Below are positions 1-64,000 of a stretch of DNA of 64,000 nucleotides, one piece after another; the stretch's first letter is position 1; the number at the start of each line of letters is the position of its first letter. Origin of the DNA: a virus; the IMG/VR virus record IMGVR_UViG_3300042526_000402, positions 1 through 64,000 of that record; one strand, written 5' to 3'. The translations under genes were made by a program, and so were the position numbers. The notes under the pieces are model-generated. The model saw only the letters and a program-made list of their open reading frames with translations, had not been told where the DNA came from and made no database searches.

Positions 1-527
1 ATTTCTACTACAGTAGCGACACCACCAACAACAGTAACTTTAGCAATAAATCCAGAACCTGAACCACCTGAGAATTCAACTTCATTATAAATACCATCTA
101 CAATGTTGTTACCATCATTACTGATTGTAAGTGTTAACACTTGATCATCTGTAAATGGAGTATATCCAACATGAAGAACATTTTGTGAAGCAGGACATGC
201 AGGAGCAAAATAAAATTTGCTTACATATTTTGGGTTGATTTCTTTAGATTTATTAGACTCTAAATATCCACCGTGAAAAGGTCCAATTTTATCTTTTGAA
301 AATAAAGAACCTGATGCCAAAATTAATGGGCAACATCCTGTACCAGTAAAAGAAGTTGGTTGAACCAACCAAGTTTTAGGATTAACAAAAGCATACTGTC
401 CAGCTGCTAAAATGTTTCCTGTAGTTCCTAATACACCTTGATTTAACGCGGTGTAACCTTGTGTACCTGGAGATAAAGCGTTAACTCCTACAAAGGCTTT
501 TTGAAAAGCATGATTAAAATAACTCAT
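1..527 (-). CDS. crAss-like conserved structural protein, N-terminal part (runs off the window edge)
   Basis: Not in the ORF track. ATG at 527 reads MSYFNHAFQKAFVGVNALSPGTQG...KIGPFHGGYLESNKSKEINPKYVSKF, open to position 1; lies in the virion gene block. Confidence 0.7.
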   Translation of the reverse strand, partial: MSYFNHAFQKAFVGVNALSPGTQGYTALNQGVLGTTGNILAAGQYAFVNPKTWLVQPTSFTGTGCCPLILASGSLFSKDKIGPFHGGYLESNKSKEINPKYVSKFYFAPACPASQNVLHVGYTPFTDDQVLTLTISNDGNNIVDGIYNEVEFSGGSGSGFIAKVTVVGGVATVVE

Positions 528-593
528 TGTTTTTTGTTTTAATTAATAAATAACACTAATTATAATATACTAAAAGATTTTATAATATCAAAA

Positions 594-1046
594 TTATTTC
601 AAGAAAAGTAATTTATATTTTGCAGAATTCATAGTTGATTTGATTGTGTCAAGATCATTTACAATTTCTGAGTAAGGCATTTTATCTTGCAACTTACATA
701 CCATATTACACATATCTTTTAAATAATCAATACCGTCAGCAACAGTATTTAATTTTCTAGGAGCAGCTTCTCCATAAGATAATAATTTTTCACTAGCACC
801 TTGGAAACTTTCTGCTAAATCATCAGCATGTCCAGGTAAAGCATCATATAACTCATTAAGAGCTTTGTGTGCAGCATAGGATCCAGCACCAGTTACTTTT
901 AAATGTAACTTGTGGAAACTAGTTGCAGCATTCATTAATTCACTTACACAAGCTGCAGTAAGGGATTCTACATTGCCATTAGCTGGAGCAGTAGCATATT
1001 CACTACTTGCTTTACTTGCCTCTGGTCTCTTTAACATTCTTTGCAT
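594..1046 (-). CDS. Dps/ferritin-like four-helix bundle protein
   Basis: FHKLHLKVTG-SYAAHKALNELYD-ADDLAE matches Dps-type HxxHW..G..F..H..L.E.Y ferroxidase helices. Confidence 0.7.
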   Translation of the reverse strand: MQRMLKRPEASKASSEYATAPANGNVESLTAACVSELMNAATSFHKLHLKVTGAGSYAAHKALNELYDALPGHADDLAESFQGASEKLLSYGEAAPRKLNTVADGIDYLKDMCNMVCKLQDKMPYSEIVNDLDTIKSTMNSAKYKLLFLK

Positions 1047-1051
1047 ATCTA

Positions 1052-1750
1052 TTAGTTATTTCTTTCTGATGACTGAGAGTTTCTAGAGTATTGATTTGTT
1101 GATTCAATATCTCCTGCTATTATAGCTACAGCATCATCAATTATTAGTTCCACTATATCATCTTTGAATTCACATAATACATCTGCTGTAGAAGCAGCTC
1201 CGGTGTATGGGTCTGAGCAGTTTAAAAACTGAACCTTTACAGGCTGTCTATAATAAGTTAGTGATGCATTAGGAATTTCAAATTTATCATTGGTGTATAT
1301 TTTAACACCATTATCCATTAGAGTAGCAAATGTTTCAGCCCACTCAAAACTAGGTTCTTTAGCCTTATCTCTTAAAAGTAAACTCAAGTCATCTTCTTCT
1401 GCAAGATATACTACCATCTTTCTCTTATCGCAGCATTCTTTATTAGCATACACATCTACTCTCTTCCACTGTAAATAGTTACCTGGTAAAGGTGATTCAT
1501 AATAAAGATCTCTTTTTCCTAAAGTAAGATTTTCTAATACAAGTAATCTTTGAAGATCATCTTTTCTTCTGTTACTAGATTCATCTCCTTCTTTAAAAGC
1601 ATTAGTTCCATGCAGCTGTCTTCTTACCCATTCTACCTGAGCTTTATTAAATGCCTCAACTATTTGCCAACATTGAATGTTGTCATAGTCTTGAGAATCT
1701 AATTTATTCAGCCTTTGTTTTACTTTTATTTCAATAGTGCTATTTAACAT
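1052..1750 (-). CDS. Putative head-tail adaptor/ring protein (crAss-like)
   Basis: LNKLDSQDY...FNKAQ N-terminus and LTYYRQP motif; size and position in the virion module. Confidence 0.55.
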   Translation of the reverse strand: MLNSTIEIKVKQRLNKLDSQDYDNIQCWQIVEAFNKAQVEWVRRQLHGTNAFKEGDESSNRRKDDLQRLLVLENLTLGKRDLYYESPLPGNYLQWKRVDVYANKECCDKRKMVVYLAEEDDLSLLLRDKAKEPSFEWAETFATLMDNGVKIYTNDKFEIPNASLTYYRQPVKVQFLNCSDPYTGAASTADVLCEFKDDIVELIIDDAVAIIAGDIESTNQYSRNSQSSERNN

Positions 1751-1752
1751 TA

Positions 1753-2244
1753 CTAGTCATTTAAAGTTCTTCTTGGGCGGTTGGCATATTTAATTCCTGC
1801 AGCTGCCGCAATTGTACCAATAACCACTGCTTGTTTAATTCTTTTTTTCTTTTGAGGACTCATTGGTTTTTTACCAGAAGTAGTTTTATTTGTTTTTTGT
1901 GAATTTAAATCATCCATCAATCTTTTTTCTTCTGATACTAATTTAGCTTTTTCAACTTTAGCTTTTTCAGCAACTACTCTTTGAGCAGCTTTAGTCTTTT
2001 CAGTTTTTATTCCAGATTTCACACCTCTAGCAAAACCTTTTCCAGCAGCTTTAACTCCTTCTTTTCCAGCTTTAGCAAAAGATACAGGACCCTTAATAGG
2101 TGTATTTCCAACAGCATTGTAATATGCTTTACCACCTCTAACAGTTGCTTTACCAGCAACTTTACCAGTTGCTGCTATAGCACGAACCATAGGCTTAATA
2201 ATTTTGCCCATCATTGCTTTTGGAAGTTCTTTTTTCTTTGCCAT
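1753..2244 (-). CDS. Lys/Ala/Gly-rich basic protein
   Basis: 163 aa ORF, strongly basic, 2-nt spacing to neighbours. Confidence 0.6.
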   Translation of the reverse strand: MAKKKELPKAMMGKIIKPMVRAIAATGKVAGKATVRGGKAYYNAVGNTPIKGPVSFAKAGKEGVKAAGKGFARGVKSGIKTEKTKAAQRVVAEKAKVEKAKLVSEEKRLMDDLNSQKTNKTTSGKKPMSPQKKKRIKQAVVIGTIAAAAGIKYANRPRRTLND

Positions 2245-2246
2245 AA

Positions 2247-2393
2247 TTATTTCTTTTTAGCTATTTTTTTCAGTGTTTTAGCCAAAGCTTTTCTCTTTGG
2301 TGTACAAGTAGGTTTAGAAATTGGAGTGCAAAAACCCTTATGTTTAGGGTTAACCGCTTTTTGTATCCAATTTTTATCCTTCTTCTCAGCCAT
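2247..2393 (-). CDS. Small basic protein, 48 aa (MAEKKDKNWIQKAVNPKHKGFCTPISKPTCTPKRKALAKTLKKIAKKK)
   Basis: Translated by hand; fills the gap with 2-nt spacing on both sides. Confidence 0.7.
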   Translation of the reverse strand: MAEKKDKNWIQKAVNPKHKGFCTPISKPTCTPKRKALAKTLKKIAKKK

Positions 2394-2395
2394 TA

Positions 2396-2791
2396 TTAAC
2401 AGTTCTTTTTAGTTGCACCACCCATTTTTTTCTTGCTCATTTTTGCACCAGCAATTCTATCAGCAGCAGTAGCTCTAGGGTTTTTATCTACACCAGCTTT
2501 AACAGATAGCATACCAAATGTAGAACCACCTTTTTTAAAGCTAGGTGTTTCTCTAGTACCACATCTACCATCAGGCATTCTAACTGTACCTGGAGGACAT
2601 GAATGTTTAACAGCAGTTACTTTAGAACCACCTTTCTTCATAGACTCCATACCTTGCATATTAGGTCCTGTAGCGCCAGCATTAGGAATCCCAAATATTA
2701 ATCCTTTTGGTGAAGCAGATCCTACTGTTGTTTTCATTGTAGACCCACCTTTTTGCATCTTAGCACCACCACATTTCATACACTTTGCCAT
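2396..2791 (-). CDS. Basic protein with repeated KKGG/xKGG motifs
   Basis: MKCGG, MQKGGS, MKKGGS, FKKGGS, KKMGG repeats. Confidence 0.7.
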   Translation of the reverse strand: MAKCMKCGGAKMQKGGSTMKTTVGSASPKGLIFGIPNAGATGPNMQGMESMKKGGSKVTAVKHSCPPGTVRMPDGRCGTRETPSFKKGGSTFGMLSVKAGVDKNPRATAADRIAGAKMSKKKMGGATKKNC

Positions 2792-2803
2792 CTTATATAA
2801 GTT

Positions 2804-3334
2804 TTAACAATTCCATTTTCTTAGAGAAAGAGCTTTTCTAGTAGGTCTTCCTTTTTCATCTTTCATAGGTCCAGGCATTCCTGACATTCTAGCACAAAAG
2901 CTTTTTCTTCTCTTAGCATCTTTACTATCTGGATCAAGCTTTGATGGCTTAGTAGTCACAGCCATTTTTAATTTGCTTCCTGGATTTTCTTTTCTGTAGG
3001 AAGCAACTCCTTTAGCATTAAGACCACCTGTCTTATTCTTACCTTCTTTTCTAGTCCAAGCTGCCGTAGACCCACCAGTTTTCATTTTAGATAAACCTTT
3101 TCCCTGATAGTTGTAATCAGGATTATCTTTATGCCATTTCTTTGTAGCTGCTACACCCTGAGCTACTGTTTTTGCTCTTCCTTTTGCAGTAAGATCTATT
3201 GTATCCCACTGACCTTTATCTTTGGTAGGATGGTTAACCATTATATTACCAACCTTTCCTTCACCTTTTTTTGTAGTTTTTTTATATACTACATGTTTTT
3301 CACCATCTGCAGTAACTTTTACCTTAGCTGCCAT
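2804..3334 (-). CDS. Basic phage protein with DUF6321-like C-terminal domain
   Basis: AWTRKEGKN..GGLNAKG..SY..ENPGSKLK...RRKSFCARM.G...SLRKWNC. Confidence 0.65.
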   Translation of the reverse strand: MAAKVKVTADGEKHVVYKKTTKKGEGKVGNIMVNHPTKDKGQWDTIDLTAKGRAKTVAQGVAATKKWHKDNPDYNYQGKGLSKMKTGGSTAAWTRKEGKNKTGGLNAKGVASYRKENPGSKLKMAVTTKPSKLDPDSKDAKRRKSFCARMSGMPGPMKDEKGRPTRKALSLRKWNC

Positions 3335-3336
3335 GA

Positions 3337-3489
3337 CTATTTCTTTTTTGTTGTTGCCTTAATCTTCTTCTCTTGTTTCAGCATTGCTGCTGTAGGTTTC
3401 TTTCCAGAACCTTTAGCATCACGGATGTTATCCCAGAGACCTCTCTGGGAAACACTACCGTCTTTTCTTTTTAGCATTTGCTTTGCCAT
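3337..3489 (-). CDS. Small basic protein, 50 aa (MAKQMLKRKDGSVSQRGLWDNIRDAKGSGKKPTAAMLKQEKKIKATTKKK)
   Basis: Translated by hand; abuts both neighbours. Confidence 0.7.
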   Translation of the reverse strand: MAKQMLKRKDGSVSQRGLWDNIRDAKGSGKKPTAAMLKQEKKIKATTKKK

Positions 3490-3731
3490 TATTTTCTTTT
3501 TAAAGTTCTAACTGGTCTTGCTACAGTTTTTGCTGCTGGAGCTTTACCTGAAGTAACAATTCCTCCTAGTGCTTTAATTTGTTCTTGTGCATGCTTTGCA
3601 ACATGCATCATCATTTTAGGATCTTTTCTGATTTCATCAGCTCTTTTCAAAGTACTTAAAGCAGATTCAATCTCCCATCTGTCCATTTCTTTCTTTGCCG
3701 GGGAAGCAATTGGTTTACTTACTTTAGCCAT
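3489..3731 (-). CDS. Small basic protein
   Basis: 80 aa ORF in the operon; WEIESALSTLKRADEIRKDPK motif. Confidence 0.65.
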   Translation of the reverse strand: MAKVSKPIASPAKKEMDRWEIESALSTLKRADEIRKDPKMMMHVAKHAQEQIKALGGIVTSGKAPAAKTVARPVRTLKRK

Positions 3732-3733
3732 GA

Positions 3734-4015
3734 CTATTTCTTTTTAAATAATTTTTTAAAAAAAGATTTAATTTTAGTAGACAATGATACTGACTCAACA
3801 ACTTTTTCTTCAACTTCTTTAACTAATTCTTCTAAAGATTCTTTGTGTTCAGAAATAATTTTAGTTGTTTCATATACAGCATTCTCAACTACTGGTAATA
3901 CTTCTTCAACAATTGCTTCAACTTTCTTAACTACTTTTTTTACAACTTTTTTTCTTGGAGCTCTTGGAGTCTTTACTTTCTCAACAACAGCTACTTCTAC
4001 TTTTTTCTTTGCCAT
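3734..4015 (-). CDS. Lys/Val/Glu-rich small protein
   Basis: 93 aa ORF in the operon. Confidence 0.6.
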   Translation of the reverse strand: MAKKKVEVAVVEKVKTPRAPRKKVVKKVVKKVEAIVEEVLPVVENAVYETTKIISEHKESLEELVKEVEEKVVESVSLSTKIKSFFKKLFKKK

Positions 4016-4020
4016 AATAT

Positions 4021-4058
4021 TAAAATAAAATTAAGCAGTACCCTATCTAGGTACTGCT
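4021..4058 (-). terminator. Intrinsic terminator overlapping the stop codon of the 58-aa gene
   Basis: AGCAGTACC/GGTACTGCT inverted repeat followed by a U-rich tract on the minus strand. Confidence 0.55.
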
Positions 4059-4219
4059 GTTTTAGGAGCTTTGGATGTTCCACCCACTCTTCCTTTTGCT
4101 ACTTTTTGTACGGTTGCTTTTGGATTAACTCCAGATTTAACACCTTTACTTCCAGCAACTTTAGAAGCTGTAACTTTTGCATTTGGGTTATTCATTTTCC
4201 CAGTTGTGTAATTTGCCAT
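4043..4219 (-). CDS. Small basic protein, 58 aa (MANYTTGKMNNPNAKVTASKVAGSKGVKSGVNPKATVQKVAKGRVGGTSKAPKTAVPR)
   Basis: Translated by hand; A-rich leader. Confidence 0.7.
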   Translation of the reverse strand: MANYTTGKMNNPNAKVTASKVAGSKGVKSGVNPKATVQKVAKGRVGGTSKAPKTAVPR

Positions 4220-4231
4220 TTTATTTTATTT

Positions 4232-5248
4232 TTAAGAGTTCCAATATTTTTCACAAGCCATGTTCAAGTCTTTTAAAATATCCTCATTTAAAGGATTTTT
4301 TAAGTGCTCTAATACATCAGAAACATTCCTACCTAACAATGCATTAGTTTTGGTATGATAGATATAACCATCGGCCTTATTAACAATATACTTAAAAAAT
4401 ACGGAATCTCTAACAATTGATTTAATTTTTAATGTTTCCATATCTAAAGTAGCTACTTCCATAAATGTTTTAGCAGCTCTTTCTTTGTTGCTTTCACCAC
4501 CTAAACCAGAAATGTAGTTATCCATATTTTCATAGATTACATCATTTGGTGTAGATTTTCTATATTGTGTACTGTTAATATCTACAACTTTTGCAATGTA
4601 GAATAACTTAGTACTGTTTTTGTCAAATAATTTTTGTAGTTCAGATAGAGCTTTGTTACGTAATTTTTTGTACTCTGTTCTTACCATTACAGTTTCCTCT
4701 TCTTTGTCTAAGTAAAACTTTGGTGGAACAGCTTTTGCTCTTGCATCTTCTAAACTTTTTGAAACTAATGAGAATCCCCCAGCTTCAATTGCATATAATT
4801 TAATTCTGTCATACGGATCCTTTGGATCTAAGAACAAAGGTTCATTACCACATGAAATAGAAATTCTATTCCAGAATTCAGAATTGTTTGGTCTTAGTAA
4901 AGTTACTTTAGCCCAAAATTCTTTATCATCAACATCAATAACATTAGCTGCTAGTTCTTGTTCTAACTCTGCAACTGCTGCTCTAATCTCTCTTACTCTA
5001 GCTTCTTTCTCTGCTGTAGGAAGTAATTTGATTTCTGGAGCAAACTCATTTAATCCAGTTACATATCTTACTACACCATTGTTATCTAAACAAGCTAGTT
5101 GTTCATTATGTGTTACCCCATCAAATAAGCTCATACCATAGTCTTCTAATCCCATGTTAGAAGCAGAGTTATCAAAGTAAGGTCTTACAGCAATAGCTGT
5201 TTTTTTAACTGAGCCTTTTCCGGTCTCAACCATTGTGAAATTTTCCAT
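4232..5248 (-). CDS. Conserved crAss-like protein immediately downstream of the major capsid gene
   Basis: 338 aa; synteny with the capsid gene as in crAss-like phages. Confidence 0.6.
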   Translation of the reverse strand: MENFTMVETGKGSVKKTAIAVRPYFDNSASNMGLEDYGMSLFDGVTHNEQLACLDNNGVVRYVTGLNEFAPEIKLLPTAEKEARVREIRAAVAELEQELAANVIDVDDKEFWAKVTLLRPNNSEFWNRISISCGNEPLFLDPKDPYDRIKLYAIEAGGFSLVSKSLEDARAKAVPPKFYLDKEEETVMVRTEYKKLRNKALSELQKLFDKNSTKLFYIAKVVDINSTQYRKSTPNDVIYENMDNYISGLGGESNKERAAKTFMEVATLDMETLKIKSIVRDSVFFKYIVNKADGYIYHTKTNALLGRNVSDVLEHLKNPLNEDILKDLNMACEKYWNS

Positions 5249-5282
5249 TGTTTTGTTGGTTTTTGTTTGTGTAAAATTAATT

Positions 5283-5319
5283 AAAAAAATAGGTAGAGGA
5301 AATTAATCCCCTACCTATT
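5283..5319 (-). terminator. Intrinsic terminator after the capsid gene
   Basis: AATAGGTAG-GGA...TCC-CTACCTATT hairpin plus poly-T on the minus strand. Confidence 0.7.
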
Positions 5320-5329
5320 CTAGGTATTA

Positions 5330-6949
5330 TTAGAAACTTCCTCCTGTAATAGGGTTTCTCATTACAATCTTTAATACCTTAGTCGGATCTTTAACCCAAA
5401 TAGCAGGCATTGTTTGAGACATCATTACACGGTATCCATTGAATTGACCTGAAGATTGGAACCCTTGAGTTCTACCCATGTAATCCATAGTACCATTTTG
5501 ATACCACCATTTCAATTGATTATCCCAAGATAATTTCAATAAGAAGATGTTATCATTAGTATTATCAGTGATATCAAAGATAATGAATGAATAAGAAGAT
5601 AATGGGAAACCATCAATGATTGGGTTCTCAATATCATTTGTGTGAACATTATCAAATGCTGGATTCAATACAAATTTCACGTTAGCCAAGAATGGGATAA
5701 CATATGAAGTGTATGCAAATCCAAAGTTTAAGTCCATACCTTTACCAGTGATTGCACCGATATCAGCAGCTTGGATTAATAAACCTGAAGATACTGCTTC
5801 ACGTTTGATAGCCTCATTTACCATTCTCATACCACCCATACCAGTTTGTACAACTAGAGAGCGTTTTGGATCTGGACCTTGGAATTCAACTTTACCATTG
5901 AAGAAGTTGTAGATCTCACCACGGAATAAATCCAATGTGAAGTTATTTTTGTTGTAGATTCTTTTGAAAGAGTTATCCAACTGTTTCCAAAGACCCACTG
6001 ACAATCTTAAATCATCTGGACCATCTTGTTTGATTCTACCACCTTGTCCCCACATTAAGTAAGTCTCAATATCTTGAGCTATCTTAGACAAGTGAGCAGC
6101 TTCCATAGTAGTTAAGAAAGTTCTAGATAAATCACCATTGTCAAAAGCTTTTTTAACTTTGTCTTTACCTAATGTCTTAACCATATCATCTAAGCTATTG
6201 ATTGAAGGATCATTTAAGTTTGTATCAAATGTTCTCCAGATCTCAGTTACAGGAACTGTACCATCTGCATTCATACCACCTTTGATCATTAAATCTGCTC
6301 TAGAAGAAATAGAGTAATGAACGTGAGCTTCAGCACCTCCTACAAAGTTGTAGAATTCACGGAAACCAGCTCTAGTTTGGATGTCAGAGAATCTCTCACC
6401 ATACTCACCACGAGCAGAACCTTTACGGAATACTTTAGTACCATTAGCTAAGTACTTGTTATCCAAGAACTTGAAGTTATCATTATTTACTAACTGTACG
6501 GTATAGATAAATCCATCACCTACAGGTAAAATATCTTCAGCTGTTACATAAAGTTCAACACCGTTATATTTGTCATATGTGAACATATCACCATGTCCAA
6601 ACTCACGTCTGTTTAACTTTACTCTGAAGGTTGATCCTTCAATTCCTTTGAACTCATTATCTGGTTCAATGTCCTCAATAATGTAAGGAAGATCAATAGA
6701 CACAGGAGTCTGCCATCTATATTCACCTCTTGCATTATCAACCATAATTACATTTTTTCCGCCAAAAGAAGACATTTGGTATAGGGGCATTTCAACTTTT
6801 TGAGCCATAGCCCATAAGTCTACTGGACCTAAATCCATTGGTTGTGCATCTTTCAACATGTTTACTAAGTGGTAAGAATCCACATGTGAACTTGCATTGT
6901 ATGCAGTATCACGCAGAAATATACCATTGTTTAAAACTGGAGTTGCCAT
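5330..6949 (-). CDS. Major capsid protein (crAss-like)
   Basis: 539 aa; position after terminase, portal and scaffold; followed by a strong terminator; resembles crAss-like MCPs. Confidence 0.8.
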   Translation of the reverse strand: MATPVLNNGIFLRDTAYNASSHVDSYHLVNMLKDAQPMDLGPVDLWAMAQKVEMPLYQMSSFGGKNVIMVDNARGEYRWQTPVSIDLPYIIEDIEPDNEFKGIEGSTFRVKLNRREFGHGDMFTYDKYNGVELYVTAEDILPVGDGFIYTVQLVNNDNFKFLDNKYLANGTKVFRKGSARGEYGERFSDIQTRAGFREFYNFVGGAEAHVHYSISSRADLMIKGGMNADGTVPVTEIWRTFDTNLNDPSINSLDDMVKTLGKDKVKKAFDNGDLSRTFLTTMEAAHLSKIAQDIETYLMWGQGGRIKQDGPDDLRLSVGLWKQLDNSFKRIYNKNNFTLDLFRGEIYNFFNGKVEFQGPDPKRSLVVQTGMGGMRMVNEAIKREAVSSGLLIQAADIGAITGKGMDLNFGFAYTSYVIPFLANVKFVLNPAFDNVHTNDIENPIIDGFPLSSYSFIIFDITDNTNDNIFLLKLSWDNQLKWWYQNGTMDYMGRTQGFQSSGQFNGYRVMMSQTMPAIWVKDPTKVLKIVMRNPITGGSF

Positions 6950-6974
6950 TTATATTTATTTATTAGTTACTTAT

Positions 6975-8246
6975 TTAAAATGTACGTCTGAATATATTAG
7001 TATTCTGACGCTGTATTGTTTTTTGTGAAGATCCAGGTTTTTTAGTATCTGTTGCTCCAGTATTAGTTGAAGAACTTGAAAGTTTTCTTGACTCTTCAGT
7101 CTTCAATGCTCTCACAGTTTTTTCAACTGATTCTTTATTACCTACTTCTTTTACTCTATTTCTGTATCCTTCTGGATCTTGTAATAACCAAAGTGCTTCA
7201 GCAATTAACCCATGATTAGGTTCAACAAACTGATACTTCTCTAACAAGTGTCCTAACAAGTTTGTATTCTTACCTGATATAGATGGGTAGTTAGGTTGCA
7301 CCAATCCAGAATAAAGTAAGCTTTGTACTTTCTTATCCAATTTAAGTCCAGCAAGTTCACCCGCTGCAAGTGTATTATACACACTATCAGTATAAGCTTT
7401 AGCTTGTTTTTGTTGTTGTTCTTTTTTGTGCTCTTGTTCTGCTAACTGTCTTGCAACAATTTCTTCTTGCATTCTGTCTAACTTAGGTTTAAACTGATTA
7501 GCTTTTTGTTCAAGCTTATTCATGTCAGCCCAATCTTGAATCTCTGATTCAATTTCTTCAGCATTTCCAAAGTTAGTAGCCCAAAGATATTGTCTAGCAA
7601 TTTCTTCTTGGTCACCTTCATTAGAAGGATCTAAGTCAATGATCTCTTCTACATGCGCCAGAGTTCTAAAAAGACCCTTTAAATCTTGTCCGCCATCAGC
7701 TACATATTTAGCAGCAATTTGAAGTTCTTCAGGAAGAGCATTAAAAAATTCTTTAGGAACTTTTGCCTTTACAGCATTTTCTCTTTCTTGAAAATTTGCT
7801 TCAAACAATTCTCTAAAATCTTTAGTACTGTACTCTTCTAAAGCTTTATCATCATCAAAAGGAATTAGAGTTCCTTCCTCAATCATTTTTTGTGCTAGAT
7901 CATAAAGACCTTCTTTATCTACTTTAGGTCTTCCTTTTGTCCCAGCTGTTTCTTCTTGAGAAATTAAATTATCTAACTCAGCAATAGTTTCTTCAACTTC
8001 TGCTTTATCCTCTACTGCTTGAGCTTTTTCTTTTGCAGTACTTGTTGTATTGTCAAGGAACGTAGTGTCAATGTTTTCTTTGGAGAACATGGTTTTAGGC
8101 TTACTTTCTTCAGCTGTCTTACCATCTTCTGGTGTCATGATGTTTGCTGCACCAGGATTACCAAATAATTCATCAATGTTTACATCAACTTGCTCTACCG
8201 TTGTAGAATCTTGAATGTCATCAAGATTAGTTGCATCTTTGTTCAT
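6975..8246 (-). CDS. Acidic coiled-coil protein between portal and capsid (scaffold-like)
   Basis: D/E-rich 423 aa; synteny. Confidence 0.6.
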   Translation of the reverse strand: MNKDATNLDDIQDSTTVEQVDVNIDELFGNPGAANIMTPEDGKTAEESKPKTMFSKENIDTTFLDNTTSTAKEKAQAVEDKAEVEETIAELDNLISQEETAGTKGRPKVDKEGLYDLAQKMIEEGTLIPFDDDKALEEYSTKDFRELFEANFQERENAVKAKVPKEFFNALPEELQIAAKYVADGGQDLKGLFRTLAHVEEIIDLDPSNEGDQEEIARQYLWATNFGNAEEIESEIQDWADMNKLEQKANQFKPKLDRMQEEIVARQLAEQEHKKEQQQKQAKAYTDSVYNTLAAGELAGLKLDKKVQSLLYSGLVQPNYPSISGKNTNLLGHLLEKYQFVEPNHGLIAEALWLLQDPEGYRNRVKEVGNKESVEKTVRALKTEESRKLSSSSTNTGATDTKKPGSSQKTIQRQNTNIFRRTF

Positions 8247-8336
8247 GTTGTTGGTTTTGGTTTATAATTTAATATAATAAATAAACTTGATAAATTTAAA
8301 AGTCTTAAAAACATTTTTTGCATTATATAGCTAAGC

Positions 8337-11066
8337 TTATTCTTTTTCATCAAATTTGTTTTTGTTCTCTCTGGCAATTTCTAGTTGTTTATTAGCAATT
8401 TCTTTTTGAGCTTGTATTTTTTCTCTTTCAATTTGATTCTTTTGAGAGTCATTATTTTGTCTATTAGTTTCTTTTTCTCTCTGAAGATTCATTTGATCTT
8501 GAAACTGTTCACTATCTTTAATATCTTTCATAGCATCAATATAATCAGATTGCATGTTTTGGTTTATATCTACCATAGAGCCCATACCAGCAGCTCTGAT
8601 TTCTGCAATTAAAATATCTTTCTGTCTATTTTTTTCATCCCTCATTTCTTCAGCATCAATCTCCATTTTCTTTTGTTTTTCTTGAGACTCTATTTGCTGT
8701 TGTTGCATTTCTTGTTGATGTTGTTGTTCTTCTTGTTTTTGTTTTTGTTGTTTCTCTTCAGCAGCTTTAAGTGTATTATTAACTTCAGAGACAGTATCTG
8801 CTTGCACAAGTTTTCCTAAATCATAAATAGTTGCACCAGTAGTATTATTAGTCATAGCCATTTGTTTCAATTGCTCTAACACAGCTCTATGATTTGCTGT
8901 AGTGGTACAGAATATATTAAGATCTCTCATTAATAAGTCTGTCCCATTTATTTCAAAGTTTACTTTTTCATCTGTGGATGTGACATAGGAAAGTCTAGCT
9001 GACGGTTTTGTTGAATGATAATATTGTGCAAGATCTGTTCTCATTGTATGTACTCTAGGCATTAAGTAATCACAGTGTTGTATAAAGTATACTTCTGTTT
9101 GTGCATATGATGCTGATGCAGCTTGCTCTACCCCTGTAGCAGTCATTTGAGATAACTGTTGTCCCAATCTTTGAGGATTAATCCCAATTACATCATATGC
9201 TTGTTGCTTAAAATGTTCTGATAATTTAATCCTTGACATTAACCTGTTAGTCTGTTCTAGATCTAATTTCTGGAAATGTTGGAAGCTTAATGGGTTTTCT
9301 GTATTTGTAATAGATGTATCAAGCGGTAACATCTGGAAATTTTTCATAGCAACATAAGCTTTTGCTAAGTTGTTTTTTCCCCAGTCTTCTCCAGCAGAGT
9401 GTCTCGGTAATGCATTTTGATCAAGTAATATTACAGTACCTAACTCATCAACTAGTATGTCAGCTATTTGATTGTTTACAATATTGTATCCGATCTGATA
9501 TGGTTTCATTAAATCCAACAAAGATGTTGACTTAGTATTTCTATCAGAAAACACAGCTCCTTCTACAGGAAGCTTACAACCATACAAACTATTGTCACCT
9601 TTAAATTGAAATCTTAATGGTCCAATATGGTTTTTATCTATACCAATGTATAGTGGAGAAAATCCTCCAGGATTATTCATACCCCAGAATGAAGGAATAT
9701 TAGGACCAATTTTTACACCACCCCAAACTTCATTAATCCATATCCAGTCAATGTGCTCTCCATATACAAGAGTCTCTTTATTTTTATTCTTAAATAGTCT
9801 TGTATCATAAATTGGATTATCTGTTATTTTATAATCTTCAGTTATAATCTCATTAACAACTTCTCCGTTTTCTTTTATTTTTGTTAAGTGACCAACTTTT
9901 CTTTGAGATTTCCAATAGCAGGTTGTAACTCTTAATAAATATGCTGTACCTTGATCATAGTAATCTTCTCCTTCAGAAAGAATTTGATTGACTATATCTC
10001 CACCATCATATACAGAACCAGCCATCATTGTGGTATATTGTCTATATGCTAATGAAGGCATATTAGTATTCCATTCATGAGACTTAGTAGCATCATAAAA
10101 TGTACCATCATTTTGACCACCTATTGCATAACCCGCAGATCTAATTGGGTAGACTGCTTCTAATGCTTCATGTTGTTCTTCTGTAAGTATATAACCATAC
10201 TTATCAATTACATCAGCTACAGTCATCATGTCTACTTTACCTACCCAGTTACCTTGAGAAATATACCTTGCATCAGGAGACTTGTGATAGAAAGTAACAG
10301 GAGGATTCCATAGTTCTACTTCATAGTCATCTTCCATCATTCTAAAATGCCAAAACTCTCTGTCTGTAATAAGCATATCTCTGAACCCTCTTTCTTCTAG
10401 CTCATCCATATGGAATCTTTCAACATCTACTTTATGTTGGTGAGAAGCCCATTGTTCTACAAGAGATCTGTAATTTTTTTTAAAGAAGCCTTCTATTTCA
10501 GGTAATGATTTAATACTTTCTGGAGCCGTTTGTTGTTGTGCTTCAGGAGAGTTGGGATCCAACCCTTGTTCTAATAAAGCAGCTTGTATTTTATTAGTTG
10601 CATCTGACATTAGAGTATCTTCTACCATCTTTCTTTTTTGCTCCATCATCTCATTATATGAGAAATCATCAATGGCTCTGTAAGTAAGTTTGGTAGATCT
10701 TTTAGCAAATTCAGCTACAAGAACATTAATAACATTTGGGATAATAGGATAAAACTTTAACTCTAAAGCAGACCAGTCTTCTCTAGTTAATACATCAACA
10801 ATTTCTTTCATTTCATTGTTTTCTTCAACTATATAGTCTGACTTGTCTATAATACCTTTAGCAAGCTTATAGTTTTTCATCAGCCTCCGTGCATTTCTAC
10901 GGATTTGTTTTAACCCATTCCACTCTAACCAGTCAAGATTCCAAGCTGCCCACTCTTCATCTTTTTCCTTTTTAGGAACAAATTGTAAAGGTTGAGTAAT
11001 ACTACCCATTCTGTTATGAGATGCCTTTGCTCCTTTTTTGAGCTGCATAGCGTTAAATACTTGCAT
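8337..11066 (-). CDS. Portal protein (crAss-like)
   Basis: 909 aa directly after terminase; YPIIPNVINVL, KPYQIGYNIVNNQI, IGINPQRLG motifs; Q/E-rich C-terminal coiled coil. Confidence 0.85.
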   Translation of the reverse strand: MQVFNAMQLKKGAKASHNRMGSITQPLQFVPKKEKDEEWAAWNLDWLEWNGLKQIRRNARRLMKNYKLAKGIIDKSDYIVEENNEMKEIVDVLTREDWSALELKFYPIIPNVINVLVAEFAKRSTKLTYRAIDDFSYNEMMEQKRKMVEDTLMSDATNKIQAALLEQGLDPNSPEAQQQTAPESIKSLPEIEGFFKKNYRSLVEQWASHQHKVDVERFHMDELEERGFRDMLITDREFWHFRMMEDDYEVELWNPPVTFYHKSPDARYISQGNWVGKVDMMTVADVIDKYGYILTEEQHEALEAVYPIRSAGYAIGGQNDGTFYDATKSHEWNTNMPSLAYRQYTTMMAGSVYDGGDIVNQILSEGEDYYDQGTAYLLRVTTCYWKSQRKVGHLTKIKENGEVVNEIITEDYKITDNPIYDTRLFKNKNKETLVYGEHIDWIWINEVWGGVKIGPNIPSFWGMNNPGGFSPLYIGIDKNHIGPLRFQFKGDNSLYGCKLPVEGAVFSDRNTKSTSLLDLMKPYQIGYNIVNNQIADILVDELGTVILLDQNALPRHSAGEDWGKNNLAKAYVAMKNFQMLPLDTSITNTENPLSFQHFQKLDLEQTNRLMSRIKLSEHFKQQAYDVIGINPQRLGQQLSQMTATGVEQAASASYAQTEVYFIQHCDYLMPRVHTMRTDLAQYYHSTKPSARLSYVTSTDEKVNFEINGTDLLMRDLNIFCTTTANHRAVLEQLKQMAMTNNTTGATIYDLGKLVQADTVSEVNNTLKAAEEKQQKQKQEEQQHQQEMQQQQIESQEKQKKMEIDAEEMRDEKNRQKDILIAEIRAAGMGSMVDINQNMQSDYIDAMKDIKDSEQFQDQMNLQREKETNRQNNDSQKNQIEREKIQAQKEIANKQLEIARENKNKFDEKE

Positions 11067-11068
11067 AA

Positions 11069-13282
11069 CTATTTTATATTTTTAAATGGAGATCTTTTTA
11101 CATTTTGTCCTCCTGATGAACTACCTGAAGTCCTCCCCATATGACGGAAAGGACTACTGTTTAATTTAAACAAATTTTCTGACTTCTGCAAGTTTTTGGC
11201 TGCATCATCCATGATGACTCTCTTAGCATAACCTCTGTTTGCTTGCTGTATTCTCATGAATGCAACCAGTGCACAAAATGCTACAAGCCTATCCACATTG
11301 ACTCCATCTGAGTATGCACCCATTTCTTTTAGCAACATAATATCTGGTATCCTTTCAATACCATATTTAGTTCTTACAATAGTACCATCAGATTTAGTTT
11401 CAACATCTAATTCTTCTTTAGTATATTCTATAGCATAACTTAATAAGTGAGCTTTGAATAATGTTCCTGTATTCTTCCAACCATACTCTTGATATACTGA
11501 ATTATTAGAACCAAGATCTTTTAAGAACATTATTTGACTTTTTGGTACTAAGTACTTCTGCTTCTTTCTAGAGATCATGTACTGGATAAATAATGAGATG
11601 TTATTCTCAATTACTGTCCAGGCATTATACCATTCTATTATTGTCTCAAGTCTTTGGTGAGTTTTATTAATATCATCAAACCTTCCGCACCAAGCTGCTA
11701 CAATTTTATCTGGTTCTATATATGTTTCAGTTTCTATACCTGTAACCTTTGTTACTTCTACAGGAGCTTTCATTATATATATAGAACACAAAGATTCAGA
11801 TGTAGTTGTTTTACCTTCAGCTACGGGGTCAATAGAAGCATAGTACATTCCAAAGTTAGGATTCTCAACGGGTCTTTCCCATACTACAAGAACTCCTGTT
11901 TTATCTTCAGTATTTTTTGTAATTGGAAATTCTGTAATTGGTCTTTTATTACTATGCTCAGGAAGTATCTTTCCATTGGCATCTCTACCTAAATCTAAGA
12001 ACTCATATGGGTAATCTTTATCTTCAATTCTTCTTTGTTGTGCTGTTACCAAATGCATTGGAAACTTAGATACTGTTCTGTTAGCAAAAGCTTCTTCAAT
12101 ATTTCTTGGATGCTGAGAAATCCTTAACTGATATGTTTCCGGATCAAGTTCTTTTTTCCATTTTTCAAACTGATCATCTAATGCTTCTAATGCTTCTTGT
12201 ACTTTAGAATTTCCAAAGTTATCAATATAGGGAGGCATAGACCATTGCTCAGGTATAAATAACCCAGATTTTCCTACAGAACCTTTATTATCTAGCAAAT
12301 CAGTTTCTACAGAGTATATATCATTTTCAGTTGGATACAGAATCATTTTTCTTAATGGTTCACATTGAGATAAATCCCCCACTGATCCTGCTGCAATAAA
12401 CATACCTGTAGTAGTTAAACCAGATCTCATTGCAGGACGCATATACTCATATGTATTATTCATTCTTGGAGCAATACCAGCCTCCTCATGGAAGAAGTAC
12501 TTAACCGGACCCCCTACACCATTTGTTGGATCTTTCTCAAATGACATACCTTGAATAGTACCTTTAAGACCTACTTCTGTTTTTCTGTCCCCTCTCCTTA
12601 CCTCAATCTTCTGTTGCCACATCATCACTTTGTCTGGAGACATAGGTCTATACCATGCTGTATGTTCATTAAGAAAAGCCGCGTACTCTTGTAAAAACTT
12701 CCAGGAACCTTTCTCATTAATGTAGTCTTTAAGGCTGGCACCAATCTTTAGAGTAACCCCTTCTTCAAACCATTGCTGGTTAAGAAGTTTAGCCATGTGA
12801 TAATAAGAAGAAGCTATCTGTCTTTTCTTTAGAATAGCTACATGGTTATAATTTAATTCTGATAGTATTTCATAAAGAGCCATGTGATATTGAGCATCTC
12901 TAATATCAGCAAAACCAAACTTTTGTATTTCTTTGTTGAAGATGGGTAAGAAGTTTAACCACATATAGTAGTCTCTAGTCATATACCAGACTTTACCTTT
13001 TTCTTTAATCAAGAGTCCTCTTCTGCATTTTGCTTTCTGATCATCCCAGTATGTTATAAAATCTTTAGATTTAAAAGGAGCTGTACAATAAACTTTGTCT
13101 TTATTAAACTTTGCAGATTCTTGTGTAAATAAATTTGCGGTAGTATCATTAAACTCATACTTACCAGGTTCTTTAAAAACATTGGTTAATAAGTATTCAT
13201 AGAATTCTTCTCTTGAGTTAAAGTCAGTAGAAGCCCATGTACCATTATCCCATGTAGGTATGTCTTGATATATTTCTCTCAT
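11069..13282 (-). CDS. terL: Terminase large subunit
   Basis: LKKRQIASSY (Walker A variant), FFHEEAG (Walker B), YYASIDPV nuclease Asp, VIENN, NVDRLVA. Confidence 0.9.
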   Translation of the reverse strand: MREIYQDIPTWDNGTWASTDFNSREEFYEYLLTNVFKEPGKYEFNDTTANLFTQESAKFNKDKVYCTAPFKSKDFITYWDDQKAKCRRGLLIKEKGKVWYMTRDYYMWLNFLPIFNKEIQKFGFADIRDAQYHMALYEILSELNYNHVAILKKRQIASSYYHMAKLLNQQWFEEGVTLKIGASLKDYINEKGSWKFLQEYAAFLNEHTAWYRPMSPDKVMMWQQKIEVRRGDRKTEVGLKGTIQGMSFEKDPTNGVGGPVKYFFHEEAGIAPRMNNTYEYMRPAMRSGLTTTGMFIAAGSVGDLSQCEPLRKMILYPTENDIYSVETDLLDNKGSVGKSGLFIPEQWSMPPYIDNFGNSKVQEALEALDDQFEKWKKELDPETYQLRISQHPRNIEEAFANRTVSKFPMHLVTAQQRRIEDKDYPYEFLDLGRDANGKILPEHSNKRPITEFPITKNTEDKTGVLVVWERPVENPNFGMYYASIDPVAEGKTTTSESLCSIYIMKAPVEVTKVTGIETETYIEPDKIVAAWCGRFDDINKTHQRLETIIEWYNAWTVIENNISLFIQYMISRKKQKYLVPKSQIMFLKDLGSNNSVYQEYGWKNTGTLFKAHLLSYAIEYTKEELDVETKSDGTIVRTKYGIERIPDIMLLKEMGAYSDGVNVDRLVAFCALVAFMRIQQANRGYAKRVIMDDAAKNLQKSENLFKLNSSPFRHMGRTSGSSSGGQNVKRSPFKNIK

Positions 13283-13284
13283 AA

Positions 13285-13800
13285 TTATTGATCATATCCT
13301 AAACCAATTCCTCCGCGCACTTTGCTGGATTGTTCTTCTTGCAAATCTTTGTAGACTCCTTTAAAAGAAGCTCTGATATCATTAAAACTTTTAGCAGCTG
13401 CAATTAGAGAGTTAAAGTTTCCATCTCTACCAGTTGTAAACTGACTTGTTTCCATATATTTACCTAATCTATCTAGCATAGATGCAATACCTTTATATGC
13501 TCTTGATGTTGGTGTTTCATACATTCTTTGACAGAATAGTAAACCAATAGCAATGTCATCATCTTCTGTAGAAAACTCTGCTTCTATTTCTTGAAGTATA
13601 ATAGATTCTTTATCTATTTCAGGTGTATTAAAAAAAGGATTCATATCTGGATTAGGACATGTCATGTAAAACAAGTACTGGTAAATCTTTAAGTGTTCAT
13701 CTGGATAATTATCCATAATATCTTTTAAAGCTTTCAGTGTATAACAATGTTCTGTTGGTATCACAGTACCATTCTGAACATCAAACAATCTTACTATCAT
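13285..13800 (-). CDS. Conserved protein upstream of terL (possible small terminase)
   Basis: 171 aa ending in VRGG; position only. Confidence 0.5.
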   Translation of the reverse strand: MIVRLFDVQNGTVIPTEHCYTLKALKDIMDNYPDEHLKIYQYLFYMTCPNPDMNPFFNTPEIDKESIILQEIEAEFSTEDDDIAIGLLFCQRMYETPTSRAYKGIASMLDRLGKYMETSQFTTGRDGNFNSLIAAAKSFNDIRASFKGVYKDLQEEQSSKVRGGIGLGYDQ

Positions 13801-14093
13801 TTTCTTTTAAATATATTAGTATTAGACTTTTTTTTGGTTTTAACTATTGTATTTTTATAAATAAAAACAAGAGCATTTATTAATGAAGTTGCTTTATATT
13901 CCTCATAATATATATGATGTTTTAAAAGAACTGACCACTTTGATTTTTTTGAAATATCATAATTAGTAAACTCAGCATCTTGACCTGTAGAAGGAATTTT
14001 ATATAAATTTTTTACTAAAATATATTTAGAAAATTTCCATTTTACATTACCTACAAGAATTATATCTTTATAAAAATTAAAAAATTGTATCAT
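13797..14093 (-). CDS. Hypothetical protein, very AT-rich
   Basis: 98 aa ORF coupled to both neighbours. Confidence 0.5.
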   Translation of the reverse strand: MIQFFNFYKDIILVGNVKWKFSKYILVKNLYKIPSTGQDAEFTNYDISKKSKWSVLLKHHIYYEEYKATSLINALVFIYKNTIVKTKKKSNTNIFKRK

Positions 14094-14095
14094 AA

Positions 14096-14935
14096 TTATT
14101 TCTTTTTAATTACTATTTTGTTGTCTTTGATATAATGCATTAAAGCATTAACCTCATCTACAAGATACGGAATTACCATGGGGATTACTTCTTTTATTAC
14201 AGGATCTCCATTGTGATTTAGTTTAATTACTGGATATCCATATTCATCTTCTGAATCAACTTCAAACACAACATGATGAATAAACATTTTTCCTGGTTTT
14301 AATTTTGGATTATGTTTAAGCATAATGTACATGTAGATGCTTAATTGGATTGCATAATGATTAAAGTTACAATCATCTAAACTATCTAATGGAAATTGTA
14401 ATTTGTCTGAAGCTCCTTCCCAGTTTACAAAAGATTCTTTCTTAATCTCTTTGTTTGTCTTGTAGTCAATGATATTTATTTTACCATTCACTACCTCAAC
14501 TAAATCTGACTGACCACATATACCTGCAGATTTAAGATAAACCATATGTTCAGGATACACTCCTTCTTCCAGCTTCTGATTAGGTGCAAGTTTTATACCG
14601 CTTTCTGTTGTTTCATTAGGAATAAATATTGGTATATTCTTCCCATCAACTTCAAGAGATGATAATGCACAAAGATCTGCTTCTCTTTGATTATGGTAAT
14701 ATGTTCCCATAGTAACAGCTCTTTCAGATTCAGTTTCCCAAATCTCTTGTATTTTCTTTGGATCAATACCAAACCATTTAGATCTTTTATTCTTAGAAAC
14801 TTTTGCAGCAATAGACTTAGCATCAAAAGGTTTTTTAAAGTGAGCAACTAATGTTGTTACACTTATCCAATTGAGTTTATCTTCAGCTGTTAAGCTTTTA
14901 TAAGTATGATCTGTTGCACTAAAGTATATACTCAT
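14096..14935 (-). CDS. PD-(D/E)xK exonuclease
   Basis: ISVTT, GTYYH, ICGQSDLV, IIDYKT, YAIQLSIY motifs. Confidence 0.85.
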   Translation of the reverse strand: MSIYFSATDHTYKSLTAEDKLNWISVTTLVAHFKKPFDAKSIAAKVSKNKRSKWFGIDPKKIQEIWETESERAVTMGTYYHNQREADLCALSSLEVDGKNIPIFIPNETTESGIKLAPNQKLEEGVYPEHMVYLKSAGICGQSDLVEVVNGKINIIDYKTNKEIKKESFVNWEGASDKLQFPLDSLDDCNFNHYAIQLSIYMYIMLKHNPKLKPGKMFIHHVVFEVDSEDEYGYPVIKLNHNGDPVIKEVIPMVIPYLVDEVNALMHYIKDNKIVIKKK

Positions 14936-14936
14936 C

Positions 14937-15239
14937 TTATTTAAGATTATCTAGTTTATCCTCATCTTCTTCTGATATTAATGCTTTCCATCTCAAGTCT
15001 GGACAACTTGATGATAAAGATCTTGTTTTAAAAGAAAGTGAGCAACCACATAAATTACAACAAGGTTGTGTACCAGGCATAATACATGATTTGCCTTCAT
15101 CATCTCTTTTTACACAAATATTGCATTCAGCCATTCTTGCTGCTGCTATCTCTTCAACAAACTGATCTCTAATGATGGTATTTTTAATCCCCTCCATTAT
15201 TTCTTTCCGGTGTTTCCAGATGTTTTGAAATGTACTCAT
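14937..15239 (-). CDS. Cys-rich zinc-binding protein
   Basis: R..ECNIC...CNLCGC.L..KTR.....CP...W. Confidence 0.7.
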   Translation of the reverse strand: MSTFQNIWKHRKEIMEGIKNTIIRDQFVEEIAAARMAECNICVKRDDEGKSCIMPGTQPCCNLCGCSLSFKTRSLSSSCPDLRWKALISEEDEDKLDNLK

Positions 15240-15594
15240 TTTTAATAGTTTTAAAATTATTCTTTTTTTCTTCTTCTTTTAAAATGATAATGTCTAGTTC
15301 TTTTAATAATTCAATTTTAGACTCTAATTTCTTTTTATTAAAGTAAGCATTAAATGTAGATGTATCATGGCTTTTAAGTTTTCTTTCTGCTTCACTTATA
15401 CCTCTTCTTACATTATAGGCTTTACATACAAATTGACCTAACCCATCTACATTAATTCTAGGATGTACAAGATTTGATAATTTTTGTCTTAAATTCTTGT
15501 ACATGAACTCTACAAGATCCTCAATTAAATATTCACTAATACTTAACTCTTCTGAAAGAGTTTTATACAGGTTGTTTGTTTTCTTCGGATTCAT
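15184..15594 (-). CDS. HU/IHF-like DNA-binding protein
   Basis: Two N-terminal helices, then RINVDGLGQF (HU V.I.GFGTF-like). Confidence 0.55.
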   Translation of the reverse strand: MNPKKTNNLYKTLSEELSISEYLIEDLVEFMYKNLRQKLSNLVHPRINVDGLGQFVCKAYNVRRGISEAERKLKSHDTSTFNAYFNKKKLESKIELLKELDIIILKEEEKKNNFKTIKNEYISKHLETPERNNGGD

Positions 15595-15952
15595 AACCTA
15601 ATAATTTATAATCAAGAAGTATTGTCCCTGTTGTTTGAATTTTTAAATTTGGATTAAGCATAACTTGTTTTTTATTATTTGGATCTTTAATTACCAATCC
15701 AATTTTTTCAGATTTGTTAATACAGTTTCTTACTGTCTGTGGGGATTTAAAAATCCAATCTTCTTCAGAAGATGCATCATAACAAAAATGAGTTAATTCT
15801 ACTGGTTGATTAAAACTTAATAATGTCAAACAATTTAAATCAGAATCACTCATTACTACACGGTTAATGTAGCAATGAGTTAATATCTGAAACTTAACCA
15901 CATCCCATTTAGGCATCTTCACCTTTTTCTGAACTTGGTTAACTGTTGCCAT
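15563..15952 (-). CDS. Winged-helix DNA-binding protein
   Basis: SPQTVRNCINKSEKIGLVIK...LNP. Confidence 0.55.
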   Translation of the reverse strand: MATVNQVQKKVKMPKWDVVKFQILTHCYINRVVMSDSDLNCLTLLSFNQPVELTHFCYDASSEEDWIFKSPQTVRNCINKSEKIGLVIKDPNNKKQVMLNPNLKIQTTGTILLDYKLLGYESEENKQPV

Positions 15953-15954
15953 AC

Positions 15955-16245
15955 TTATGATTTTTTAAGTTTTCTCTCTGCTGTAGGAGTAGGTTCTTCT
16001 GACGGTAATCCTTCTTCTTCACCATCACCTGTTTCTTGCTCTTGTTGAGCAGCCATAATGTTAGCCCACTGAATTTGAATAGTAGCTCTCTTAAATCTTG
16101 CTTCCTCAATTTCAGTTAACAGCTTTTCATACTTAGCTTGTGCTTCTAAATAAGGATGTGACTCTGTGTAGAACTGCTTCATTTCTTCCTTTCTTGCAGC
16201 TAACTCTTCTTGAGTCAATTCTCTTTCTTCTGTTACATTTTCCAT
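15955..16245 (-). CDS. Coiled-coil hypothetical protein
   Basis: Likely start MENVTEE at 16245; the upstream extension in the ORF track is promoter-like AT sequence. Confidence 0.65.
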   Translation of the reverse strand: MENVTEERELTQEELAARKEEMKQFYTESHPYLEAQAKYEKLLTEIEEARFKRATIQIQWANIMAAQQEQETGDGEEEGLPSEEPTPTAERKLKKS

Positions 16246-16365
16246 TTTTATATTTTTTAAGTTTAAACAAAAATACAAATAAAGTTTAAATCTAAAATAT
16301 TTAAAATAAAAAAAATCCAGATGTACAAACACCTGGATTATTGTAAATTCATTATGTAATATGAA

Positions 16366-16524
16366 TTACCTATTTTTAATTGTAAAATTTAATATGGTTA
16401 AACAATAAAACATTCTAGTTTTATCAATTTCAATACTGAATACATCAATGCTAGATATTCTTAATTTAATTATTAATTTATCCCATTGTTTATTTGGTGA
16501 CTTCCAATTATTTCTAAATTTCAT
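16366..16524 (-). CDS. Small protein, 52 aa (MKFRNNWKSPNKQWDKLIIKLRISSIDVFSIEIDKTRMFYCLTILNFTIKNR)
   Basis: Translated by hand; ATGA overlap with the endolysin stop. Confidence 0.6.
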   Translation of the reverse strand: MKFRNNWKSPNKQWDKLIIKLRISSIDVFSIEIDKTRMFYCLTILNFTIKNR

Positions 16525-17114
16525 ATTTCAAATTCATTTAATAAAACATAAGTAACTTTCTTTTGTGGTTTCACAAGTTTAATTATTTCTAAATGTTTTT
16601 GTTTATTATTTACCACCTGACAACCTGCAGACCAAGTTTCAATATTTTCTTGAATACCTTTAAAATTACTATCATAAGTAGCAGCATGGAAGTTAATACC
16701 AAAACCAGAACCTTTAGTAGGAATTCCATACTCTTCTGATTTTTTATTTTTGTTTCCATCTCGGAATACAATAAAGTTACCTACTTGTTTTAAAGCTGGC
16801 ATTTTTCCTAAATGTAAACCATAAGCCCATACATCATAATACCACTCATCAGATTTAACTAAAGCAGCACCTGCTTTATTGTATTTAAGAAAACCACCTT
16901 CCAGAATTGGTGTACCAGGATTAGTTGTACCAGATACAACCATTATAAAAAGTTCACCATTAAATAAATAAAATTTATCATCAAATTTATTTGGAGCATC
17001 TTCATTAGATCTTATTCCAAGTATCCAATAACCTTGTGGAATATTTTTAAATGATGGTAAAGATTTTACTTTAGCAATTAATTGCTGATCATTATAAGTT
17101 CTTACGTTTGTCAT
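16521..17114 (-). CDS. Putative endolysin with L,D-transpeptidase-like His/Cys catalytic motif
   Basis: GINFH...WSAGCQV (H-x-SxGC), LGIR...NKFDD; adjacent to holin-like genes. Confidence 0.65.
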   Translation of the reverse strand: MTNVRTYNDQQLIAKVKSLPSFKNIPQGYWILGIRSNEDAPNKFDDKFYLFNGELFIMVVSGTTNPGTPILEGGFLKYNKAGAALVKSDEWYYDVWAYGLHLGKMPALKQVGNFIVFRDGNKNKKSEEYGIPTKGSGFGINFHAATYDSNFKGIQENIETWSAGCQVVNNKQKHLEIIKLVKPQKKVTYVLLNEFEI

Positions 17115-17124
17115 ACTTTAATTT

Positions 17125-17352
17125 TTAATGAGCAACTTGAGAATCATCAACTGTTAGTTGAGACATAGCGGCAATTAAACTACCACCAAATGCAGCGTAG
17201 CCACCTGCTGTAATAATTGCTATTGGCAAACCTACCGGAGCTGTTATTAACACTGTTCCTACAGCAGACAACACTAAACCTATACTTTGTACTTTTTTCC
17301 AAAACTTAGGTGTAGGTGCTAAAAATCTTTCTTTGATTGTTAATTTTTTCAT
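17125..17352 (-). CDS. Putative holin
   Basis: ERF.APTPKFWKK followed by two hydrophobic segments; next to the lysin. Confidence 0.6.
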   Translation of the reverse strand: MKKLTIKERFLAPTPKFWKKVQSIGLVLSAVGTVLITAPVGLPIAIITAGGYAAFGGSLIAAMSQLTVDDSQVAH

Positions 17353-17357
17353 AATGT

Positions 17358-17657
17358 TTATTTTTTAATTATCAGTGCTTTTACAGCATCTGAAAGTTCA
17401 CTAACATTTTTTGCAAGATTTTTAATTTCAAGCTGAGTCAGTTCTTGTATAGCTTGATACTTTAACTGATTTTCTTGTTGTACTAACTCAATTTTTCCTT
17501 TAAGTTTTCCAAGTTCTTCACTTGTTTTAGTGTGATGATTTAATAACAATTCAATGTCTTTTCTTGTATCATTATAAGCATTCCTTAAAAAGAAACTAAA
17601 CAGAGTAATAACAGTACCTGCTATAAATAATATTAAGGTTAATGTTGAAGCATCCAT
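17358..17657 (-). CDS. Membrane-anchored coiled-coil protein (lysis module)
   Basis: Likely start MDAST at 17657; one N-terminal TM helix then a coiled coil. Confidence 0.55.
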   Translation of the reverse strand: MDASTLTLILFIAGTVITLFSFFLRNAYNDTRKDIELLLNHHTKTSEELGKLKGKIELVQQENQLKYQAIQELTQLEIKNLAKNVSELSDAVKALIIKK

Positions 17658-17713
17658 GTACAATAAGTTTATAAAAATATATATAATAATATACAAAAAA
17701 TTTTAAAATAAAC

Positions 17714-17956
17714 CTATAAAAAATACTGTTCTCTAACCTCTATAGGAACATTATCCATCTCCTGAAACTTCTCAAATAAGATAGGTCTTTGAGTAATAGC
17801 TAATTCATAAATTTCATCTAATGCGGCTTGTTCATTTGGGTATGTGAAAAAACTTGCAATGTAGTCTGATATCTCTGGATCAGATGGTCTTAAACAAACA
17901 TTAGCCTCTAAATCGGGCTCTATGTAATAACTTGTTGATAATGTAAACTGTTTCAT
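17714..17956 (-). CDS. Small protein after tail fibre gene (possible fibre chaperone)
   Basis: 80 aa; position. Confidence 0.45.
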   Translation of the reverse strand: MKQFTLSTSYYIEPDLEANVCLRPSDPEISDYIASFFTYPNEQAALDEIYELAITQRPILFEKFQEMDNVPIEVREQYFL

Positions 17957-17958
17957 AA

Positions 17959-19233
17959 TTATAAAGAATAAACACCTAATCTATAAACATCAAATTGTCC
18001 TGAATTGGTAACACCACCTGCTGATGTACCCATAGTTCTTGCACCATAAAAATTTAAAGCTGGTGCTGGTAAATTATCATATATTGTTCCTTGTGCAATA
18101 GCTCCTGTTTGTTTATTTATTATTCTATAGTTAACTTCACTTGAATTTGGGGCATTATATAAGTAACAACTATAGATTGCTGTGATATCAGCATCTACTG
18201 TTCTATTTGAAGGAAATGAAGAACCTAAATCAACTTTTGTTGCTATACCTGATGCGTTATTGTGCATTATTTGTAAGTTGGCATCTCCTGAATCATTTGC
18301 AAATGCAATAATATTTACCAATGAAGAAGGTTGGTCATTTGCTGCACCACCTATAACCAAGTCAGATGCTGATGAAGCAAGACCCCAAAAGTTGTGTGTA
18401 CCTGTAGCAAATGCTGAATCTTTAATATTAAATTCACCTGTAAATAAAAATCCTCCTGAAACATACCATAATAAAGCAGACCCTCTTAGTCCAGAATATC
18501 TACCTGTTGCTACTATGCTTGCTGTTACACCCAGTCTAATACTTCTTGTTGCAAATGAAACAGCTGAAATTGCTCTAGCAACGGTAGTACCACTTGTAGC
18601 TAATGTTACACCTGCTACAGTATCAACTGTTGTAGAATTATTTCTAAATGTACTACCTCTCCAAATTCCATTAGAACTAACTTTGTAATTAAATGTATTC
18701 CAATCTTCTAAACTTAACCAACCATCAAATGTAGAAGTTGATTGTCCAAGCTTATATTTAATACTTTCTAAAGTTTCATCACCTGTATTTGTACTACTTA
18801 AATTAGCAGCATAGATATCCCCTATAAAAGTATCACCATTTATGCTTGCCGGAGTAAATCCAAGTGCAGCTTGTTTATTATTAAAAGTAGTCCAATCAGT
18901 TGAAGTTAAATATCCATCTGTAGAAGTGGTTGCAATACCTAACTTAGTTTTAATTGTTGCTGTAGTCTCATCACCAGTATTTGTACCTGATAGGTTTGTT
19001 GCAAAGATGGGACCAGTAAAAGTATCACCAGCTTTATTTGCCGGAGTATATCCTAAAGCAGTAAATATATTCCAAGATGTTCCATCTGAATAATAGTAAC
19101 TCCCATTATGATACACTATTCTTTTAGTATTTGCACTTGCTAAATTAGTTGTAATATCTAATGTATCAGCTCTTAAATTATTGATGTTATTACCTTGCAT
19201 GTTAACATCAACAAAAAACTTCTTGTCCGCCAT
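17959..19233 (-). CDS. Tail fibre/appendage protein
   Basis: Start MADKKFFVD at 19233; ALGYTPANKAGDT, TNTGDET and GYLTSTDWTTFNNKQ repeats typical of fibre shafts. Confidence 0.7.
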   Translation of the reverse strand: MADKKFFVDVNMQGNNINNLRADTLDITTNLASANTKRIVYHNGSYYYSDGTSWNIFTALGYTPANKAGDTFTGPIFATNLSGTNTGDETTATIKTKLGIATTSTDGYLTSTDWTTFNNKQAALGFTPASINGDTFIGDIYAANLSSTNTGDETLESIKYKLGQSTSTFDGWLSLEDWNTFNYKVSSNGIWRGSTFRNNSTTVDTVAGVTLATSGTTVARAISAVSFATRSIRLGVTASIVATGRYSGLRGSALLWYVSGGFLFTGEFNIKDSAFATGTHNFWGLASSASDLVIGGAANDQPSSLVNIIAFANDSGDANLQIMHNNASGIATKVDLGSSFPSNRTVDADITAIYSCYLYNAPNSSEVNYRIINKQTGAIAQGTIYDNLPAPALNFYGARTMGTSAGGVTNSGQFDVYRLGVYSL

Positions 19234-19318
19234 ATTATTATTTTTTACAAATATAGTGTATTTAAAAAAACCCACCCCTATTATGGAGTGGGTTTAGTTT
19301 ATTATTTTTTATAGTTAA

Positions 19319-20803
19319 TTATCTAGAAACACCAACTACTGTTTCAGAAGTAGGAATAAAATTAGAAATAATAGCTATTTCATTAGTGTCATTCACCGCC
19401 CAGAAAAATTCTACACTACCTAAACTCTGAACTATTGTAGTAACTTTAGGTGCATTTGTACCTATATTGTGTAATACAGTAAGTTTATAACCAAAACCAG
19501 GAATAAGTTCCCAATCTGCTGTACTAAAGGTTGCCTCATAAAATTGTGCATCAGTATAATCATTAGCATTAGATTCAGCTGTTGCAGCAGTAGTATCAAC
19601 ATACTCTTTGTTAGCTGCATCTCCGTCATTGGTTGGAGCTGGTAAGTTGGTAATAGAATGTGAATCTGCATTTAAAGTTTTAAGTACTTTAATTTCTGAA
19701 AAACCTGCTTTTGCATCTAAGTTTTCCGTATAAATAGTATCAACATTATGAAGTTTATTGCCATTCAAATCAATAGCACCAGACATAGTACCACCAGCTA
19801 AATCTAATTTAGCAGCAAGTCCAGTATCAGTGTAAGCATTAGCATCAGTTAATGCTTGAGCAGCAGATCCAGCAGCATCATAGTTAGGAGCTAATGAATC
19901 AGCGTAAGCTTCAGCAGCAGCTTGTGCAGCATCTGCTTTTGTAGTAGCGTCAGCAGAAGCAGTAGCTTCAGCGTTAGCTTGTGCAGTTGAAGCAGCATCA
20001 TCAACATAAGTCTTATTAGTAGCATCACCATCATTTGTTGGTGCTGGTAAGTTGATAATTTTTTGCGTGTTTAGTGCATTAATATCACTAGATAATTTTA
20101 CATCAGGACCATAATATTGACCTATATGGTCTGTGTTTAAGTAAGGAGAATTTAATGAACCTCCATCTTCCGTAAATAAATTTGTTATATTTGTAATATT
20201 ATTATTACCCATATCAATACTACCACTCATAGTACCACCTGACTTGCTTAACTTATCGTTAATAAGAGGAACAACATGGTCATCAATTTTACCTTGTAAT
20301 GTAGCTGGAGTAATAACAACTGCACCACCTTCTGTACCTTCATTAGCTTCTGCTTGTGTAGCTAAACGAGAAATACCATCAACTGAATCAGTAGCAACAA
20401 CTATGTTACCTTGTAAAATCAACCAATCAGAAAGAGTAGTACCAGCATTATCAACTTTAGCAACAATTGAATCACCAACTTGTACAGACTCTCCTAAGAA
20501 AGTACCTGCAGCAGTTACTGCCCAAAAGAAACCTTTTAATGCTGATCCATCAGTAATATCAGGAGTGTTTGTTGTTGGATCATATCCACCTTGGAAGATC
20601 AAACCACCTGTTACTGCTGAAATATCAGATAAGTTAGCAACTTCTTTAGTAGCTGTACCATCAAAATATTGTAATCTATGTGCTGCTGAATCATATCCAA
20701 AAGCACCTTCTGTAGAACCAATACCCGTGTTAGTTCCAATTTTTGCGTTAGTTAACGCACTACCTTGTAGATTAATGTCTACAAAAAACTTTTTTTCTGC
20801 CAT
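19319..20803 (-). CDS. Tail fibre/appendage protein
   Basis: Twice GGTMSG.ID...NLPAPTNDGDA.NK.YVD; RLATQAE...ITPATL fibre repeat. Confidence 0.7.
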   Translation of the reverse strand: MAEKKFFVDINLQGSALTNAKIGTNTGIGSTEGAFGYDSAAHRLQYFDGTATKEVANLSDISAVTGGLIFQGGYDPTTNTPDITDGSALKGFFWAVTAAGTFLGESVQVGDSIVAKVDNAGTTLSDWLILQGNIVVATDSVDGISRLATQAEANEGTEGGAVVITPATLQGKIDDHVVPLINDKLSKSGGTMSGSIDMGNNNITNITNLFTEDGGSLNSPYLNTDHIGQYYGPDVKLSSDINALNTQKIINLPAPTNDGDATNKTYVDDAASTAQANAEATASADATTKADAAQAAAEAYADSLAPNYDAAGSAAQALTDANAYTDTGLAAKLDLAGGTMSGAIDLNGNKLHNVDTIYTENLDAKAGFSEIKVLKTLNADSHSITNLPAPTNDGDAANKEYVDTTAATAESNANDYTDAQFYEATFSTADWELIPGFGYKLTVLHNIGTNAPKVTTIVQSLGSVEFFWAVNDTNEIAIISNFIPTSETVVGVSR

Positions 20804-20857
20804 TTTGTTTTGTTTTTAGTTTAATTAGGTTATAATATAATATACAATTTAATTTTA

Positions 20858-21130
20858 TTAATTACAATAAACATACCCAGAAACTGGAATATTTAATGTT
20901 ATGTTTACAGTATTATTATCTATCCAGTCAATCTGAGCAATGATTTCATTCTTATCTTCATCAACTACTTGTACAGAACATTTAGTATTTAGATTATGAT
21001 TAACAATCCATAGAGTTTCTGGAACAGATTGAGTATGTACATAACTTATATCTGGAAGTGAATTTACAAGATCAAATTCACCAGATACAGGATTGTATTT
21101 ATTTTTCATACCGTTATTTCTATTTTGCAT
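20858..21130 (-). CDS. Small beta-rich tail-associated protein
   Basis: YVHTQS....W.VNHNL...SVQVVD domain, similar to the C-terminus of the 19319 gene product. Confidence 0.55.
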   Translation of the reverse strand: MQNRNNGMKNKYNPVSGEFDLVNSLPDISYVHTQSVPETLWIVNHNLNTKCSVQVVDEDKNEIIAQIDWIDNNTVNITLNIPVSGYVYCN

Positions 21131-21132
21131 AA

Positions 21133-21498
21133 CTATGAATATTGAATTTGTGTTACATTTCCATTTACATCATAGGTGAAAGTTTCAATAATAGTTTCTA
21201 CACCATATTCGGTAGTTCCTGTATGGGTAACACTTGTAATATCATTATCACCATTGTAAGCTAAAACTCTATTATAATTTGATGCTCCTTGAATCCTACC
21301 TATTTTAGATATTGAATTCTTTTTAATTATTTCTACAAATGCCTCAACTATTAAGAGAGTTGTTTCTGTAGCAGCCCCACCTGGAGGTGCAATACTGGAA
21401 ATACCATCTACTATTTGTTGAAGGCCTAGTAAGGTTTTCATTTGATACGGATAATTATTTCCTTGATTTCCGGTATCTTTTAAGTTTCCTATTGACAT
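21133..21498 (-). CDS. Virion-associated protein with MSIGNLKD N-terminal module
   Basis: N-terminus shared with the 24040 gene; C-terminal YD-like hairpins. Confidence 0.55.
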   Translation of the reverse strand: MSIGNLKDTGNQGNNYPYQMKTLLGLQQIVDGISSIAPPGGAATETTLLIVEAFVEIIKKNSISKIGRIQGASNYNRVLAYNGDNDITSVTHTGTTEYGVETIIETFTYDVNGNVTQIQYS

Positions 21499-21557
21499 TA
21501 TTTCTATTTTTTAATTAAACTGATTTCTGATTTCTATAAGAACATTATTTAATTGCT

Positions 21558-24038
21558 TTATGAATATAATGTACAAGCAAATCTAATTGCCGTAGCAGTA
21601 CCTGTTGGTGATGCGGGCATAGTTGTTATGTTTGCTGTATTACTTATTCCAAATATAGCATCAGAAATTCCTACATCATATATTGTTCGCCAGCTAGTTC
21701 CATCTGCATAGTAACCTACAACAAGATTTTCACCAACTACTAAGTTTAATGTCTGTCCTACTTCTGCTGTAAGAGATATTTCATTTGGACCAAGGCTGCA
21801 GGTTAAAGATCCTTGACCTATTAATGTCATTGACCCACCCAAAGTTCCTCTATAAATTCCAAATCTAACTAAGTCTGTTCCGGAAAAACCCCACATTTTT
21901 ACTTTAGATATAGTTCCTGTAACAGTACTTATTGTTTGATAATAATACTGAGTAGATGCTGCAGTTGGCGCAGTGTCAGCAGAAGATACATCTTGAGGTG
22001 AAAAGGCAACAGGTATTGCCGCCCAGTTAGCATACCCAGTGCTTCCATCTACACATTTTAAATACTTACCTGTTCCTTCTGTTCCATCAATTATTTGAAT
22101 TCCATAATTTGCTGTTGCTCCAGTTGCAGTAAACTTACCACCTATATTTAAACCAGGTGTACCAAAGCCATCAGCAGTTGCTTGACCTTCAACACCAACA
22201 TTATTATAACCACCCGAAGAAGAAATACCAAAAACACCTCTTCCACCATTAGTAATTCCATAAACACCGTATGTAATTCTTGTTGCTGAACCAGCTACTA
22301 AATTAGAATCTCCGTATAAACCATGATAAGTACCATTTGCTAATGTAAAGTTTATATCACCATAAACACCAACACTCAATCCGGAAACACTTAATCCACG
22401 GCTTTTATTACTTTGTATTAGAAATTGTATTGTTGCACTAGGAGTTGTACCAATAGATAGTGTAGTCCCATCATCTTGAATTAAAGAATTACCAAGTGCT
22501 GTTCCTGTAGGTGTCCATTTAGTTAAATAATTATTTGTTCCTGAACCAGTAATTGATCCAGATACATCTGCTGTTGTAATATTTGCCCAGTTAGCTTGTC
22601 CTGTTGCTGTTACTGATTTGAGAAATTTACCAGAAGCTTCTGAACCATCTACTAACTGTACAGAATAGTTTGCTGCTCCACCATATGCTTCAAATTTACC
22701 ACCTGTGTTTGTAGCCAATGCAGGAAGTTCAGTTTGAAAAGCTTTACCATACACACCTGTATTACCACCAAAACTATCATTACTAGATTCACCATAAACA
22801 CCTGTACCTCTTGCTGCATAAGCTGCAATAGCAGTACTAAAATCACTAAATGTACTTGCAACAACAGCATTAGAAGAAGATGTAACATTTATACCATAAA
22901 GATTGCTAAGACCTGATTGTATTGAAAGGATTGTATCTGCAACATATGTACCACCTATATTAGCTCTAGTTCCATTATCTTCAAACAAACTATCACCAAG
23001 TGTTGATCCACCAGTCCATTTTGAAAGTTTATTGATTGTACCTGAACCATCTACTTTATTATTAAAAGTTGTCCAATTAGCTGAACTTAAAGCACCTCTA
23101 TTAGTAGCTGATGCTGTTGGTAAGTTAAACGTGTGTGTAGTTCCACTTGATACTATTGCAAAATCTGTACCTGTAGTACCTACTCCTAAATTTTGAACTT
23201 GAGCTGTTAAGCCGTTTAATGCAGTTAAACCAGTTGAAAATGTAGTTATTATCTGACAAAGATGGCTATCCTCTGTATGCAATTTTATAGTCCTACCACT
23301 ATGTGTTACATAGATACGGACAGCTAATCTATCAGTAGCTAATAATGTTGTTTGCGGCACAGCTAATGCACTGATGTATAAATCTATTACTGTTCCACCT
23401 GTTATTCCTTCAGGATTTGCTGAATTACTTGCAATTAAAGATAAGGTAGCCCCATCCCATTTATATAATTCAACATAAAATGAAGGTGTACCACCGCTAC
23501 TTGAAGCACTAAAATAAGTTTCAAAATTCCAATTTCCTCCCGGTATTTCTAATAAACCTGGTACACCAATATCTGTAATAAATGATTGAATATAACCATT
23601 GGCATTTATTGTAAAATCTGTTCCAGCACCTAACACTGGTGTTCTATCTACTTGTTTAAATGCAACACCACCAAGTGTACCTTGTGAAACTGAACCGTTT
23701 AAATATAATGATAATGATGCCCCACCACCTGTTGATCCTGGAAAATTAGCAAGTGTACCATCTCCTCTAATATATTGACCAACAGTTCCAGCTCCTGTTA
23801 CACCTATTATACCAGATGAAATAATTGGTGAATTAGTTACTGTAAATGCAGACGGCATTGATAAACCAACACTAGATACACCCATAGGTGCTCCATTAAT
23901 AGTGACTGTTACATCATTACCTATAGTTGATGCAGTAACACCAGCACCAACAAAATCAATACTAGAGACATCTGTAGTGAGTATTGTTGATTCTTCTGAA
24001 ATAGCAATTTTTTTCTTTATATTTATTTCTGTACTCAT
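21558..24038 (-). CDS. Large Gly/Thr/Ser-rich tail fibre or spike protein
   Basis: 826 aa; QYIRGDGTLA, GALSSANWTTFNNK, repeated GT.N.L.KW and GVYG modules. Confidence 0.7.
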   Translation of the reverse strand: MSTEINIKKKIAISEESTILTTDVSSIDFVGAGVTASTIGNDVTVTINGAPMGVSSVGLSMPSAFTVTNSPIISSGIIGVTGAGTVGQYIRGDGTLANFPGSTGGGASLSLYLNGSVSQGTLGGVAFKQVDRTPVLGAGTDFTINANGYIQSFITDIGVPGLLEIPGGNWNFETYFSASSSGGTPSFYVELYKWDGATLSLIASNSANPEGITGGTVIDLYISALAVPQTTLLATDRLAVRIYVTHSGRTIKLHTEDSHLCQIITTFSTGLTALNGLTAQVQNLGVGTTGTDFAIVSSGTTHTFNLPTASATNRGALSSANWTTFNNKVDGSGTINKLSKWTGGSTLGDSLFEDNGTRANIGGTYVADTILSIQSGLSNLYGINVTSSSNAVVASTFSDFSTAIAAYAARGTGVYGESSNDSFGGNTGVYGKAFQTELPALATNTGGKFEAYGGAANYSVQLVDGSEASGKFLKSVTATGQANWANITTADVSGSITGSGTNNYLTKWTPTGTALGNSLIQDDGTTLSIGTTPSATIQFLIQSNKSRGLSVSGLSVGVYGDINFTLANGTYHGLYGDSNLVAGSATRITYGVYGITNGGRGVFGISSSGGYNNVGVEGQATADGFGTPGLNIGGKFTATGATANYGIQIIDGTEGTGKYLKCVDGSTGYANWAAIPVAFSPQDVSSADTAPTAASTQYYYQTISTVTGTISKVKMWGFSGTDLVRFGIYRGTLGGSMTLIGQGSLTCSLGPNEISLTAEVGQTLNLVVGENLVVGYYADGTSWRTIYDVGISDAIFGISNTANITTMPASPTGTATAIRFACTLYS

Positions 24039-24039
24039 A

Positions 24040-24471
24040 CTATGAATTATAAATTATTATCAACTCTGTTCCTGTACCATTATAAGTAAAGGTACCAGTT
24101 GTATAATAATTATTTATTGCATCTGCACTAAAACTAAAACTTTCTCCTGGCTTAATTGTACTACCTAAGAATGTACCATTTGCTGCTCCTACATTAGAAA
24201 CTGAAAGGCTGTAAGTTTTTACAGCAACAGTACCTGATCCAGTAACTCTAAGAAAACCTGGAGTTCTTGCTACACCAGCTTGATCAGAAGCAAGAACAAC
24301 AGCCAAACTATTAGACATAGTATCTTGACCAAGAGGATTAACAATAGTTACATTTCCACTTCCACCACCAGCAACAGTATCAATAATACCCTGTAAACCT
24401 TGTAATACTTTATATTGGTATGGAAAGTTATTACCTAAATTCCCAGTATCTTTTAAATTTCCAATTGACAT
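24040..24471 (-). CDS. Virion-associated protein with MSIGNLKD N-terminal module
   Basis: Likely start at 24471; paralogous N-terminus to the 21133 gene. Confidence 0.55.
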   Translation of the reverse strand: MSIGNLKDTGNLGNNFPYQYKVLQGLQGIIDTVAGGGSGNVTIVNPLGQDTMSNSLAVVLASDQAGVARTPGFLRVTGSGTVAVKTYSLSVSNVGAANGTFLGSTIKPGESFSFSADAINNYYTTGTFTYNGTGTELIIIYNS

Positions 24472-24570
24472 GATATAAAAATTTAGACTATGTATTAATA
24501 TACTTAAAAAAATTAACAAAAACAAAAAACCCCAGAAGTTAATCCAGGGTTTGTATAAGTCAAGTTAAAT

Positions 24571-24732
24571 TTATTCAGCTACTTCTAATTTTAATTCCTC
24601 AACAGGAACTAAATTGTGAACTACATTTAATGCTACTAATATTTGATTAGTATCTGCTAATGTATAAACTCCTTTTAATGTAGCTGCGTTTAATGCTTGC
24701 TCAATTGTTTTAACTGCTTCAGTTGGTGTCAT
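24571..24732 (-). CDS. Small protein, 53 aa (MTPTEAVKTIEQALNAATLKGVYTLADTNQILVALNVVHNLVPVEELKLEVAE)
   Basis: Translated by hand; own AT-rich leader and downstream hairpin. Confidence 0.6.
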   Translation of the reverse strand: MTPTEAVKTIEQALNAATLKGVYTLADTNQILVALNVVHNLVPVEELKLEVAE

Positions 24733-24784
24733 AGTAAATTTATTTAGTTTATGGTTTAGATTGTAAATATATAAAATTTATTAT

Positions 24785-25021
24785 TTATATTAAACCTTCC
24801 AACTCAGTTTTTTGTGCCGGAGTTAATGCAGTTGCAAACCATTCTTTACCTAACATAATAGCAATGTGATCCACATTACGTGTTACAGTTGCTGTTTCTT
24901 CTTCAGATAGTTCTGCTTTTGCTTTTAACTCAGTAATTAATGCTACACTATCATAAGCTGCTAATACAGACTTTGCCGCTTGTTCAGCTGTTACTTCTTC
25001 TTTAAATTGTTCTACTGACAT
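24785..25021 (-). CDS. Small helical protein
   Basis: 78 aa; DSV.LI...RN.DH..IML.K.W. Confidence 0.6.
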   Translation of the reverse strand: MSVEQFKEEVTAEQAAKSVLAAYDSVALITELKAKAELSEEETATVTRNVDHIAIMLGKEWFATALTPAQKTELEGLI

Positions 25022-25040
25022 TTTATTTTTATTTAAATTA

Positions 25041-25946
25041 TTAAAGTCTTACACCTTCTATTGCAAATGTTGTTTGATTGTAATATAAATATGTATTTCC
25101 TGCTATAGCTCCGTTAGGTACAGTAATTGCTGTTGTTGCTGCGGATCTATTTGCATAAGAAGGTAATGTAACATTAGCAAATACAGTTTGTCCATCCAAT
25201 GTTCCATTTTTATGAGCTGCTTTACCAAATGCATTTACATTATTTGCGGATGCTCCCATTCCTGCTTCTTCACCAAAGAAATTTGAATTACTTGAATTAG
25301 TGGCTTGGTATCCAGCATTGGTACCAAAGAAGTTTGAATGTTGTGTAAACCATGCGCGTGTACCTGCATTTTTACCTAAAAAATTTGAATGAGAAATCTC
25401 ATCACCTTGTTTTCCTGCTTCAAAACCAAGAAAATTGGAATAAGCTCCACCTGTTGAACTATGACCAGCCAAGTTACCTATCATTACTGCGTGTGCTGCA
25501 TTAGGTGCCCCACTACCAGCAGATTGACCTGCAAAAAAAGAGTGTATTGCATTTCTTGCATTTGTTCCTGCATTATAACCTAAAAAGGTAGAATAATTTG
25601 GAGAACTATTTGGTTGAGATTGCGCTCCAGCTCCATTTCCAATACAAATTAAACCTTCAGTGTTTGTATTTGCTCCAGCATTAGCACCAAATAAAGTATT
25701 ATGCTGAGAAGTATTAAATGGCCCTGCAGCAGGAGTAACAGAGTATAAACTTGTACCCACACTGTTTATTACAGTTGGTGGTGTTGGAACTAATGTTAAA
25801 AAATCAGTTACTGATATAGCACCAGCTAAGTATCCATCATCTCTCTTAGGATCTTTAAGACCCACAGGTACTAATGTATTTGCACTATCAACAGTAGAAA
25901 CTGTTCTACCATTTCTAGTCCATGATATGAAATTAAGTATGTCCAT
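25041..25946 (-). CDS. Repeat-rich appendage protein (S.F.G..AG beta-roll repeats)
   Basis: About ten SNFLG..AG-type repeats; MDILNFISW N-terminus. Confidence 0.65.
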   Translation of the reverse strand: MDILNFISWTRNGRTVSTVDSANTLVPVGLKDPKRDDGYLAGAISVTDFLTLVPTPPTVINSVGTSLYSVTPAAGPFNTSQHNTLFGANAGANTNTEGLICIGNGAGAQSQPNSSPNYSTFLGYNAGTNARNAIHSFFAGQSAGSGAPNAAHAVMIGNLAGHSSTGGAYSNFLGFEAGKQGDEISHSNFLGKNAGTRAWFTQHSNFFGTNAGYQATNSSNSNFFGEEAGMGASANNVNAFGKAAHKNGTLDGQTVFANVTLPSYANRSAATTAITVPNGAIAGNTYLYYNQTTFAIEGVRL

Positions 25947-25967
25947 GATTTATATATATATTTTTTA

Positions 25968-26909
25968 TTAAGCTAATAAAATTTTTCTTGCTACACCATT
26001 AATTCTAACATTCCATACTCTAGATGAAGTATTTACTTCAGTTGCTACAGAACCTGCATTATAAGTTGTACTACCTATTACAAATTGATTATTTGCAGTA
26101 GCTGTTGCCTCTGCTCCTAAAATAACACTTCCTGAAAAATTTTGAGAATCTGCATAATAACCTACTGCTACATTATAAGCACCTGTTTGACAAAAAGACA
26201 TTGCAAATTTACCAATACCAATATTATTATTACCAGTAGTTAATCTGTAAAATGAATCATTTCCTATAGCAATATTGTTACTTGCTGCTGAAAAACCAGG
26301 TTGTAAGGCACTATAACCAATTGCTATATTTCCAGTTCCTTCATTAAACTGAGCTGCTGAATAACCTATTGCTGTATTACCATTACCTGTACAACGTTCT
26401 AAAGCATTATAACCAATAGCCGTATTAAGAGAACTAACTGTACTATTAGTCATTGCACTATAACCAACAGCTATATTACCACTACCAGTAGTATTTCTAT
26501 CTAATGCTGTACTACCAATAGCTACATTATTAGTACCGGTTGTATTAGATCTTAATGCATTAACACCAAATCCAATATTATCAAAGCCTGTAACATTAGA
26601 ATTTAAAGCATTATATCCAATTGCAATATTGTCATTACCTGTAGTATTGTTTTCAAGAGAATTGCAACCAATTCCTACATTACTTTCTCCAGTTGTAACA
26701 CTAGATAAAGCATCTTCACCAAATGCAATATTACAATTTGTATATGTTGGGGTTATTTGAGATTTTAAATCTCCAAAAGTTACACCTAGTATATTACCTT
26801 GTAAGCTGCTACCTATTGATAAAGGTAACACAGCATTATCTGGTATTGTCGCTATAATATTTTGAGTAGTTATAGGATACCCAAAATTTAATTGTCCTAA
26901 GAAGCTCAT
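25968..26909 (-). CDS. Repeat-rich appendage protein (YadA-head-like NxAIGxxAL repeats)
   Basis: Many 14-aa NIAIGYNAL/TTG repeats. Confidence 0.7.
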   Translation of the reverse strand: MSFLGQLNFGYPITTQNIIATIPDNAVLPLSIGSSLQGNILGVTFGDLKSQITPTYTNCNIAFGEDALSSVTTGESNVGIGCNSLENNTTGNDNIAIGYNALNSNVTGFDNIGFGVNALRSNTTGTNNVAIGSTALDRNTTGSGNIAVGYSAMTNSTVSSLNTAIGYNALERCTGNGNTAIGYSAAQFNEGTGNIAIGYSALQPGFSAASNNIAIGNDSFYRLTTGNNNIGIGKFAMSFCQTGAYNVAVGYYADSQNFSGSVILGAEATATANNQFVIGSTTYNAGSVATEVNTSSRVWNVRINGVARKILLA

Positions 26910-26911
26910 AA

Positions 26912-27118
26912 TTAATAAACTATAAATAATTGGCCTGTTGAAGTTCTGTAAAAATCTCCTTTTTTTAAACCACCTGCTAATGCTGCTGTATTATTAGCAT
27001 AAACATTATTGTTTACTTGATTTAGTAAAAAATTAATATGTCCAAATTTTATTAAAGACATTTGACTTTCTGAAGTTAAAAACTCATCTGGAGATTGAGG
27101 TATAAATTGTTGTGGCAT
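26912..27118 (-). CDS. Small virion-associated protein
   Basis: YANNTAALAGGL..GD.YRT motif, related to YANRSAA...G...G..Y at the end of the 25041 gene product. Confidence 0.55.
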   Translation of the reverse strand: MPQQFIPQSPDEFLTSESQMSLIKFGHINFLLNQVNNNVYANNTAALAGGLKKGDFYRTSTGQLFIVY

Positions 27119-27221
27119 AATTTCTAAATTTTAAAGGTTACATAATAATATACAAAAAATTTTGCACAAAAAAAAGCCTTTGGAATAATTACCAAAGGCT
27201 CAATATAAACAAATAATATTA

Positions 27222-27413
27222 TTACATAAATAATCCTAACAGAAATGCAATAGCTAACATCAACACTAATATACCATTTGCATTTTTAATAGATTCTTCA
27301 TCTTCTTGCCAAACATTATACATTCGGTTAAACTTAGGTTTCCTTATCTTATCTTGTACTTGAAACATTACAAATAATAAAAGTAATGTTAATGTGTAGA
27401 TTGCATATTTCAT
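27222..27413 (-). CDS. Small two-TM membrane protein
   Basis: Two hydrophobic segments. Confidence 0.55.
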   Translation of the reverse strand: MKYAIYTLTLLLLFVMFQVQDKIRKPKFNRMYNVWQEDEESIKNANGILVLMLAIAFLLGLFM

Positions 27414-27751
27414 AAACTATCAATTCTTCTTCGCAAATATACTAAAGCTTTTTCTAAATCTTCTTTTGTTTTTGCAGGATCTTTTTTACCAGCACGAGCA
27501 ATATACTTAATAACATTACCAAGATAAAAGTCTTTGTCCAGATTCCAAGCTTCCAATACATTAAATACCTCATACGCATTCCCAGCTCCACCATAATGTA
27601 TAGGTCTCACAGCATGTAACTTATCACATAGTAAGTTTTTTCCTGTTTGATTTGGTTCATATACGGCACCTACTGTAGGAGTGTTTGCTTCTTTCATTCT
27701 TTCCTTTAGTATTTGGTTTCTTGTATTAATCTTATATTCTTCGTAGTCCAT
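27410..27751 (-). CDS. DUF3310 (SaV-like) domain protein
   Basis: V.P.HY...FYLGNVIKYI.RAGKK....EDLEKA..YL.R.I. Confidence 0.85.
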   Translation of the reverse strand: MDYEEYKINTRNQILKERMKEANTPTVGAVYEPNQTGKNLLCDKLHAVRPIHYGGAGNAYEVFNVLEAWNLDKDFYLGNVIKYIARAGKKDPAKTKEDLEKALVYLRRRIDSL

Positions 27752-27753
27752 AC

Positions 27754-28032
27754 TTAGTATTTAAAAGCAATGTCAAACTCTTTTACTAACAACTTCATCT
27801 CTTCACCTACTATGATTTTCTCAGCAGATTCTAATCCAAAAGCTTGTACATACACTTTGTCACCCACTTGAACTTTTTCTACTTCATCACCCACGGCAAA
27901 TACTTCAAGTTCTGTCCATTTTTTAACAGCATCTTTTTCGCGTTCTGCTTCTTGTGCTGGGCTTAATTCAATGATTGCTTTTTCAATAACCGGTACATTG
28001 ATTAAGATTCTTTTTCCAAATAATTGTTTCAT
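27754..28032 (-). CDS. GroES-like co-chaperonin
   Basis: LFGKRILI, EVFAVGDEV..VQVGDKVYV, LLVKE.DI. Confidence 0.75.
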   Translation of the reverse strand: MKQLFGKRILINVPVIEKAIIELSPAQEAEREKDAVKKWTELEVFAVGDEVEKVQVGDKVYVQAFGLESAEKIIVGEEMKLLVKEFDIAFKY

Positions 28033-28039
28033 GGTTTTT

Positions 28040-28318
28040 TTATTTAAACGTGATTACTTTTACTACTGCCATTTGTGCACTTACTAATTCTCCTACAGCA
28101 TGATCAAATAGTAAACTTTTAATTGGGTTACCCGTACTAGATGTATAACTGTCTTTAAGAATGTTTGCAATCTCAGCATATAATTCTTTTACTTTAGCTA
28201 CACCAGCATCATTACTTGGGTTGAATTCTATTCCTACTAATTGCTCACCAAATGAAAGCAGCTTAGCTTCATTAACATTAATAATTCCTTCTGGAATACT
28301 TACTACTGTTTCACTCAT
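28040..28318 (-). CDS. Acb2/Tad1-like helical hairpin protein (candidate cyclic-nucleotide sponge)
   Basis: GE..VG..FNPS....V..VK...A...; A...L..AQM..VK..T pattern recalled from the Acb2/Tad1 hairpin superfamily. Confidence 0.5.
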   Translation of the reverse strand: MSETVVSIPEGIINVNEAKLLSFGEQLVGIEFNPSNDAGVAKVKELYAEIANILKDSYTSSTGNPIKSLLFDHAVGELVSAQMAVVKVITFK

Positions 28319-28384
28319 TACTTTTTAGATTTGATTATTACTAAATGATGAAGCCATCCCTTTAAGACTTCAATTTTTGCTTTG

Positions 28385-28639
28385 TTACTTGTTTTGCTCA
28401 TCTGCTTTACTATATGTTAATTTAAATATGTCCGGTTTACATGGATAGAATTCATCATTGATTCCTTTAATAATAAAGTCACTTATGCTTGCTCTCATGT
28501 TACCTTCAAGCGTAAATATAAATAAAAATTCATTATGTAAAAATTCACAGTGTTCTCCTACAAACTCTTGGATCTCTTCATTGTTAGAACCATTCCATTG
28601 TATAGCCTCAATAACTACAGGTTTTTTTATATACCTCAT
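28385..28639 (-). CDS. KKPV-TLEG-YPCKPDIF family phage protein (Acb4-like sponge candidate)
   Basis: RYIKKPVVIEAIQW...TLEG.M.A...D.IIKG...EFYPCKPDIF..TY. Confidence 0.55.
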   Translation of the reverse strand: MRYIKKPVVIEAIQWNGSNNEEIQEFVGEHCEFLHNEFLFIFTLEGNMRASISDFIIKGINDEFYPCKPDIFKLTYSKADEQNK

Positions 28640-28908
28640 TTCAACTCAACTCTTTTTACATTTACAAAAGACTCTTCATATTCATCTTGAGTATATACAG
28701 ATATTTCTCCAGAGCTTGATTTCAATATATAATTACCTGGCAACACTTTTTTAGGACCCTGTTTAGCAGCAACAAATAAAGTTAAAACCTTGTTGCTTAT
28801 TACAAACTCAGCACTATGTGCAAACTTAAATACTTCTTCTCTGTCACCTTCAGTATATCTTAAAGCATCATAATACTCAGGTTTCTTCATACATCTTTGA
28901 ATCATCAC
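28636..28908 (-). CDS. Diverged paralogue of the adjacent KKPV-family protein
   Basis: KKP...A..Y...G....PG.YILK...GE......EESF aligns by eye with 28385-28639. Confidence 0.5.
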   Translation of the reverse strand: MMIQRCMKKPEYYDALRYTEGDREEVFKFAHSAEFVISNKVLTLFVAAKQGPKKVLPGNYILKSSSGEISVYTQDEYEESFVNVKRVELK

Positions 28909-29120
28909 GCATCAAATTTATTGTTCATAAAATTTATTGGTAGCTTTTCTTCAGGTTCTATGTCATCATACTCACGTATGAGTAATTCAAACTTAACCTT
29001 TTCTAATAAACCTACTAAAACTGGAATAGCTGCACTATCAACATTTCCAACTTTAACTTCAAAATTATTATTACTAGTTATTACTACTTCAATAATTGTT
29101 ACAGGTTCTCGCTTCTTCAT
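28905..29120 (-). CDS. Hypothetical protein
   Basis: 71 aa; LVGLLEKVK motif. Confidence 0.6.
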   Translation of the reverse strand: MKKREPVTIIEVVITSNNNFEVKVGNVDSAAIPVLVGLLEKVKFELLIREYDDIEPEEKLPINFMNNKFDA

Positions 29121-29141
29121 ATACCAACAAATATATAAAAA

Positions 29142-29585
29142 TTATTTACTAAAGAAACCTTTTTTAGGTTGTTCTTTTTTATCAAACCCTAACTTTGCAA
29201 TAATCTTGTTAGCCTCTTCTTCAGCAAAGGTTACAGCTTCCTCTTCTTTATCCTTGATATTATAGTTATCTAAAAGTATAGCCATGTGCATAGTTTCATG
29301 CATAACAGCTGTACATTTTTCTGTAAGAGAGTATCTACTAAACGTACCAAGATTAATAAACAAGAAAGGTTTGTATGGAGCTTTAGCAGTTAGTTTCTTA
29401 TCCCGCGGATCATAATTATTCCACCCATAGATATATACACCGTTACCAACAGTCTTATCTACTTCTTCTGCCTGAGCATCTTTACGGTTTAACCCGTGCA
29501 TTTCTTCTACTCCATAATAATCAAAAGGTTCTGTTGCATCTTTACCAACAAGGAGAACATATTTCCCCATATCTATCTTTTTCAT
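29142..29585 (-). CDS. HExxH zincin-like protein
   Basis: VMHETMH...EEEAV. Confidence 0.55.
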   Translation of the reverse strand: MKKIDMGKYVLLVGKDATEPFDYYGVEEMHGLNRKDAQAEEVDKTVGNGVYIYGWNNYDPRDKKLTAKAPYKPFLFINLGTFSRYSLTEKCTAVMHETMHMAILLDNYNIKDKEEEAVTFAEEEANKIIAKLGFDKKEQPKKGFFSK

Positions 29586-29611
29586 GTAAATAATTTTTGA
29601 TACACAAATTT

Positions 29612-29785
29612 AAAACAAAAAACCCAGATAGTAATCTCTGGCCAAGAGAACTTTTCTGGGTGTTGCTAACAGTTATACTTTACAGCTTTCCTGCGCAGAG
29701 AAGGCCAGAGAGTAAGCGAGCAGATCTTACGGTATGCCCTCCTGGCACTGAGCCTATAGATACTATCTACAGGGGAGGTATGATA
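29612..29785 (-). ncRNA. Candidate structured RNA (pseudoknot or attenuator) ending in a terminator
   Basis: GC-enriched non-coding stretch; hairpin CCTGTAGATA/TATCTATAGG; TCTCTGGCC/GGCCAGAGA pairing into the loop of the ACCCAGA/TCTGGGT hairpin, then a U-tract. Confidence 0.4.
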
Positions 29786-29810
29786 AAGAAAAACCCTGGC
29801 GAACCAGGGC
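29784..29810 (-). terminator. Intrinsic terminator
   Basis: GCCCTGG-TTCG-CCAGGGT followed by TTTTCTTT on the minus strand. Confidence 0.7.
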
Positions 29811-29919
29811 TTGACATTTTAGGCAAATTTGGAAACAGGCCTATAAGCAAAAACACATACAAATGTAACAACTTTTCCTACACCACATAATTTTTTTAAT
29901 AAATTTTTTGAGTTGCTTA

Positions 29920-30060
29920 TTTAACCCCCCATGTTACCAAGTAGTAACTTACCCCCTGGTAACTTGATTTGGGTATTGGGAAATGTTGTATGTAGGAGAT
30001 GGTGGTGACCCCCCTATTCCAAGCCCCCCGGCCTGCGCCACTAGCCTCCCACCCCCCATG
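29920..30060. other. GC-rich C-tract island at the strand switch (candidate genome end, packaging site or origin)
   Basis: Five runs of 5-6 C in an AT-rich genome, exactly between the divergent arms. Confidence 0.4.
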
Positions 30061-30161
30061 CTTTGAGAGAGCTAACCCTTGAATCAAGAAATATAATAAA
30101 CTTTTTCTTGACAGAAAAAGAACTAACCCTTATCTAGAACTAAATATAAAATTTAGAAATC

Positions 30162-30389
30162 ATGGATAAAAAAGACAGGTTGTATACTTTCAGATGCAAA
30201 GTGTGCAAATCACAGCAAGATTGGGGATTCTTATTGATTGTTGTAGGCTTTGAAAATAAAGCCTTTACAATCAACAAGAACTATGCTACAAAGTGTGGTA
30301 TGGTTCTTAATAGAATATATGATGTTACTGCAACCTTGAAAGAGGTTGGCAAGTATACAAATATTGAGAAAATATTGAGAGTGCATTAG
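30162..30389 (+). CDS. Small early protein (possible OB-fold)
   Basis: 75 aa between a promoter box and a terminator. Confidence 0.6.
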   Translation: MDKKDRLYTFRCKVCKSQQDWGFLLIVVGFENKAFTINKNYATKCGMVLNRIYDVTATLKEVGKYTNIEKILRVH

Positions 30390-30405
30390 GCACTCTCTTT
30401 TTTTC
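30377..30405 (+). terminator. Intrinsic terminator
   Basis: GAGAGTGC-attag-GCACTCTC-T7. Confidence 0.75.
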
Positions 30406-30447
30406 TTCCCTCTCTTTTCTCTAACCCTTAACATATATAAAAATATA

Positions 30448-30649
30448 TACTCTCATCTAAGCAAGATATCATTCACTCAAGTGATATAACTAACTTACTG
30501 AACTGATACGTCATCTGTTGGAGAACAGTGCATCTATTAGACAAGAATAGCTATCATATTAGTTAGCAAAATTGTAATTCAATAGAGAAGAATTGAGTTC
30601 TATAAATCATAGGTTGAGTTACAAGGGTTGCAACCTTGTGAGAGTACTA
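30448..30649 (+). ncRNA. tRNA-shaped structured RNA, copy 1
   Basis: TACTCTCA/TGAGAGTA closing stem, TCT-AAGCA-AGA hairpin, CAAGG-GTTGCAA-CCTTG hairpin, 3' CTA; covaries with copy 2. Confidence 0.65.
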
Positions 30650-30772
30650 TACTGCTATTGAGTTAACTGAACAAATGATGTTCTCATAGCAGTATTATTA
30701 TGTAACAATCAGAGGCATTCTCCTTAAAGGCTTTGGAGATGTAAGTACCGTAAAAGGAGTTAGCCACTCAAT

Positions 30773-30805
30773 AAGAGAGAACTATAAAGGTTCTCTCTTT
30801 TTTTT
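30773..30805 (+). terminator. Intrinsic terminator
   Basis: AAGAGAGAAC-tataaag-GTTCTCTCTT-T tract. Confidence 0.75.
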
Positions 30806-30851
30806 CAACTAACCCTTAACTCAATTAAAATATTAATTAATACTAACTACC

Positions 30852-31319
30852 ATGACAAAAATTATTAAAGCTGCATTAAGCACTAAATATGCTAATGAGC
30901 AAATTGCAAATCTATTAACAATAATAGAAGCAACTCCTAATCCTGAAACTGCTGTAGAAATTGCATTAGGATTATACTCATTACCAAATCTTGCTCCAAA
31001 AGGTATCTTGGAAAAAGGAAATGAAAAGATTGAAGTGGATTTGTTACGCTATGATATATGGCAAAACACAGTATACTTTCAGCATGAAGTACCTAAAGGA
31101 AAGGCTCTCTATGTACTATTAGAAGATGTAGACTATGTGGATTATGATAATTATAGAAACTATGAAGCTGATTACACAGACCGTAGACAGAATCCTGAAA
31201 AGTATGAATATGTGACAGTGTATTCTACTAAAGAAACCACTATAGCTACTGACTATGTGTATCTTGATAAGTGGGAAACTATGGCAGCATTATGGGAATC
31301 AAAACATAGTCTTGACTAA
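30852..31319 (+). CDS. Early hypothetical protein
   Basis: 155 aa monocistronic cassette. Confidence 0.7.
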   Translation: MTKIIKAALSTKYANEQIANLLTIIEATPNPETAVEIALGLYSLPNLAPKGILEKGNEKIEVDLLRYDIWQNTVYFQHEVPKGKALYVLLEDVDYVDYDNYRNYEADYTDRRQNPEKYEYVTVYSTKETTIATDYVYLDKWETMAALWESKHSLD

Positions 31320-31326
31320 AAGGAAT

Positions 31327-31352
31327 GAGAGCTAAGGCTCTCTTCTTTTTTT
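31327..31352 (+). terminator. Intrinsic terminator
   Basis: GAGAGC-taag-GCTCTC then a T-rich tract. Confidence 0.7.
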
Positions 31353-31423
31353 CCCCTTTCCCTCTTTCTTACTAACCCTTAACTTAAATAAAAATAAATT
31401 ATTAATTATTAAATTTAATTATT

Positions 31424-31840
31424 ATGAAAGCTAAATTAATTGGCAAGAGCAAAAGTGCAAAGAGCAAAACTGGATTATCATTTAGATATGTAATCAGTGG
31501 CACTAAAGAAGAAATTGCTGAGTTGGTAAAAACTGAGAATTTCAAAGAGTATCCTCAATATGAAGAAGCTACAGGTTTACCACTTGTATTCAGAAATGAG
31601 CCATTATTGATGAATCCATGTGATGTAGGCATCAGTAAGAATAACAGGTATTATCTTGATGATACAGATGTTATGGTAGAAATGGCTATGACTGAAAAGA
31701 TGAGTAAGACATCTTCTATATTTGCTGAGAAATTTGCAGAGAAAGCAGTTAGTAAGCTCTCTGCCTTATCAGCATTTATGGATAAGGTAGAAATACCTGA
31801 AACTGAAGAATCTGAGCCTGAGACTAAAGAGAAGAAATAG
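31424..31840 (+). CDS. Early hypothetical protein
   Basis: 138 aa monocistronic cassette with acidic tail. Confidence 0.7.
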   Translation: MKAKLIGKSKSAKSKTGLSFRYVISGTKEEIAELVKTENFKEYPQYEEATGLPLVFRNEPLLMNPCDVGISKNNRYYLDDTDVMVEMAMTEKMSKTSSIFAEKFAEKAVSKLSALSAFMDKVEIPETEESEPETKEKK

Positions 31841-31847
31841 TCTGTAA

Positions 31848-31890
31848 AGAATATAGTATGTGTAATAGCATACTGTATTCTTTTTCTTTT
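31848..31890 (+). terminator. Intrinsic terminator
   Basis: AAGAATATAGTATG...CATACTGTATTCTT then a T tract. Confidence 0.65.
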
Positions 31891-31924
31891 CCCTCCTTTT
31901 TACTAACCCTTTACTAACATAAAA

Positions 31925-32370
31925 TAGGAAGAACAGATATATATACTATAATATGCTGTTTGTACAGTGCTGATTTGTTGTTCAGCATCATGCATAATGC
32001 ATATTAAGTTGTTCTGTAGGAAAGATTATTTATCTGTTCAGCATTATGCACAATGCTACTATGTTGTCTCCACCGTGTGTAGCATTGGCACTTTGCTATT
32101 GGTAATCAAGCAGTTATATTTTTATAATTCTTGTGAAAGTGTGAGTGATTGTGGTAAAAGGTGTCATACTCCTTCACTATATTAACAGTTCAGCATGCTT
32201 GCAAAATGTAGTAAATACCTGACTATTAAGAATAATATAGCTAGAACATGACTAAACAGTACCTTGTAGACAACATATTAAGAGTGTCTATACATATATT
32301 AATCAGTATTACTATTACTATTAGTGTTATCTGCTTTAAGACAGTAATTACTTCCGGAAACTCTCTAAAA
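31925..32370 (+). ncRNA. Candidate long structured leader or ncRNA
   Basis: No credible ORF; several inverted repeats and three GTTCAGCAT copies, directly downstream of promoter box 6. Confidence 0.4.
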
Positions 32371-32393
32371 TCTATAATCTAAATAATATAATC

Positions 32394-32600
32394 ATGAAAA
32401 CTTACAAAATTTATTGGTCAGTAGACCAAAGAACAGGTGATAACCTTATTAAAGCTACTTCAGAAGAATTAGCTATTGCAGAATTTAAATCTGCTTATCC
32501 TAATAAACTTGTTGAACAAATAATAAACTGTTCAACACAAGAATATCAGCTTGCTTATGATAATGAGCAATTTGATTCTAATGGTAGAAGAAAATTCTAA
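32394..32600 (+). CDS. Small hypothetical protein
   Basis: 68 aa; IKATSEELA; followed by an AAGGGGTA-gaaa-TACCCCTT terminator. Confidence 0.65.
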   Translation: MKTYKIYWSVDQRTGDNLIKATSEELAIAEFKSAYPNKLVEQIINCSTQEYQLAYDNEQFDSNGRRKF

Positions 32601-32650
32601 GGGGTAGAAATACCCCTTTTATAAAATAATAATCTCAAAAACTAAAAACC

Positions 32651-33028
32651 ATGACTAATTTATTATGGTGTTCTGCTCATACACCAACAAAAGAGCAAAT
32701 GGAATCACTGAATTCAATGGGACGTGTAATATTCTTGAAAGATATTAACACAACTATACAAGATAAAATAAATAACTGCTCTTCTGATAGAAGTGAGTTA
32801 ATGGATCTTGCCCAAGAATTAAATAAAATAAGACTTGACCTTGACTGTACAATAGTGCAATTAGGTGGCTCACCGATGTTCTTGTATATTGCTGGAGCTA
32901 GTATTAATAGCTGTTTATCAAAACAAGCATTAATATTTGCTCACTCAGAAAGAGTATCAGTAGATATACCACAAGAAGACGGAACTGTAGTGAAAACCAG
33001 TGTGTTTAAACACATTGGTTGGATCTAA
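32651..33028 (+). CDS. Csx20/Csx15-like protein (candidate cyclic oligoadenylate ring nuclease)
   Basis: SAHTPTKEQ N-terminus; VQLGG; AHSERVSVD...DGTVVKTSVFKH.GW C-terminus. Confidence 0.5.
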   Translation: MTNLLWCSAHTPTKEQMESLNSMGRVIFLKDINTTIQDKINNCSSDRSELMDLAQELNKIRLDLDCTIVQLGGSPMFLYIAGASINSCLSKQALIFAHSERVSVDIPQEDGTVVKTSVFKHIGWI

Positions 33029-33035
33029 TAAAATA

Positions 33036-33147
33036 CTCTGTAATATCAGTTGTAATACCTGAATAATGGTCACATCAAAAGCATGTAGGTATATATCAAT
33101 ATTACATTGATTGAAGTATCATGCTATTACAACTGAGTGCAGAGGGA
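33036..33147 (+). ncRNA. Structured RNA motif B, copy 1
   Basis: CAGTTGTAATA/TATTACAACTG stem followed by AGTGCAGAGGGA. Confidence 0.5.
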
Positions 33148-33277
33148 TTATTAAAAGGTTAATAGCAGTCCTTAAATGCTAGATGCAGTGGATAAGCAGT
33201 TTAAACCACTAGGGATACCGTAAATCGGTCAAGGAAAGGTAGACTCCTTATAAGCTACTTTAATAAAATGTACCATT

Positions 33278-33370
33278 CTCACTTCCCAAGGGTGAGCAGT
33301 TGTAGTGAACATTGTGCAGTGCTTTTAGTAGCTAAGCTAAATCACTTCATTACAACTGAGTGCAAGGGAA
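33278..33370 (+). ncRNA. Structured RNA motif B, copy 2 (with pseudoknot)
   Basis: CTCAC-TTCCCAAGG-GTGAG hairpin; CAGTTGTAGTGAA/TTCATTACAACTG stem; tail AGTGCAAGGGAA, whose GGGAA can pair with loop TTCCC. Confidence 0.55.
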
Positions 33371-33371
33371 T

Positions 33372-33466
33372 TACTCTTGTCCAAGCAGGATTAATATACT
33401 ACCTATCTGATCATAATATCAGACTATAGGATGTATATCAGGGATTGCAACCCTGCAAGAGTACTA
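33372..33466 (+). ncRNA. tRNA-shaped structured RNA, copy 2
   Basis: TACTCTTG/CAAGAGTA stem, TCC-AAGCA-GGA, long central hairpin, CAGGG-ATTGCAA-CCCTG, 3' CTA. Confidence 0.65.
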
Positions 33467-33504
33467 ATTAATAATCTAAATAATAATCTCAAAATTTAAA
33501 CCTT

Positions 33505-34260
33505 ATGAAAATTCATTTAAACTCTAGAAATGGTGTGTATACTGTAAAGTCTTACAATAATACATACATATATTTAGTAACTAAGCATTATGAAATGCGT
33601 GTACCATGCAGTGACTTTAAAGCATTTGCTGGTGGTAATCATAACTTTAGCATTAATACAGAAGAAACAGATAAGTTTCTTGCTACTGTTAATCCATCAA
33701 TGTTTCAGCATCAAGCAAAGATGACTGAAAATATTATAGAAGCTGTCAAAGCTTTATCTACTAAACAAATAGAGTTAGATGATAAAGAAGAAATTGATGA
33801 AGCTGATAACATACAATATGAAAATTGGTATTATCAGAAATCGGAAGAGTTAGCTAAGTATAAAGACAAGATCCGCAAGACTGCATCTGATGTGTATAAA
33901 CAAAAATTAGACTTTAGTGATCTTCAAATTCATGATGGTATCAAGTTTATCATACAAGCTAAGCATGATGAAACAGACTTTAGATTCTGTTTTGATCCAT
34001 TTGGATTTGTAGATAACTTTCATAGTTCAATCAGTAATATATACCGTGAAATTGGTTATGGTACTATTAATGGTGGTTGGATTAAAGTAATAAACAAAAA
34101 TGTTATTCTATACTACAAGTCTGGTGACTATGGTGTGTATGATGATATCATTGCTATAGAAGCAGCAAAGAAATTGTTCCCGAATCATAATATCAGCTCA
34201 TATGCTGGTAGACAGTGGGATAATGAATTGAATGTAAAATATGATGATTTACCTTTCTGA
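33505..34260 (+). CDS. Protein with C-terminal Janus/PHPT1-like domain
   Basis: FHSSI...NGGWI....KN.ILYYKSGDYG......AAKKLFP resembles the YHADI...GGGRI...I.VYGYS..YG pattern. Confidence 0.45.
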   Translation: MKIHLNSRNGVYTVKSYNNTYIYLVTKHYEMRVPCSDFKAFAGGNHNFSINTEETDKFLATVNPSMFQHQAKMTENIIEAVKALSTKQIELDDKEEIDEADNIQYENWYYQKSEELAKYKDKIRKTASDVYKQKLDFSDLQIHDGIKFIIQAKHDETDFRFCFDPFGFVDNFHSSISNIYREIGYGTINGGWIKVINKNVILYYKSGDYGVYDDIIAIEAAKKLFPNHNISSYAGRQWDNELNVKYDDLPF

Positions 34261-34316
34261 TATGAGTGAGCAATAATAAGCTCACTCATTTTATTAATCT
34301 TAAAAACCAAATCAAA

Positions 34317-34520
34317 ATGAAAACAATTAAGTATGTAATGTCTATTAGTCTAGGATTAATAGCATTAATCTTTGTAGAAGCAATATTCACATTTGGTAAT
34401 GCTTTTATAATAAGTAACTACAACCTGTTTGGTTGGGTAATTCAAGCTATAGTAATAACATTCACTGTCAGTGCTTCAGTTATTATTTGTAATAACCTGA
34501 TAAATGAAAGTGAGTTATGA
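34317..34520 (+). CDS. Small two-TM membrane protein
   Basis: Likely start MKTIK; preceded by an ATGAGTGAGC/GCTCACTCAT hairpin. Confidence 0.55.
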   Translation: MKTIKYVMSISLGLIALIFVEAIFTFGNAFIISNYNLFGWVIQAIVITFTVSASVIICNNLINESEL

Positions 34521-34792
34521 AGAATTACTACTGGACTATGAAGAATGGTCAAAAGATAAATATTGATGATATGGATATAAATCATTTGAGAAATAGTCTC
34601 AAATTGATTGTAAGATCTATGAATAATATTGAAGCTGAGTTAGCTAAAAGAAAAGCTAAAAGACAGTTCAGTGGAGGTGAACTAATGTCTGAAGATGCTG
34701 ATAAAGCTATGTTATATGGAATATCTCCTGAATTAACATGTGAGTGTGATGAAGTACACACATGTCAACAGTGTTTAATGAATGATTTTTAA
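34517..34792 (+). CDS. Hypothetical protein
   Basis: W..KNG..I.I.DM...HL.N motif and C-terminal CxC..H.CxxC. Confidence 0.65.
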   Translation: MKNYYWTMKNGQKINIDDMDINHLRNSLKLIVRSMNNIEAELAKRKAKRQFSGGELMSEDADKAMLYGISPELTCECDEVHTCQQCLMNDF

Positions 34793-35867
34793 AACAAATA
34801 GTATGAGTAAAATAATTTTTATGTGGTGGCTCCTTAATGGAACCATCACTCCTGCGGGAAAACATGAAGACCACAAGTTATATACTGTGTGGTTTTCTGA
34901 TGGCAAAGTTGCAGACTATGCCTATAAAGGAGAAGTAATGAATTATATTAAAACAGGTAAGTTTGAGTATGATGAATCTCTTGAATTAAAAGATGATGAA
35001 ATACTTGATGAAGAAGTATTTTACAGTAAAAATTAAAAACTAAAAGTTATGATTGCTAAAAGAAAAAAACAAATTGAAAAGGTAGAGGTTACAAAATTTG
35101 TAGCCTCTTTACCAGGTTATGAAGATTTTGATTATAAACCAATTATGAAAATACATAGCTGGTTTTGGAAAAGAAGTAGTACTGATTATAAAACTCATGA
35201 ACAATGGAAGAAGCAGAGATTAAGTATAGGTTAAACAGCATTGTATTGTATATGCATCATGTTGATAGAAGTGATACTCCAATTGAATTAAAAAGGGAAA
35301 AGTTAAATGAATTGGAAAGGGAGAAATTATTTCTTGAATGCATACTAGATCATAGAAAACAAAATAAGTTGATTAAAGAAATTGCAATAACATCTGTTGC
35401 AATAATGGTAGGTTTTGTATTATTTTACTTAATAATATTTTATGGGTAATGAACAAATCAGTTTTATGGTATCCTTAAATAGAGATAGCATAGCAATTCT
35501 TATGGACAATATAATCAATAGTAATAACAATTATGCTAAAAGGAAGTTAATAGATGTTTTAAAACATGTTATTATTTCAGACAGTACTTTGTGTAATACT
35601 CTTGTGGATATTGCTATAGGAAAAGAACTCCCGGTAGAAATCAAAGTGGGTACAACTGTAAAGATTGATCCAGACAATACGGGTTGGTTATCATCTGAAG
35701 ACAAAGCTATACTTCAAGATAACACAACAGAAAGTGAAATTTATGGTCTAGTAAAACAGTTTGTTGGCTACCATAGTTATTCAAACTATATAATAGCTTT
35801 TAAAGGAAATAAAGAAATATCTTTACCAAGTAAAGCTATTACATCTGTAAAAGATGTAGTGATATAA
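34782..35867 (+). CDS. Run of four small hypothetical genes (34782-35036, 35049-35234, 35204-35449, 35442-35867)
   Basis: Tightly packed, overlapping ORFs; no recognisable motifs. Confidence 0.55.
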
Positions 35868-36019
35868 TATTCTGTCCTGTGTGGACGCTTTTCCAGGTTA
35901 ATAGTATGAGAGAGTTAATAGCTCTCTCAATATTGTTAGCTATATAATGCCATATTTATTCAGCTAATTGATACCAGTTGTTTATTAATGTGATATTTTT
36001 ACTGCACATTAGAAAACAG

Positions 36020-36280
36020 ATGTTATACCAGTTGCCAAACGGAAAAGTAATTAATATCTCAATTGATCAGTTTTTAGATATGACTGATCATGATATTCAG
36101 TATCTAATGTCCATCAATGGCGGAGATTATTGTAGCAATCCATTTACAGAATCAGCATGTATAGACAATATCAAAGAAAAAGTATATGACTTTGACTATG
36201 TGCCTGATGATGATAATGATGACAATAATGATTTACCATTTGATGATATCATAGACCTATCAGAAGGTTTGGATTTATAA
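36020..36280 (+). CDS. Acidic hypothetical protein
   Basis: Likely start MLYQLPNGK; Asp-rich tail with DLPF. Confidence 0.65.
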   Translation: MLYQLPNGKVINISIDQFLDMTDHDIQYLMSINGGDYCSNPFTESACIDNIKEKVYDFDYVPDDDNDDNNDLPFDDIIDLSEGLDL

Positions 36281-36387
36281 GTGCAATCATGCATTTATCA
36301 CTTACTGCACTATGAGTAATGGTGTCAGTATAGTATTCTATTTACTCACAATCAATTTTATTTATTAATCTCAAAAAACTTAAAGAG

Positions 36388-36885
36388 ATGAGCACAAAAG
36401 TTAAAGTTGTAGCAGATGCTACTACAGGATTGGTTATTAATCAATCAGCAAACCCATTATTTGGTTATGTTAGAGTAACTCAAATGAGAACAATAATTGA
36501 TGACAACTCATTCATGAAAAAGAAAGAGTTCTCTGCACTTATTCATGGTGATATTGAAGAATTAAAATCTGAAAACTATTATGAAGGTCAGGAATTACCT
36601 GGCTCAATCATAGCTGAAGAGTCTTTAGAGCCTTTTAGTAAAAAAGGTCCTAATAAGCCAAAAACAGCTGGTGATACAAATGTAGTATGTACATTGGGTG
36701 GTTTTCCAATCTACAGAAGAACTAAATACACAACTAAAGTAGGTGCAGAAGATATCTTGATAGCACATGACAACAAAGCAGAAGTTAAAGCTGCTTATGC
36801 TGCTGCAGAAGCTGCTAAAGCTAAAACAAAAACAATGCAACCAAATACTGAGTTTGACAATTCATCAGAAGAATTTGGTTTATAG
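36388..36885 (+). CDS. Hypothetical protein (possible ssDNA-binding)
   Basis: 165 aa; PK.AG....C..GG.PIYR.T motif; acidic tail. Confidence 0.55.
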   Translation: MSTKVKVVADATTGLVINQSANPLFGYVRVTQMRTIIDDNSFMKKKEFSALIHGDIEELKSENYYEGQELPGSIIAEESLEPFSKKGPNKPKTAGDTNVVCTLGGFPIYRRTKYTTKVGAEDILIAHDNKAEVKAAYAAAEAAKAKTKTMQPNTEFDNSSEEFGL

Positions 36886-36894
36886 TGAATAACA

Positions 36895-37383
36895 ATGAGC
36901 CTGTTACGGCAGGCTCTATTTTATGATTTAAAAATGTATATGATTATGGAAAAGCTAAAACAAGACATCAAAGATTATATGGCAAAACCTGTGAAATATC
37001 AGGATTTTGAACAAGATAAGTATAGTACTTATCAAAACTATTTGTATAAAAGAGCTCTATATGGTTTAGACTCACTATCAGTAGATGAGTTGAATAGTAT
37101 GTGCAGTAAGAAAAGGTCCCGCATAGTCAATGTGTATAACAGAGCACAAATAGTGGTAAACAACTACAAGCACAAGGTAACCAAGCAGTTAACTGATAAG
37201 TTATTATCATCACTATTTCCTAAAAGTTCACTTATAAGTGAAATCATTAGGTATGATGACATAGATTCTAAATGTAAAAACACACTTACATTCAAAGATC
37301 TGTCAATACACAAGGATCAGTTAGTTGACCAGTTTATCTTGGAAGGTGTACTACCTAAAAATTTCTTATCTTTGGAAAAATAA
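36895..37383 (+). CDS. Hypothetical protein
   Basis: ORF in the operon; true start probably downstream. Confidence 0.6.
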   Translation: MSLLRQALFYDLKMYMIMEKLKQDIKDYMAKPVKYQDFEQDKYSTYQNYLYKRALYGLDSLSVDELNSMCSKKRSRIVNVYNRAQIVVNNYKHKVTKQLTDKLLSSLFPKSSLISEIIRYDDIDSKCKNTLTFKDLSIHKDQLVDQFILEGVLPKNFLSLEK

Positions 37384-37392
37384 AAAAAACCA

Positions 37393-37602
37393 ATGTCAAG
37401 ACAAAATGATTATAAACCAGCCTTTGCATCAGTAGAGGCTGGTTACCTTCAATTAGGTATGTCCAAAAAAGAATATGTTATTAATACAGTTACACAAGGC
37501 TTATTAGCTGATGGTAAGTGGAAAGGTATTGAAGAAGGATTTGCTGATAGAATAAACGCAATAACCGAAACAGTATTAAATCTGATGGATGAAAAAGCTT
37601 AA
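37393..37602 (+). CDS. Small protein, PAF...GMSK.EY family
   Basis: Motif common in small phage proteins. Confidence 0.6.
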   Translation: MSRQNDYKPAFASVEAGYLQLGMSKKEYVINTVTQGLLADGKWKGIEEGFADRINAITETVLNLMDEKA

Positions 37603-37981
37603 AGTTTGTAGTGCCTGTCAAGAAGAAAAAGTTATCTGGAAAAATCATGAAGGTAACAAACTTTGTCAATACTGTTGGAACAAAGTCAAATCAGATGACC
37701 CTGAGTATAAGAATGTTATTCCTAAAATATCTGACAAGAAAAAGAAACAAGATGCTGAGTATTTAAAACTCCGGTATAAGTTCCTTAGTGATAACACCAT
37801 GTGTAAGGTTAGTGTTGCAGGTTGTTCAATCAAAGCAAGTGATGTTCACCATACATATGCAGGAGCTAACAGAGATGCATTCTATTTAGTACAAAGTACT
37901 TGGTTACCTGTATGTAGAAATTGTCATGACTGGATACACACACATCCAGAAGAAGCAAGAGTTATGAACTGGTTGAAATAA
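37589..37981 (+). CDS. Zn-finger HNH-type nuclease
   Basis: CxxC...CxxC; DVHH...WLPVCRNCHDWIH. Confidence 0.7.
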   Translation: MKKLKVCSACQEEKVIWKNHEGNKLCQYCWNKVKSDDPEYKNVIPKISDKKKKQDAEYLKLRYKFLSDNTMCKVSVAGCSIKASDVHHTYAGANRDAFYLVQSTWLPVCRNCHDWIHTHPEEARVMNWLK

Positions 37982-37989
37982 TTAAAACT

Positions 37990-38895
37990 ATGACTGAAAA
38001 AGAACAATTTAAAATAATTCAAGATAAGCTAAAGATTGCTAACAAAAGAACAGTAAAGCAAATATTAGCACATAAAGAGCTTTGCGAGGATATTATAAAA
38101 AGAGATGTGATATCTGAACATGAGCTGGTGGAGGAATATGAGATTCCTCAGAACCATTTGAAAAATTTAAAAACACAAGGTAAAATATCCTTTTTTACTT
38201 CTTCAGGTGAACTGAATAAAACTAACCGTGGAACTAAAGTATATTATTTTGTAGATGATGTGAAAGATTTGTTTGGATATAATATCCGCTACAATAAATC
38301 TTTTATGTTGAAAAATAACATATTTAGTAAACTTATTGTAGATATTTCAAGTAAACTTCTTACAGAAAAAGAAACTAAAATGTTAGATATGCTTCTTAGA
38401 AAAAACATTTCTATTGAAGAAATTGCTGAAGAATTTTCTCTTAGTAAGTTAAGAACTAATGAAATTGTTTCAAAAGCTGCTAGAAGAATGATTGGTAGAA
38501 TATATAACCTTCAATGCATGTTTGCTGATTATAATACAGCTCTTGATTATAAAACTGAAAATATATTACTTAAACAACAAAATAAAGAATTATACCGTAA
38601 GTTTTTAAGAAACCAAGAAGATCAAGCAAATAAAGATGCTGATTCTAATCCAATTGTTCAATATTTTATTAAAAATGGATATGATATTAAAGACTTAACT
38701 AAAGAGTTTTTGTTTCATGAACACTTATCTGTAAGAGCTGTTGGATGTTTAAGAGCAGCTGATATTAATAACATTGAGGAGTTACTTTCTTATCATAAGT
38801 CTGATCTTTTAAAATTTAGAAATATGGGTAAGAAAACTTTAGATGAAATTTGTTATTGGTTGGAATATAAGTATGACTTACAATTAAAAAATTAA
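37990..38895 (+). CDS. Transcription regulator: sigma region-4-like HTH fused to RNA polymerase alpha-CTD-like domain
   Basis: LTEKE..ML.......IEEIAEEF.LS..R..EI..KA.RR; LSVRA..CL..A.I....EL......DLLK.RNMGKKTLDEI. Confidence 0.75.
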   Translation: MTEKEQFKIIQDKLKIANKRTVKQILAHKELCEDIIKRDVISEHELVEEYEIPQNHLKNLKTQGKISFFTSSGELNKTNRGTKVYYFVDDVKDLFGYNIRYNKSFMLKNNIFSKLIVDISSKLLTEKETKMLDMLLRKNISIEEIAEEFSLSKLRTNEIVSKAARRMIGRIYNLQCMFADYNTALDYKTENILLKQQNKELYRKFLRNQEDQANKDADSNPIVQYFIKNGYDIKDLTKEFLFHEHLSVRAVGCLRAADINNIEELLSYHKSDLLKFRNMGKKTLDEICYWLEYKYDLQLKN

Positions 38896-38899
38896 AGTT

Positions 38900-40000
38900 A
38901 TGATTACAAAAGATGATGTACAAGATATTGCATTAGCTAAAACTGATGATCACAGAAGATGTACAATAGTATTAGGAACCGGTGTAGGTAAAACTAAAGT
39001 AGGTTTAAACCACATCAATAGAAATACATCTCCTCTAAACAAAGTATTAGTTGTTGCACCAAAGAAATCTATATTTGTATCATGGATTGATGATGCTGGT
39101 AAATTTGATATGGCTAATCTACTTGGTAGAATAGTATTTACTACTTATCTAAGCATAAACAAACATGATCCTAATGATTATGATATTGTTTATTTGGATG
39201 AAGTACATAGTCTTCTTGATAGTCACAGACTTTTCTTAGAGAACTTTAAAGGTAAAATACTTGGTCTTACAGGTACACCACCAAAACATCATGGTTCAGA
39301 AAAAGGTAAAATGGTTGATGAATTTTGTCCAGTAGTATATAGCTTTGAAGCTGATGATGCAGTAGAGAATAATATCTTGAATGATTATAAGATATTTGTT
39401 CACATGCTAAGTCTTTCTGATAAAAAGGATTATTATGTAAAAAACAAAAGTAATTCATTTCTTACTTCAGAAACATTAAACTATCAATACTGGTCTCAAA
39501 GAGTTGAGTCCGGAGCAGGTAATTTACAAATGCTTAGAGTAATGAGAATGCGCGCTCTTATGGAGTATCCTAGCAAAGAAAGATATACTAAGAAACTTAT
39601 TGAGAGTATTTCTCAAAAAAGTAAAGTAATTGTTTTTGCTAATACACAAGAGCAGGCTGATAAATTATCTAAATATTCATATCACAGCGGTAATAGCAGA
39701 AGTGATGAAAATCTTGAACTATTTAAAAACAGTAGTATAAACTGTCTCACAACTGTACATCAGTTAAGTGAAGGTGTTAATATTCCTGATTTGAGACAAG
39801 GTATTATTATGCATGCATATGGTAATGAGAGAAAGTCAGCACAGAGAATTGGTAGGCTTTTAAGGCTTAATCCAGATGACACAGCTGTAGTACATATTTT
39901 ATGCTATAAAAGTACTATGGATGAGCAATGGGTTAAACAAGCTTTGGAAGGTTTTGACCAAAGTAAGATAACTTATAAAACTTTTAATGTATTATACTGA
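38900..40000 (+). CDS. Superfamily 2 (DExH) helicase
   Basis: GTGVGKT, DEVH, GLTGT, EGVNIP, QRIGR. Confidence 0.9.
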   Translation: MITKDDVQDIALAKTDDHRRCTIVLGTGVGKTKVGLNHINRNTSPLNKVLVVAPKKSIFVSWIDDAGKFDMANLLGRIVFTTYLSINKHDPNDYDIVYLDEVHSLLDSHRLFLENFKGKILGLTGTPPKHHGSEKGKMVDEFCPVVYSFEADDAVENNILNDYKIFVHMLSLSDKKDYYVKNKSNSFLTSETLNYQYWSQRVESGAGNLQMLRVMRMRALMEYPSKERYTKKLIESISQKSKVIVFANTQEQADKLSKYSYHSGNSRSDENLELFKNSSINCLTTVHQLSEGVNIPDLRQGIIMHAYGNERKSAQRIGRLLRLNPDDTAVVHILCYKSTMDEQWVKQALEGFDQSKITYKTFNVLY

Positions 40001-40262
40001 AAAAAATTCCATAAATTATAGTATGGAGAATAAAACACACAAAATAATATTATTTAATGATGACAGACATGATTTCTTGTATATCATTGCTTGTCTTATT
40101 AAATATTGTAATCATGATCCTTATCAGGCAGAACAATGTGCTATACTAGCACATGGTAAAGGATCAGTAGATATTGCCTCTGGTAGTTATATGGATATGT
40201 TTGAAATGAGTAGTGCATTAGAGAATATGGAAGTTGAAACAGAAATAGAAGAGTATGTTTAA
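39987..40262 (+). CDS. clpS: ClpS-like N-degron adaptor
   Basis: IILFNDD.H.F..I...L...C.H...QAEQCA..AH.KG. Confidence 0.8.
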   Translation: MYYTEKNSINYSMENKTHKIILFNDDRHDFLYIIACLIKYCNHDPYQAEQCAILAHGKGSVDIASGSYMDMFEMSSALENMEVETEIEEYV

Positions 40263-40518
40263 AGTTGTCTGTGTCAATGACCAGAATAAACCTAAAAAGA
40301 TTCCTTTATCTGAATGGGTTGTTCAAGGTAATGTATATACTGTAAGAAGAGTTGTTCCTTTAGCACTGGGAAATAAACTAGGATTTGAATTGGAGGAAGT
40401 ATCTCTTTCTCCAGATTCTTTTCCGTATGAATACTATAGTGCTTCACGTTTTATACTATTAGAAGATGAAAAAGAAATTGCAGAACATAAAGAAGTGGAT
40501 TTATCAGAAGCTTTCTAA
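40255..40518 (+). CDS. Hypothetical protein
   Basis: KVVCVND...G..YTV...Y..SRF motif. Confidence 0.6.
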   Translation: MFKVVCVNDQNKPKKIPLSEWVVQGNVYTVRRVVPLALGNKLGFELEEVSLSPDSFPYEYYSASRFILLEDEKEIAEHKEVDLSEAF

Positions 40519-40828
40519 AAAGAAAACTTTACCACAATCAAATCAAAACTTAAAAGTTCTGATTATTGATGATGCAGATGAAACTATCACAGGTACATTA
40601 GGTATTACACCTGAAAGAAAAAATGAGTTGTATGCAATAACAAAAACAGCTTGTGATCAGGAGTCTATAACAAATATACTTGCTGAAGCAAGCATACATG
40701 TAAAACATCCTAATGAGCTTGCATTTGTATGTTTTTTAGTTGGACATAAACTTGGTAAAGGAGAAATTGATCCTTATAAAGGCATTATTCGTGCAATTTT
40801 AAGAGGTACACAACATGGGGAAGATTAA
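40466..40828 (+). CDS. Hypothetical protein
   Basis: ORF in the operon. Confidence 0.55.
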   Translation: MKKKLQNIKKWIYQKLSKKKTLPQSNQNLKVLIIDDADETITGTLGITPERKNELYAITKTACDQESITNILAEASIHVKHPNELAFVCFLVGHKLGKGEIDPYKGIIRAILRGTQHGED

Positions 40829-41118
40829 GCAAATTTACATAGACCTAATAAACTCTGGTGTTACACCTGATGGTTTATCTCTTGGAGAAGCTCTTGATAT
40901 TCTAAAACAAAAAGAGAATGAAGAAGGAGAACAATATGCCAGACAACAATCTGGTGAACAAGAAAATAGCAGAGAGGCTTGAGTATTTCAACAAGCTTGC
41001 TGAAAAAGAAAGAAAGTCTAAACAAACTAAAAATACGGGAGTGAATAAGTAGCTCAAAGCCTTGCGGATTACAACAGGGTATAGCAGGTGGGATTCCTGC
41101 ATTTTTAAAAATATTTAT

Positions 41119-41634
41119 ATGAAAATAACATTAATGTTTATTGGTATTGCTATCAGTGTAAGTGTGATAGCAAGTTTTGGAGAAAATAAAAAACTGGTAA
41201 AAGCAAAAAAGAAAATTATGATTGAAGATACTACAGAAGTAATACCTGTAGTAGACAGTACAAAGATTACAAAAGATATGCTTATTGAGTATATCCTGCA
41301 ATCTAAAATAGCACATCCTGAGATTGCATACAGTATAATCATGACTGAATCCGGAATGTGTAGTAAATTATTCAAATCAAATAACAATTTGTTTGGTATG
41401 AGACAGCCTGGTGTTAGACCTACAATGAGTAAAGGTCCTAAATATGGCTTTGCATCCTTTGAGAAGTGGCAACACAGTGTACTAGATTATAAACTATACT
41501 TGGAGTTTGTTGGTGGTCATAAGTTAACTAGAGATCAATACTTAGCACATCTAGATAGAAACTATGCACATAAAGGATACAGTTCTTACATCAGTAAATT
41601 TTTTAATGAGTTTTACAGTTACGTAAACAACTAA
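41119..41634 (+). CDS. Glucosaminidase/lysozyme-fold peptidoglycan hydrolase with N-terminal signal or anchor
   Basis: Hydrophobic N-terminus; TESG...NNNLFGM...FASF..W..SV.DY...YA. Confidence 0.7.
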   Translation: MKITLMFIGIAISVSVIASFGENKKLVKAKKKIMIEDTTEVIPVVDSTKITKDMLIEYILQSKIAHPEIAYSIIMTESGMCSKLFKSNNNLFGMRQPGVRPTMSKGPKYGFASFEKWQHSVLDYKLYLEFVGGHKLTRDQYLAHLDRNYAHKGYSSYISKFFNEFYSYVNN

Positions 41635-41638
41635 GCAT

Positions 41639-42511
41639 TTGAGTTTAATTAAGGAAGTTACCAGGAAGTCTATGATAATTAGACCTTCTGGTAGATCTAC
41701 TGATTATATATCACCGTCCTTTGGACATGGGTGTTTATATGACTGTAGTTACTGTTACATGAAAAGAAATAAACCTACAGGTTTATCTATTGCTAAAAAT
41801 CATGGAGATATATTAACTGCTATCAATGACCATGCATGGTTTGCTGATGTGGAAAAACCAAATCAAACACATGAAGAGTATATAACTTATGACATAAGTT
41901 GTAATGAAGACTTTGCTCTACATGCTAAATATCATCAGTGGGAAAGAATATTTGATTTCTTTGTTATGCATCCTAAAGCTATGGGTTCTTTTGCTACTAA
42001 GTATGTAAATGAAAAGTTTCTAAGCTTTAATCCACAAGGTAAGATTAGAATAAGATTTAGTCTTATGCCAGAAATTTATAGAAATAAGCTTGAACCAGGA
42101 ACAGATCATATTATTGATAGATTATCTGCTGTAAAAGAGTTTCTTGATGCGGGTTATGAAGTGCACTTAAATTTCAGTCCTGTTATTGTTACTGCAAATT
42201 GGCTTACAGAATATAAAAACTTATTTTATGATATATCTATTATAGCTTTGTCAAATCGTTGGGCTGATGACAGAGTAAAAGCTGAGGTAATATTCTTAAC
42301 TCACAATGTAGATAAGCACTATGCTAATATTGCTAATAATCTTCCGGGAGAAAGTTTGCTTTGGAAACCAGAAATACAAGAGATGAAAATATCTCAGTAT
42401 GGAGGTGCTAACTTGAGGTATAATTATACTCTTAAAGCAGATTATATTGAACAGTTTAAGCAATTACACGAAGAGATAATCCCTTGGAACACAATTAGAT
42501 ACATATTTTAA
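41639..42511 (+). CDS. Spore photoproduct lyase-like radical SAM enzyme
   Basis: GCLYDCSYCY (CxxxCxxC), FATK, RIRFSL.P, LEPGT, AGY.V..NFSPVI. Confidence 0.8.
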   Translation: MSLIKEVTRKSMIIRPSGRSTDYISPSFGHGCLYDCSYCYMKRNKPTGLSIAKNHGDILTAINDHAWFADVEKPNQTHEEYITYDISCNEDFALHAKYHQWERIFDFFVMHPKAMGSFATKYVNEKFLSFNPQGKIRIRFSLMPEIYRNKLEPGTDHIIDRLSAVKEFLDAGYEVHLNFSPVIVTANWLTEYKNLFYDISIIALSNRWADDRVKAEVIFLTHNVDKHYANIANNLPGESLLWKPEIQEMKISQYGGANLRYNYTLKADYIEQFKQLHEEIIPWNTIRYIF

Positions 42512-42522
42512 ATTAAAAGATT

Positions 42523-45410
42523 ATGATTTTAAAGAAACTAGGAACAGAGTATAAACTCTATGAAGAAGATGCCAGTTGTATAGCTACAACTCAAGAGTCA
42601 CCACATAAAAGATTATCTAAGGAGAATTGTGATGAGATATTTGGAGTGATTGATGTTGAGAAGTTGGCTAAAGAATATGCTAAAAAAGCAGATGATATAA
42701 GTGCAAAATACAGTGGAAAAGTATTTGGAGATAATAATTCTACACCTTTTAAAGATGGCTTCCACAAAGCAATGGAACTTAATAAAGATAAGTTGTTTAC
42801 TGTTGAAGATATAAAAAGATTTGTAAGATGGGGAATACATCAGGCATATCTTGAAGATATCTATGATACAACTCATCTTGAAAAAGCAACAGTTGAAATA
42901 TGTAATCAACTTATAGAAGTCATCCAACAACTAACAGAAATAGAGGTTGAGATTGAGATGTGGTTTCATGGAACTAGACATGAAAAAGGTAAATGGATTG
43001 AAAGATTAGATGAAAATGGTTGTTTAATACTTAAAAAGAAATAAGATGAAACAAGAAACATTAGAAGAAGCTGCTCAAAACTATAGTGTAACATTTATAG
43101 AAGATGATGGAACAGCAGAAGTAGATTTTATAGCTGGTGCTAAATGGCAAGCTGAAAGAATGTATAGTGAGGAAGAAGTTGAAAATATTTTATTTAGATA
43201 TGCAGAAGAAGAACATGCTTGGTTTTCTTGTAAATCAGAAATAGATTCATTTAATGAATGGTTAAAACAATTTAAAAAGAAATAGTATGAGAAAATTTTT
43301 AGAAGCTATTAATGACTATCCAACAACAAGTGTTTTACTTGTGATAGCTTTAATAGCTATTATAGAAGTAATCAAAAGAAAATAGTATGACACCTGATAT
43401 ACCCTTACTATTTCAAAAAACAGTTCTGCAAGTAGAGTATAGAACTTTGTCAAGAGTAAGAGAAGAGTTTCCAAAGAAATCTAATCATAAAGCTGTTGTC
43501 TATGTTGAAAAGGAAATGACAAGAGTTATTAATGAGCTAGATTCTATTAACCATCAGTTAAATTTAAAATGAGTGACAATCAGATTATTAATGATAAGTA
43601 TAATACCAAGTACCGTAGATATAGTACTAATACACTCTTAGAGTCTTTAAAGAAGTTTGATAAAGACTCTGAGATTTATTTAATTATCATGATGATTCTT
43701 GTAAAAAGAATTTCAACTAAAGATAGCTATTGTAATGCAGCTATTATTCAGTTACAAAAAGAAAGGCTGGAAAAGCTTAAAGATAATAGAGTACACTTTG
43801 GTTCAAAAGATGAAGCTTATTTTACAGAAGAAGAAATGCTAAAAGAATATGTAGCACCTACTTATGAAGAATTAAGTCCTGAAGAACAAAAGCTTTATGA
43901 CTATGATGATGAAGTGTTTTACCCTGAAAATTATTTCCATGAATAAAGAAGATAGAAAATCAGATTATGTATGTGTAAATTGTGGAGTATCTTTTCTTAC
44001 AGAAGAACAAAAAGATAAAGCAAGAATTTGTACATTTTTTATTGATAAGTGTGGGTTATGTGGTAAAGAAGATCCTGTCACACATATTAGAAATTATAAC
44101 TATTTAAACAAAAAAGATGAGAAAGTTAATAAAGCTGATTAAGCAACTGACATGTAAGCATGTATACATAGATCTTAGAAAAATAGGATTTGAAAGATGC
44201 ATAGACTGTGGTAAAGAAAGAAAAAATGGCAGAGTATGAAAGCAACATTTGAATTTGACATGAATGATCCAGAAGATATGATGGATCATAAAAGAATGAG
44301 TAATGCTCTTGGTATGGCTTTAGTACTATGGGAACTAAAAGTCAATGTAAAAAGAAAAATAGAGTATATGATTGATTTTGATACTTTATCAGGTCAAGAA
44401 ACTCTAGATAGAGTATTTGAAATGATTGGAGAATTAATGGAAGACCAGGGTCTGAATATAGAAAATTTAATACAATAAGTTATGGTGAGTAATATATCTG
44501 AAACTGATGTGGTAGTGGTAGCTAACAGCATCAAAAAAAGTTTAACAACTGAGCAAGTAAATCAAGTTCTTGCTATGTATGCAGATGAAGAAGAGTCTGA
44601 TCCTTCAGCTACTTGGAATCTTATTGTAGAGAATTGTATTTATCAAGTATTACGGCCATGAAAAGGTTGTTCTATAGGATAGCTGAGGAGTTCAGGTTAT
44701 TAGTAATATTACTTGTATATGGGAAACAGTGATATAAAGGCTGATGTTGGTAAAGAAGTATTGTATTTAGCAAAAGATCTTCTTAGAGATCATACTAGTA
44801 TATCTCAATGGTTAAATTCTGATATAAATTATATTTTATTTAAGCATCAAGTAAATATGACAAGACCAAGATATGACTTTCTTAATAAGAAAGAATGGTT
44901 GTTTGTATATAAACTTGAGCTTAATTTACTGCAGTTCTTAGAAATAATTTCTCAAGAAGAAAATAATAGAATTTTTGAAATGCTTTTAGCTAATGAAGAT
45001 GATATTTATATAGCTGTTTTAAGTTTAAAACAGTTTTGGAACACCCGAAGAGATACATATGCTGTTTTATTAGGTCACCAGATTTCTAATGAAGACTATA
45101 CATCTAAGATTGCAACACCAGAGTTAATGATGTTTAAAATGAAAAACAAATTATGAAAGAGCAAGATTTAATTGATGCTGGATTTACTAAAAGAATTGTT
45201 ACAAAAGAAGAAAGTGGAAATAAAGAAGACTTTTATTACTATTTTCTTGAAGTATTAGATGGTATTACTTTAGTATCTGATGCTACTGTAGAGATTGAAG
45301 GAGATCAATGGACTGTAGACTGTTTTGAAGTAGATAAAATACTTATTACAGAACCAGAACAATTGTTTAATTTTCTTGAAACTATGAAAATATGTACACA
45401 GGTAAATTAG
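42523..45410 (+). CDS. Run of small hypothetical genes (42523-43044, 43046-43285, 43387-43572, 43569-43946, 43897-44142, 44236-44478, 44482-44661, 44713-45156, 45153-45410)
   Basis: Closely packed ORFs; 44482-44661 translated by hand; 43897 has two CxxC; 43046 has FIAGAKWQAERMYSEEE. Confidence 0.55.
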
Positions 45411-45766
45411 TAAAGAAAGATGGTAAGCTAACATATGCACATCCAAAGGATAAGTTGGCTTATGAAATTTTTGTAGGAAAACTTTCTGAAGGTCAGGAAA
45501 TAGAAATGTATATTGATCTTGCTAATGCAGATCATAGCAGAGCACAAATTAATAAAGTGCATGCTTGTATTAGAGAGTTAGCCAAAGAATCTGGCTATAC
45601 TTTTGAAGAAATGAAGAAGATTGTGAAAGAAAGATCTGGTCTTTGCTACACAGACTCAGAAGGTGAGTTTTGCAAATCATTTGCAGAGTGTAGTAAAGAC
45701 CAGTTGATGCTTGCTATAGAAGCTTGTATTGAAGTAGGAGTTGAATTAAATGTTAACCTTCAGTAG
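45392..45766 (+). CDS. NinB/Orf-like protein
   Basis: S.AQ...H....ELA...GY..EEMK..VK...KSFA.CSK..L..AIE. Confidence 0.5.
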   Translation: MYTGKLVKKDGKLTYAHPKDKLAYEIFVGKLSEGQEIEMYIDLANADHSRAQINKVHACIRELAKESGYTFEEMKKIVKERSGLCYTDSEGEFCKSFAECSKDQLMLAIEACIEVGVELNVNLQ

Positions 45767-46064
45767 GAGCAACATATCCTTCATCTGTTGGCTCCAAGAT
45801 TTCTTTCTCAGCAGTTAAGTTTTGTTTTTCAGCTTGTGTTTCAATCTCAGCAATCATTAAACCTACTGTTTGAAGATTTCTTTGAGTTTCATTTAACTGA
45901 TCATAAGTTTTTTCAAAACTGTCTTTAATATACTGAGGATCTTTATTCTCATTTAACAGTTGTTGAGTTAATGAATAAGCAAGGTTTTTAACCATAAAGT
46001 AGTATGTTTTATTAACTACTATACTTACTAGAGCATCATCTTTAAGTTCTTTTACTTTTATCAT
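45753..46064 (-). CDS. Hypothetical protein, lone minus-strand gene in the plus-strand arm
   Basis: 103 aa; fills the gap, with an AAAACAACCAAC leader like those of the 4232 and 6975 genes. Confidence 0.65.
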   Translation of the reverse strand: MIKVKELKDDALVSIVVNKTYYFMVKNLAYSLTQQLLNENKDPQYIKDSFEKTYDQLNETQRNLQTVGLMIAEIETQAEKQNLTAEKEILEPTDEGYVAPTEG

Positions 46065-46096
46065 GTTGGTTGTTTTAAAAATACATTTGTAAAATT

Positions 46097-46810
46097 ATGA
46101 AAGAAAAACTAGATTTAGACAAAATTGTAGACAAATTATATGAAGATTTGGTTCCTTCTGGATGGGCCAGAGTTTTGAGATCTTTTATGTATAGTTCTGA
46201 TTTCAAAAATATACTTCAAACACTTGCACAAGAAAGTGGAGCTGATAAAAGATTTACTCCACCTATCAAAGATGTATTCAGAGCTTTTAAAGAATGTCCT
46301 TATGATGAACTTAAAGTTGTAGTTGTAGGACAGGATCCTTATCCAAGCATTAACATTGCTGACGGTATTGCATTTAGCTGTAGTAAAACAATGAAGTTAC
46401 AACCAAGTTTAAAGTTTATGTTAGATGAAGTAAACAGGACTGTTTATAATGGAGAGTATATTAGTAATAGTCCGGATTTAACCAGATGGGCAAATCAAGG
46501 TATACTCATGCTTAATACAGCTCTCACAACTCAAATAAATAAAGTTGGTGTACATTATAATATATGGAAACCATTTTTAAATTATCTTTTTGATTTCTTA
46601 TCAAATTATAATAATGGATTGGTGTATATTTACATGGGGAAAGAAGCAAGTACTTGGGCAGATAGTCTTAATGACAATTGTTATAAGCTATTCTGTGCTC
46701 ACCCAGCATCTGCTATTTATAACAAATTCAGAAGTTGGGACTCTAAAGATGTATTTCCTACAGCACAAAAAATAGTACAAGAAAACTATAACTATTCAAT
46801 TATTTGGTAA
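46097..46810 (+). CDS. ung: Uracil-DNA glycosylase (family 1)
   Basis: VGQDPYP, ADGIAFS, PSL, WANQG.L.LNTALT, HPA. Confidence 0.92.
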   Translation: MKEKLDLDKIVDKLYEDLVPSGWARVLRSFMYSSDFKNILQTLAQESGADKRFTPPIKDVFRAFKECPYDELKVVVVGQDPYPSINIADGIAFSCSKTMKLQPSLKFMLDEVNRTVYNGEYISNSPDLTRWANQGILMLNTALTTQINKVGVHYNIWKPFLNYLFDFLSNYNNGLVYIYMGKEASTWADSLNDNCYKLFCAHPASAIYNKFRSWDSKDVFPTAQKIVQENYNYSIIW

Positions 46811-47397
46811 TGGAAGAAATATTTAACAGACTCATAGTTGCAGAGTTAATGCCTAATACATATTACATGCTCTACTGTTTAAAAGAGAAAGTAATACCTA
46901 ACAAATTTATCAATAAAGAACTAGAACTGAGTAGATTAAAAGCTAATGATTGGGTTACTCAAGATTTGGTTTTAACAGCAAAAAGTCTTATCTTTATTGA
47001 AGAAATCAACAGTTTCTTTAAGAAAACCAAGAAGAAAACTATAAGTGCATTGATGGGTGATTCATATATGGAAAGAATAAGTTTATACTTAGAGATCTTT
47101 CCAAATAGAAAACTTAACTCCGGTAAACCTGCCAGAGTAAATGCTAAAAACTTAGAGGCTCCTTTTAAATGGTTTTTTGAAACTTATGACTATGATTGGG
47201 AAACAATATTACAAGCAACAGAAAAATATGTATCTGAATATGAACTTAAAAGGTTTGAGTATATGAGAAATTCACAGTATTTTATCCGTAAACAAAATTT
47301 GGATAAATCTTTTGAGTCAGATCTGGCTACATACTGTGAACTATTCATATCTGGTGCAGATGAAGTTCCTACTTATTTTAGGGACAACATAGTGTGA
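46804..47397 (+). CDS. Putative replication protein upstream of DnaB
   Basis: 197 aa; FP......G..AR, YM....YFI; position. Confidence 0.5.
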   Translation: MVMEEIFNRLIVAELMPNTYYMLYCLKEKVIPNKFINKELELSRLKANDWVTQDLVLTAKSLIFIEEINSFFKKTKKKTISALMGDSYMERISLYLEIFPNRKLNSGKPARVNAKNLEAPFKWFFETYDYDWETILQATEKYVSEYELKRFEYMRNSQYFIRKQNLDKSFESDLATYCELFISGADEVPTYFRDNIV

Positions 47398-47417
47398 TCA
47401 ATTTTTAAAATCCACAT

Positions 47418-48425
47418 ATGTCAAATTTATTTAATGGAGCAAGACCTTTACTACCTGTTAGTGAAAGGCAGTCAGTAGAAAAAGCTATCTATAAAATTAG
47501 AGCTAGGAGACAGGGTACATTAAAATCCCTAAAGAGTGCTTGGCCTAAATTTAATGATGCTTTCTGTGATGGTCTTGAATGGAGAACAATTACCGTGGTT
47601 GGTGCCAGACCTGGAACAGGTAAAACTTTATTTATGGAACAACTAATTAGCGATATAATTGCTAATAACAGTGATCAATATTTTAGAGTTTTGAAGTTTC
47701 AGATGGAGATGGTAGATGAAACCAGCGGTGTTAGAAAACTAAGTCTGATTACAAGTGCTGATTACAACACATTAATGAGTAAAGACGGCAAACAAGTAGA
47801 TAAGAGAATCTATGATGAATGTGTTAAGTATTACCAAAGTATGCAAGCAACAGACAGAATTAATGTTGTCTATGATGCTTGTACAGTAGATGAGATGTGT
47901 GCTACTATACACTATGAGATGGATAAGTACAAAAATGAAGATGGTACTTATAATAACATGCTTGTTGGTATAGATCACTCAGCTTTATTTAAAGTTGGTA
48001 AAGGACAGAAAGACAAATTTGAAATGCTAGGAAGCTTAGGTGAGGCTCTCACTATGATGAAAAAGAAATATCCTATAGCATTCATTGTCTTGAGTCAGCT
48101 AAACAGAAACATAGATGATCCTAAAAGACAAGAAGAAGGTGTTTATGGAAATTATGTGTTAGATTCTGATATTTATGGGTCTGATGCTTTACTACAACAT
48201 GCGGATGTGGTAATGGGTATTAATAAACCTTCTGTAAGAAAGATTAGGTTGTATGGTCCGGAAAAATTTATTATTGCGGATGAAGACATCTTAGTGTTTC
48301 ATTTCCTTAAATCAAGGAATGGTACCACTAGGATAAGCTTCTTCAGACTTGATAGAACTTTGATGAGGATTATAGAAGTACCAACACCTCCCACCGCAGT
48401 TAAACCAAAAATTTCAACAACATGA
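47418..48425 (+). CDS. dnaB: DnaB-like replicative helicase
   Basis: GARPGTGKT, FQMEM, IDH, LSQLNR, D..GSDAL.Q.AD, KSRNG. Confidence 0.9.
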   Translation: MSNLFNGARPLLPVSERQSVEKAIYKIRARRQGTLKSLKSAWPKFNDAFCDGLEWRTITVVGARPGTGKTLFMEQLISDIIANNSDQYFRVLKFQMEMVDETSGVRKLSLITSADYNTLMSKDGKQVDKRIYDECVKYYQSMQATDRINVVYDACTVDEMCATIHYEMDKYKNEDGTYNNMLVGIDHSALFKVGKGQKDKFEMLGSLGEALTMMKKKYPIAFIVLSQLNRNIDDPKRQEEGVYGNYVLDSDIYGSDALLQHADVVMGINKPSVRKIRLYGPEKFIIADEDILVFHFLKSRNGTTRISFFRLDRTLMRIIEVPTPPTAVKPKISTT

Positions 48426-49117
48426 GTGTAACAACAGTAAGAAAAACAAGAGAGAAAGAATTCTATGTGAATCACATAGAAACTTTTAAGAAAGTAGGTG
48501 AGTCTGATCCTGCATTCTTGATTAAAACTGCCTTTTTTCAAAAAGGTAAGTATGGTAGACAAGTACAATTTTTTGAGTCTGAATTAAATAAGGGTCAAGA
48601 TTTGTATGTAGAGTTTTATGACAATGTAACTGATAACTCTGGTACAGTTGTAGATGTAAAACCATTCTATGAAAACAGACAATTGTTTAGATATAGGTAT
48701 AATCCTTTCTATTCAGAAGAATATGATAAAAAAAGTGGTGTATCTTCTGCAGGATCTGACTATTCATTATTTACAGTTCCATTACAAGAATTATTAGCTG
48801 TTAATCCTGACGGAAGCACACTTAGCTATGGTTTGTTTGAGAAAAGACTTGCTGAGATTGAAGAGAAGAAGAAAAGTTCTGACTTTGATATAGATTTACC
48901 AAGACTACAGAATTCTTTAGTTAACAACAATGATTTTCCTGATTTTACAGAAGAATTGAAACCAAAAACTAATAATTCTGTGTCAGAGATTAAATCTATT
49001 CCTAGCATTCCAGATGTATTATATTCTGAAATGACTATTGCAGATTATGCAGCAATTATATGGAAAAAACCTGTAAGCAACAGACAGTGGTTAAATGAAT
49101 TAATTACAAAACAATGA
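48422..49117 (+). CDS. Hypothetical protein of the replication module
   Basis: 231 aa; C-terminal MTI.DYAAI.WKKPVS...WLN.LI. Confidence 0.6.
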   Translation: MSVTTVRKTREKEFYVNHIETFKKVGESDPAFLIKTAFFQKGKYGRQVQFFESELNKGQDLYVEFYDNVTDNSGTVVDVKPFYENRQLFRYRYNPFYSEEYDKKSGVSSAGSDYSLFTVPLQELLAVNPDGSTLSYGLFEKRLAEIEEKKKSSDFDIDLPRLQNSLVNNNDFPDFTEELKPKTNNSVSEIKSIPSIPDVLYSEMTIADYAAIIWKKPVSNRQWLNELITKQ

Positions 49118-49833
49118 GTATAGTACTTCCAACTACAAAGGTAAAGGCTCAGAGAGCTAATCCTAAAAGATTGGTTATCTATTCAAAACCTAAAACAGGT
49201 AAAACTACTTGTTATGCAGGTCTTGAAAATAATCTTATCTTAGATTTAGAACATGGTGCAGATTTTATTGAAGCATTGAAAGTTCCAATTACTAGTTTAC
49301 AAGAGTTATTGGATACTGGTAAAGCAATTAGAGAAGCTAACAAACCTTACAAGTACATTACTATTGATACTGTAACAGCATTAGAAGAAATGATTCATCC
49401 GCTTGCAATAAAATTATACAAACAAACACCAATGGGTAAAAATTTTGATGGAGATACTGTCACTACTTTACCAAATGGTGCAGGATATTTGTATATTCGC
49501 CAAGCTTTTTTCCAAGTGCTGGATTTTGTAGATACCTTAGCTGATCATGTAATCCTATCAGGACACATTAAAGATAAGCAAGTTGATGACAAAGGTGAAA
49601 TGGTTATGGCAGCTAATATAGATTTGACAGGTAAAATCAAATCTTTAGTGTGTGCTAATGCTGATGCAATTGGTTACATGTACAGAAAAGGTTCTAAAAC
49701 TATACTAAGTTTTAAAACTAATGATGAAGTAACTTGTGGTGCAAGACCAGATCACTTGAGAAATCAAGAAATAGTGATTGCTGATTCTAGTGAAGGACAA
49801 TTGAATGTGTCTTGGAATGAAGTATATATTTAA
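49114..49833 (+). CDS. AAA_24/Sak4-like ATPase
   Basis: YSKPKTGKTT, LDLE.G, ITIDTVT.LE, GAGY, AD.IGY. Confidence 0.85.
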   Translation: MSIVLPTTKVKAQRANPKRLVIYSKPKTGKTTCYAGLENNLILDLEHGADFIEALKVPITSLQELLDTGKAIREANKPYKYITIDTVTALEEMIHPLAIKLYKQTPMGKNFDGDTVTTLPNGAGYLYIRQAFFQVLDFVDTLADHVILSGHIKDKQVDDKGEMVMAANIDLTGKIKSLVCANADAIGYMYRKGSKTILSFKTNDEVTCGARPDHLRNQEIVIADSSEGQLNVSWNEVYI

Positions 49834-49869
49834 AAAAATAAGTTTAACAATTAAAAAAGTAAAAAAAAG

Positions 49870-50553
49870 ATGGCTTTAAGTACAACTGATTTAGGAACAG
49901 GCTCCGGGATGCCTAAAACAATTACACCAGGTAATCATGTTTTAAAAATTAATTCTATTACATTAGAAGATTTCTCATTTATTGAAGGTGCATACCACTT
50001 GATGTTAAATGTAGAAACACCACCTATTGCTGATTATGAAGGTTTTATGATTGACAAAGATGATGAAAGCAAGGGTCGTTATGCAGGTCAAATTGGTAGA
50101 GTGAAAGCAAGCCAATATGCATTTGCTGATGGTGAGACTAAAACTGGTGTTAAGATTCAAAGAAATAGATCTATCATGATTTTCTTGAAAAACTTAGCAC
50201 ATACATATGGTGCTGATGAATGGTTTGTAGCACAAGATAACAAGTTTGATACTATTGAAGACTTTGTTAAAAACTTCAGTGAAAATGCTCCAATCAAAGA
50301 CACATATCTTAAATGGTGTGTAGGTGGTAAAGAATATATGGGTAAGACTGGTTATACTAACTATGACATGTATTTACCAAAAAGTGAAGGTAATAAGTAT
50401 GCTTATGGTAATGTTGAAAATGGTAATATTGTTGAGTATAATGAGGCTAAACACCTTAAAAAGCTTGAAGTAGTTGAGAAAAAAGAATTTGGAACACAAG
50501 AAGATGATTTTTCTATTCCAAGTAAGAATGCTGCTGACTTTAGCTTAGATTAA
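49870..50553 (+). CDS. Putative single-stranded DNA-binding protein
   Basis: Follows the Sak4-like ATPase; I.PG.H...I N-terminus; acidic/aromatic tail; downstream terminator at 50571-50600. Confidence 0.55.
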   Translation: MALSTTDLGTGSGMPKTITPGNHVLKINSITLEDFSFIEGAYHLMLNVETPPIADYEGFMIDKDDESKGRYAGQIGRVKASQYAFADGETKTGVKIQRNRSIMIFLKNLAHTYGADEWFVAQDNKFDTIEDFVKNFSENAPIKDTYLKWCVGGKEYMGKTGYTNYDMYLPKSEGNKYAYGNVENGNIVEYNEAKHLKKLEVVEKKEFGTQEDDFSIPSKNAADFSLD

Positions 50554-50616
50554 AAGTAATTAACTTTTGAGAAAGGGGGTCTCAGTGCTCCCTTTTTTAT
50601 TCTAAAATAAATTGTT

Positions 50617-51591
50617 ATGATTTCTACTAAAGCAATTATATATGATTTGAATCAGGTTCCTACAGAATGGCCTTTTGAATTTTATCTTAATCTTCCAGAA
50701 AAACTCACTGGACAAGATGTTAAAATCAAATCAGTATTTTCTGCAGAAAAAACACCTTCATTTTGTATATATTCAGATAAAATGGGTAAATACAGGTTTA
50801 AGGATTTCTCTACTGGTAAATCTGGTGATACAATTGATTTTGTGTTGCACTATTATAATCTAGAGTCTAGAGGTATTGCTGTAAGAAAGATAATGGATGA
50901 TTATTCTGATTATGTTTCAAGAAATGATATAACTCCCAGGGAATATAAACCAGAGAGTAGATATGAAGTTTCTGATTATGAAATCAGACACTGGAATAAT
51001 CTTGATCAAGATTTTTGGTTAAGCTATAAGATAGGTTCTAAAGTATTAGACAAACACAATGTTCAACCACTGAAGTATTTTATACTTAGTAAAAGTGATC
51101 AAGATGGTGCTATAAAAGAGCTCCGGTTTGAAAATAACTATACATATGGTTATTTCAAAAATGATGGTACACTATATAAAATCTATCAACCTAAAAATAA
51201 GGTCAGCAAGTTTATTAAAGTTTCTGATTATATTCAGGGTTCTGAACAAATTACTTTTGAAAGCAAGTATCTAATAATTACAAAATCTTTAAAAGATATC
51301 ATGTCTTTCAAAACTCTTGGGATTGGTAATGTAGAAACAATTGCACCAGATAGTGAGAATTCAATGATTGCAGAAAATATTATGAAGAAGTATATCCAAA
51401 AATATGCTAAGATTATATTAATTTTTGACAATGATGAGCCCGGTATTGAAGCAGCTAAAACTTACAAGAAAAGATATGGTTTTGATTATGTGGTTCTACC
51501 ATTTGAGAAAGATATATCTGATACTGTAAAAGCAAGAGGTATTCAAGAAACAAGAAACATAGTATTCAAATCAATAAAAGCACTATTATGA
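50617..51591 (+). CDS. DNA primase (TOPRIM)
   Basis: EKTPSF, FKDFSTG..GD, ITKSLKD.M, FDNDEPG, KDISD. Confidence 0.85.
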   Translation: MISTKAIIYDLNQVPTEWPFEFYLNLPEKLTGQDVKIKSVFSAEKTPSFCIYSDKMGKYRFKDFSTGKSGDTIDFVLHYYNLESRGIAVRKIMDDYSDYVSRNDITPREYKPESRYEVSDYEIRHWNNLDQDFWLSYKIGSKVLDKHNVQPLKYFILSKSDQDGAIKELRFENNYTYGYFKNDGTLYKIYQPKNKVSKFIKVSDYIQGSEQITFESKYLIITKSLKDIMSFKTLGIGNVETIAPDSENSMIAENIMKKYIQKYAKIILIFDNDEPGIEAAKTYKKRYGFDYVVLPFEKDISDTVKARGIQETRNIVFKSIKALL

Positions 51592-52028
51592 GTAAACCAA
51601 TAGATTTTTGGACATATAAAGGAAAAGTATTTAAAGAATCTGATATCCCAGAAGGAGCTATTGGCTTTATTTATCTTATGACAGCTATAATAGATGGTAA
51701 GTCTGTTTCTTATATAGGCAAGAAGAATTTTTTTGCTAATATAAAAAGACCGTTAGGTAAGAAAGCTTTGGCTATGAGTACTGATAAGAGACTTAAAAAG
51801 TATACTAGAGTTCTTAGACCAGATTTTCTTAATTATTATAGCTCTAATAAAATACTGAAAGAAGCGCACAAAATGGGTGTAAATATTAAAAGAGAAATTC
51901 TTAGAATATGTTACTCAAGTACTGAGCTTACTTATCAGGAAACAAAACATCACTTTGTACATGAAGTGTTAGAAAAAGAAGAGTTTCTTAATGGAAACAT
52001 CTTAGGTAGATTCTATAAAGTAAAATAG
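51588..52028 (+). CDS. GIY-YIG-like nuclease
   Basis: GFIY...YIGKK...YYSS...REIL...E...N.NI.G.F. Confidence 0.7.
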   Translation: MSKPIDFWTYKGKVFKESDIPEGAIGFIYLMTAIIDGKSVSYIGKKNFFANIKRPLGKKALAMSTDKRLKKYTRVLRPDFLNYYSSNKILKEAHKMGVNIKREILRICYSSTELTYQETKHHFVHEVLEKEEFLNGNILGRFYKVK

Positions 52029-52134
52029 TTATGAAAACACTTAAACGCATTTACAGGTATTTAGCTTTTATTGAAAAGCATGTTAAAAAATGTAGAGAGA
52101 AGTCTCTATTTGGTAAAATGTAAAAAAAAGACTG

Positions 52135-52539
52135 ATGGAAAAAGTAAAATTTGGAAAAGAAGAATGCAAGAATCTGATTGCAATGATTAATTCTTCTGAT
52201 GAAAGTAATTCAAATTTAGCACATACAATTATTGATTCTTTAGACATTAATGATAACCTATTCTGGATTTTTATGGTTTTTATCTTTTCTGGTAAAGATG
52301 AAACCTATTGGGAAAAAAATAAATTTTATGATGCTTTAAATCTAGAATTAGGATTTAATTTTTCTCTTTGTTTTAAGGATAAACAAAAAGTACTCAATGT
52401 TATAGAATACTTCATAGTATGTCCTGACCACACTGAGTGTATAACTTTTTATTTTGAAATGTATGTAGAAGTTGTAAAAACTAAACTTGAAAAATTTGGT
52501 TTTGAATTTGAAGGAAATCTAAAAATAGTAAAAAAGTAA
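52135..52539 (+). CDS. Hypothetical protein
   Basis: 134 aa; LIAMINSSDESN..LA motif. Confidence 0.6.
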   Translation: MEKVKFGKEECKNLIAMINSSDESNSNLAHTIIDSLDINDNLFWIFMVFIFSGKDETYWEKNKFYDALNLELGFNFSLCFKDKQKVLNVIEYFIVCPDHTECITFYFEMYVEVVKTKLEKFGFEFEGNLKIVKK

Positions 52540-52545
52540 GAGTTT

Positions 52546-53853
52546 ATGAATAAAGTAGATTTACTAAGCAAGGCCAGTAAGGACATAATGCTTAAAGAGC
52601 CCTATTATGGGTATTTTCTAATCCAGCTAAATAAGCATTGGAGAAATGACATTCCTACAGCAGGAGTTAGTAAGAATGGAATAAACTACCAGTTAGCAAT
52701 TAATGAGACTTTCTGGTGTGGATTGACTGATTTAAATAGATTAGGTTTGTTAAAACATGAGCTATTACACATTGCATTTGGACACTTAACAGCATATCAT
52801 AATTTTGCTGATAAGAGAATGGCCAACATTGCAATGGATATGGAAATTAACCAGTATATAGAAAATGACTGGTTACCGGGTGGAGAATATACTACAGAAG
52901 AATTTACACTGTTGAAAGATGCTGTAATGACTGAGTATAAAAAAGCAAAAGATAATAATGCTACACCAGAGGAACTAAAAGAAATTGAATCTAAGATACC
53001 TTGCAGAGGTATAATGATTGATGATTATCATGAGTTGAATCTTGATACAAAGGCAGGTACTAAATACTACTATAAGAAGCTGAAAGAGGCTCAGGAGCAG
53101 AAGGAACAAACTGGTACTTCAGGTTCAGAAGCTATGGATCAATTGCTTGACCAAATGGAACAAGGAATGAGTCCAGGTGATGATCATGGTACATGGGAAG
53201 AGTTTGACGGCATAAGTGAAACAGAACAAAAACTTATGGAAGGTCAAATTCAAAGAATTCTCACCGAAGCTAAAGACCAGACTGAAAAGAAAAGAGGTCA
53301 TGTTCCTGGTGAAATGTCCAGTCTTATTAAAGTAGAAGAATTTGTAAAACCAAAATTTGATTGGAGAGGTTATGTAAGAAGATTTACTGGTACAAGTACA
53401 AAAGTATTTACCAAGAAACTTCAAAGAAAGGAAAACAGAAGATTTCCGGCTTTTCCAGGTCTAAAAATTAAAATGCGTCAGCACATCTTGTTAGCTATTG
53501 ATACTTCAGGTTCAGTAAGTGATTCAGAGCTAAAAGAGTTTATGAATGAGATTCATCACATTTATAAAACAGGTGTTGATATTACTATTATCCAATGTGA
53601 TACAAAAATCAACAGTATTGAGCCCTATAAAGGCAAGAATGATTTGAATGTTGTTGGTAGAGGTGGGACTGAATTTGATCCCGTCCTAGAGTATTATGAT
53701 GCAAACATCAGAAAGTTTACAAGTTTAATATACTTTACTGATGGTGAGTGTTATACAAGTATAAAGCCAAAAGGCAAAATATTGTGGGTATTATCTGAAA
53801 GATCAGATATGAATGATAAATTACCAGGCAAAATTATTAAGTTAGAGTTATAA
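52546..53853 (+). CDS. DUF2201-type metallopeptidase-like/vWA domain protein
   Basis: PTAGV, KHELLH, N.AMD.EINQ, IDTSGS (MIDAS), GRGGT.F.PV, FTDGE. Confidence 0.85.
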   Translation: MNKVDLLSKASKDIMLKEPYYGYFLIQLNKHWRNDIPTAGVSKNGINYQLAINETFWCGLTDLNRLGLLKHELLHIAFGHLTAYHNFADKRMANIAMDMEINQYIENDWLPGGEYTTEEFTLLKDAVMTEYKKAKDNNATPEELKEIESKIPCRGIMIDDYHELNLDTKAGTKYYYKKLKEAQEQKEQTGTSGSEAMDQLLDQMEQGMSPGDDHGTWEEFDGISETEQKLMEGQIQRILTEAKDQTEKKRGHVPGEMSSLIKVEEFVKPKFDWRGYVRRFTGTSTKVFTKKLQRKENRRFPAFPGLKIKMRQHILLAIDTSGSVSDSELKEFMNEIHHIYKTGVDITIIQCDTKINSIEPYKGKNDLNVVGRGGTEFDPVLEYYDANIRKFTSLIYFTDGECYTSIKPKGKILWVLSERSDMNDKLPGKIIKLEL

Positions 53854-53872
53854 AAAATTAAAAAAGAAAGTT

Positions 53873-55042
53873 ATGAGTCAAGTTCAATTAAATTTAGATG
53901 AGTTAAAAGATTTTATAAAGTATATGGTTACTAATAACCAACATATACAAGCTAATGGTAAAGTTCCTGTAGCAGTGAATATAGAGGGTGATGCTGGTTT
54001 GGGTAAAACTTCATCAGTAAAACAATTAGCTTCAGAGCTTAACATGGATATGATCAGACTAAACTTAGCAGAGTTTGAGGAATTAGGTGACCTAGTAGGT
54101 TTTCCTGTAAAAGAATTTGAGATTTCAAATGCAGAAGGTAAGACTACCTGGATTAATGAGCATCAGATTGATGCAGCAATGAAGAAAGGTTACAAAGTAA
54201 TCAATAAGAGAATGGCTCATGCTGCTCCTGAATGGATTCAAGGTAGAGGTGAAGGTGGATTCTTAATCTTAGATGACTATACCAGAGCTGACCACAGATT
54301 TATGCAAGCTACCATGACTCTTATTGATGAGCAAGCATATGCTTCTTGGAAATTACCAAAGAACTGGCATATCTTATTGACAACTAATCCAGACAATGGT
54401 GATTATAATGTAACTTCTTTAGATGTTGCTCAGAAGACAAGATTTATCTCTACAGAAGTAAAATTTGATGCTAACATCTGGGCTAAGTGGGCAGAGAAGT
54501 CTAATATTGACAGTAGATGTATTAACTTTTTATTGATGAATCCAGAATTAGTTTCTCAAAGAATTAATCCAAGGATGATTACTACTTTCTTTAACTCTAT
54601 CAGTTCTATTCAAGATTTTTCTAAGAACTTACCAATTATTCAAATGATTGGTGAAGGTTCTGTAGGTCCTGACTTTGCATCTATGTTTACTATGTTTATT
54701 AATAACAAACTAGATAAGATTATTGGTCCTAAAGATATCTTTGAAAAAGATGAGCAGTATGTGTTAAATACACTTAAATCTGCTATAGGAGAAGGTGATG
54801 ACTTCCGAGCTGATTTATCTAGTGTAGTTGCAACAAGAGTTGTTAACTATGGTTTAACATTTGCTGAGAAAAATACCATTACTCAACCAATGATTCAAAG
54901 AATTATAAAACTTACTACTGAATGTGATTCTTTCACTGATGACTTGAGATACTATGTCATCAAAGAGTTAATCAATGGTAACAAGGTTAAATTTGCTTCA
55001 TTGATGATGAATGCTAATGTAGTAAAGATGTCAGTAAAATAA
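53873..55042 (+). CDS. MoxR-like AAA+ ATPase
   Basis: GDAGLGKT, DLVGFP, LILDDYTRA, TNP, TRF, NPR. Confidence 0.85.
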   Translation: MSQVQLNLDELKDFIKYMVTNNQHIQANGKVPVAVNIEGDAGLGKTSSVKQLASELNMDMIRLNLAEFEELGDLVGFPVKEFEISNAEGKTTWINEHQIDAAMKKGYKVINKRMAHAAPEWIQGRGEGGFLILDDYTRADHRFMQATMTLIDEQAYASWKLPKNWHILLTTNPDNGDYNVTSLDVAQKTRFISTEVKFDANIWAKWAEKSNIDSRCINFLLMNPELVSQRINPRMITTFFNSISSIQDFSKNLPIIQMIGEGSVGPDFASMFTMFINNKLDKIIGPKDIFEKDEQYVLNTLKSAIGEGDDFRADLSSVVATRVVNYGLTFAEKNTITQPMIQRIIKLTTECDSFTDDLRYYVIKELINGNKVKFASLMMNANVVKMSVK

Positions 55043-55133
55043 ACAGGACTAACCAGTTCCCTGTAAACACAAGTAACTTAATTATTAACTATGATAGGGG
55101 TGGATTACATCCCTATCTTTTTATGTTTAAAAA

Positions 55134-56474
55134 ATGAAAGCAAATATTTATATAGAATTAGATAATCGTGGTGGTTTAACCACTAAACTTAAACACTTTG
55201 TCAATAGTGCAAAACCATTGTTTAATATTCAAGATATAGATTTTCAACCAAAGAAAGGTGATAAAATATATATTTTACCAGGTGTTAACATTCCTAGAGT
55301 AAAAGTAAAACAGTTTAATGAAGAAAATGGTACTAAGACTATTAGAGATTTAATAACTGCAGATTATATCTTTGGTTCTGATAGAACACAAAATGAGTAT
55401 TTTGATGCAAAAGGTAATCATTGGATTTACAAAATGCCTGTAGCTGATATGGAACAGTTAATGGCTTATTTTACAAGTGAATTAGAATGTGATCCAACTG
55501 ATGTAGCAGATTTAAGAGACATAATTGAAGCTCACAAAACAGTTGAAGAAAATTTAGAAATTTACTACAACTATACAACCATGAATAATTTAAGAGATGT
55601 CAAAAATAGGCGTAATCTTAAAATTCATGAAAACTATGATGACTCAAATACTTATCATATGATTGATCTTGAGTTTCTTGAAGAAGTTGAAATGTTAGAA
55701 ACTTTAACAATTTATAATGTTAATGCTCTGATAAATGCAGTTAATTCTAAGAATGTGACAATTGATTATGAGATGTTTGGTCAGTTAAAAAACATGTTTG
55801 AAAGTAATGACAATGATAATCATGTCTTAGCAATGGAAATTATGGCTAACTCAAATATTATTGAAAGTTTACTTTTTATTGAAATGCTGTTTAAAGAACA
55901 TAGTTATCAGATGTATAACAGTCACACAAGAAACCATGTAAACTTTAAAAGTTTATGTAACACAATTGCTAAAGATAAATATAGATTCAACACAGAGATT
56001 GATGATATAGTTAAATCTTTGAGAACATTTAATGTACTTACAGCTGATAAACTAGATATTTTAATGAAGCATTATCATGAAGAAATCATGAGAAATGGTG
56101 ATTCTACATTTTTTAAAGTTAAGACTATTACTGTTGCAGATAATGTGCATGAGATTCTAAATCAGAACTATACATATACTGTTAAAGATGATTATCAACC
56201 TGTAGCTCAAGATGAAGAAGAAGTTGTTGTAGAAGAAGAAGTTTTAGAAGAAGAACTTGTTGAAGCTGTAAACACTGAAAGTTTAAACATAGAAAGTGTA
56301 GAAGAAGAACCATCTTTTGAATTAGCAGATGTAAATGTAATTGAAGAACCAGTTACTGAAACAGTTGAAGAAGTGATAGAAGAACCTCAAGATGTTATTG
56401 AGACTATTCAAGAAGAAGTTATTGTTGAACCTAATAAAGAAGAAGAAGATGAGTCAAGCATTGATTGGTTCTAA
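55134..56474 (+). CDS. Hypothetical protein with long acidic tail
   Basis: PGVNIPR.K...IRD...AD; MFES.DNDN..LAMEIMAN; E/V-rich C-terminus. Confidence 0.6.
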   Translation: MKANIYIELDNRGGLTTKLKHFVNSAKPLFNIQDIDFQPKKGDKIYILPGVNIPRVKVKQFNEENGTKTIRDLITADYIFGSDRTQNEYFDAKGNHWIYKMPVADMEQLMAYFTSELECDPTDVADLRDIIEAHKTVEENLEIYYNYTTMNNLRDVKNRRNLKIHENYDDSNTYHMIDLEFLEEVEMLETLTIYNVNALINAVNSKNVTIDYEMFGQLKNMFESNDNDNHVLAMEIMANSNIIESLLFIEMLFKEHSYQMYNSHTRNHVNFKSLCNTIAKDKYRFNTEIDDIVKSLRTFNVLTADKLDILMKHYHEEIMRNGDSTFFKVKTITVADNVHEILNQNYTYTVKDDYQPVAQDEEEVVVEEEVLEEELVEAVNTESLNIESVEEEPSFELADVNVIEEPVTETVEEVIEEPQDVIETIQEEVIVEPNKEEEDESSIDWF

Positions 56475-57468
56475 TGAAGAGTTAGAACAGTTCTATAAGA
56501 AGAAGTTTTACTTCAGTTATAGTGGAATTAACAAGTTGTTATATTCTCCGGTGATATTTTATAACCATTATGTTCTTAATCAAAGAGAGGACTCTACAGA
56601 CGCGCACCTAGTTGCAGGGCGCGTTCTGCATTGTCTACTATTTGAAGAAGAAAAGTTTGATGAAAACTTTTTAGAACTACCTGGCAAAATGCCTACAGAT
56701 AGCCAAAGAAAAATTATTTATGATGTGTTCAAAATACATTTGTCAATAAGTAATAATTCACTATCTTTGGAAGACTACTCCCAAGACATTCTCACATTAC
56801 TTCTCACAGCTAATCTCTACCAAACTCTCAAAACAGATCAGCAAAGACTTGACAAGATTCTTACAGAAGAAAACAAGACTTATTTTGAATTCTTGAAAAA
56901 CAGCATTGGCAAAACTGTTGTGGATCAAGAAACTCTGAGTGGCTGCAGAGTTCAGATTGAAATTCTAAGAAGCAATAAAGATGTTAGAGCTTTATTACAA
57001 TTAGATAGAAAACCTGAAGATAATCATCTTGTTGTAGAAAGTGAGTTGCATTTAGAGTATAACAACCCTAAATTAAGCTTTGGTCTTCATGGAGTTCTTG
57101 ATCATGTAGTTGTAGATTCTGAATCTAAGACTATATTCATCAATGATCTCAAGACAACATCAAAAGCAATTCAAGATTTTCCAGAGACCGTAGAATACTA
57201 TAAATATTGGATGCAAGCCGTTATTTATACTATTCTTGCAAACAACAGATACCTTGCTAACAGAGAAGATAAGTTTGATTGGAAGTTTCAAGTAACATTT
57301 ATTGTTATTGACAAGTATAATCTAGTGTATCCATTTCAAGTTAGTCAGGAAACCTTAGAGAAATGGAAGGAGTCTTTTAATGAAATAGTAAAAACTGTTA
57401 AGTGGCACTATGAAAATAGAAGATATGACCTACCATACTCATTAGTTGTAAATAATGTAAAATTGTAA
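56449..57468 (+). CDS. PD-(D/E)xK exonuclease (RecE/ExoVIII-like)
   Basis: FSYSG, GRVLHC, GVLD, INDLKT, Y.MQA..Y; likely start MSQALIG. Confidence 0.8.
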   Translation: MSQALIGSNEELEQFYKKKFYFSYSGINKLLYSPVIFYNHYVLNQREDSTDAHLVAGRVLHCLLFEEEKFDENFLELPGKMPTDSQRKIIYDVFKIHLSISNNSLSLEDYSQDILTLLLTANLYQTLKTDQQRLDKILTEENKTYFEFLKNSIGKTVVDQETLSGCRVQIEILRSNKDVRALLQLDRKPEDNHLVVESELHLEYNNPKLSFGLHGVLDHVVVDSESKTIFINDLKTTSKAIQDFPETVEYYKYWMQAVIYTILANNRYLANREDKFDWKFQVTFIVIDKYNLVYPFQVSQETLEKWKESFNEIVKTVKWHYENRRYDLPYSLVVNNVKL

Positions 57469-57473
57469 GAATT

Positions 57474-58115
57474 ATGGCTTTAAATTCAGTGTATAGGAAG
57501 TATTTCCAAAAATCTCAGGTGTTTGTATATCCGCTCCTGGGTATTAAAAGAGGCGCAGCATATGTTCCTAAAGCAACTTATGTAGCTTGGGAAGAAAATT
57601 GCACGTCCTCTGAGGATATGAAACTAATATGTGTGTATGACAATGATGGTTCAAATACTTTTGAAGTATTTGTAAAATCTGTTTTACTTAAACATGCTAG
57701 ATTATTTGGGTATGTGAAAGCTGACTCAAAAACTAGTGTGTTCACATTTGAGTTTTCTGATTTAAGTGATGACTGGGTAAATTTTCTGATGGGAAGGTAT
57801 AGTAAAATAAATCTGAATTTAAAAGCTAAAATTTTAAACTTTTTTGATCCACAAAGTGGTAATTACCAATATATAAAAAGTTATTTGTATCCTGAAAAAT
57901 ACTATAATGAGTATGCAGATTTGTTAAATACTAATGTGGAACTACTGAAATCTGTTGTTGAATTATGTACTAAACCTGACTTAGCTAAAGAAACTCTACA
58001 ATTAGAGATAGCTAATTTAGGAAGTATGGAAGAATCTGCAGTAAATTTGTTAATTAATAATTTAAATAATAACTATGAACAACTCAATGATGATTGTCCA
58101 AGCAACTTGGAATGA
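57474..58115 (+). CDS. Hypothetical protein
   Basis: 213 aa; F.YPLLG, F..GRYSK motifs. Confidence 0.6.
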   Translation: MALNSVYRKYFQKSQVFVYPLLGIKRGAAYVPKATYVAWEENCTSSEDMKLICVYDNDGSNTFEVFVKSVLLKHARLFGYVKADSKTSVFTFEFSDLSDDWVNFLMGRYSKINLNLKAKILNFFDPQSGNYQYIKSYLYPEKYYNEYADLLNTNVELLKSVVELCTKPDLAKETLQLEIANLGSMEESAVNLLINNLNNNYEQLNDDCPSNLE

Positions 58116-58446
58116 AACACAAACTTTTAGATTAATCCCAATTGCGACAGAGTGTCCATATGTGGAATGTATCTTTGATCCAGCTACAAAAGTATTTGTA
58201 ATTATATCTAAGATCACTAAACAAAGTTTACACATGTTGCCTAAAATGGATGAAAATGGTGATCCAGTTGCATGTAAAGTAAAAAGACCTAATGGTAGAA
58301 ACTTTAAAGAAGAGAGAAACAAAATTGAAGTTTTTCAAGAGTATTATGTTGAAGATAGAATTGCTATTGAAGATTTAATTAATCTTTTTGCAATCAATGC
58401 TTCCACATTTGACTACAAAGCTTTTACGGAAGCAGAGACAAAGTAA
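58075..58446 (+). CDS. Hypothetical protein
   Basis: 123 aa; TF.LIP...CPYVE.IFDP; TAAATTTG promoter at 58042. Confidence 0.65.
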   Translation: MNNSMMIVQATWNETQTFRLIPIATECPYVECIFDPATKVFVIISKITKQSLHMLPKMDENGDPVACKVKRPNGRNFKEERNKIEVFQEYYVEDRIAIEDLINLFAINASTFDYKAFTEAETK

Positions 58447-58457
58447 TTAATTAAATT

Positions 58458-58547
58458 GCTTATTTGGTGTAAGGAGGAATGAATACTCTACATGGTTTTA
58501 ACATGCTAACTTGTTAGTGGATAAGGGTTAGAATCCCTTAATAAGCA
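58458..58547 (+). tRNA. Atypical tRNA-like gene (anticodon loop GT-TTT-AA, long variable arm)
   Basis: Acceptor GCTTATT/AATAAGC+A; D stem GTGT/ATAC; CATG/CATG anticodon stem; CTAAC/GTTAG extra arm; T arm AAGGG-TTAGAAT-CCCTT. Confidence 0.6.
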
Positions 58548-58588
58548 ATTTTAACTTAACGGGGAGACAGCTTAACTGAATAAATCCT

Positions 58589-60574
58589 ATGAAAACCAAC
58601 TATGTACACGACTATGAAACACTCAAGAATTGTTTCATTGGAGTCTTTGAGGATGTAAAATCTGAGAATAAAAAAATATTTGTGTGTCATGAATCCAGAA
58701 ATGATATCTTTGATTTAATAACATTTTTAGAACACAACATTGCCTATAATGAATGGCATATAAGCTTTAATGGTTTAGCATTTGATGCTCAAATAACAGA
58801 GCATATTCTTAGAAATAAGAGAATGCTGCTTTCTAGCAATGGAGACAAGATAGCAAGATTTCTTTATTACAAAGCACAAGATGTAATTTCAAGACAGAAC
58901 AGAGGAGAATTTGCAGAGTTTAAACCTAAGCAAATTAAAATCAATCAGATTGATTTGTTTAAACTTAATCACTGGGATAATCCAGCTAAAAGAAGTTCAC
59001 TAAAGTGGATTCAGTATACAATGGATTGGGCTAACATAGTAGATATGCCAATTCACCACACTAAAGAAATTACTGCACAAGAAGTAGACACTGTTATTAG
59101 TTACTGTATTAATGATGTCAAGTCTACTAAAGCTATTTTGATGTTATCTAAGAGTCAGATTGATCTCCGGAAAAATCTAACTATGGAGTATAATATTGAT
59201 TTATTCAGTGCCTCTGAACCAAGAATTTCTAAAGAATTGTTTTTGCATTTCTTGAGTGAAAAAACTGGATACAAAAAATGGGACCTAAAAGAACTCAGAA
59301 CTTATAGAAGCCTCATAAAATTTGAAGATATTATTCTTCCTTACACAAAGTTTGAGACAGCAACATTTCAAAATTTACTAAAGAAGTTTAAGGAGATTGA
59401 ATTAGATCCGATGTATACCAAAGGAGGGTTTAAGTATTCTGTGCAATATAAGGGTGTGAAAACAGATTTTGGTCTGGGTGGTGTTCATGGAGCTAGAACA
59501 GCTGGTGTATATGAATCAGATGATGATATGGTAATCATGTCTTCAGATGTTGTCAGTTATTATCCAAACTTAGCTATTAGAAATAAATGGGCCCCTTATC
59601 ACCTTCCTAAAGCAGAATTCTGTGATCTGTATGAATGGTTCTTTAATGAAAGAAAGAAAATAAGCAAGAAGGATCCAAAGAACTATGTATATAAGATTAT
59701 CCTTAACTCAACTTATGGTTTGAGTAATGATGAGAATAGTTTTCTGTATGATCCAGAGTTCACAATGAGGATCACTGTTAATGGTCAGCTAAGTCTAATG
59801 ATGCTGTATGAGATGATTTGTGAAGAGATTCCAGACGTTACTCCGCTAATGCAGAATACAGATGGTCTAGAGACAATGATTCCTAGAAAGTATTATGATA
59901 AGTATATGGAAATATGTGAGAGATGGCAGAATATAACTAATCTGCAGCTGGAGCATGATACATATAGTAAAGTAATACTTGGTGATGTAAATAATTACAT
60001 TGCTGTAACTGAAAGAAAGAAAATAGACAAAGAAGTTTATGAGGAACTCAAGAAAAAAGTCCCTTATGATGTCTATGAAGAAATTAATGGAGAATATTTC
60101 TTTAAAGCAACTAAGTCCAAGGGCAGATTTGAGTTTAGTAATCTAGCATTACATAAAAACAAAAGCTTCTTGATTATTCCAAAGGCTATATTTATGTATT
60201 TTGTACATGGAATAAAACCTGAAGATTACTTTCTTACAGAAAACAACATATTTGATTACTGTGGTGGTGTTAAAATCAAAGGGAATTGGGAATTTGTAGA
60301 ACACTATGTAGATAAGGGTGATTATACAAAAAACAAATTACAACATACTTTGAGGTATTACATCTCTAATACTGGTAGTAAGATAATCAAAGAAAACAAA
60401 GATGACAAGCGGGAAATTCAGATAGAAGCTGGACGCTGGTTGCAAACAGTTTATGTAAAACATGTAGAAACACCATTTGAAGAATATGGTATTAATCTGA
60501 AATATTATTCAGATAAGGTTTATAAAGAGATACAATCTCTTGAACCACTAGTTACTCAATTAAAATTATTTTGA
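58589..60574 (+). CDS. polB: DNA polymerase family B
   Basis: Exonuclease DYET, FNG..FD, YC.NDV; polymerase SDVVSYYP, KIILNSTYG, NTDG, DVNNY. Confidence 0.92.
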   Translation: MKTNYVHDYETLKNCFIGVFEDVKSENKKIFVCHESRNDIFDLITFLEHNIAYNEWHISFNGLAFDAQITEHILRNKRMLLSSNGDKIARFLYYKAQDVISRQNRGEFAEFKPKQIKINQIDLFKLNHWDNPAKRSSLKWIQYTMDWANIVDMPIHHTKEITAQEVDTVISYCINDVKSTKAILMLSKSQIDLRKNLTMEYNIDLFSASEPRISKELFLHFLSEKTGYKKWDLKELRTYRSLIKFEDIILPYTKFETATFQNLLKKFKEIELDPMYTKGGFKYSVQYKGVKTDFGLGGVHGARTAGVYESDDDMVIMSSDVVSYYPNLAIRNKWAPYHLPKAEFCDLYEWFFNERKKISKKDPKNYVYKIILNSTYGLSNDENSFLYDPEFTMRITVNGQLSLMMLYEMICEEIPDVTPLMQNTDGLETMIPRKYYDKYMEICERWQNITNLQLEHDTYSKVILGDVNNYIAVTERKKIDKEVYEELKKKVPYDVYEEINGEYFFKATKSKGRFEFSNLALHKNKSFLIIPKAIFMYFVHGIKPEDYFLTENNIFDYCGGVKIKGNWEFVEHYVDKGDYTKNKLQHTLRYYISNTGSKIIKENKDDKREIQIEAGRWLQTVYVKHVETPFEEYGINLKYYSDKVYKEIQSLEPLVTQLKLF

Positions 60575-60575
60575 C

Positions 60576-61760
60576 ATGCCAAAAAGAATTAGCGAGTGTA
60601 GCAAAGCACATTTAATTAATGTGCCATTACCACAACACGGATCAACTTATACAGTAATCAGCCACCAATTTGTGATTGATTATGTTCATCAAGCCCTAGC
60701 ACTTGCAGGGTTTAACATTTTACATGAAGAATATAGATGTACTGCAGACGGTCAGATAGCTCAAGGGATTCATAAGTTAGCTTATAATAGTGATCCTGAA
60801 CTATCAATGATGTTTGCTTGGACTAATAGCTACAACAAACAGATTAAATTTAAATGTATTGTTGGTGCATATATTGAAACTACCAGCACTGTGATGGTAT
60901 CCGGTGACATGGGAGTTTGGATTAGAAAGCATATGGGTACTGCAGATACTGAGACTAAAGATACAATTGATGAGCAAATTAAAAATGCACATCAGTATTA
61001 CAATCAGTTGTTGTCCGATAAGAATGAGATGATTGACAAGACTCTGGATCTTAGGAAAAAAGCTCAACTTTTAGGTATTTTGTTTGCTGAGTATGGTATT
61101 TTAACTACTGAGCAAGCTAGTATTGTAAAGAACTTTATTGATAGACCAATGAAGAACTTTACAAATCCTAATAGTTTGTGGACTTTCTATAATGCAATCA
61201 CTATTGCTTTACAACAGTCACATCCTAGAACTTGGATGGAAGACCAAAGAGTATTACACTATTTTATAGATAACATCTACAAATTTCCTAAACAAGTTTT
61301 CACAGCTCCTGTAGCTGTTATTGAACCCGTAGAAGATGTAGTAGAAGAAACTGTTACCTCAGAAGCTTCTGAAGAAATTCCGGATCCTAATCAAATAAGC
61401 ATCTTTGATGTTATTGCGGAAGTTGAAGAAGAAGAAGTAGCTGTTTGTCCTCCACCAGCTGAAGTTATTGAAGAACCAGAAGTAGAAAGTGAATTTGCTG
61501 TTGAAGATAATGTTGATGAAGTTGTTATCTACACAGATCCTGCAGGAAATACATTTGAAGCTCCGCTGTTAGAAGATGTAGTAACACACAAGGTATTTGT
61601 TAATCCTTCAGAAGAACCAAAAACTGAAAAATTATCACTTGATGATATTTTAATAAGATTACCAAATGAAGAAAAAGCTAAAGAAGAACCAGATTTTTCA
61701 TTAGACTTTAGTTCTTCAGATGAAGAAAAAGATTCTGATTTCATACCTGATTTGTTTTAA
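60576..61760 (+). CDS. DUF932-like protein with acidic tail
   Basis: TY..ISH, NSYNK, RKH.G, SLW.FYNA.T. Confidence 0.6.
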   Translation: MPKRISECSKAHLINVPLPQHGSTYTVISHQFVIDYVHQALALAGFNILHEEYRCTADGQIAQGIHKLAYNSDPELSMMFAWTNSYNKQIKFKCIVGAYIETTSTVMVSGDMGVWIRKHMGTADTETKDTIDEQIKNAHQYYNQLLSDKNEMIDKTLDLRKKAQLLGILFAEYGILTTEQASIVKNFIDRPMKNFTNPNSLWTFYNAITIALQQSHPRTWMEDQRVLHYFIDNIYKFPKQVFTAPVAVIEPVEDVVEETVTSEASEEIPDPNQISIFDVIAEVEEEEVAVCPPPAEVIEEPEVESEFAVEDNVDEVVIYTDPAGNTFEAPLLEDVVTHKVFVNPSEEPKTEKLSLDDILIRLPNEEKAKEEPDFSLDFSSSDEEKDSDFIPDLF

Positions 61761-61780
61761 TAGTTAATTTTTATTTTTTT

Positions 61781-61808
61781 TAGAGGTAGGAAACTGCCTC
61801 TTTTTTTA
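61781..61808 (+). terminator. Intrinsic terminator
   Basis: AGAGGTAG-gaaa-CTGCCTCT-T tract. Confidence 0.7.
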
Positions 61809-61946
61809 TCTTTACAAAATGAAATTTTTAATTATTATACTTATGCTAACTTCATGTGCAACTACCAGTGAGTATAGCTGGAAGATGAAAAAAACACATA
61901 AGGAAAGTAAGAAAATGTTCCGCAAAGTACAAAGATCAAGAAAGTA

Positions 61947-62360
61947 TTGAATAAAATAATGAGAAAGAAAACTATTGAGATTGTTCAATTAATTCAGATA
62001 CCCTTAATAAATCAAGATTTTATGTTTATTTATGGTGTTAAGGATTATAAAAGATTAAGTACTTATTTTATTGGTCAACATGAATTAGCAAAAAGAGTCT
62101 ATGCTGACTTTGATAAAACTAGTTTATATACAGATGCATATGTTGAATGCTATACAGAAGAAGATGATAGTTTCTATTTAAGCTTTGTTCTTAAAAAAGT
62201 TGAATTAGGAATTATTATACATGAGATAACACATCTTATGCAGCATATCAGAACCCGCTTTTTTCCAAATGGAATAGAAAGAGAGTTTGAAGCTTATCTT
62301 ACTGAATGGATATTTAATGAAATATATAAGATATTAAAAGATAATAAACTAATACAGTAA
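61947..62360 (+). CDS. HExxH zincin-like small protein
   Basis: IIIHEITH...E.EAYL.EWI. Confidence 0.65.
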   Translation: MNKIMRKKTIEIVQLIQIPLINQDFMFIYGVKDYKRLSTYFIGQHELAKRVYADFDKTSLYTDAYVECYTEEDDSFYLSFVLKKVELGIIIHEITHLMQHIRTRFFPNGIEREFEAYLTEWIFNEIYKILKDNKLIQ

Positions 62361-62362
62361 TC

Positions 62363-62542
62363 ATGGAAGAACAACAAATTAAAAACCAAATTGAAGAGTA
62401 TAAGAAACTCTTAACAGGTGATCTTTTTGCTGATAGTGATATTCAGCAAAAAATTTATGATTTAAAAAAACAATTAAACCCAAGAATTGAAGAGCATCCT
62501 GAAGAGGATGATGATGAGGGTTGTTCAAACTGCGGAAGCTAA
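62363..62542 (+). CDS. 59-aa protein ending in acidic stretch plus CSNCGS
   Basis: Translated by hand: MEEQQIKNQIEEYKKLLTGDLFADSDIQQKIYDLKKQLNPRIEEHPEEDDDEGCSNCGS. Confidence 0.7.
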   Translation: MEEQQIKNQIEEYKKLLTGDLFADSDIQQKIYDLKKQLNPRIEEHPEEDDDEGCSNCGS

Positions 62543-62548
62543 ATTATT

Positions 62549-63103
62549 ATGGAAACAGCAAAAAAACAAGACCTAGACATATCACAAGAAGATTCAATTA
62601 GAATAGTCAGAATTGTTGTAAAATGTTCTGACTTATTATCTGACTATGATTTATTAGCTGATAAAATAGAGAAGAAAAATGCAAAGTATGTTAAGCATGA
62701 ACTTAAAAATATAACTTTAGAATTAGGAGAGTTTGTTGATAAATTTAGTGGAGCTTTTTTAGTTCCTTTTGTTAAAACAGATGATGAGCTACAAATGGAA
62801 TTACAAAAGTCATTTAGTGCTTTTTCTAAAAACATAAATGTAAAAAACCCTGAATTAACAGCTTTAATATTACTTTACATCAAATGTAAATCTATTTTAG
62901 ATGATATATTTGAAATGGAACATGCTGATAAATTCTTAGGTTTACTTATAGAAATGTGTAAGCTTTTTTGTGAGACTGTTGAGAAAAAATATGTCTTTAT
63001 TAAAGACTTAAAGGATCCTAAATCTGGATATACAGTTGAAATGTTAGCAAATGCTATGAGTGAGTTAGGTAAAAAAATAATGTATGGAGAAAAACCAGAA
63101 TAA
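62549..63103 (+). CDS. Helical hypothetical protein
   Basis: 184 aa ORF. Confidence 0.6.
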   Translation: METAKKQDLDISQEDSIRIVRIVVKCSDLLSDYDLLADKIEKKNAKYVKHELKNITLELGEFVDKFSGAFLVPFVKTDDELQMELQKSFSAFSKNINVKNPELTALILLYIKCKSILDDIFEMEHADKFLGLLIEMCKLFCETVEKKYVFIKDLKDPKSGYTVEMLANAMSELGKKIMYGEKPE

Positions 63104-63110
63104 CAAAAAT

Positions 63111-63767
63111 ATGAAAGTAGAATTAATTAACTATTTTGGAGATGTCCAAATGGTGGCGGAAGTTGCCCGTGTAAGTTATGATAAATCAGCTATTAATTAT
63201 ACACAAGAACAAAACAACAAACTTATAAAATACTTGTGGAAGCATAATCACACAAGTCCTTTTAGACATTTATCATTGCAGTTTAGAATCACATGCCCTA
63301 TCTATGTAGAGCGTCAGTTAGCAAAACACCAGGTAGGAATATCAATTAACAGTATTTCAGGCAGATATGTGGATTTCTCCGATACCTATACTCTGATTGA
63401 TGAATGGAGAGAGCAAAGTAAAGATAGTAAACAAGGTAGTGCAGGTTCATTAGATTATGAAGGACAAGAAGCTTGTAATATTATTGAGCATAATGTGTAT
63501 CAAACATGTAAGAAAGCTTATGCTGATTTAATTAAGTTGGGTGTTTCTAAAGAACAAGCAAGAACAATACTACCTCTTAACTTGAATACAACATTTATTT
63601 GGACAGGTAGTTTTCTTGCCTTCATACATATGTGTATATTGAGACTTAAACCAGATGCTCAGTATGAAACAAGAAAAGTTGTTGATGCTATGTTAACTGC
63701 TGTAAGAGAGATTCCGGGAAACCCTTATGAACAATTATTAGAAATTATAGATTCAGAATTAATATAA
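63111..63767 (+). CDS. thyX: Flavin-dependent thymidylate synthase
   Basis: ARVSY, HTSPF, RQL.KH...N..S.RY, EQAR..LP, LR....AQ.E.R. Confidence 0.92.
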   Translation: MKVELINYFGDVQMVAEVARVSYDKSAINYTQEQNNKLIKYLWKHNHTSPFRHLSLQFRITCPIYVERQLAKHQVGISINSISGRYVDFSDTYTLIDEWREQSKDSKQGSAGSLDYEGQEACNIIEHNVYQTCKKAYADLIKLGVSKEQARTILPLNLNTTFIWTGSFLAFIHMCILRLKPDAQYETRKVVDAMLTAVREIPGNPYEQLLEIIDSELI

Positions 63768-63772
63768 GCAAA

Positions 63773-63982
63773 ATGAATTTTTTAAGATATTTAATAATTA
63801 ATGGTGTTCAAAGATGGGGCTCATTTATGTGGGTGGGAACTCATGTAAGTATGACTCAAACTGATTGGCATTGGATATTAGAAACTATCTTATGTATTGG
63901 CTTAGACATAATTTTGGTTATGGGTTTGTATTTAGAGTGGGTAGAACATAAAAAAAATAATAATAATGAAAAAACAAATTGA
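63773..63982 (+). CDS. Small membrane protein
   Basis: 69 aa, hydrophobic. Confidence 0.5.
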   Translation: MNFLRYLIINGVQRWGSFMWVGTHVSMTQTDWHWILETILCIGLDIILVMGLYLEWVEHKKNNNNEKTN

Positions 63983-64000
63983 ATCAGTAAGAGAGTTCCA

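What the first reader, a model, noticed from the sequence alone, without database searches (positions are those of the whole stretch)
32651..33028. Early-region Csx20-like protein: candidate viral ring nuclease against type III CRISPR
Seen: 125 aa with N-terminal SAHTPTKEQ and C-terminal AHSERVSVDIPQEDGTVVKTSVFKHIGW. Known, from recall: CRISPR-associated Csx20 has F(S/N)HxLTxxQ and (S/T)xR...DG...KxSxFxH, and Csx15/16/20 proteins have been reported as cyclic oligoadenylate ring nucleases. No cas genes or array occur in the window. Inference: a phage-borne cOA-degrading anti-CRISPR distinct from AcrIII-1 (DUF1874), located directly upstream of the ncRNA cluster.
Basis: partly seen in the sequence, partly recalled or inferred. 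Interest (0 to 1): 0.7.

Follow-up and report, generated by a model that had tools for sequence, protein, structure and literature searches.

The report
Phage Csx20-like candidate ring nuclease
An uncultured 136-kb phage carries a small gene clearly related to the bacterial Csx20 enzymes that destroy the alarm molecule of type III CRISPR immunity, so it probably helps the phage switch that defence off; others have already proposed this for phage Csx20 genes, and it is still untested.

Summary
The ORF at 32651-33028 (+, 125 aa) is real and reads as described. It is a true homologue of CRISPR-associated Csx20. NCBIfam NF040559 matches it end to end, but at 24.7 bits against a cut-off of 70. A profile of 116 relatives aligns with 10 canonical Csx20 proteins at hhalign probability 99.0%, E 6e-18, over 125 columns. 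All residues conserved family-wide are kept: H10, Q16, S99, R101, G111, H121.

The record is a 135,860-bp virus. I found no CRISPR-like array, no Csm1-type Cas10 and no DUF1874 (AcrIII-1 family) in it.

In a 28-sequence tree the protein falls in a mostly viral sister clade with a GGSP motif where canonical Csx20 has GDFG. That clade also holds Spirochaetota members encoded inside type III-B cmr operons.

Best reading (about 0.62): a viral cA4 ring nuclease acting as an anti-type III CRISPR. No activity has been tested.

The idea is already in print. Csx20 was reported in 4 of 28,114 phage genomes (PMC12409355), and csx20 homologues were found in acr-type operons (PMC13551039). It is therefore a new member of a known kind. 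This scan had already noted the same stretch (e1-6170014).

The parts
32651..33028 (+). 125-aa Csx20-like protein (P0001), a candidate viral cOA ring nuclease. Family-wide conserved residues are H10, Q16, S99, R101, G111 and H121. The clade-specific G72-G73-S74-P75-x-F77 motif sits at the predicted dimer interface.
   Evidence: ORF and translation. NF040559 E 2.4e-5, full length. hhalign against canonical Csx20: probability 99.0%, E 6e-18. Conservation table over 28 sequences. AF2 pLDDT 95.9. Dimer ipSAE 0.72 against best control 0.00, interface residues 45-47, 51, 71-98, 122, 125.
32599..32618 (.). G+C-rich 8-bp hairpin between the upstream 68-aa ORF (32394-32600) and the gene. It is terminator-like and may separate the gene into its own cassette.
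   Evidence: The consensus scan lists it on the - strand. The sequence was read. This is a consensus match only; function is not shown.
32605..32633 (+). Weak sigma-70-like promoter match (9 of 12) 18 nt upstream of the start codon. No Shine-Dalgarno motif precedes the ATG.
   Evidence: Promoter-like sites are barely above shuffles in this region (53 found against a mean of 41.8), so this is weak. Lack of SD is genome-wide: 2 of 90 ORFs carry an SD core.

Best explanation
The gene encodes a small homodimeric, CARF-like protein of the Csx20/MJ1673 family. [quoted passage not shown] The phage copy keeps every residue that is conserved across the whole family, so it most likely binds cA4 at the two-fold axis of its dimer and cleaves it. 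Made from the replication-side (+ strand) gene block soon after infection, it would remove cA4 before CARF effectors such as Csx1 or Can2 are activated. That is an anti-type III CRISPR role, analogous to AcrIII-1 but built on a different fold family. Shown here: homology, conserved residues, a confident fold, a predicted dimer, the viral setting, and the CRISPR setting of its cellular clade-mates. Inferred: cA4 binding, cleavage, timing of expression and the anti-CRISPR effect.
For: (1) NF040559 CAS_Csx20 is the only significant NCBIfam hit (E 2.4e-5, residues 9-123 against 6-120 of 124). 105 of 116 relatives match it and no other family.
(2) An HMM of the 116 relatives hits 12 of 12 canonical Csx20 ORFs from Spirochaetota genomes, E 3.7e-19 to 2.3e-6. 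hhalign of A2 against A3 gives probability 99.0%, E 6e-18, 125 columns.
(3) In a 28-sequence alignment H10, Q16, S/T99 and R101 are kept in 28 of 28, G111 in 27 of 28 and H121 in 25 of 28. P0001 has all of them.
(5) Homodimer: ipSAE 0.72, best of 3 controls 0.00. That mark was reached by 20 of 30 proteins solved as pairs and 1 of 23 solved as single chains. Runs agree in at least 87% of contacts and partner pLDDT is at least 86. My own alignment and two AMP ligands rode along, so the calibration holds only roughly.
(6) The record is a virus of 135,860 bp, CheckV 100%, with portal, major head and DNA polymerase genes. I found no CRISPR-like array, no Csm1 and no DUF1874.
(7) Clade-mates in cellular genomes lie in type III-B operons. 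L015 reads Cas6-like, Cmr1, Cas10/Cmr2 (164 bits), Cmr3, a CARF protein, Cmr4, Cmr5, Cmr6, one unknown ORF, then the homologue. L013 has the same order by tblastn.
(8) Canonical Csx20 lies 3.3-5.9 kb from Cas10 in 4 of 5 genomes checked.
(9) Csx20 degrades cA4 in vitro (PMC12409355, passages).
(10) Related phage contigs L002, L003 and L005 share other genes with this phage. In L005 the homologue sits in the same divergent region.
Against: The protein scores far below the curated Csx20 cut-off (24.7 against 70 bits). It belongs to a sister clade that replaces the canonical G(D/E)FG motif by GGSP and lacks the canonical C-terminal R-x-Y. No member of this clade is known to me to have been assayed.

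The three cmr-associated clade-mates carry F instead of H121, so that histidine may not be catalytic, or those copies may not be enzymes.

The syntenic phage contig L005 carries a copy with the DG...K hairpin deleted.

The host is unknown, so it is not shown that this phage ever meets a type III system. No aca-type regulator was found next to the gene; Pfam gave nothing for 9 of 10 neighbours. Expression timing was not measured.
Confidence: 0.62

Rival explanations
1. It binds cOA but does not cleave it, or cleaves very slowly. It would then act as a sponge that sequesters the signal, as described for Csx15.
For: [quoted passage not shown] Clade B differs from the assayed canonical clade in the loop at the dimer axis, GGSP against GDFG. 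The three cmr-associated clade-mates lack H121.
Against: All residues shared with the enzymatically active canonical clade are kept in P0001. The same paper argues that type III systems make so much cOA that sponging is a poor viral strategy, and notes that Csx15 was not seen in phage genomes.
Confidence: 0.13
2. It is a ring nuclease aimed at a different signal or system, for example cA3 from CBASS or from NucC-type type III systems, or cA6, rather than cA4 of type III CRISPR.
Confidence: 0.12
3. It has no counter-defence role. It would be a passenger gene picked up from a host CRISPR locus, or a nucleotide-binding protein used in phage metabolism.
For: No neighbouring gene has a recognised anti-defence or aca annotation. 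L005, a related phage contig, has a copy with an internal deletion, which fits a dispensable gene.
Against: The clade is large and mostly viral where the origin is known. There are 346 representatives at E <= 0.001, and 12 of the 15 clade-B sequences in the tree are viral. The nearest Atlas cluster is labelled 89% viruses, but on few members with a record. Key residues are strongly conserved. This argues for selection in phages, not a one-off capture. Dispensability is also typical of anti-defence genes.
Confidence: 0.1

Closest known systems
CRISPR-associated Csx20 (NCBIfam NF040559; Pfam 38.1 PF27247 'MJ1673' family), a cA4-specific ring nuclease of type III CRISPR loci
   Same: Full-length homology (hhalign probability 99.0%). 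Same length class of about 125-140 aa. Shared H...Q, (S/T)xR, (D/N)G and F-K-H motifs. Predicted dimer, as modelled for Csx20 in PMC12409355.
   Different: Scores 24.7 bits against a cut-off of 70. Has GGSP instead of G(D/E)FG after the third strand. Lacks the canonical C-terminal R-x-Y. Has F96 where canonical proteins have an invariant Y. Encoded in a phage with no cas genes found. It sits in the sister half of the tree (support 95/86).
Phage and prophage csx20 homologues already in print
   Same: Csx20 was reported in 4 of 28,114 phage genomes (PMC12409355). csx20 homologues were reported in Aca14 (RHH)-regulated operons, for example in Pasteurella multocida, and proposed to be co-opted for counter-defence (PMC13551039). 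The partial copy in Pasteurella phage Pm86 carries the same clade-B motifs (GGAP-F-F...FKHAGWI) and is followed by a 71-aa ORF that looks RHH-like by eye.
   Different: No RHH or HTH aca-like neighbour was seen here. This phage has no close cultured relative; its DNA polymerase is at most about 35% identical to any phage record. The lists of phage hits in those papers are in supplements that I could not open, so I cannot say whether clade-B proteins were among them.
AcrIII-1 / Crn2 (DUF1874, PF08960), the viral cA4 ring nuclease
   Same: Proposed role: a small dimeric viral enzyme that destroys cA4 to defeat type III CRISPR (role of AcrIII-1 as described in PMC12409355).
   Different: Unrelated family. 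P0001 gave no PF08960 match even at E up to 10, and there is none in the genome.
Crn1 (Sso2081) and other CARF/SAVED cyclic-oligonucleotide binding domains

Membership tests
Csx20 (NCBIfam NF040559 equivalog) | Score at or above the curated cut-off (70 bits) | tested here: not met
   24.7 bits, E 2.4e-5. 0 of 10 other phage homologues pass either: 9 score 22-60 bits and one does not match.
Csx20 / MJ1673 superfamily (homology) | Significant full-length sequence-profile similarity to canonical, CRISPR-linked Csx20 | tested here: met
   hhalign of A2 against A3: probability 99.0%, E 6e-18, 125 columns. The A2 HMM hits 12 of 12 canonical ORFs. 105 of 116 relatives hit NF040559.
Csx20 / MJ1673 superfamily (homology) | Family-wide conserved residues: H after strand 1, Q six residues on, (S/T)xR, G of the hairpin, H of F-K-H | tested here: met
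   H10, Q16, S99, R101, G111 and H121 are all present. Across the 28 sequences they are kept in 28, 28, 28, 28, 27 and 25 respectively.
Csx20 canonical clade | Canonical-only invariant features: G(D/E)FG loop, invariant Y before the (S/T)xR motif, C-terminal R-x-Y | tested here: not met
   P0001 has GGSP at residues 72-75 and F96, and it ends at W124-I125 without R-x-Y.
Pfam PF27247 (MJ1673) | Match to the Pfam model | not testable with these tools
   The model is absent from the local Pfam copy. Only precomputed labels are available: PF27247.1 on P0001 and most relatives, and the Atlas name 'MJ1673'. [quoted passage not shown]
Csx20 (CRISPR-associated) | Encoded in or next to a type III CRISPR-Cas locus | tested here: not met
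   The record is a phage with no array-like repeats and no Csm1. Cellular clade-mates do meet this feature (L015 and L013).
Ring nuclease (functional class) | Binds and cleaves cyclic oligoadenylate | not testable with these tools
   This needs biochemistry. Only the canonical clade has been assayed (PMC12409355).
Ring nuclease / CARF-like | Two-fold symmetric homodimer | tested here: met
   Prediction only: ipSAE 0.72 against best control 0.00. 20 of 30 solved pairs and 1 of 23 single chains reach that mark. At least 87% contact agreement and pLDDT at least 86. My own alignment and AMP ligands were used, so the calibration is rough.
CARF/SAVED fold superfamily | Structural match clearly above background | tested here: inconclusive
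AcrIII-1 / Crn2 (DUF1874) | Match to PF08960 | tested here: not met
   No match in P0001 at E up to 10. None in the 135,860-bp record.
Anti-CRISPR (functional class) | Protects a target from a type III system; often linked to an aca regulator | not tested
No HTH or RHH neighbour was found by Pfam.

The most novel reading that the evidence does not exclude
The GGSP-type clade is a large, mainly virus-borne lineage of ring nucleases that current annotation misses, because every phage copy tested here falls under the NCBIfam cut-off. It may be as widespread in uncultured phages as AcrIII-1 is in cultured ones. The few cellular copies inside Spirochaetota cmr operons would then be captures from phages, as has been argued for Crn2. 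The altered loop at the dimer axis could give it different kinetics or a different cOA range from canonical Csx20.
Probability: 0.3. Interest if true: 0.6.

Novelty: new member of a known kind. Interest (0 to 1): 0.4.

Why it matters
Viral ring nucleases decide whether type III CRISPR signalling can stop an infection. Only AcrIII-1, a viral SAVED protein and a few phosphodiesterases are described as viral enzymes against cOA in the papers I read.

A second small viral ring nuclease family would widen the known anti-type III toolkit. It would also explain why many phage 'hypothetical proteins' go unnamed. All four cultured-phage homologues found here are either annotated as hypothetical or not annotated at all.

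This family has hundreds of sequence clusters: 346 representatives at E <= 0.001. The point is incremental, because two papers have already noted phage csx20 genes.

Tried and rejected
Searches on P0001 that found nothing:
- Local Pfam gave only a chance-level TFIID hit (E 0.19).
- PHROGs gave no family.
- PDB by sequence gave nothing, either with the single protein or with the 116-sequence profile (best E 0.015, a TAL-effector repeat artefact).
- Foldseek against the PDB gave nothing at E <= 0.001.

Searches on the window and its surroundings:
- Megablast of 30000-36000 against phages found no match.
- tblastn against plasmids gave only chance-level hits (E 0.2-0.7).
- Rfam at gathering thresholds found no family in the window.
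- Neighbours gave nothing useful. Pfam and PHROGs found no anti-defence or regulator family beside the gene. The earlier scan note of candidate sponge genes at 28040-28908 found no support in those two libraries, which does not exclude it.
- The Cmr proteins of L015 hit none of the viral loci L002-L012 by tblastn. This is a weak test.

Things I could not do:
- Host identification was not achieved. The only hint is the near-absence of Shine-Dalgarno motifs.
- The supplements of PMC12409355 and PMC13551039 are closed. They hold the lists of phage-encoded ring nucleases and the conserved-residue figures. I therefore cannot say whether clade-B proteins were already counted there, or which residues those authors regard as catalytic.
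- That no viral Csx20 has been assayed as an anti-CRISPR rests only on searches (terms 'Csx20' and 'ring nuclease') of the held library and the passages read.

Full report
**The observation.** The window holds an ATG-started ORF at 32651..33028 on the + strand. The window is bases 1-64000 of a 135,860-bp IMG/VR virus record, classed linear and estimated complete by CheckV. The record has 31% G+C. It carries a portal, a major head protein and a family-A-type DNA polymerase by PHROGs. The polymerase is at most about 35% identical to any of 50,697 phage records, and a 6-kb stretch around the gene has no megablast match. So this is a phage with no close cultured relative. Genes run on the - strand up to about 29.6 kb and on the + strand from about 30.2 to 64 kb. 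The gene lies about 2.5 kb into the + strand block among many small ORFs. Calling this an 'early region' is an inference from layout.

**Is it Csx20-like?** The local Pfam, PHROGs and PDB sequence searches find nothing. NCBIfam gives one significant family, NF040559 CAS_Csx20. The E-value is 2.4e-5 and the score 24.7 bits against a curated cut-off of 70. The alignment runs over residues 9-123 against model positions 6-120 of 124.

The protein has many relatives:
- 48 in the 90%-clustered collection.
- 346 cluster representatives at E <= 0.001 in the exhaustive search, of which 110 are at E <= 1e-10 and 150 are listed.
- Of 116 relatives that I aligned (A2), 105 match NF040559 at E <= 0.001 and none matches any other family.

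To compare directly with true Csx20, I searched 401 Spirochaetota genomes with NF040559. 24 have a match above the cut-off. An HMM built from A2 hits all 12 canonical ORFs taken from the returned loci, at E 3.7e-19 to 2.3e-6. A profile-profile comparison of A2 with an alignment of 10 of those canonical proteins (A3) gives probability 99.0%, E 6e-18, over 125 aligned columns. I left two of the twelve out of A3: the 324-aa fusion in L026 and the over-long ORF in L029. Homology is therefore established. Membership of the curated equivalog is not.

**What Csx20 is.**
- In PMC12409355 (passages read), Csx20 and Csx16 were purified and shown to degrade cA4 to linear products. Csx20 also cleaved cA3 at ten-fold higher enzyme concentration.
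- In the same paper Csx20 was the most frequent stand-alone ring nuclease (78 loci), with a strong link to Csx1.
- Among 28,114 phage genomes, AcrIII-1 was found in 36, Csx20 in four and Csx16 in two.
- PMC13551039 (passages) reports csx20 homologues in operons controlled by an RHH regulator, Aca14, in Pasteurella multocida. [quoted passage not shown] It tested the regulator, not the Csx20.
- The precomputed Pfam label on P0001 and most relatives is PF27247.1. The Atlas names this family 'MJ1673'.
- MJ_1673 is listed as a small protein associated with type III-A systems of Methanococcales (PMC3973734). NF040559 passes its cut-off in the M. jannaschii control genome. That the two are the same gene is my inference.

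**Conserved residues.** I aligned 28 sequences in four groups: 12 viral of the P0001 type, 3 cellular sub-cut-off, 3 viral near the canonical clade, and 10 canonical.

| Residue in P0001 | Kept in |
|---|---|
| H10 | 28 of 28 |
| Q16 | 28 of 28 |
| S/T99 | 28 of 28 |
| R101 | 28 of 28 |
| G111 | 27 of 28 |
| H121 | 25 of 28 |

P0001 keeps all of them. The three exceptions at H121 are the Spirochaetota cmr-linked copies, which have F. The exception at G111 is L005.

P0001 and its clade differ from canonical Csx20 in three ways. They have G-G-(S/A)-P-x-F after the third strand where canonical proteins have G-(D/E)-F-G. They have F96 where canonical proteins have an invariant Y. They end at W/F-I without the canonical R-x-Y tail. 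Of the 150 listed representatives, 120 carry the GGSP-type pattern and none carries the canonical one (by regular expression).

A homodimer is supported. ipSAE is 0.72 in the median of three runs, and the best of three controls is 0.00. The tool's calibration gives 20 of 30 solved pairs and 1 of 23 single chains reaching that mark. Contact agreement is at least 87% and pLDDT at least 86. My own alignment and two AMP ligands were used, so the calibration is rough. The interface is symmetric and centred on residues 71-83, that is, on the GGSP loop and the helix after it.

**Context of relatives.**
- *Canonical Csx20.* It lies 3.3-5.9 kb from a Cas10 gene (Csm1 or Cmr2) in 4 of 5 Spirochaetota genomes checked. 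In the fifth, the only Cas10 found is on another contig.
- *Cellular P0001-type homologues.* The pattern search of one genome per species found three, all in Spirochaetota/Leptospiraceae MAGs, at 31-35% identity. They score 25-40 bits on NF040559. In L015 the homologue closes a complete type III-B operon: Cas6-like, Cmr1, Cas10/Cmr2 (164 bits), Cmr3, a 416-aa CARF protein, Cmr4, Cmr5, Cmr6, an unknown 250-aa ORF, then the homologue. L013 has the same order by tblastn. L014 is a 4.8-kb contig that shares only the downstream genes.
- *Viral homologues.* In IMG/VR, 11 loci encode relatives. L002, L003 and L005 share other genes with this phage. L005 has the same divergent region, with local rearrangement.
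- *Cultured phages.* tblastn finds four records: a Caudoviricetes sp., Rhodothermus phage RM378, Fusobacterium phage JD-Fnp4 and Pasteurella phage Pm86. The genes are annotated 'hypothetical protein' or not annotated at all.
- *Cut-off.* Of ten phage homologues scanned, nine hit NF040559 at 22-60 bits and none passes the cut-off.

**Tree.** A maximum-likelihood tree of the 28 sequences splits into two halves, with support 95/86. One half holds the 10 canonical proteins plus three viral ones (L008, JD-Fnp4, L011). The other holds P0001, 11 further viral sequences and the three cmr-linked Spirochaetota proteins. The tree is midpoint-rooted for drawing only, so no direction of transfer can be read from it. 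L011 and L005 sit on long branches.

**The phage itself.** I found no CRISPR-like repeat array, no Csm1-type Cas10 and no DUF1874. I did not run the Cmr2 model on the phage record. Neighbouring ORFs have no Pfam family in 9 of 10 cases. Further small neighbours give only DUF3310 and PHROGs of unknown function. A G+C-rich hairpin (32599-32618) and a weak promoter-like match (32605-32633) precede the gene. No Shine-Dalgarno motif does. Only 2 of 90 long ORFs in the genome have an SD core, against 6.4% of random 17-mers. From general knowledge, that pattern is typical of Bacteroidota and their phages. This is a hint about the host and no more.

**Reading.** The protein is a Csx20-family member of a mainly viral sister clade. 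The most likely mechanism is a homodimer that binds cA4 over its two-fold axis and cleaves it without metal. That would abolish activation of CARF effectors of a host type III system. The homology, the conserved residues, the predicted dimer, the viral setting and the CRISPR setting of cellular clade-mates are shown. Binding, cleavage, specificity, timing and the protective effect are inferred. I put this at about 0.62. The rivals are a non-cleaving sponge (0.13), a different cyclic-nucleotide target (0.12) and no defence role (0.10).

**Novelty.** The kind is known and the specific idea has been voiced in print. In the held library, searches for 'Csx20' returned no paper that assays a viral Csx20, as far as the listings and the passages I read show. 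This analysis adds three points. The phage copies form a distinct clade that curated models miss. The clade is large. It also contains cmr-embedded cellular members. That is a modest advance, hence 'new member of a known kind' and interest 0.4. The same stretch was already noted elsewhere in this scan (e1-6170014).

Noticed in passing
window 58457-58548 (+): ARAGORN calls a 92-nt tRNA with anticodon CTA (labelled tRNA-Pyl), i.e. an amber-suppressor-type tRNA, just upstream of the DNA polymerase gene. Among 90 long ORFs, 10 end in TAG. I did not examine whether TAG is recoded anywhere.
   Followed up: no
window 33029-33504: A 476-bp gene-free gap directly downstream of the gene. It holds two copies of a motif of about 21 nt (ATTACAACTGAGTGCA..GGGA) near 33118 and 33349. 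Rfam at gathering thresholds finds nothing in the window. An earlier follow-up in this scan (e1-6170015) reads a twister-type ribozyme and a tRNA-shaped RNA here. I did not test that.
   Followed up: no
whole record G000: Shine-Dalgarno cores precede only 2 of 90 long ORFs, fewer than in random 17-mers at 6.4%. From general knowledge this suggests a host that does not use SD-led initiation, such as Bacteroidota.
   Followed up: partly
window 37990-38895 (+): A 301-aa phage protein with a clear RNA polymerase alpha-subunit C-terminal domain (PF03118, E 2.7e-15) and a weak YlxM-type HTH hit. It may be a transcription take-over factor.
   Followed up: no
L026 (G171:C124), 324-aa ORF: A canonical Csx20 domain (150 bits on NF040559) fused to an N-terminal domain of about 200 aa of unknown identity in a Spirochaetota genome.
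   Followed up: no
L005:6001-6354: The homologue in a syntenic related phage contig is 117 aa. It lacks the segment with the conserved D-G...K hairpin but keeps the H, Q, S-x-R and K-H motifs. It has no NF040559 hit.
   Followed up: partly
L013, L014, L015 (Spirochaetota MAGs): The P0001-type copies in Spirochaetota MAGs, cmr-linked in L013 and L015 (L014 is a short contig), all carry F at the position of the otherwise conserved H121. They follow a conserved unknown ORF of about 250 aa.
   Followed up: partly
L032 (Pasteurella phage Pm86, record end): Only a 66-aa C-terminal piece of a P0001-type Csx20-like ORF is present at the end of the linear record. It is unannotated and is followed by a 71-aa ORF that looks RHH-like by eye. 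This fits the csx20-aca14 operon described in PMC13551039.
   Followed up: partly
window 28040-28908 (-): An earlier scan note (e1-6170006) proposes sponge-like genes here. The 84-aa and 90-aa ORFs are paralogues of PHROG 419 and PHROG 1810 (unknown function). The 92-aa ORF has no Pfam or PHROG hit. Homologues of two of them lie near the Csx20-like gene in L003 and L005.
   Followed up: partly

Follow-up and report, generated by a model that had tools for sequence, protein, structure and literature searches.

A probable type-P1 twister ribozyme lineage with insert-bearing P5 arms in lake phages

Twister ribozymes, as characterized in the available text of PMC11662667, cleave at an 'NA' site, with an A acting as general acid and a G as general base. 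The same account gives them a PK1 of 2 bp, a PK2 stacked between P1 and P2 and an L4 of nine positions with a sensitive A6, and describes P1 as dispensable and the P5/L5 arms as hardly affecting cleavage. With regard to their distribution, the accessible portion of PMC10085705 reports an enrichment of bacterial and phage twisters in the vicinity of phage-related genes "for unknown reasons"; it is concerned with non-circular permutations of the hammerhead, and in that portion no promising permutations of this kind were found for twister. A further point of comparison is provided by the theta (minimal HDV-like) ribozymes of gut phages, whose cleavage sites, according to the part of PMC10879173 at hand, adjoin tRNA or tRNA-like genes, and which are thought to trim non-coding RNAs. 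Full-text searching of the literature listed no paper describing a twister lineage of phages that bears inserts in P5.

Herein, two copies of a motif from a phage genome are compared with these systems. One of them, copy 2, is probably a member of an extensive lineage of phage-borne self-cleaving ribozymes, of the twister type P1, which is missed at Rfam thresholds. The motif family extends a known ribozyme class and founds no new one, and it is common in lake phages. Membership of the family rests on sequence, structure and covariation, whereas cleavage, the cut site and a role in processing are what we infer.

A gene-free gap with two motif copies

The window, i.e. the whole stretch of DNA analysed, is 64 kb long and forms the first part of a 135,860 bp IMG/VR virus record with a G+C content of ~31 %; DNA matching this phage is contained in freshwater/lake metagenomes. 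Genes for the head and for packaging (major head protein, portal and large terminase) occupy the minus strand up to ~30 kb, and from ~30.8 kb onwards the plus strand carries a helicase, a DNA polymerase and many small ORFs. Both motif copies are located within a 476 nt ORF-less gap (33029–33504); the gap together with its flanks (32600–33900) has no blastn match amongst 50,697 GenBank phage records. When folded and compared with shuffles, the gap region yields z = −4.84 for the plus strand and z = −2.50 for the minus strand. Relatives found via the 251 aa downstream protein (L005–L009) display different intergenic content, with the element present only in L006. The same phage also encodes a suppressor-like tRNA with a CUA anticodon.

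The first-pass annotation had described a long stem around an unrelated insert, followed by a conserved tail, in each copy, as well as a hairpin preceding copy 2 with a loop complementary to the terminal GGG; sequence and inverted-repeat checks place all of these features where they had been reported (Table 1). The stem of copy 1 (33046–33057 with 33125–33136) extends over 12 bp with 100 % complementarity, and that of copy 2 over 13 nt with 92 %. Their tails, AGTGCAGAGGGA and AGTGCAAGGGA, end at 33147 and 33369, respectively, and a 25 nt direct repeat (33126–33150 and 33349–33373, 88 % identity) corresponds to the 3′ ends of both copies, whose inserts share no sequence kinship. In copy 2, it is the CCC within the loop of the hairpin CTCAC-TTCCCAAGG-GTGAG that is complementary to the GGG of the tail. 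Tail matches with up to three mismatches number 8 in the window against 8.4 expected, and, because such fuzzy matches occur at chance number, only the two exact tail copies count. Elsewhere in the genome, matches with two mismatches are found at 121924 and 126843, and a weak match to the family model (120269–120353, E-value 0.125) was dropped as it contains no twister motifs.

Table 1. Coordinates of the structured RNA features predicted in the gap
Feature	Positions	Strand	Basis or remark
Copy 1, 5′ closing strand CUCUG	33036–33040, pairing with CAGAG 33140–33144	+	MFE fold
Copy 1, P5-like stem and insert 1	33047–33057/33125–33135; insert 33058–33124	+	Inverted repeat, family model
Copy 1, conserved 3′ strand A-G-UGCA-GA-GGG-A	33136–33147	+	Identical to family tail
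Element 1, structured spacer RNA	33148–33266; closing stem 33148–33155/33259–33266	+	Inverted repeat
Copy 2, twister 5′ strand	33267–33277	+	Alignment with 58 relatives
Copy 2, A1A2	33267–33268	+	AA in 130/130 family members
Copy 2, P2 5′ strand UGUA	33269–33272	+	Alignment with 58 relatives
Copy 2, CC: PK1 5′ strand, or C33273 as fifth P2 pair	33273–33274	+	Followed by linker AUU
Copy 2, P4 CUCAC/GUGAG with 9 nt L4 UUCCCAAGG	33278–33296	+	Covariation, 5/5 P4 pairs
Copy 2, L4: PK2 5′ strand CCC, A6, PK1 3′ strand GG	33285–33287, 33288, 33290–33291	+	
Copy 2, P5 arm and insert 2	33297–33309/33346–33358; insert 33310–33345	+	Inverted repeat, covariation
Copy 2, twister 3′ strand	33359–33369	+	A-G, UGCA, lone A33365, GGG, A
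Copy 2, P2 3′ strand UGCA; PK2 3′ strand GGG	33361–33364; 33366–33368	+	
Element 2, cloverleaf-like structured RNA, directly 3′ of copy 2	33372–33464	+	MFE fold

The twister core of copy 2 and its phage family

The suggestion that the motif is linked to twister was right, and the full core, which had been reported as not found, is in fact contained in copy 2, with A^AA-UGUA-CC before the hairpin and UGCA-A-GGG after the stem (^ denotes the predicted cut). The match is element by element to the strand order of the type-P1 twister (Rfam RF03160), namely (P1)-N^AA-P2-PK1-L2-P4-L4-P4′-P5-L2′-P2′-GA-GGG(PK2)-(P1′), and includes an A after the cut, a G before PK2, a 9 nt L4 harbouring CCC, A6 and the PK1 partner, a dispensable P1 and an optional P5. 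Both the length of L4 and its conserved A6 in copy 2 agree with the available description in PMC11662667, and each twister feature given there has a counterpart in the family. Cleavage of copy 2 is predicted at A33266^A33267-A33268-UGUA, with A as N-1; P2 is formed by UGUA and UGCA and includes one G-U pair. Copy 2 scores 82.1 bits against the family covariance model, having been part of the model seed.

For the short-armed relative L138, twister-P1 is the only relevant match amongst 4227 families, with an alignment that spans model positions 1–68 of 68 (P1, UAA, P2, GAGGG and P1′; E-value 0.034) and displays the same UAA-UGCA-CC layout. At 19.2 bits, set against a gathering threshold of 67.2, this is far too low for recognition, and the family has thus remained uncatalogued. 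No Rfam matches at the gathering threshold occur in the whole window, nor any to twister in 18 genome loci. With E-values up to 10, the regions 32500–33700 and 33258–33378 return only chance matches of miRNA/snoRNA type and no twister, eight small relative loci return no ribozyme, and a copy of a second form of the motif (type 2, see below; L098, 3280–3410) yields nothing relevant. Other differences from RF03160, besides the score, are a P1 that is mostly absent, a P2 of apparently 5 bp, a sequence-conserved P5 base, the inserts borne by P5 and the location on phage contigs.

It is extremely improbable that the motif represents some other ribozyme class, be it HDV-like/theta, pistol, hatchet, hammerhead or twister-sister. 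The setting does recall phage theta ribozymes beside tRNAs, as described in the accessible part of PMC10879173, these being small self-cleaving ribozymes of phages, and a superficial resemblance to a hairpin-loop pseudoknot can be noted. Against this, the window region, a short relative and a type 2 copy give no Rfam match to such classes at E-values up to 10, and the order of the strands fits twister throughout. Theta ribozymes, as that source presents them, differ in having an HDV-like rather than a twister fold, for which no Rfam HDV-type match is found here, and in coming from gut rather than freshwater phages.

The family is large, and the motif recurs well beyond chance. Exact matches to the tail pattern TACAACTGAGTGCA-N1-2-GGGA occur in at least 117 IMG/VR stretches, and matches to the 5′-half pattern AATGCACCA-N7-8-TTCCCAAGG in at least 120. 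Among the matches listed for the latter, the tail lies downstream in 135 of 141 non-redundant instances, the six without it including contig ends and unrelated sequence. The consensus reads U^AA-UGCA-CC-(AUU/AUAA/ACAA)-P4-UUCCCAAGG-P4′-CAGUUGUAAU-[insert]-AUUACAACUG-A-G-UGCA-GA-GGG. Amongst 130 non-redundant canonical members, AA, GGG and the L4 sequence UUCCCAAGG are each invariant (130/130), GA is found in 128, and N-1 is U in 124 and A in two; P2 as UGCA/UGCA and the CC/GG pair are likewise present. The base of P5 is also highly conserved in sequence, with CAGTTGTAAT in 53 of the 130. Searching with a covariance model derived from 59 MAFFT-aligned elements identifies 206 distinct elements in ~200 loci, divergent copies included, with whole elements ranging from 52 to 261 nt.

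Beyond viral records, the core pattern is matched in 41 stretches of 185,579 species genomes, as compared with ~35 expected by chance (2 strands × 2 spacings × 596 Gb / 4^18). Only six of these 41 are confirmed as elements by the model, all of them in MAGs, indicating that the lineage is essentially phage-borne. The core is also found in contigs of four metatranscriptome runs from four studies, denoting presence in RNA libraries, and one 390 nt contig with a depth of 662 contains both core halves. Several RNA-library contigs start near 33278; such contig ends, lying in a shared repeat, are uninformative about RNA ends.

Covariation and the pseudoknots

In the alignment of 59 elements (A1), 92.4 % of cells are paired, compared with 82.6 % after shuffling (0 of 500 shuffles as high), and sliding the partners leaves 33–48 % of cells paired; a second alignment (A2) gives 92.2 % against 79.6 % in shuffles. 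Changes on both sides of a pair are seen in A1 for 5/5 pairs of P4 and 9/10 of P5, and in A2 for 5/5 of P4, 10/10 of P5 and 3/3 of PK2. For P2, a third alignment (A3) shows such changes at 5/5 pairs with 97.2 % of cells paired, and the variants within the family include UGCA/UGCA, UGUA/UACA, UGCG/CGCA and UGUG/CACA. P1 is weak, with 58–66 % of cells paired.

The pairing of TTCCC with GGGAA that had been put forward for copy 2 corresponds to the CCC/GGG of PK2. It is conserved in homologues, with 99.0 % of cells paired in A2, and is borne out by compensatory changes at all three pairs (two of three in A3). Six elements have compensated PK2 sequences: CAC:GUG in three, and CCA:UGG, UCC:GGA and UCA:UGA in one each. 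Since PK2 lies outside the search model, these counts are unbiased by the fit. With regard to PK1, the CC and GG listed in Table 1 can pair, and 97 % of the cells are paired in A2, with changes that are one-sided; a single compensatory case (U:A) occurs in L061. The first C of PK1 covaries instead with the G that precedes P2′, C:G becoming U:A in four rows of A3 and three of A2, and this suggests a P2 of 5 bp and a PK1 shortened relative to the textbook fold.

These patterns bear directly on whether the motif might act purely at the level of DNA, as a repeat that marks a recombination site, transposon end, cassette boundary or the like, with no RNA involved. The conserved sequence of the P5 base and the interchangeability of inserts between inverted repeats would be in keeping with such a repeat, which we nevertheless regard as highly improbable: the compensatory changes maintain pairing rather than sequence, the pseudoknot covaries, RNA libraries contain the core, and PHROG annotation of the neighbours reveals no transposase or integrase adjoining the gap. 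Moreover, G-U pairs occur on the plus strand only, which fits pairing at the level of RNA.

Whilst the core of copy 2 is present, one residue of its predicted active site is not. Copy 2 reads UGCA-A-GGG in place of the UGCA-GA-GGG of the family and, having lost the conserved G before GGG, may cut poorly or not at all. This G is present behind position 33364 in contigs from two RNA libraries, indicating that an intact variant of copy 2 exists in nature. One of them (X23 record 19) is identical to the window at all other bases over 98 nt (33294–33391), and the other (X21 record 13) covers 33349–33391 with two further differences. According to the available text of PMC11662667, some general-base variants of twister still cleave; the copy 2 of the window is probably weakened or dead as a ribozyme. 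The earlier proposal of a self-cleaving module is partly supported: copy 2 contains the core and has lost the general base, and copy 1, which is without the active-site half, is no such module.

Disarmed forms and variable inserts

Copy 1 possesses none of the catalytic 5′ apparatus. The sequence preceding P5 is limited to ACUCUG-UAAUAU; a cleavage-site strand, P4/L4, the TTCCCAAGG hairpin, the UCCCAAGG loop and a UGCA partner are all missing. Instead, its MFE fold has a CUCUG/CAGAG helix below an internal loop and P5. The family model matches it at 33022–33156 (26.8 bits, E-value 2 × 10−5; 24.6 bits in a second search), a score owed to P5 and the tail alone. In the absence of a cleavage-site strand, of P4/L4 and of either pseudoknot, copy 1 is, as read from these features, a disarmed twister derivative and no ribozyme. 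The closing helix is itself maintained, as the relative L006 has CCUUUG/CAAAGG at this position, a compensatory change; L057 and L119 have CUCU(C)/...AGAG there. This form (type 3) is rare, being known besides the window only from these three. The pattern of its junction matches 116 stretches, 111 of them non-redundant, of which five have any downstream arm and two are real (L057 and L119); the other matches are attributable to chance in AT-rich DNA.

Among the matches listed, 109 non-redundant copies were seeded on the tail. Twister-type copies account for 58 of these, type 2 for 24, type 4 for eight and type 3 for two (to which copy 1 of the window is to be added); the remaining 17 have some other form or are truncated by the end of a contig. 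The 51 not scored as twister-type (~45 %) include 34 that are clearly without the twister 5′ half. Type 2 begins UAAUCAG-Y-C-UCCCAAGG-GUGAG and lacks the 5′ strands of P2 and P4; its variation is too limited for a convincing fold to be derived. Type 4 is arranged as NCCC-(AA or UU)-UGCAC-UAA-CC-tetraloop-GG-UGAG-[P5]-A-GUGCA-(G/A)A-GGGN, such that the CCC partner of GGG has been relocated to a position immediately 5′ of (AA or UU)-UGCAC and a tetraloop joins CC and GG. Its outer helix (helix A) displays the compensatory set UCUC/GAGA, UUUC/GAAA, ACCC/GGGU and UUCC/GGAA. On this layout, type 4 is an unknotted derivative and, because its AA is often UU, probably non-catalytic. In turning both pseudoknots into nested helices it recalls the kind of re-wiring sought amongst hammerhead permutations in the accessible part of PMC10085705, and differs in being without the conserved A1 and in probably being a non-cutting derivative; no type 4 copy occurs in the window.

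The general-base G is kept in 58/58 twister-type copies of the tail-seeded set and is A in 7/51 of the others (one-sided p ~0.004, for copies that are not independent). Its relaxation only in non-twister forms fits selection for catalysis wherever the active site is complete. Non-twister forms keep the tail and P5, from which it follows that something besides catalysis also maintains the 3′ half. This raises the question of whether the conserved shell serves chiefly as a non-catalytic scaffold for the presentation or protection of the P5 insert, as a compact closed junction resisting exonucleases or serving as a handle for phage or host proteins, with self-cleavage incidental or lost. Retention of P5 and the tail in three forms without a cleavage-site strand (types 2, 3 and 4), the nested and compensated architecture of type 4, and identical inserts behind different 5′ halves all speak for a scaffold. 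We consider it unlikely, given that the majority form keeps all of the twister catalytic residues (AA in 130/130, GA in 128/130), that these relax only in the non-twister forms, as selection for catalysis predicts, and that no partner protein was found, the ORFs flanking the gap (both on the plus strand) having no PHROG match.

The P5 inserts are hypervariable, forming 144 clusters among 174 distinct elements, and many of them may be functional RNAs. Some are shared by different phages behind different P4/P5 or 5′ halves, with internal compensatory changes. The same insert is found, for example, in L057 and L119 (type 3) as well as L091 (type 2), and in L011 and L015 with different 5′ halves, and L134 has the same insert as copy 2 of the window, with a compensated base in P5. 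One insert, that of L099, is recognised by Rfam as a tRNA (12576–12663; 47.4 bits, the gathering score being 29), with P5 itself as the acceptor stem.

The tRNA of L099, together with a canonical T-arm next to the 3′ arm of P5 in L075 and L086, might indicate that the element is a precursor cassette for tRNA-like RNAs, in which P5 would be an extended acceptor stem, the shell would only guide folding and RNase P and RNase Z of the host would free the insert. This is very unlikely as a general account: such a T-arm occurs in only 3/206 inserts, none of the 206 elements receives a tRNA call from ARAGORN, the inserts form 144 clusters among 174 elements, and the two inserts of the window are simple hairpin-rich RNAs.

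Another reading, in which the twister shell is a modular expression cassette and the P5 inserts are its functional cargo RNAs, is a tentative possibility and draws on the multitude of insert clusters, the one bona fide tRNA insert and the conservation of inserts across phages with compensation. It is equally tentative that the cargo would be released with defined 5′-OH and cyclic-phosphate ends, or, where the shell is disarmed (types 2, 3 and 4), held in an unknotted mimic of the twister stack. If this were true, type 4 would be the first natural re-wiring of twister, with both pseudoknots converted into nested helices. A search for antisense targets of the inserts in the 135.9 kb genome gave a best match of 13 nt (E-value 0.09), which is at chance level.

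A run of structured RNAs and its possible processing

From 5′ to 3′, the gap consists of the disarmed shell with insert 1, element 1, the predicted cut, the twister with insert 2, and element 2. The closing stem and 3′ end of element 1 coincide exactly with the predicted cut of copy 2. An RNA-library contig (X21 record 11) spans 33125–33259, and element 2 (33372–33464) is spanned from end to end by an RNA-library contig as well. Element 2 had been called tRNA-shaped and adjacent to copy 2; the adjacency holds, with a start at 33372, but neither ARAGORN nor Rfam identifies it as a tRNA. Within 33001–33520, ARAGORN finds no tRNA at default or 85 % thresholds and makes only implausible calls at 70 %, and the Rfam tRNA model has no match in the window, such that elements 1 and 2 and the window inserts are not recognised as tRNAs by either program. 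A 5′ end of the element 2 type also follows the tail in L048 and L091. In L125, L131 and L163, the corresponding 3′ end precedes U^AAUGCACC, with the element 2 family ending 2–4 nt before the twister cut site, and the same applies to L162 and L204 as judged on the 12 nt upstream of that site. In L061, L142 and L152, head-to-tail tandem units are present in which the tail runs directly into the next U^AAUGCACC.

In the mechanism proposed, UGUA would pair with UGCA as P2, and P4 would form around the loop UUCCCAAGG, the CCC of which would pair with the distal GGG to give PK2, whilst the GG of this loop and the CC that follows P2 would make up PK1. From between P4 and P2, an extended auxiliary arm (P5) with the variable insert would exit the core. 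An intact member would then cut its own transcript just 5′ of AA, equivalent to A33266/A33267 in copy 2, such that the upstream RNA (element 1) would end in a 2′,3′-cyclic phosphate and a unit made up of ribozyme, insert and element 2 would start with a 5′-OH. In this manner a run of structured non-coding RNA, transcribed together with the rightward early/replication genes, would be chopped into pieces. The termination of the element 1 stem at the cut, the element 2 family preceding cuts and the tandem twisters are the grounds for this role, and cis-cleavage that would separate the units of a multi-RNA precursor is the most economical reading of the arrangement. Searches of the phage for RtcB, RNA_ligase and PolyA_pol (CCA-adding) gave 0 matches, leaving circularisation by a phage ligase without support.

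In practical terms, the family demonstrates how standard Rfam thresholds overlook an entire lineage, borne by phages, of a ribozyme class already known. It also offers a series of natural experiments, in the form of P5 inserts numbering in the hundreds, copies distinguished from one another solely by the general-base G and three kinds of disarmed shell. Here, twister sits in a readable context, namely runs of structured RNA heading the early/replication genes of abundant lake phages, and, with the predicted cut at a module boundary, the purpose of twister becomes testable as the processing of RNA arrays.

Structured RNAs around the twister copies

Two structured RNA modules, elements 1 and 2, lie beside the twister copies within the ORF-free RNA island of the window, and neither is identified as a tRNA by ARAGORN or Rfam. 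Element 2 adopts a cloverleaf-like fold in which the 'anticodon' arm is very long and the T-like loop reads AUUGCAA, and members of its family also adjoin twisters in the related contig stretches L048, L091, L125, L131 and L163. A block of approximately 40 nt, ending in ...GCUUCCGGAAAC, is conserved upstream of the type-3 shell (the plain-helix form lacking the twister 5′ half) in relatives L006 and L119, and upstream of the corresponding empty site of L005. A further conserved non-coding RNA probably ends at this block.

In a further relative, L049, the stretch immediately 3′ of the twister tail (approximately 2740-2780, beyond the GGGA) includes CUGAUGAG...CGAAAC. These are the hallmark boxes of the hammerhead ribozyme, but L049 returned no hammerhead match in Rfam at gathering score.

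tRNA and tmRNA genes in relatives

Rfam tRNA matches in two other relatives (L013:481-597 and L033:10332-10489) display canonical acceptor, D and T arms, with an insertion in the anticodon-arm region that measures 56 nt in the former and is likewise large in the latter, where the match spans 158 nt. Both may represent phage tRNAs of the same RNA islands that contain an intron or look split. A phage-borne tmRNA is found in L041, a contig that also carries the twister family.

Features identified in the window and in relative L041
Feature	Location	Strand	Support
Structured RNA module (element 1)	window 33148-33266	+	
Structured RNA module (element 2)	window 33372-33464	+	
ORF, 435 aa	window 52546-53853	+	PHROG annotated HNH endonuclease, full-length match, E 1e-67
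tRNA, anticodon CUA, labelled tRNA-Pyl, 92 nt	window 58457-58548	+	ARAGORN
tmRNA, phage-borne	L041:885-1274	-	Rfam RF00023, 59.9 bits

Genome layout and the CUA-anticodon tRNA

Both GC skew and gene orientation switch at approximately 30000-30800 of the window, with structural genes running leftward and early/replication genes rightward of this point. The RNA island is positioned approximately 2.5 kb inside the rightward block, and the HNH endonuclease-like ORF sits in the replication module. The CUA-anticodon tRNA immediately precedes the DNA polymerase gene (58589-60574); it scores below gathering with the Rfam tRNA model and resembles an amber suppressor. This tRNA may indicate that part of the phage recodes TAG.
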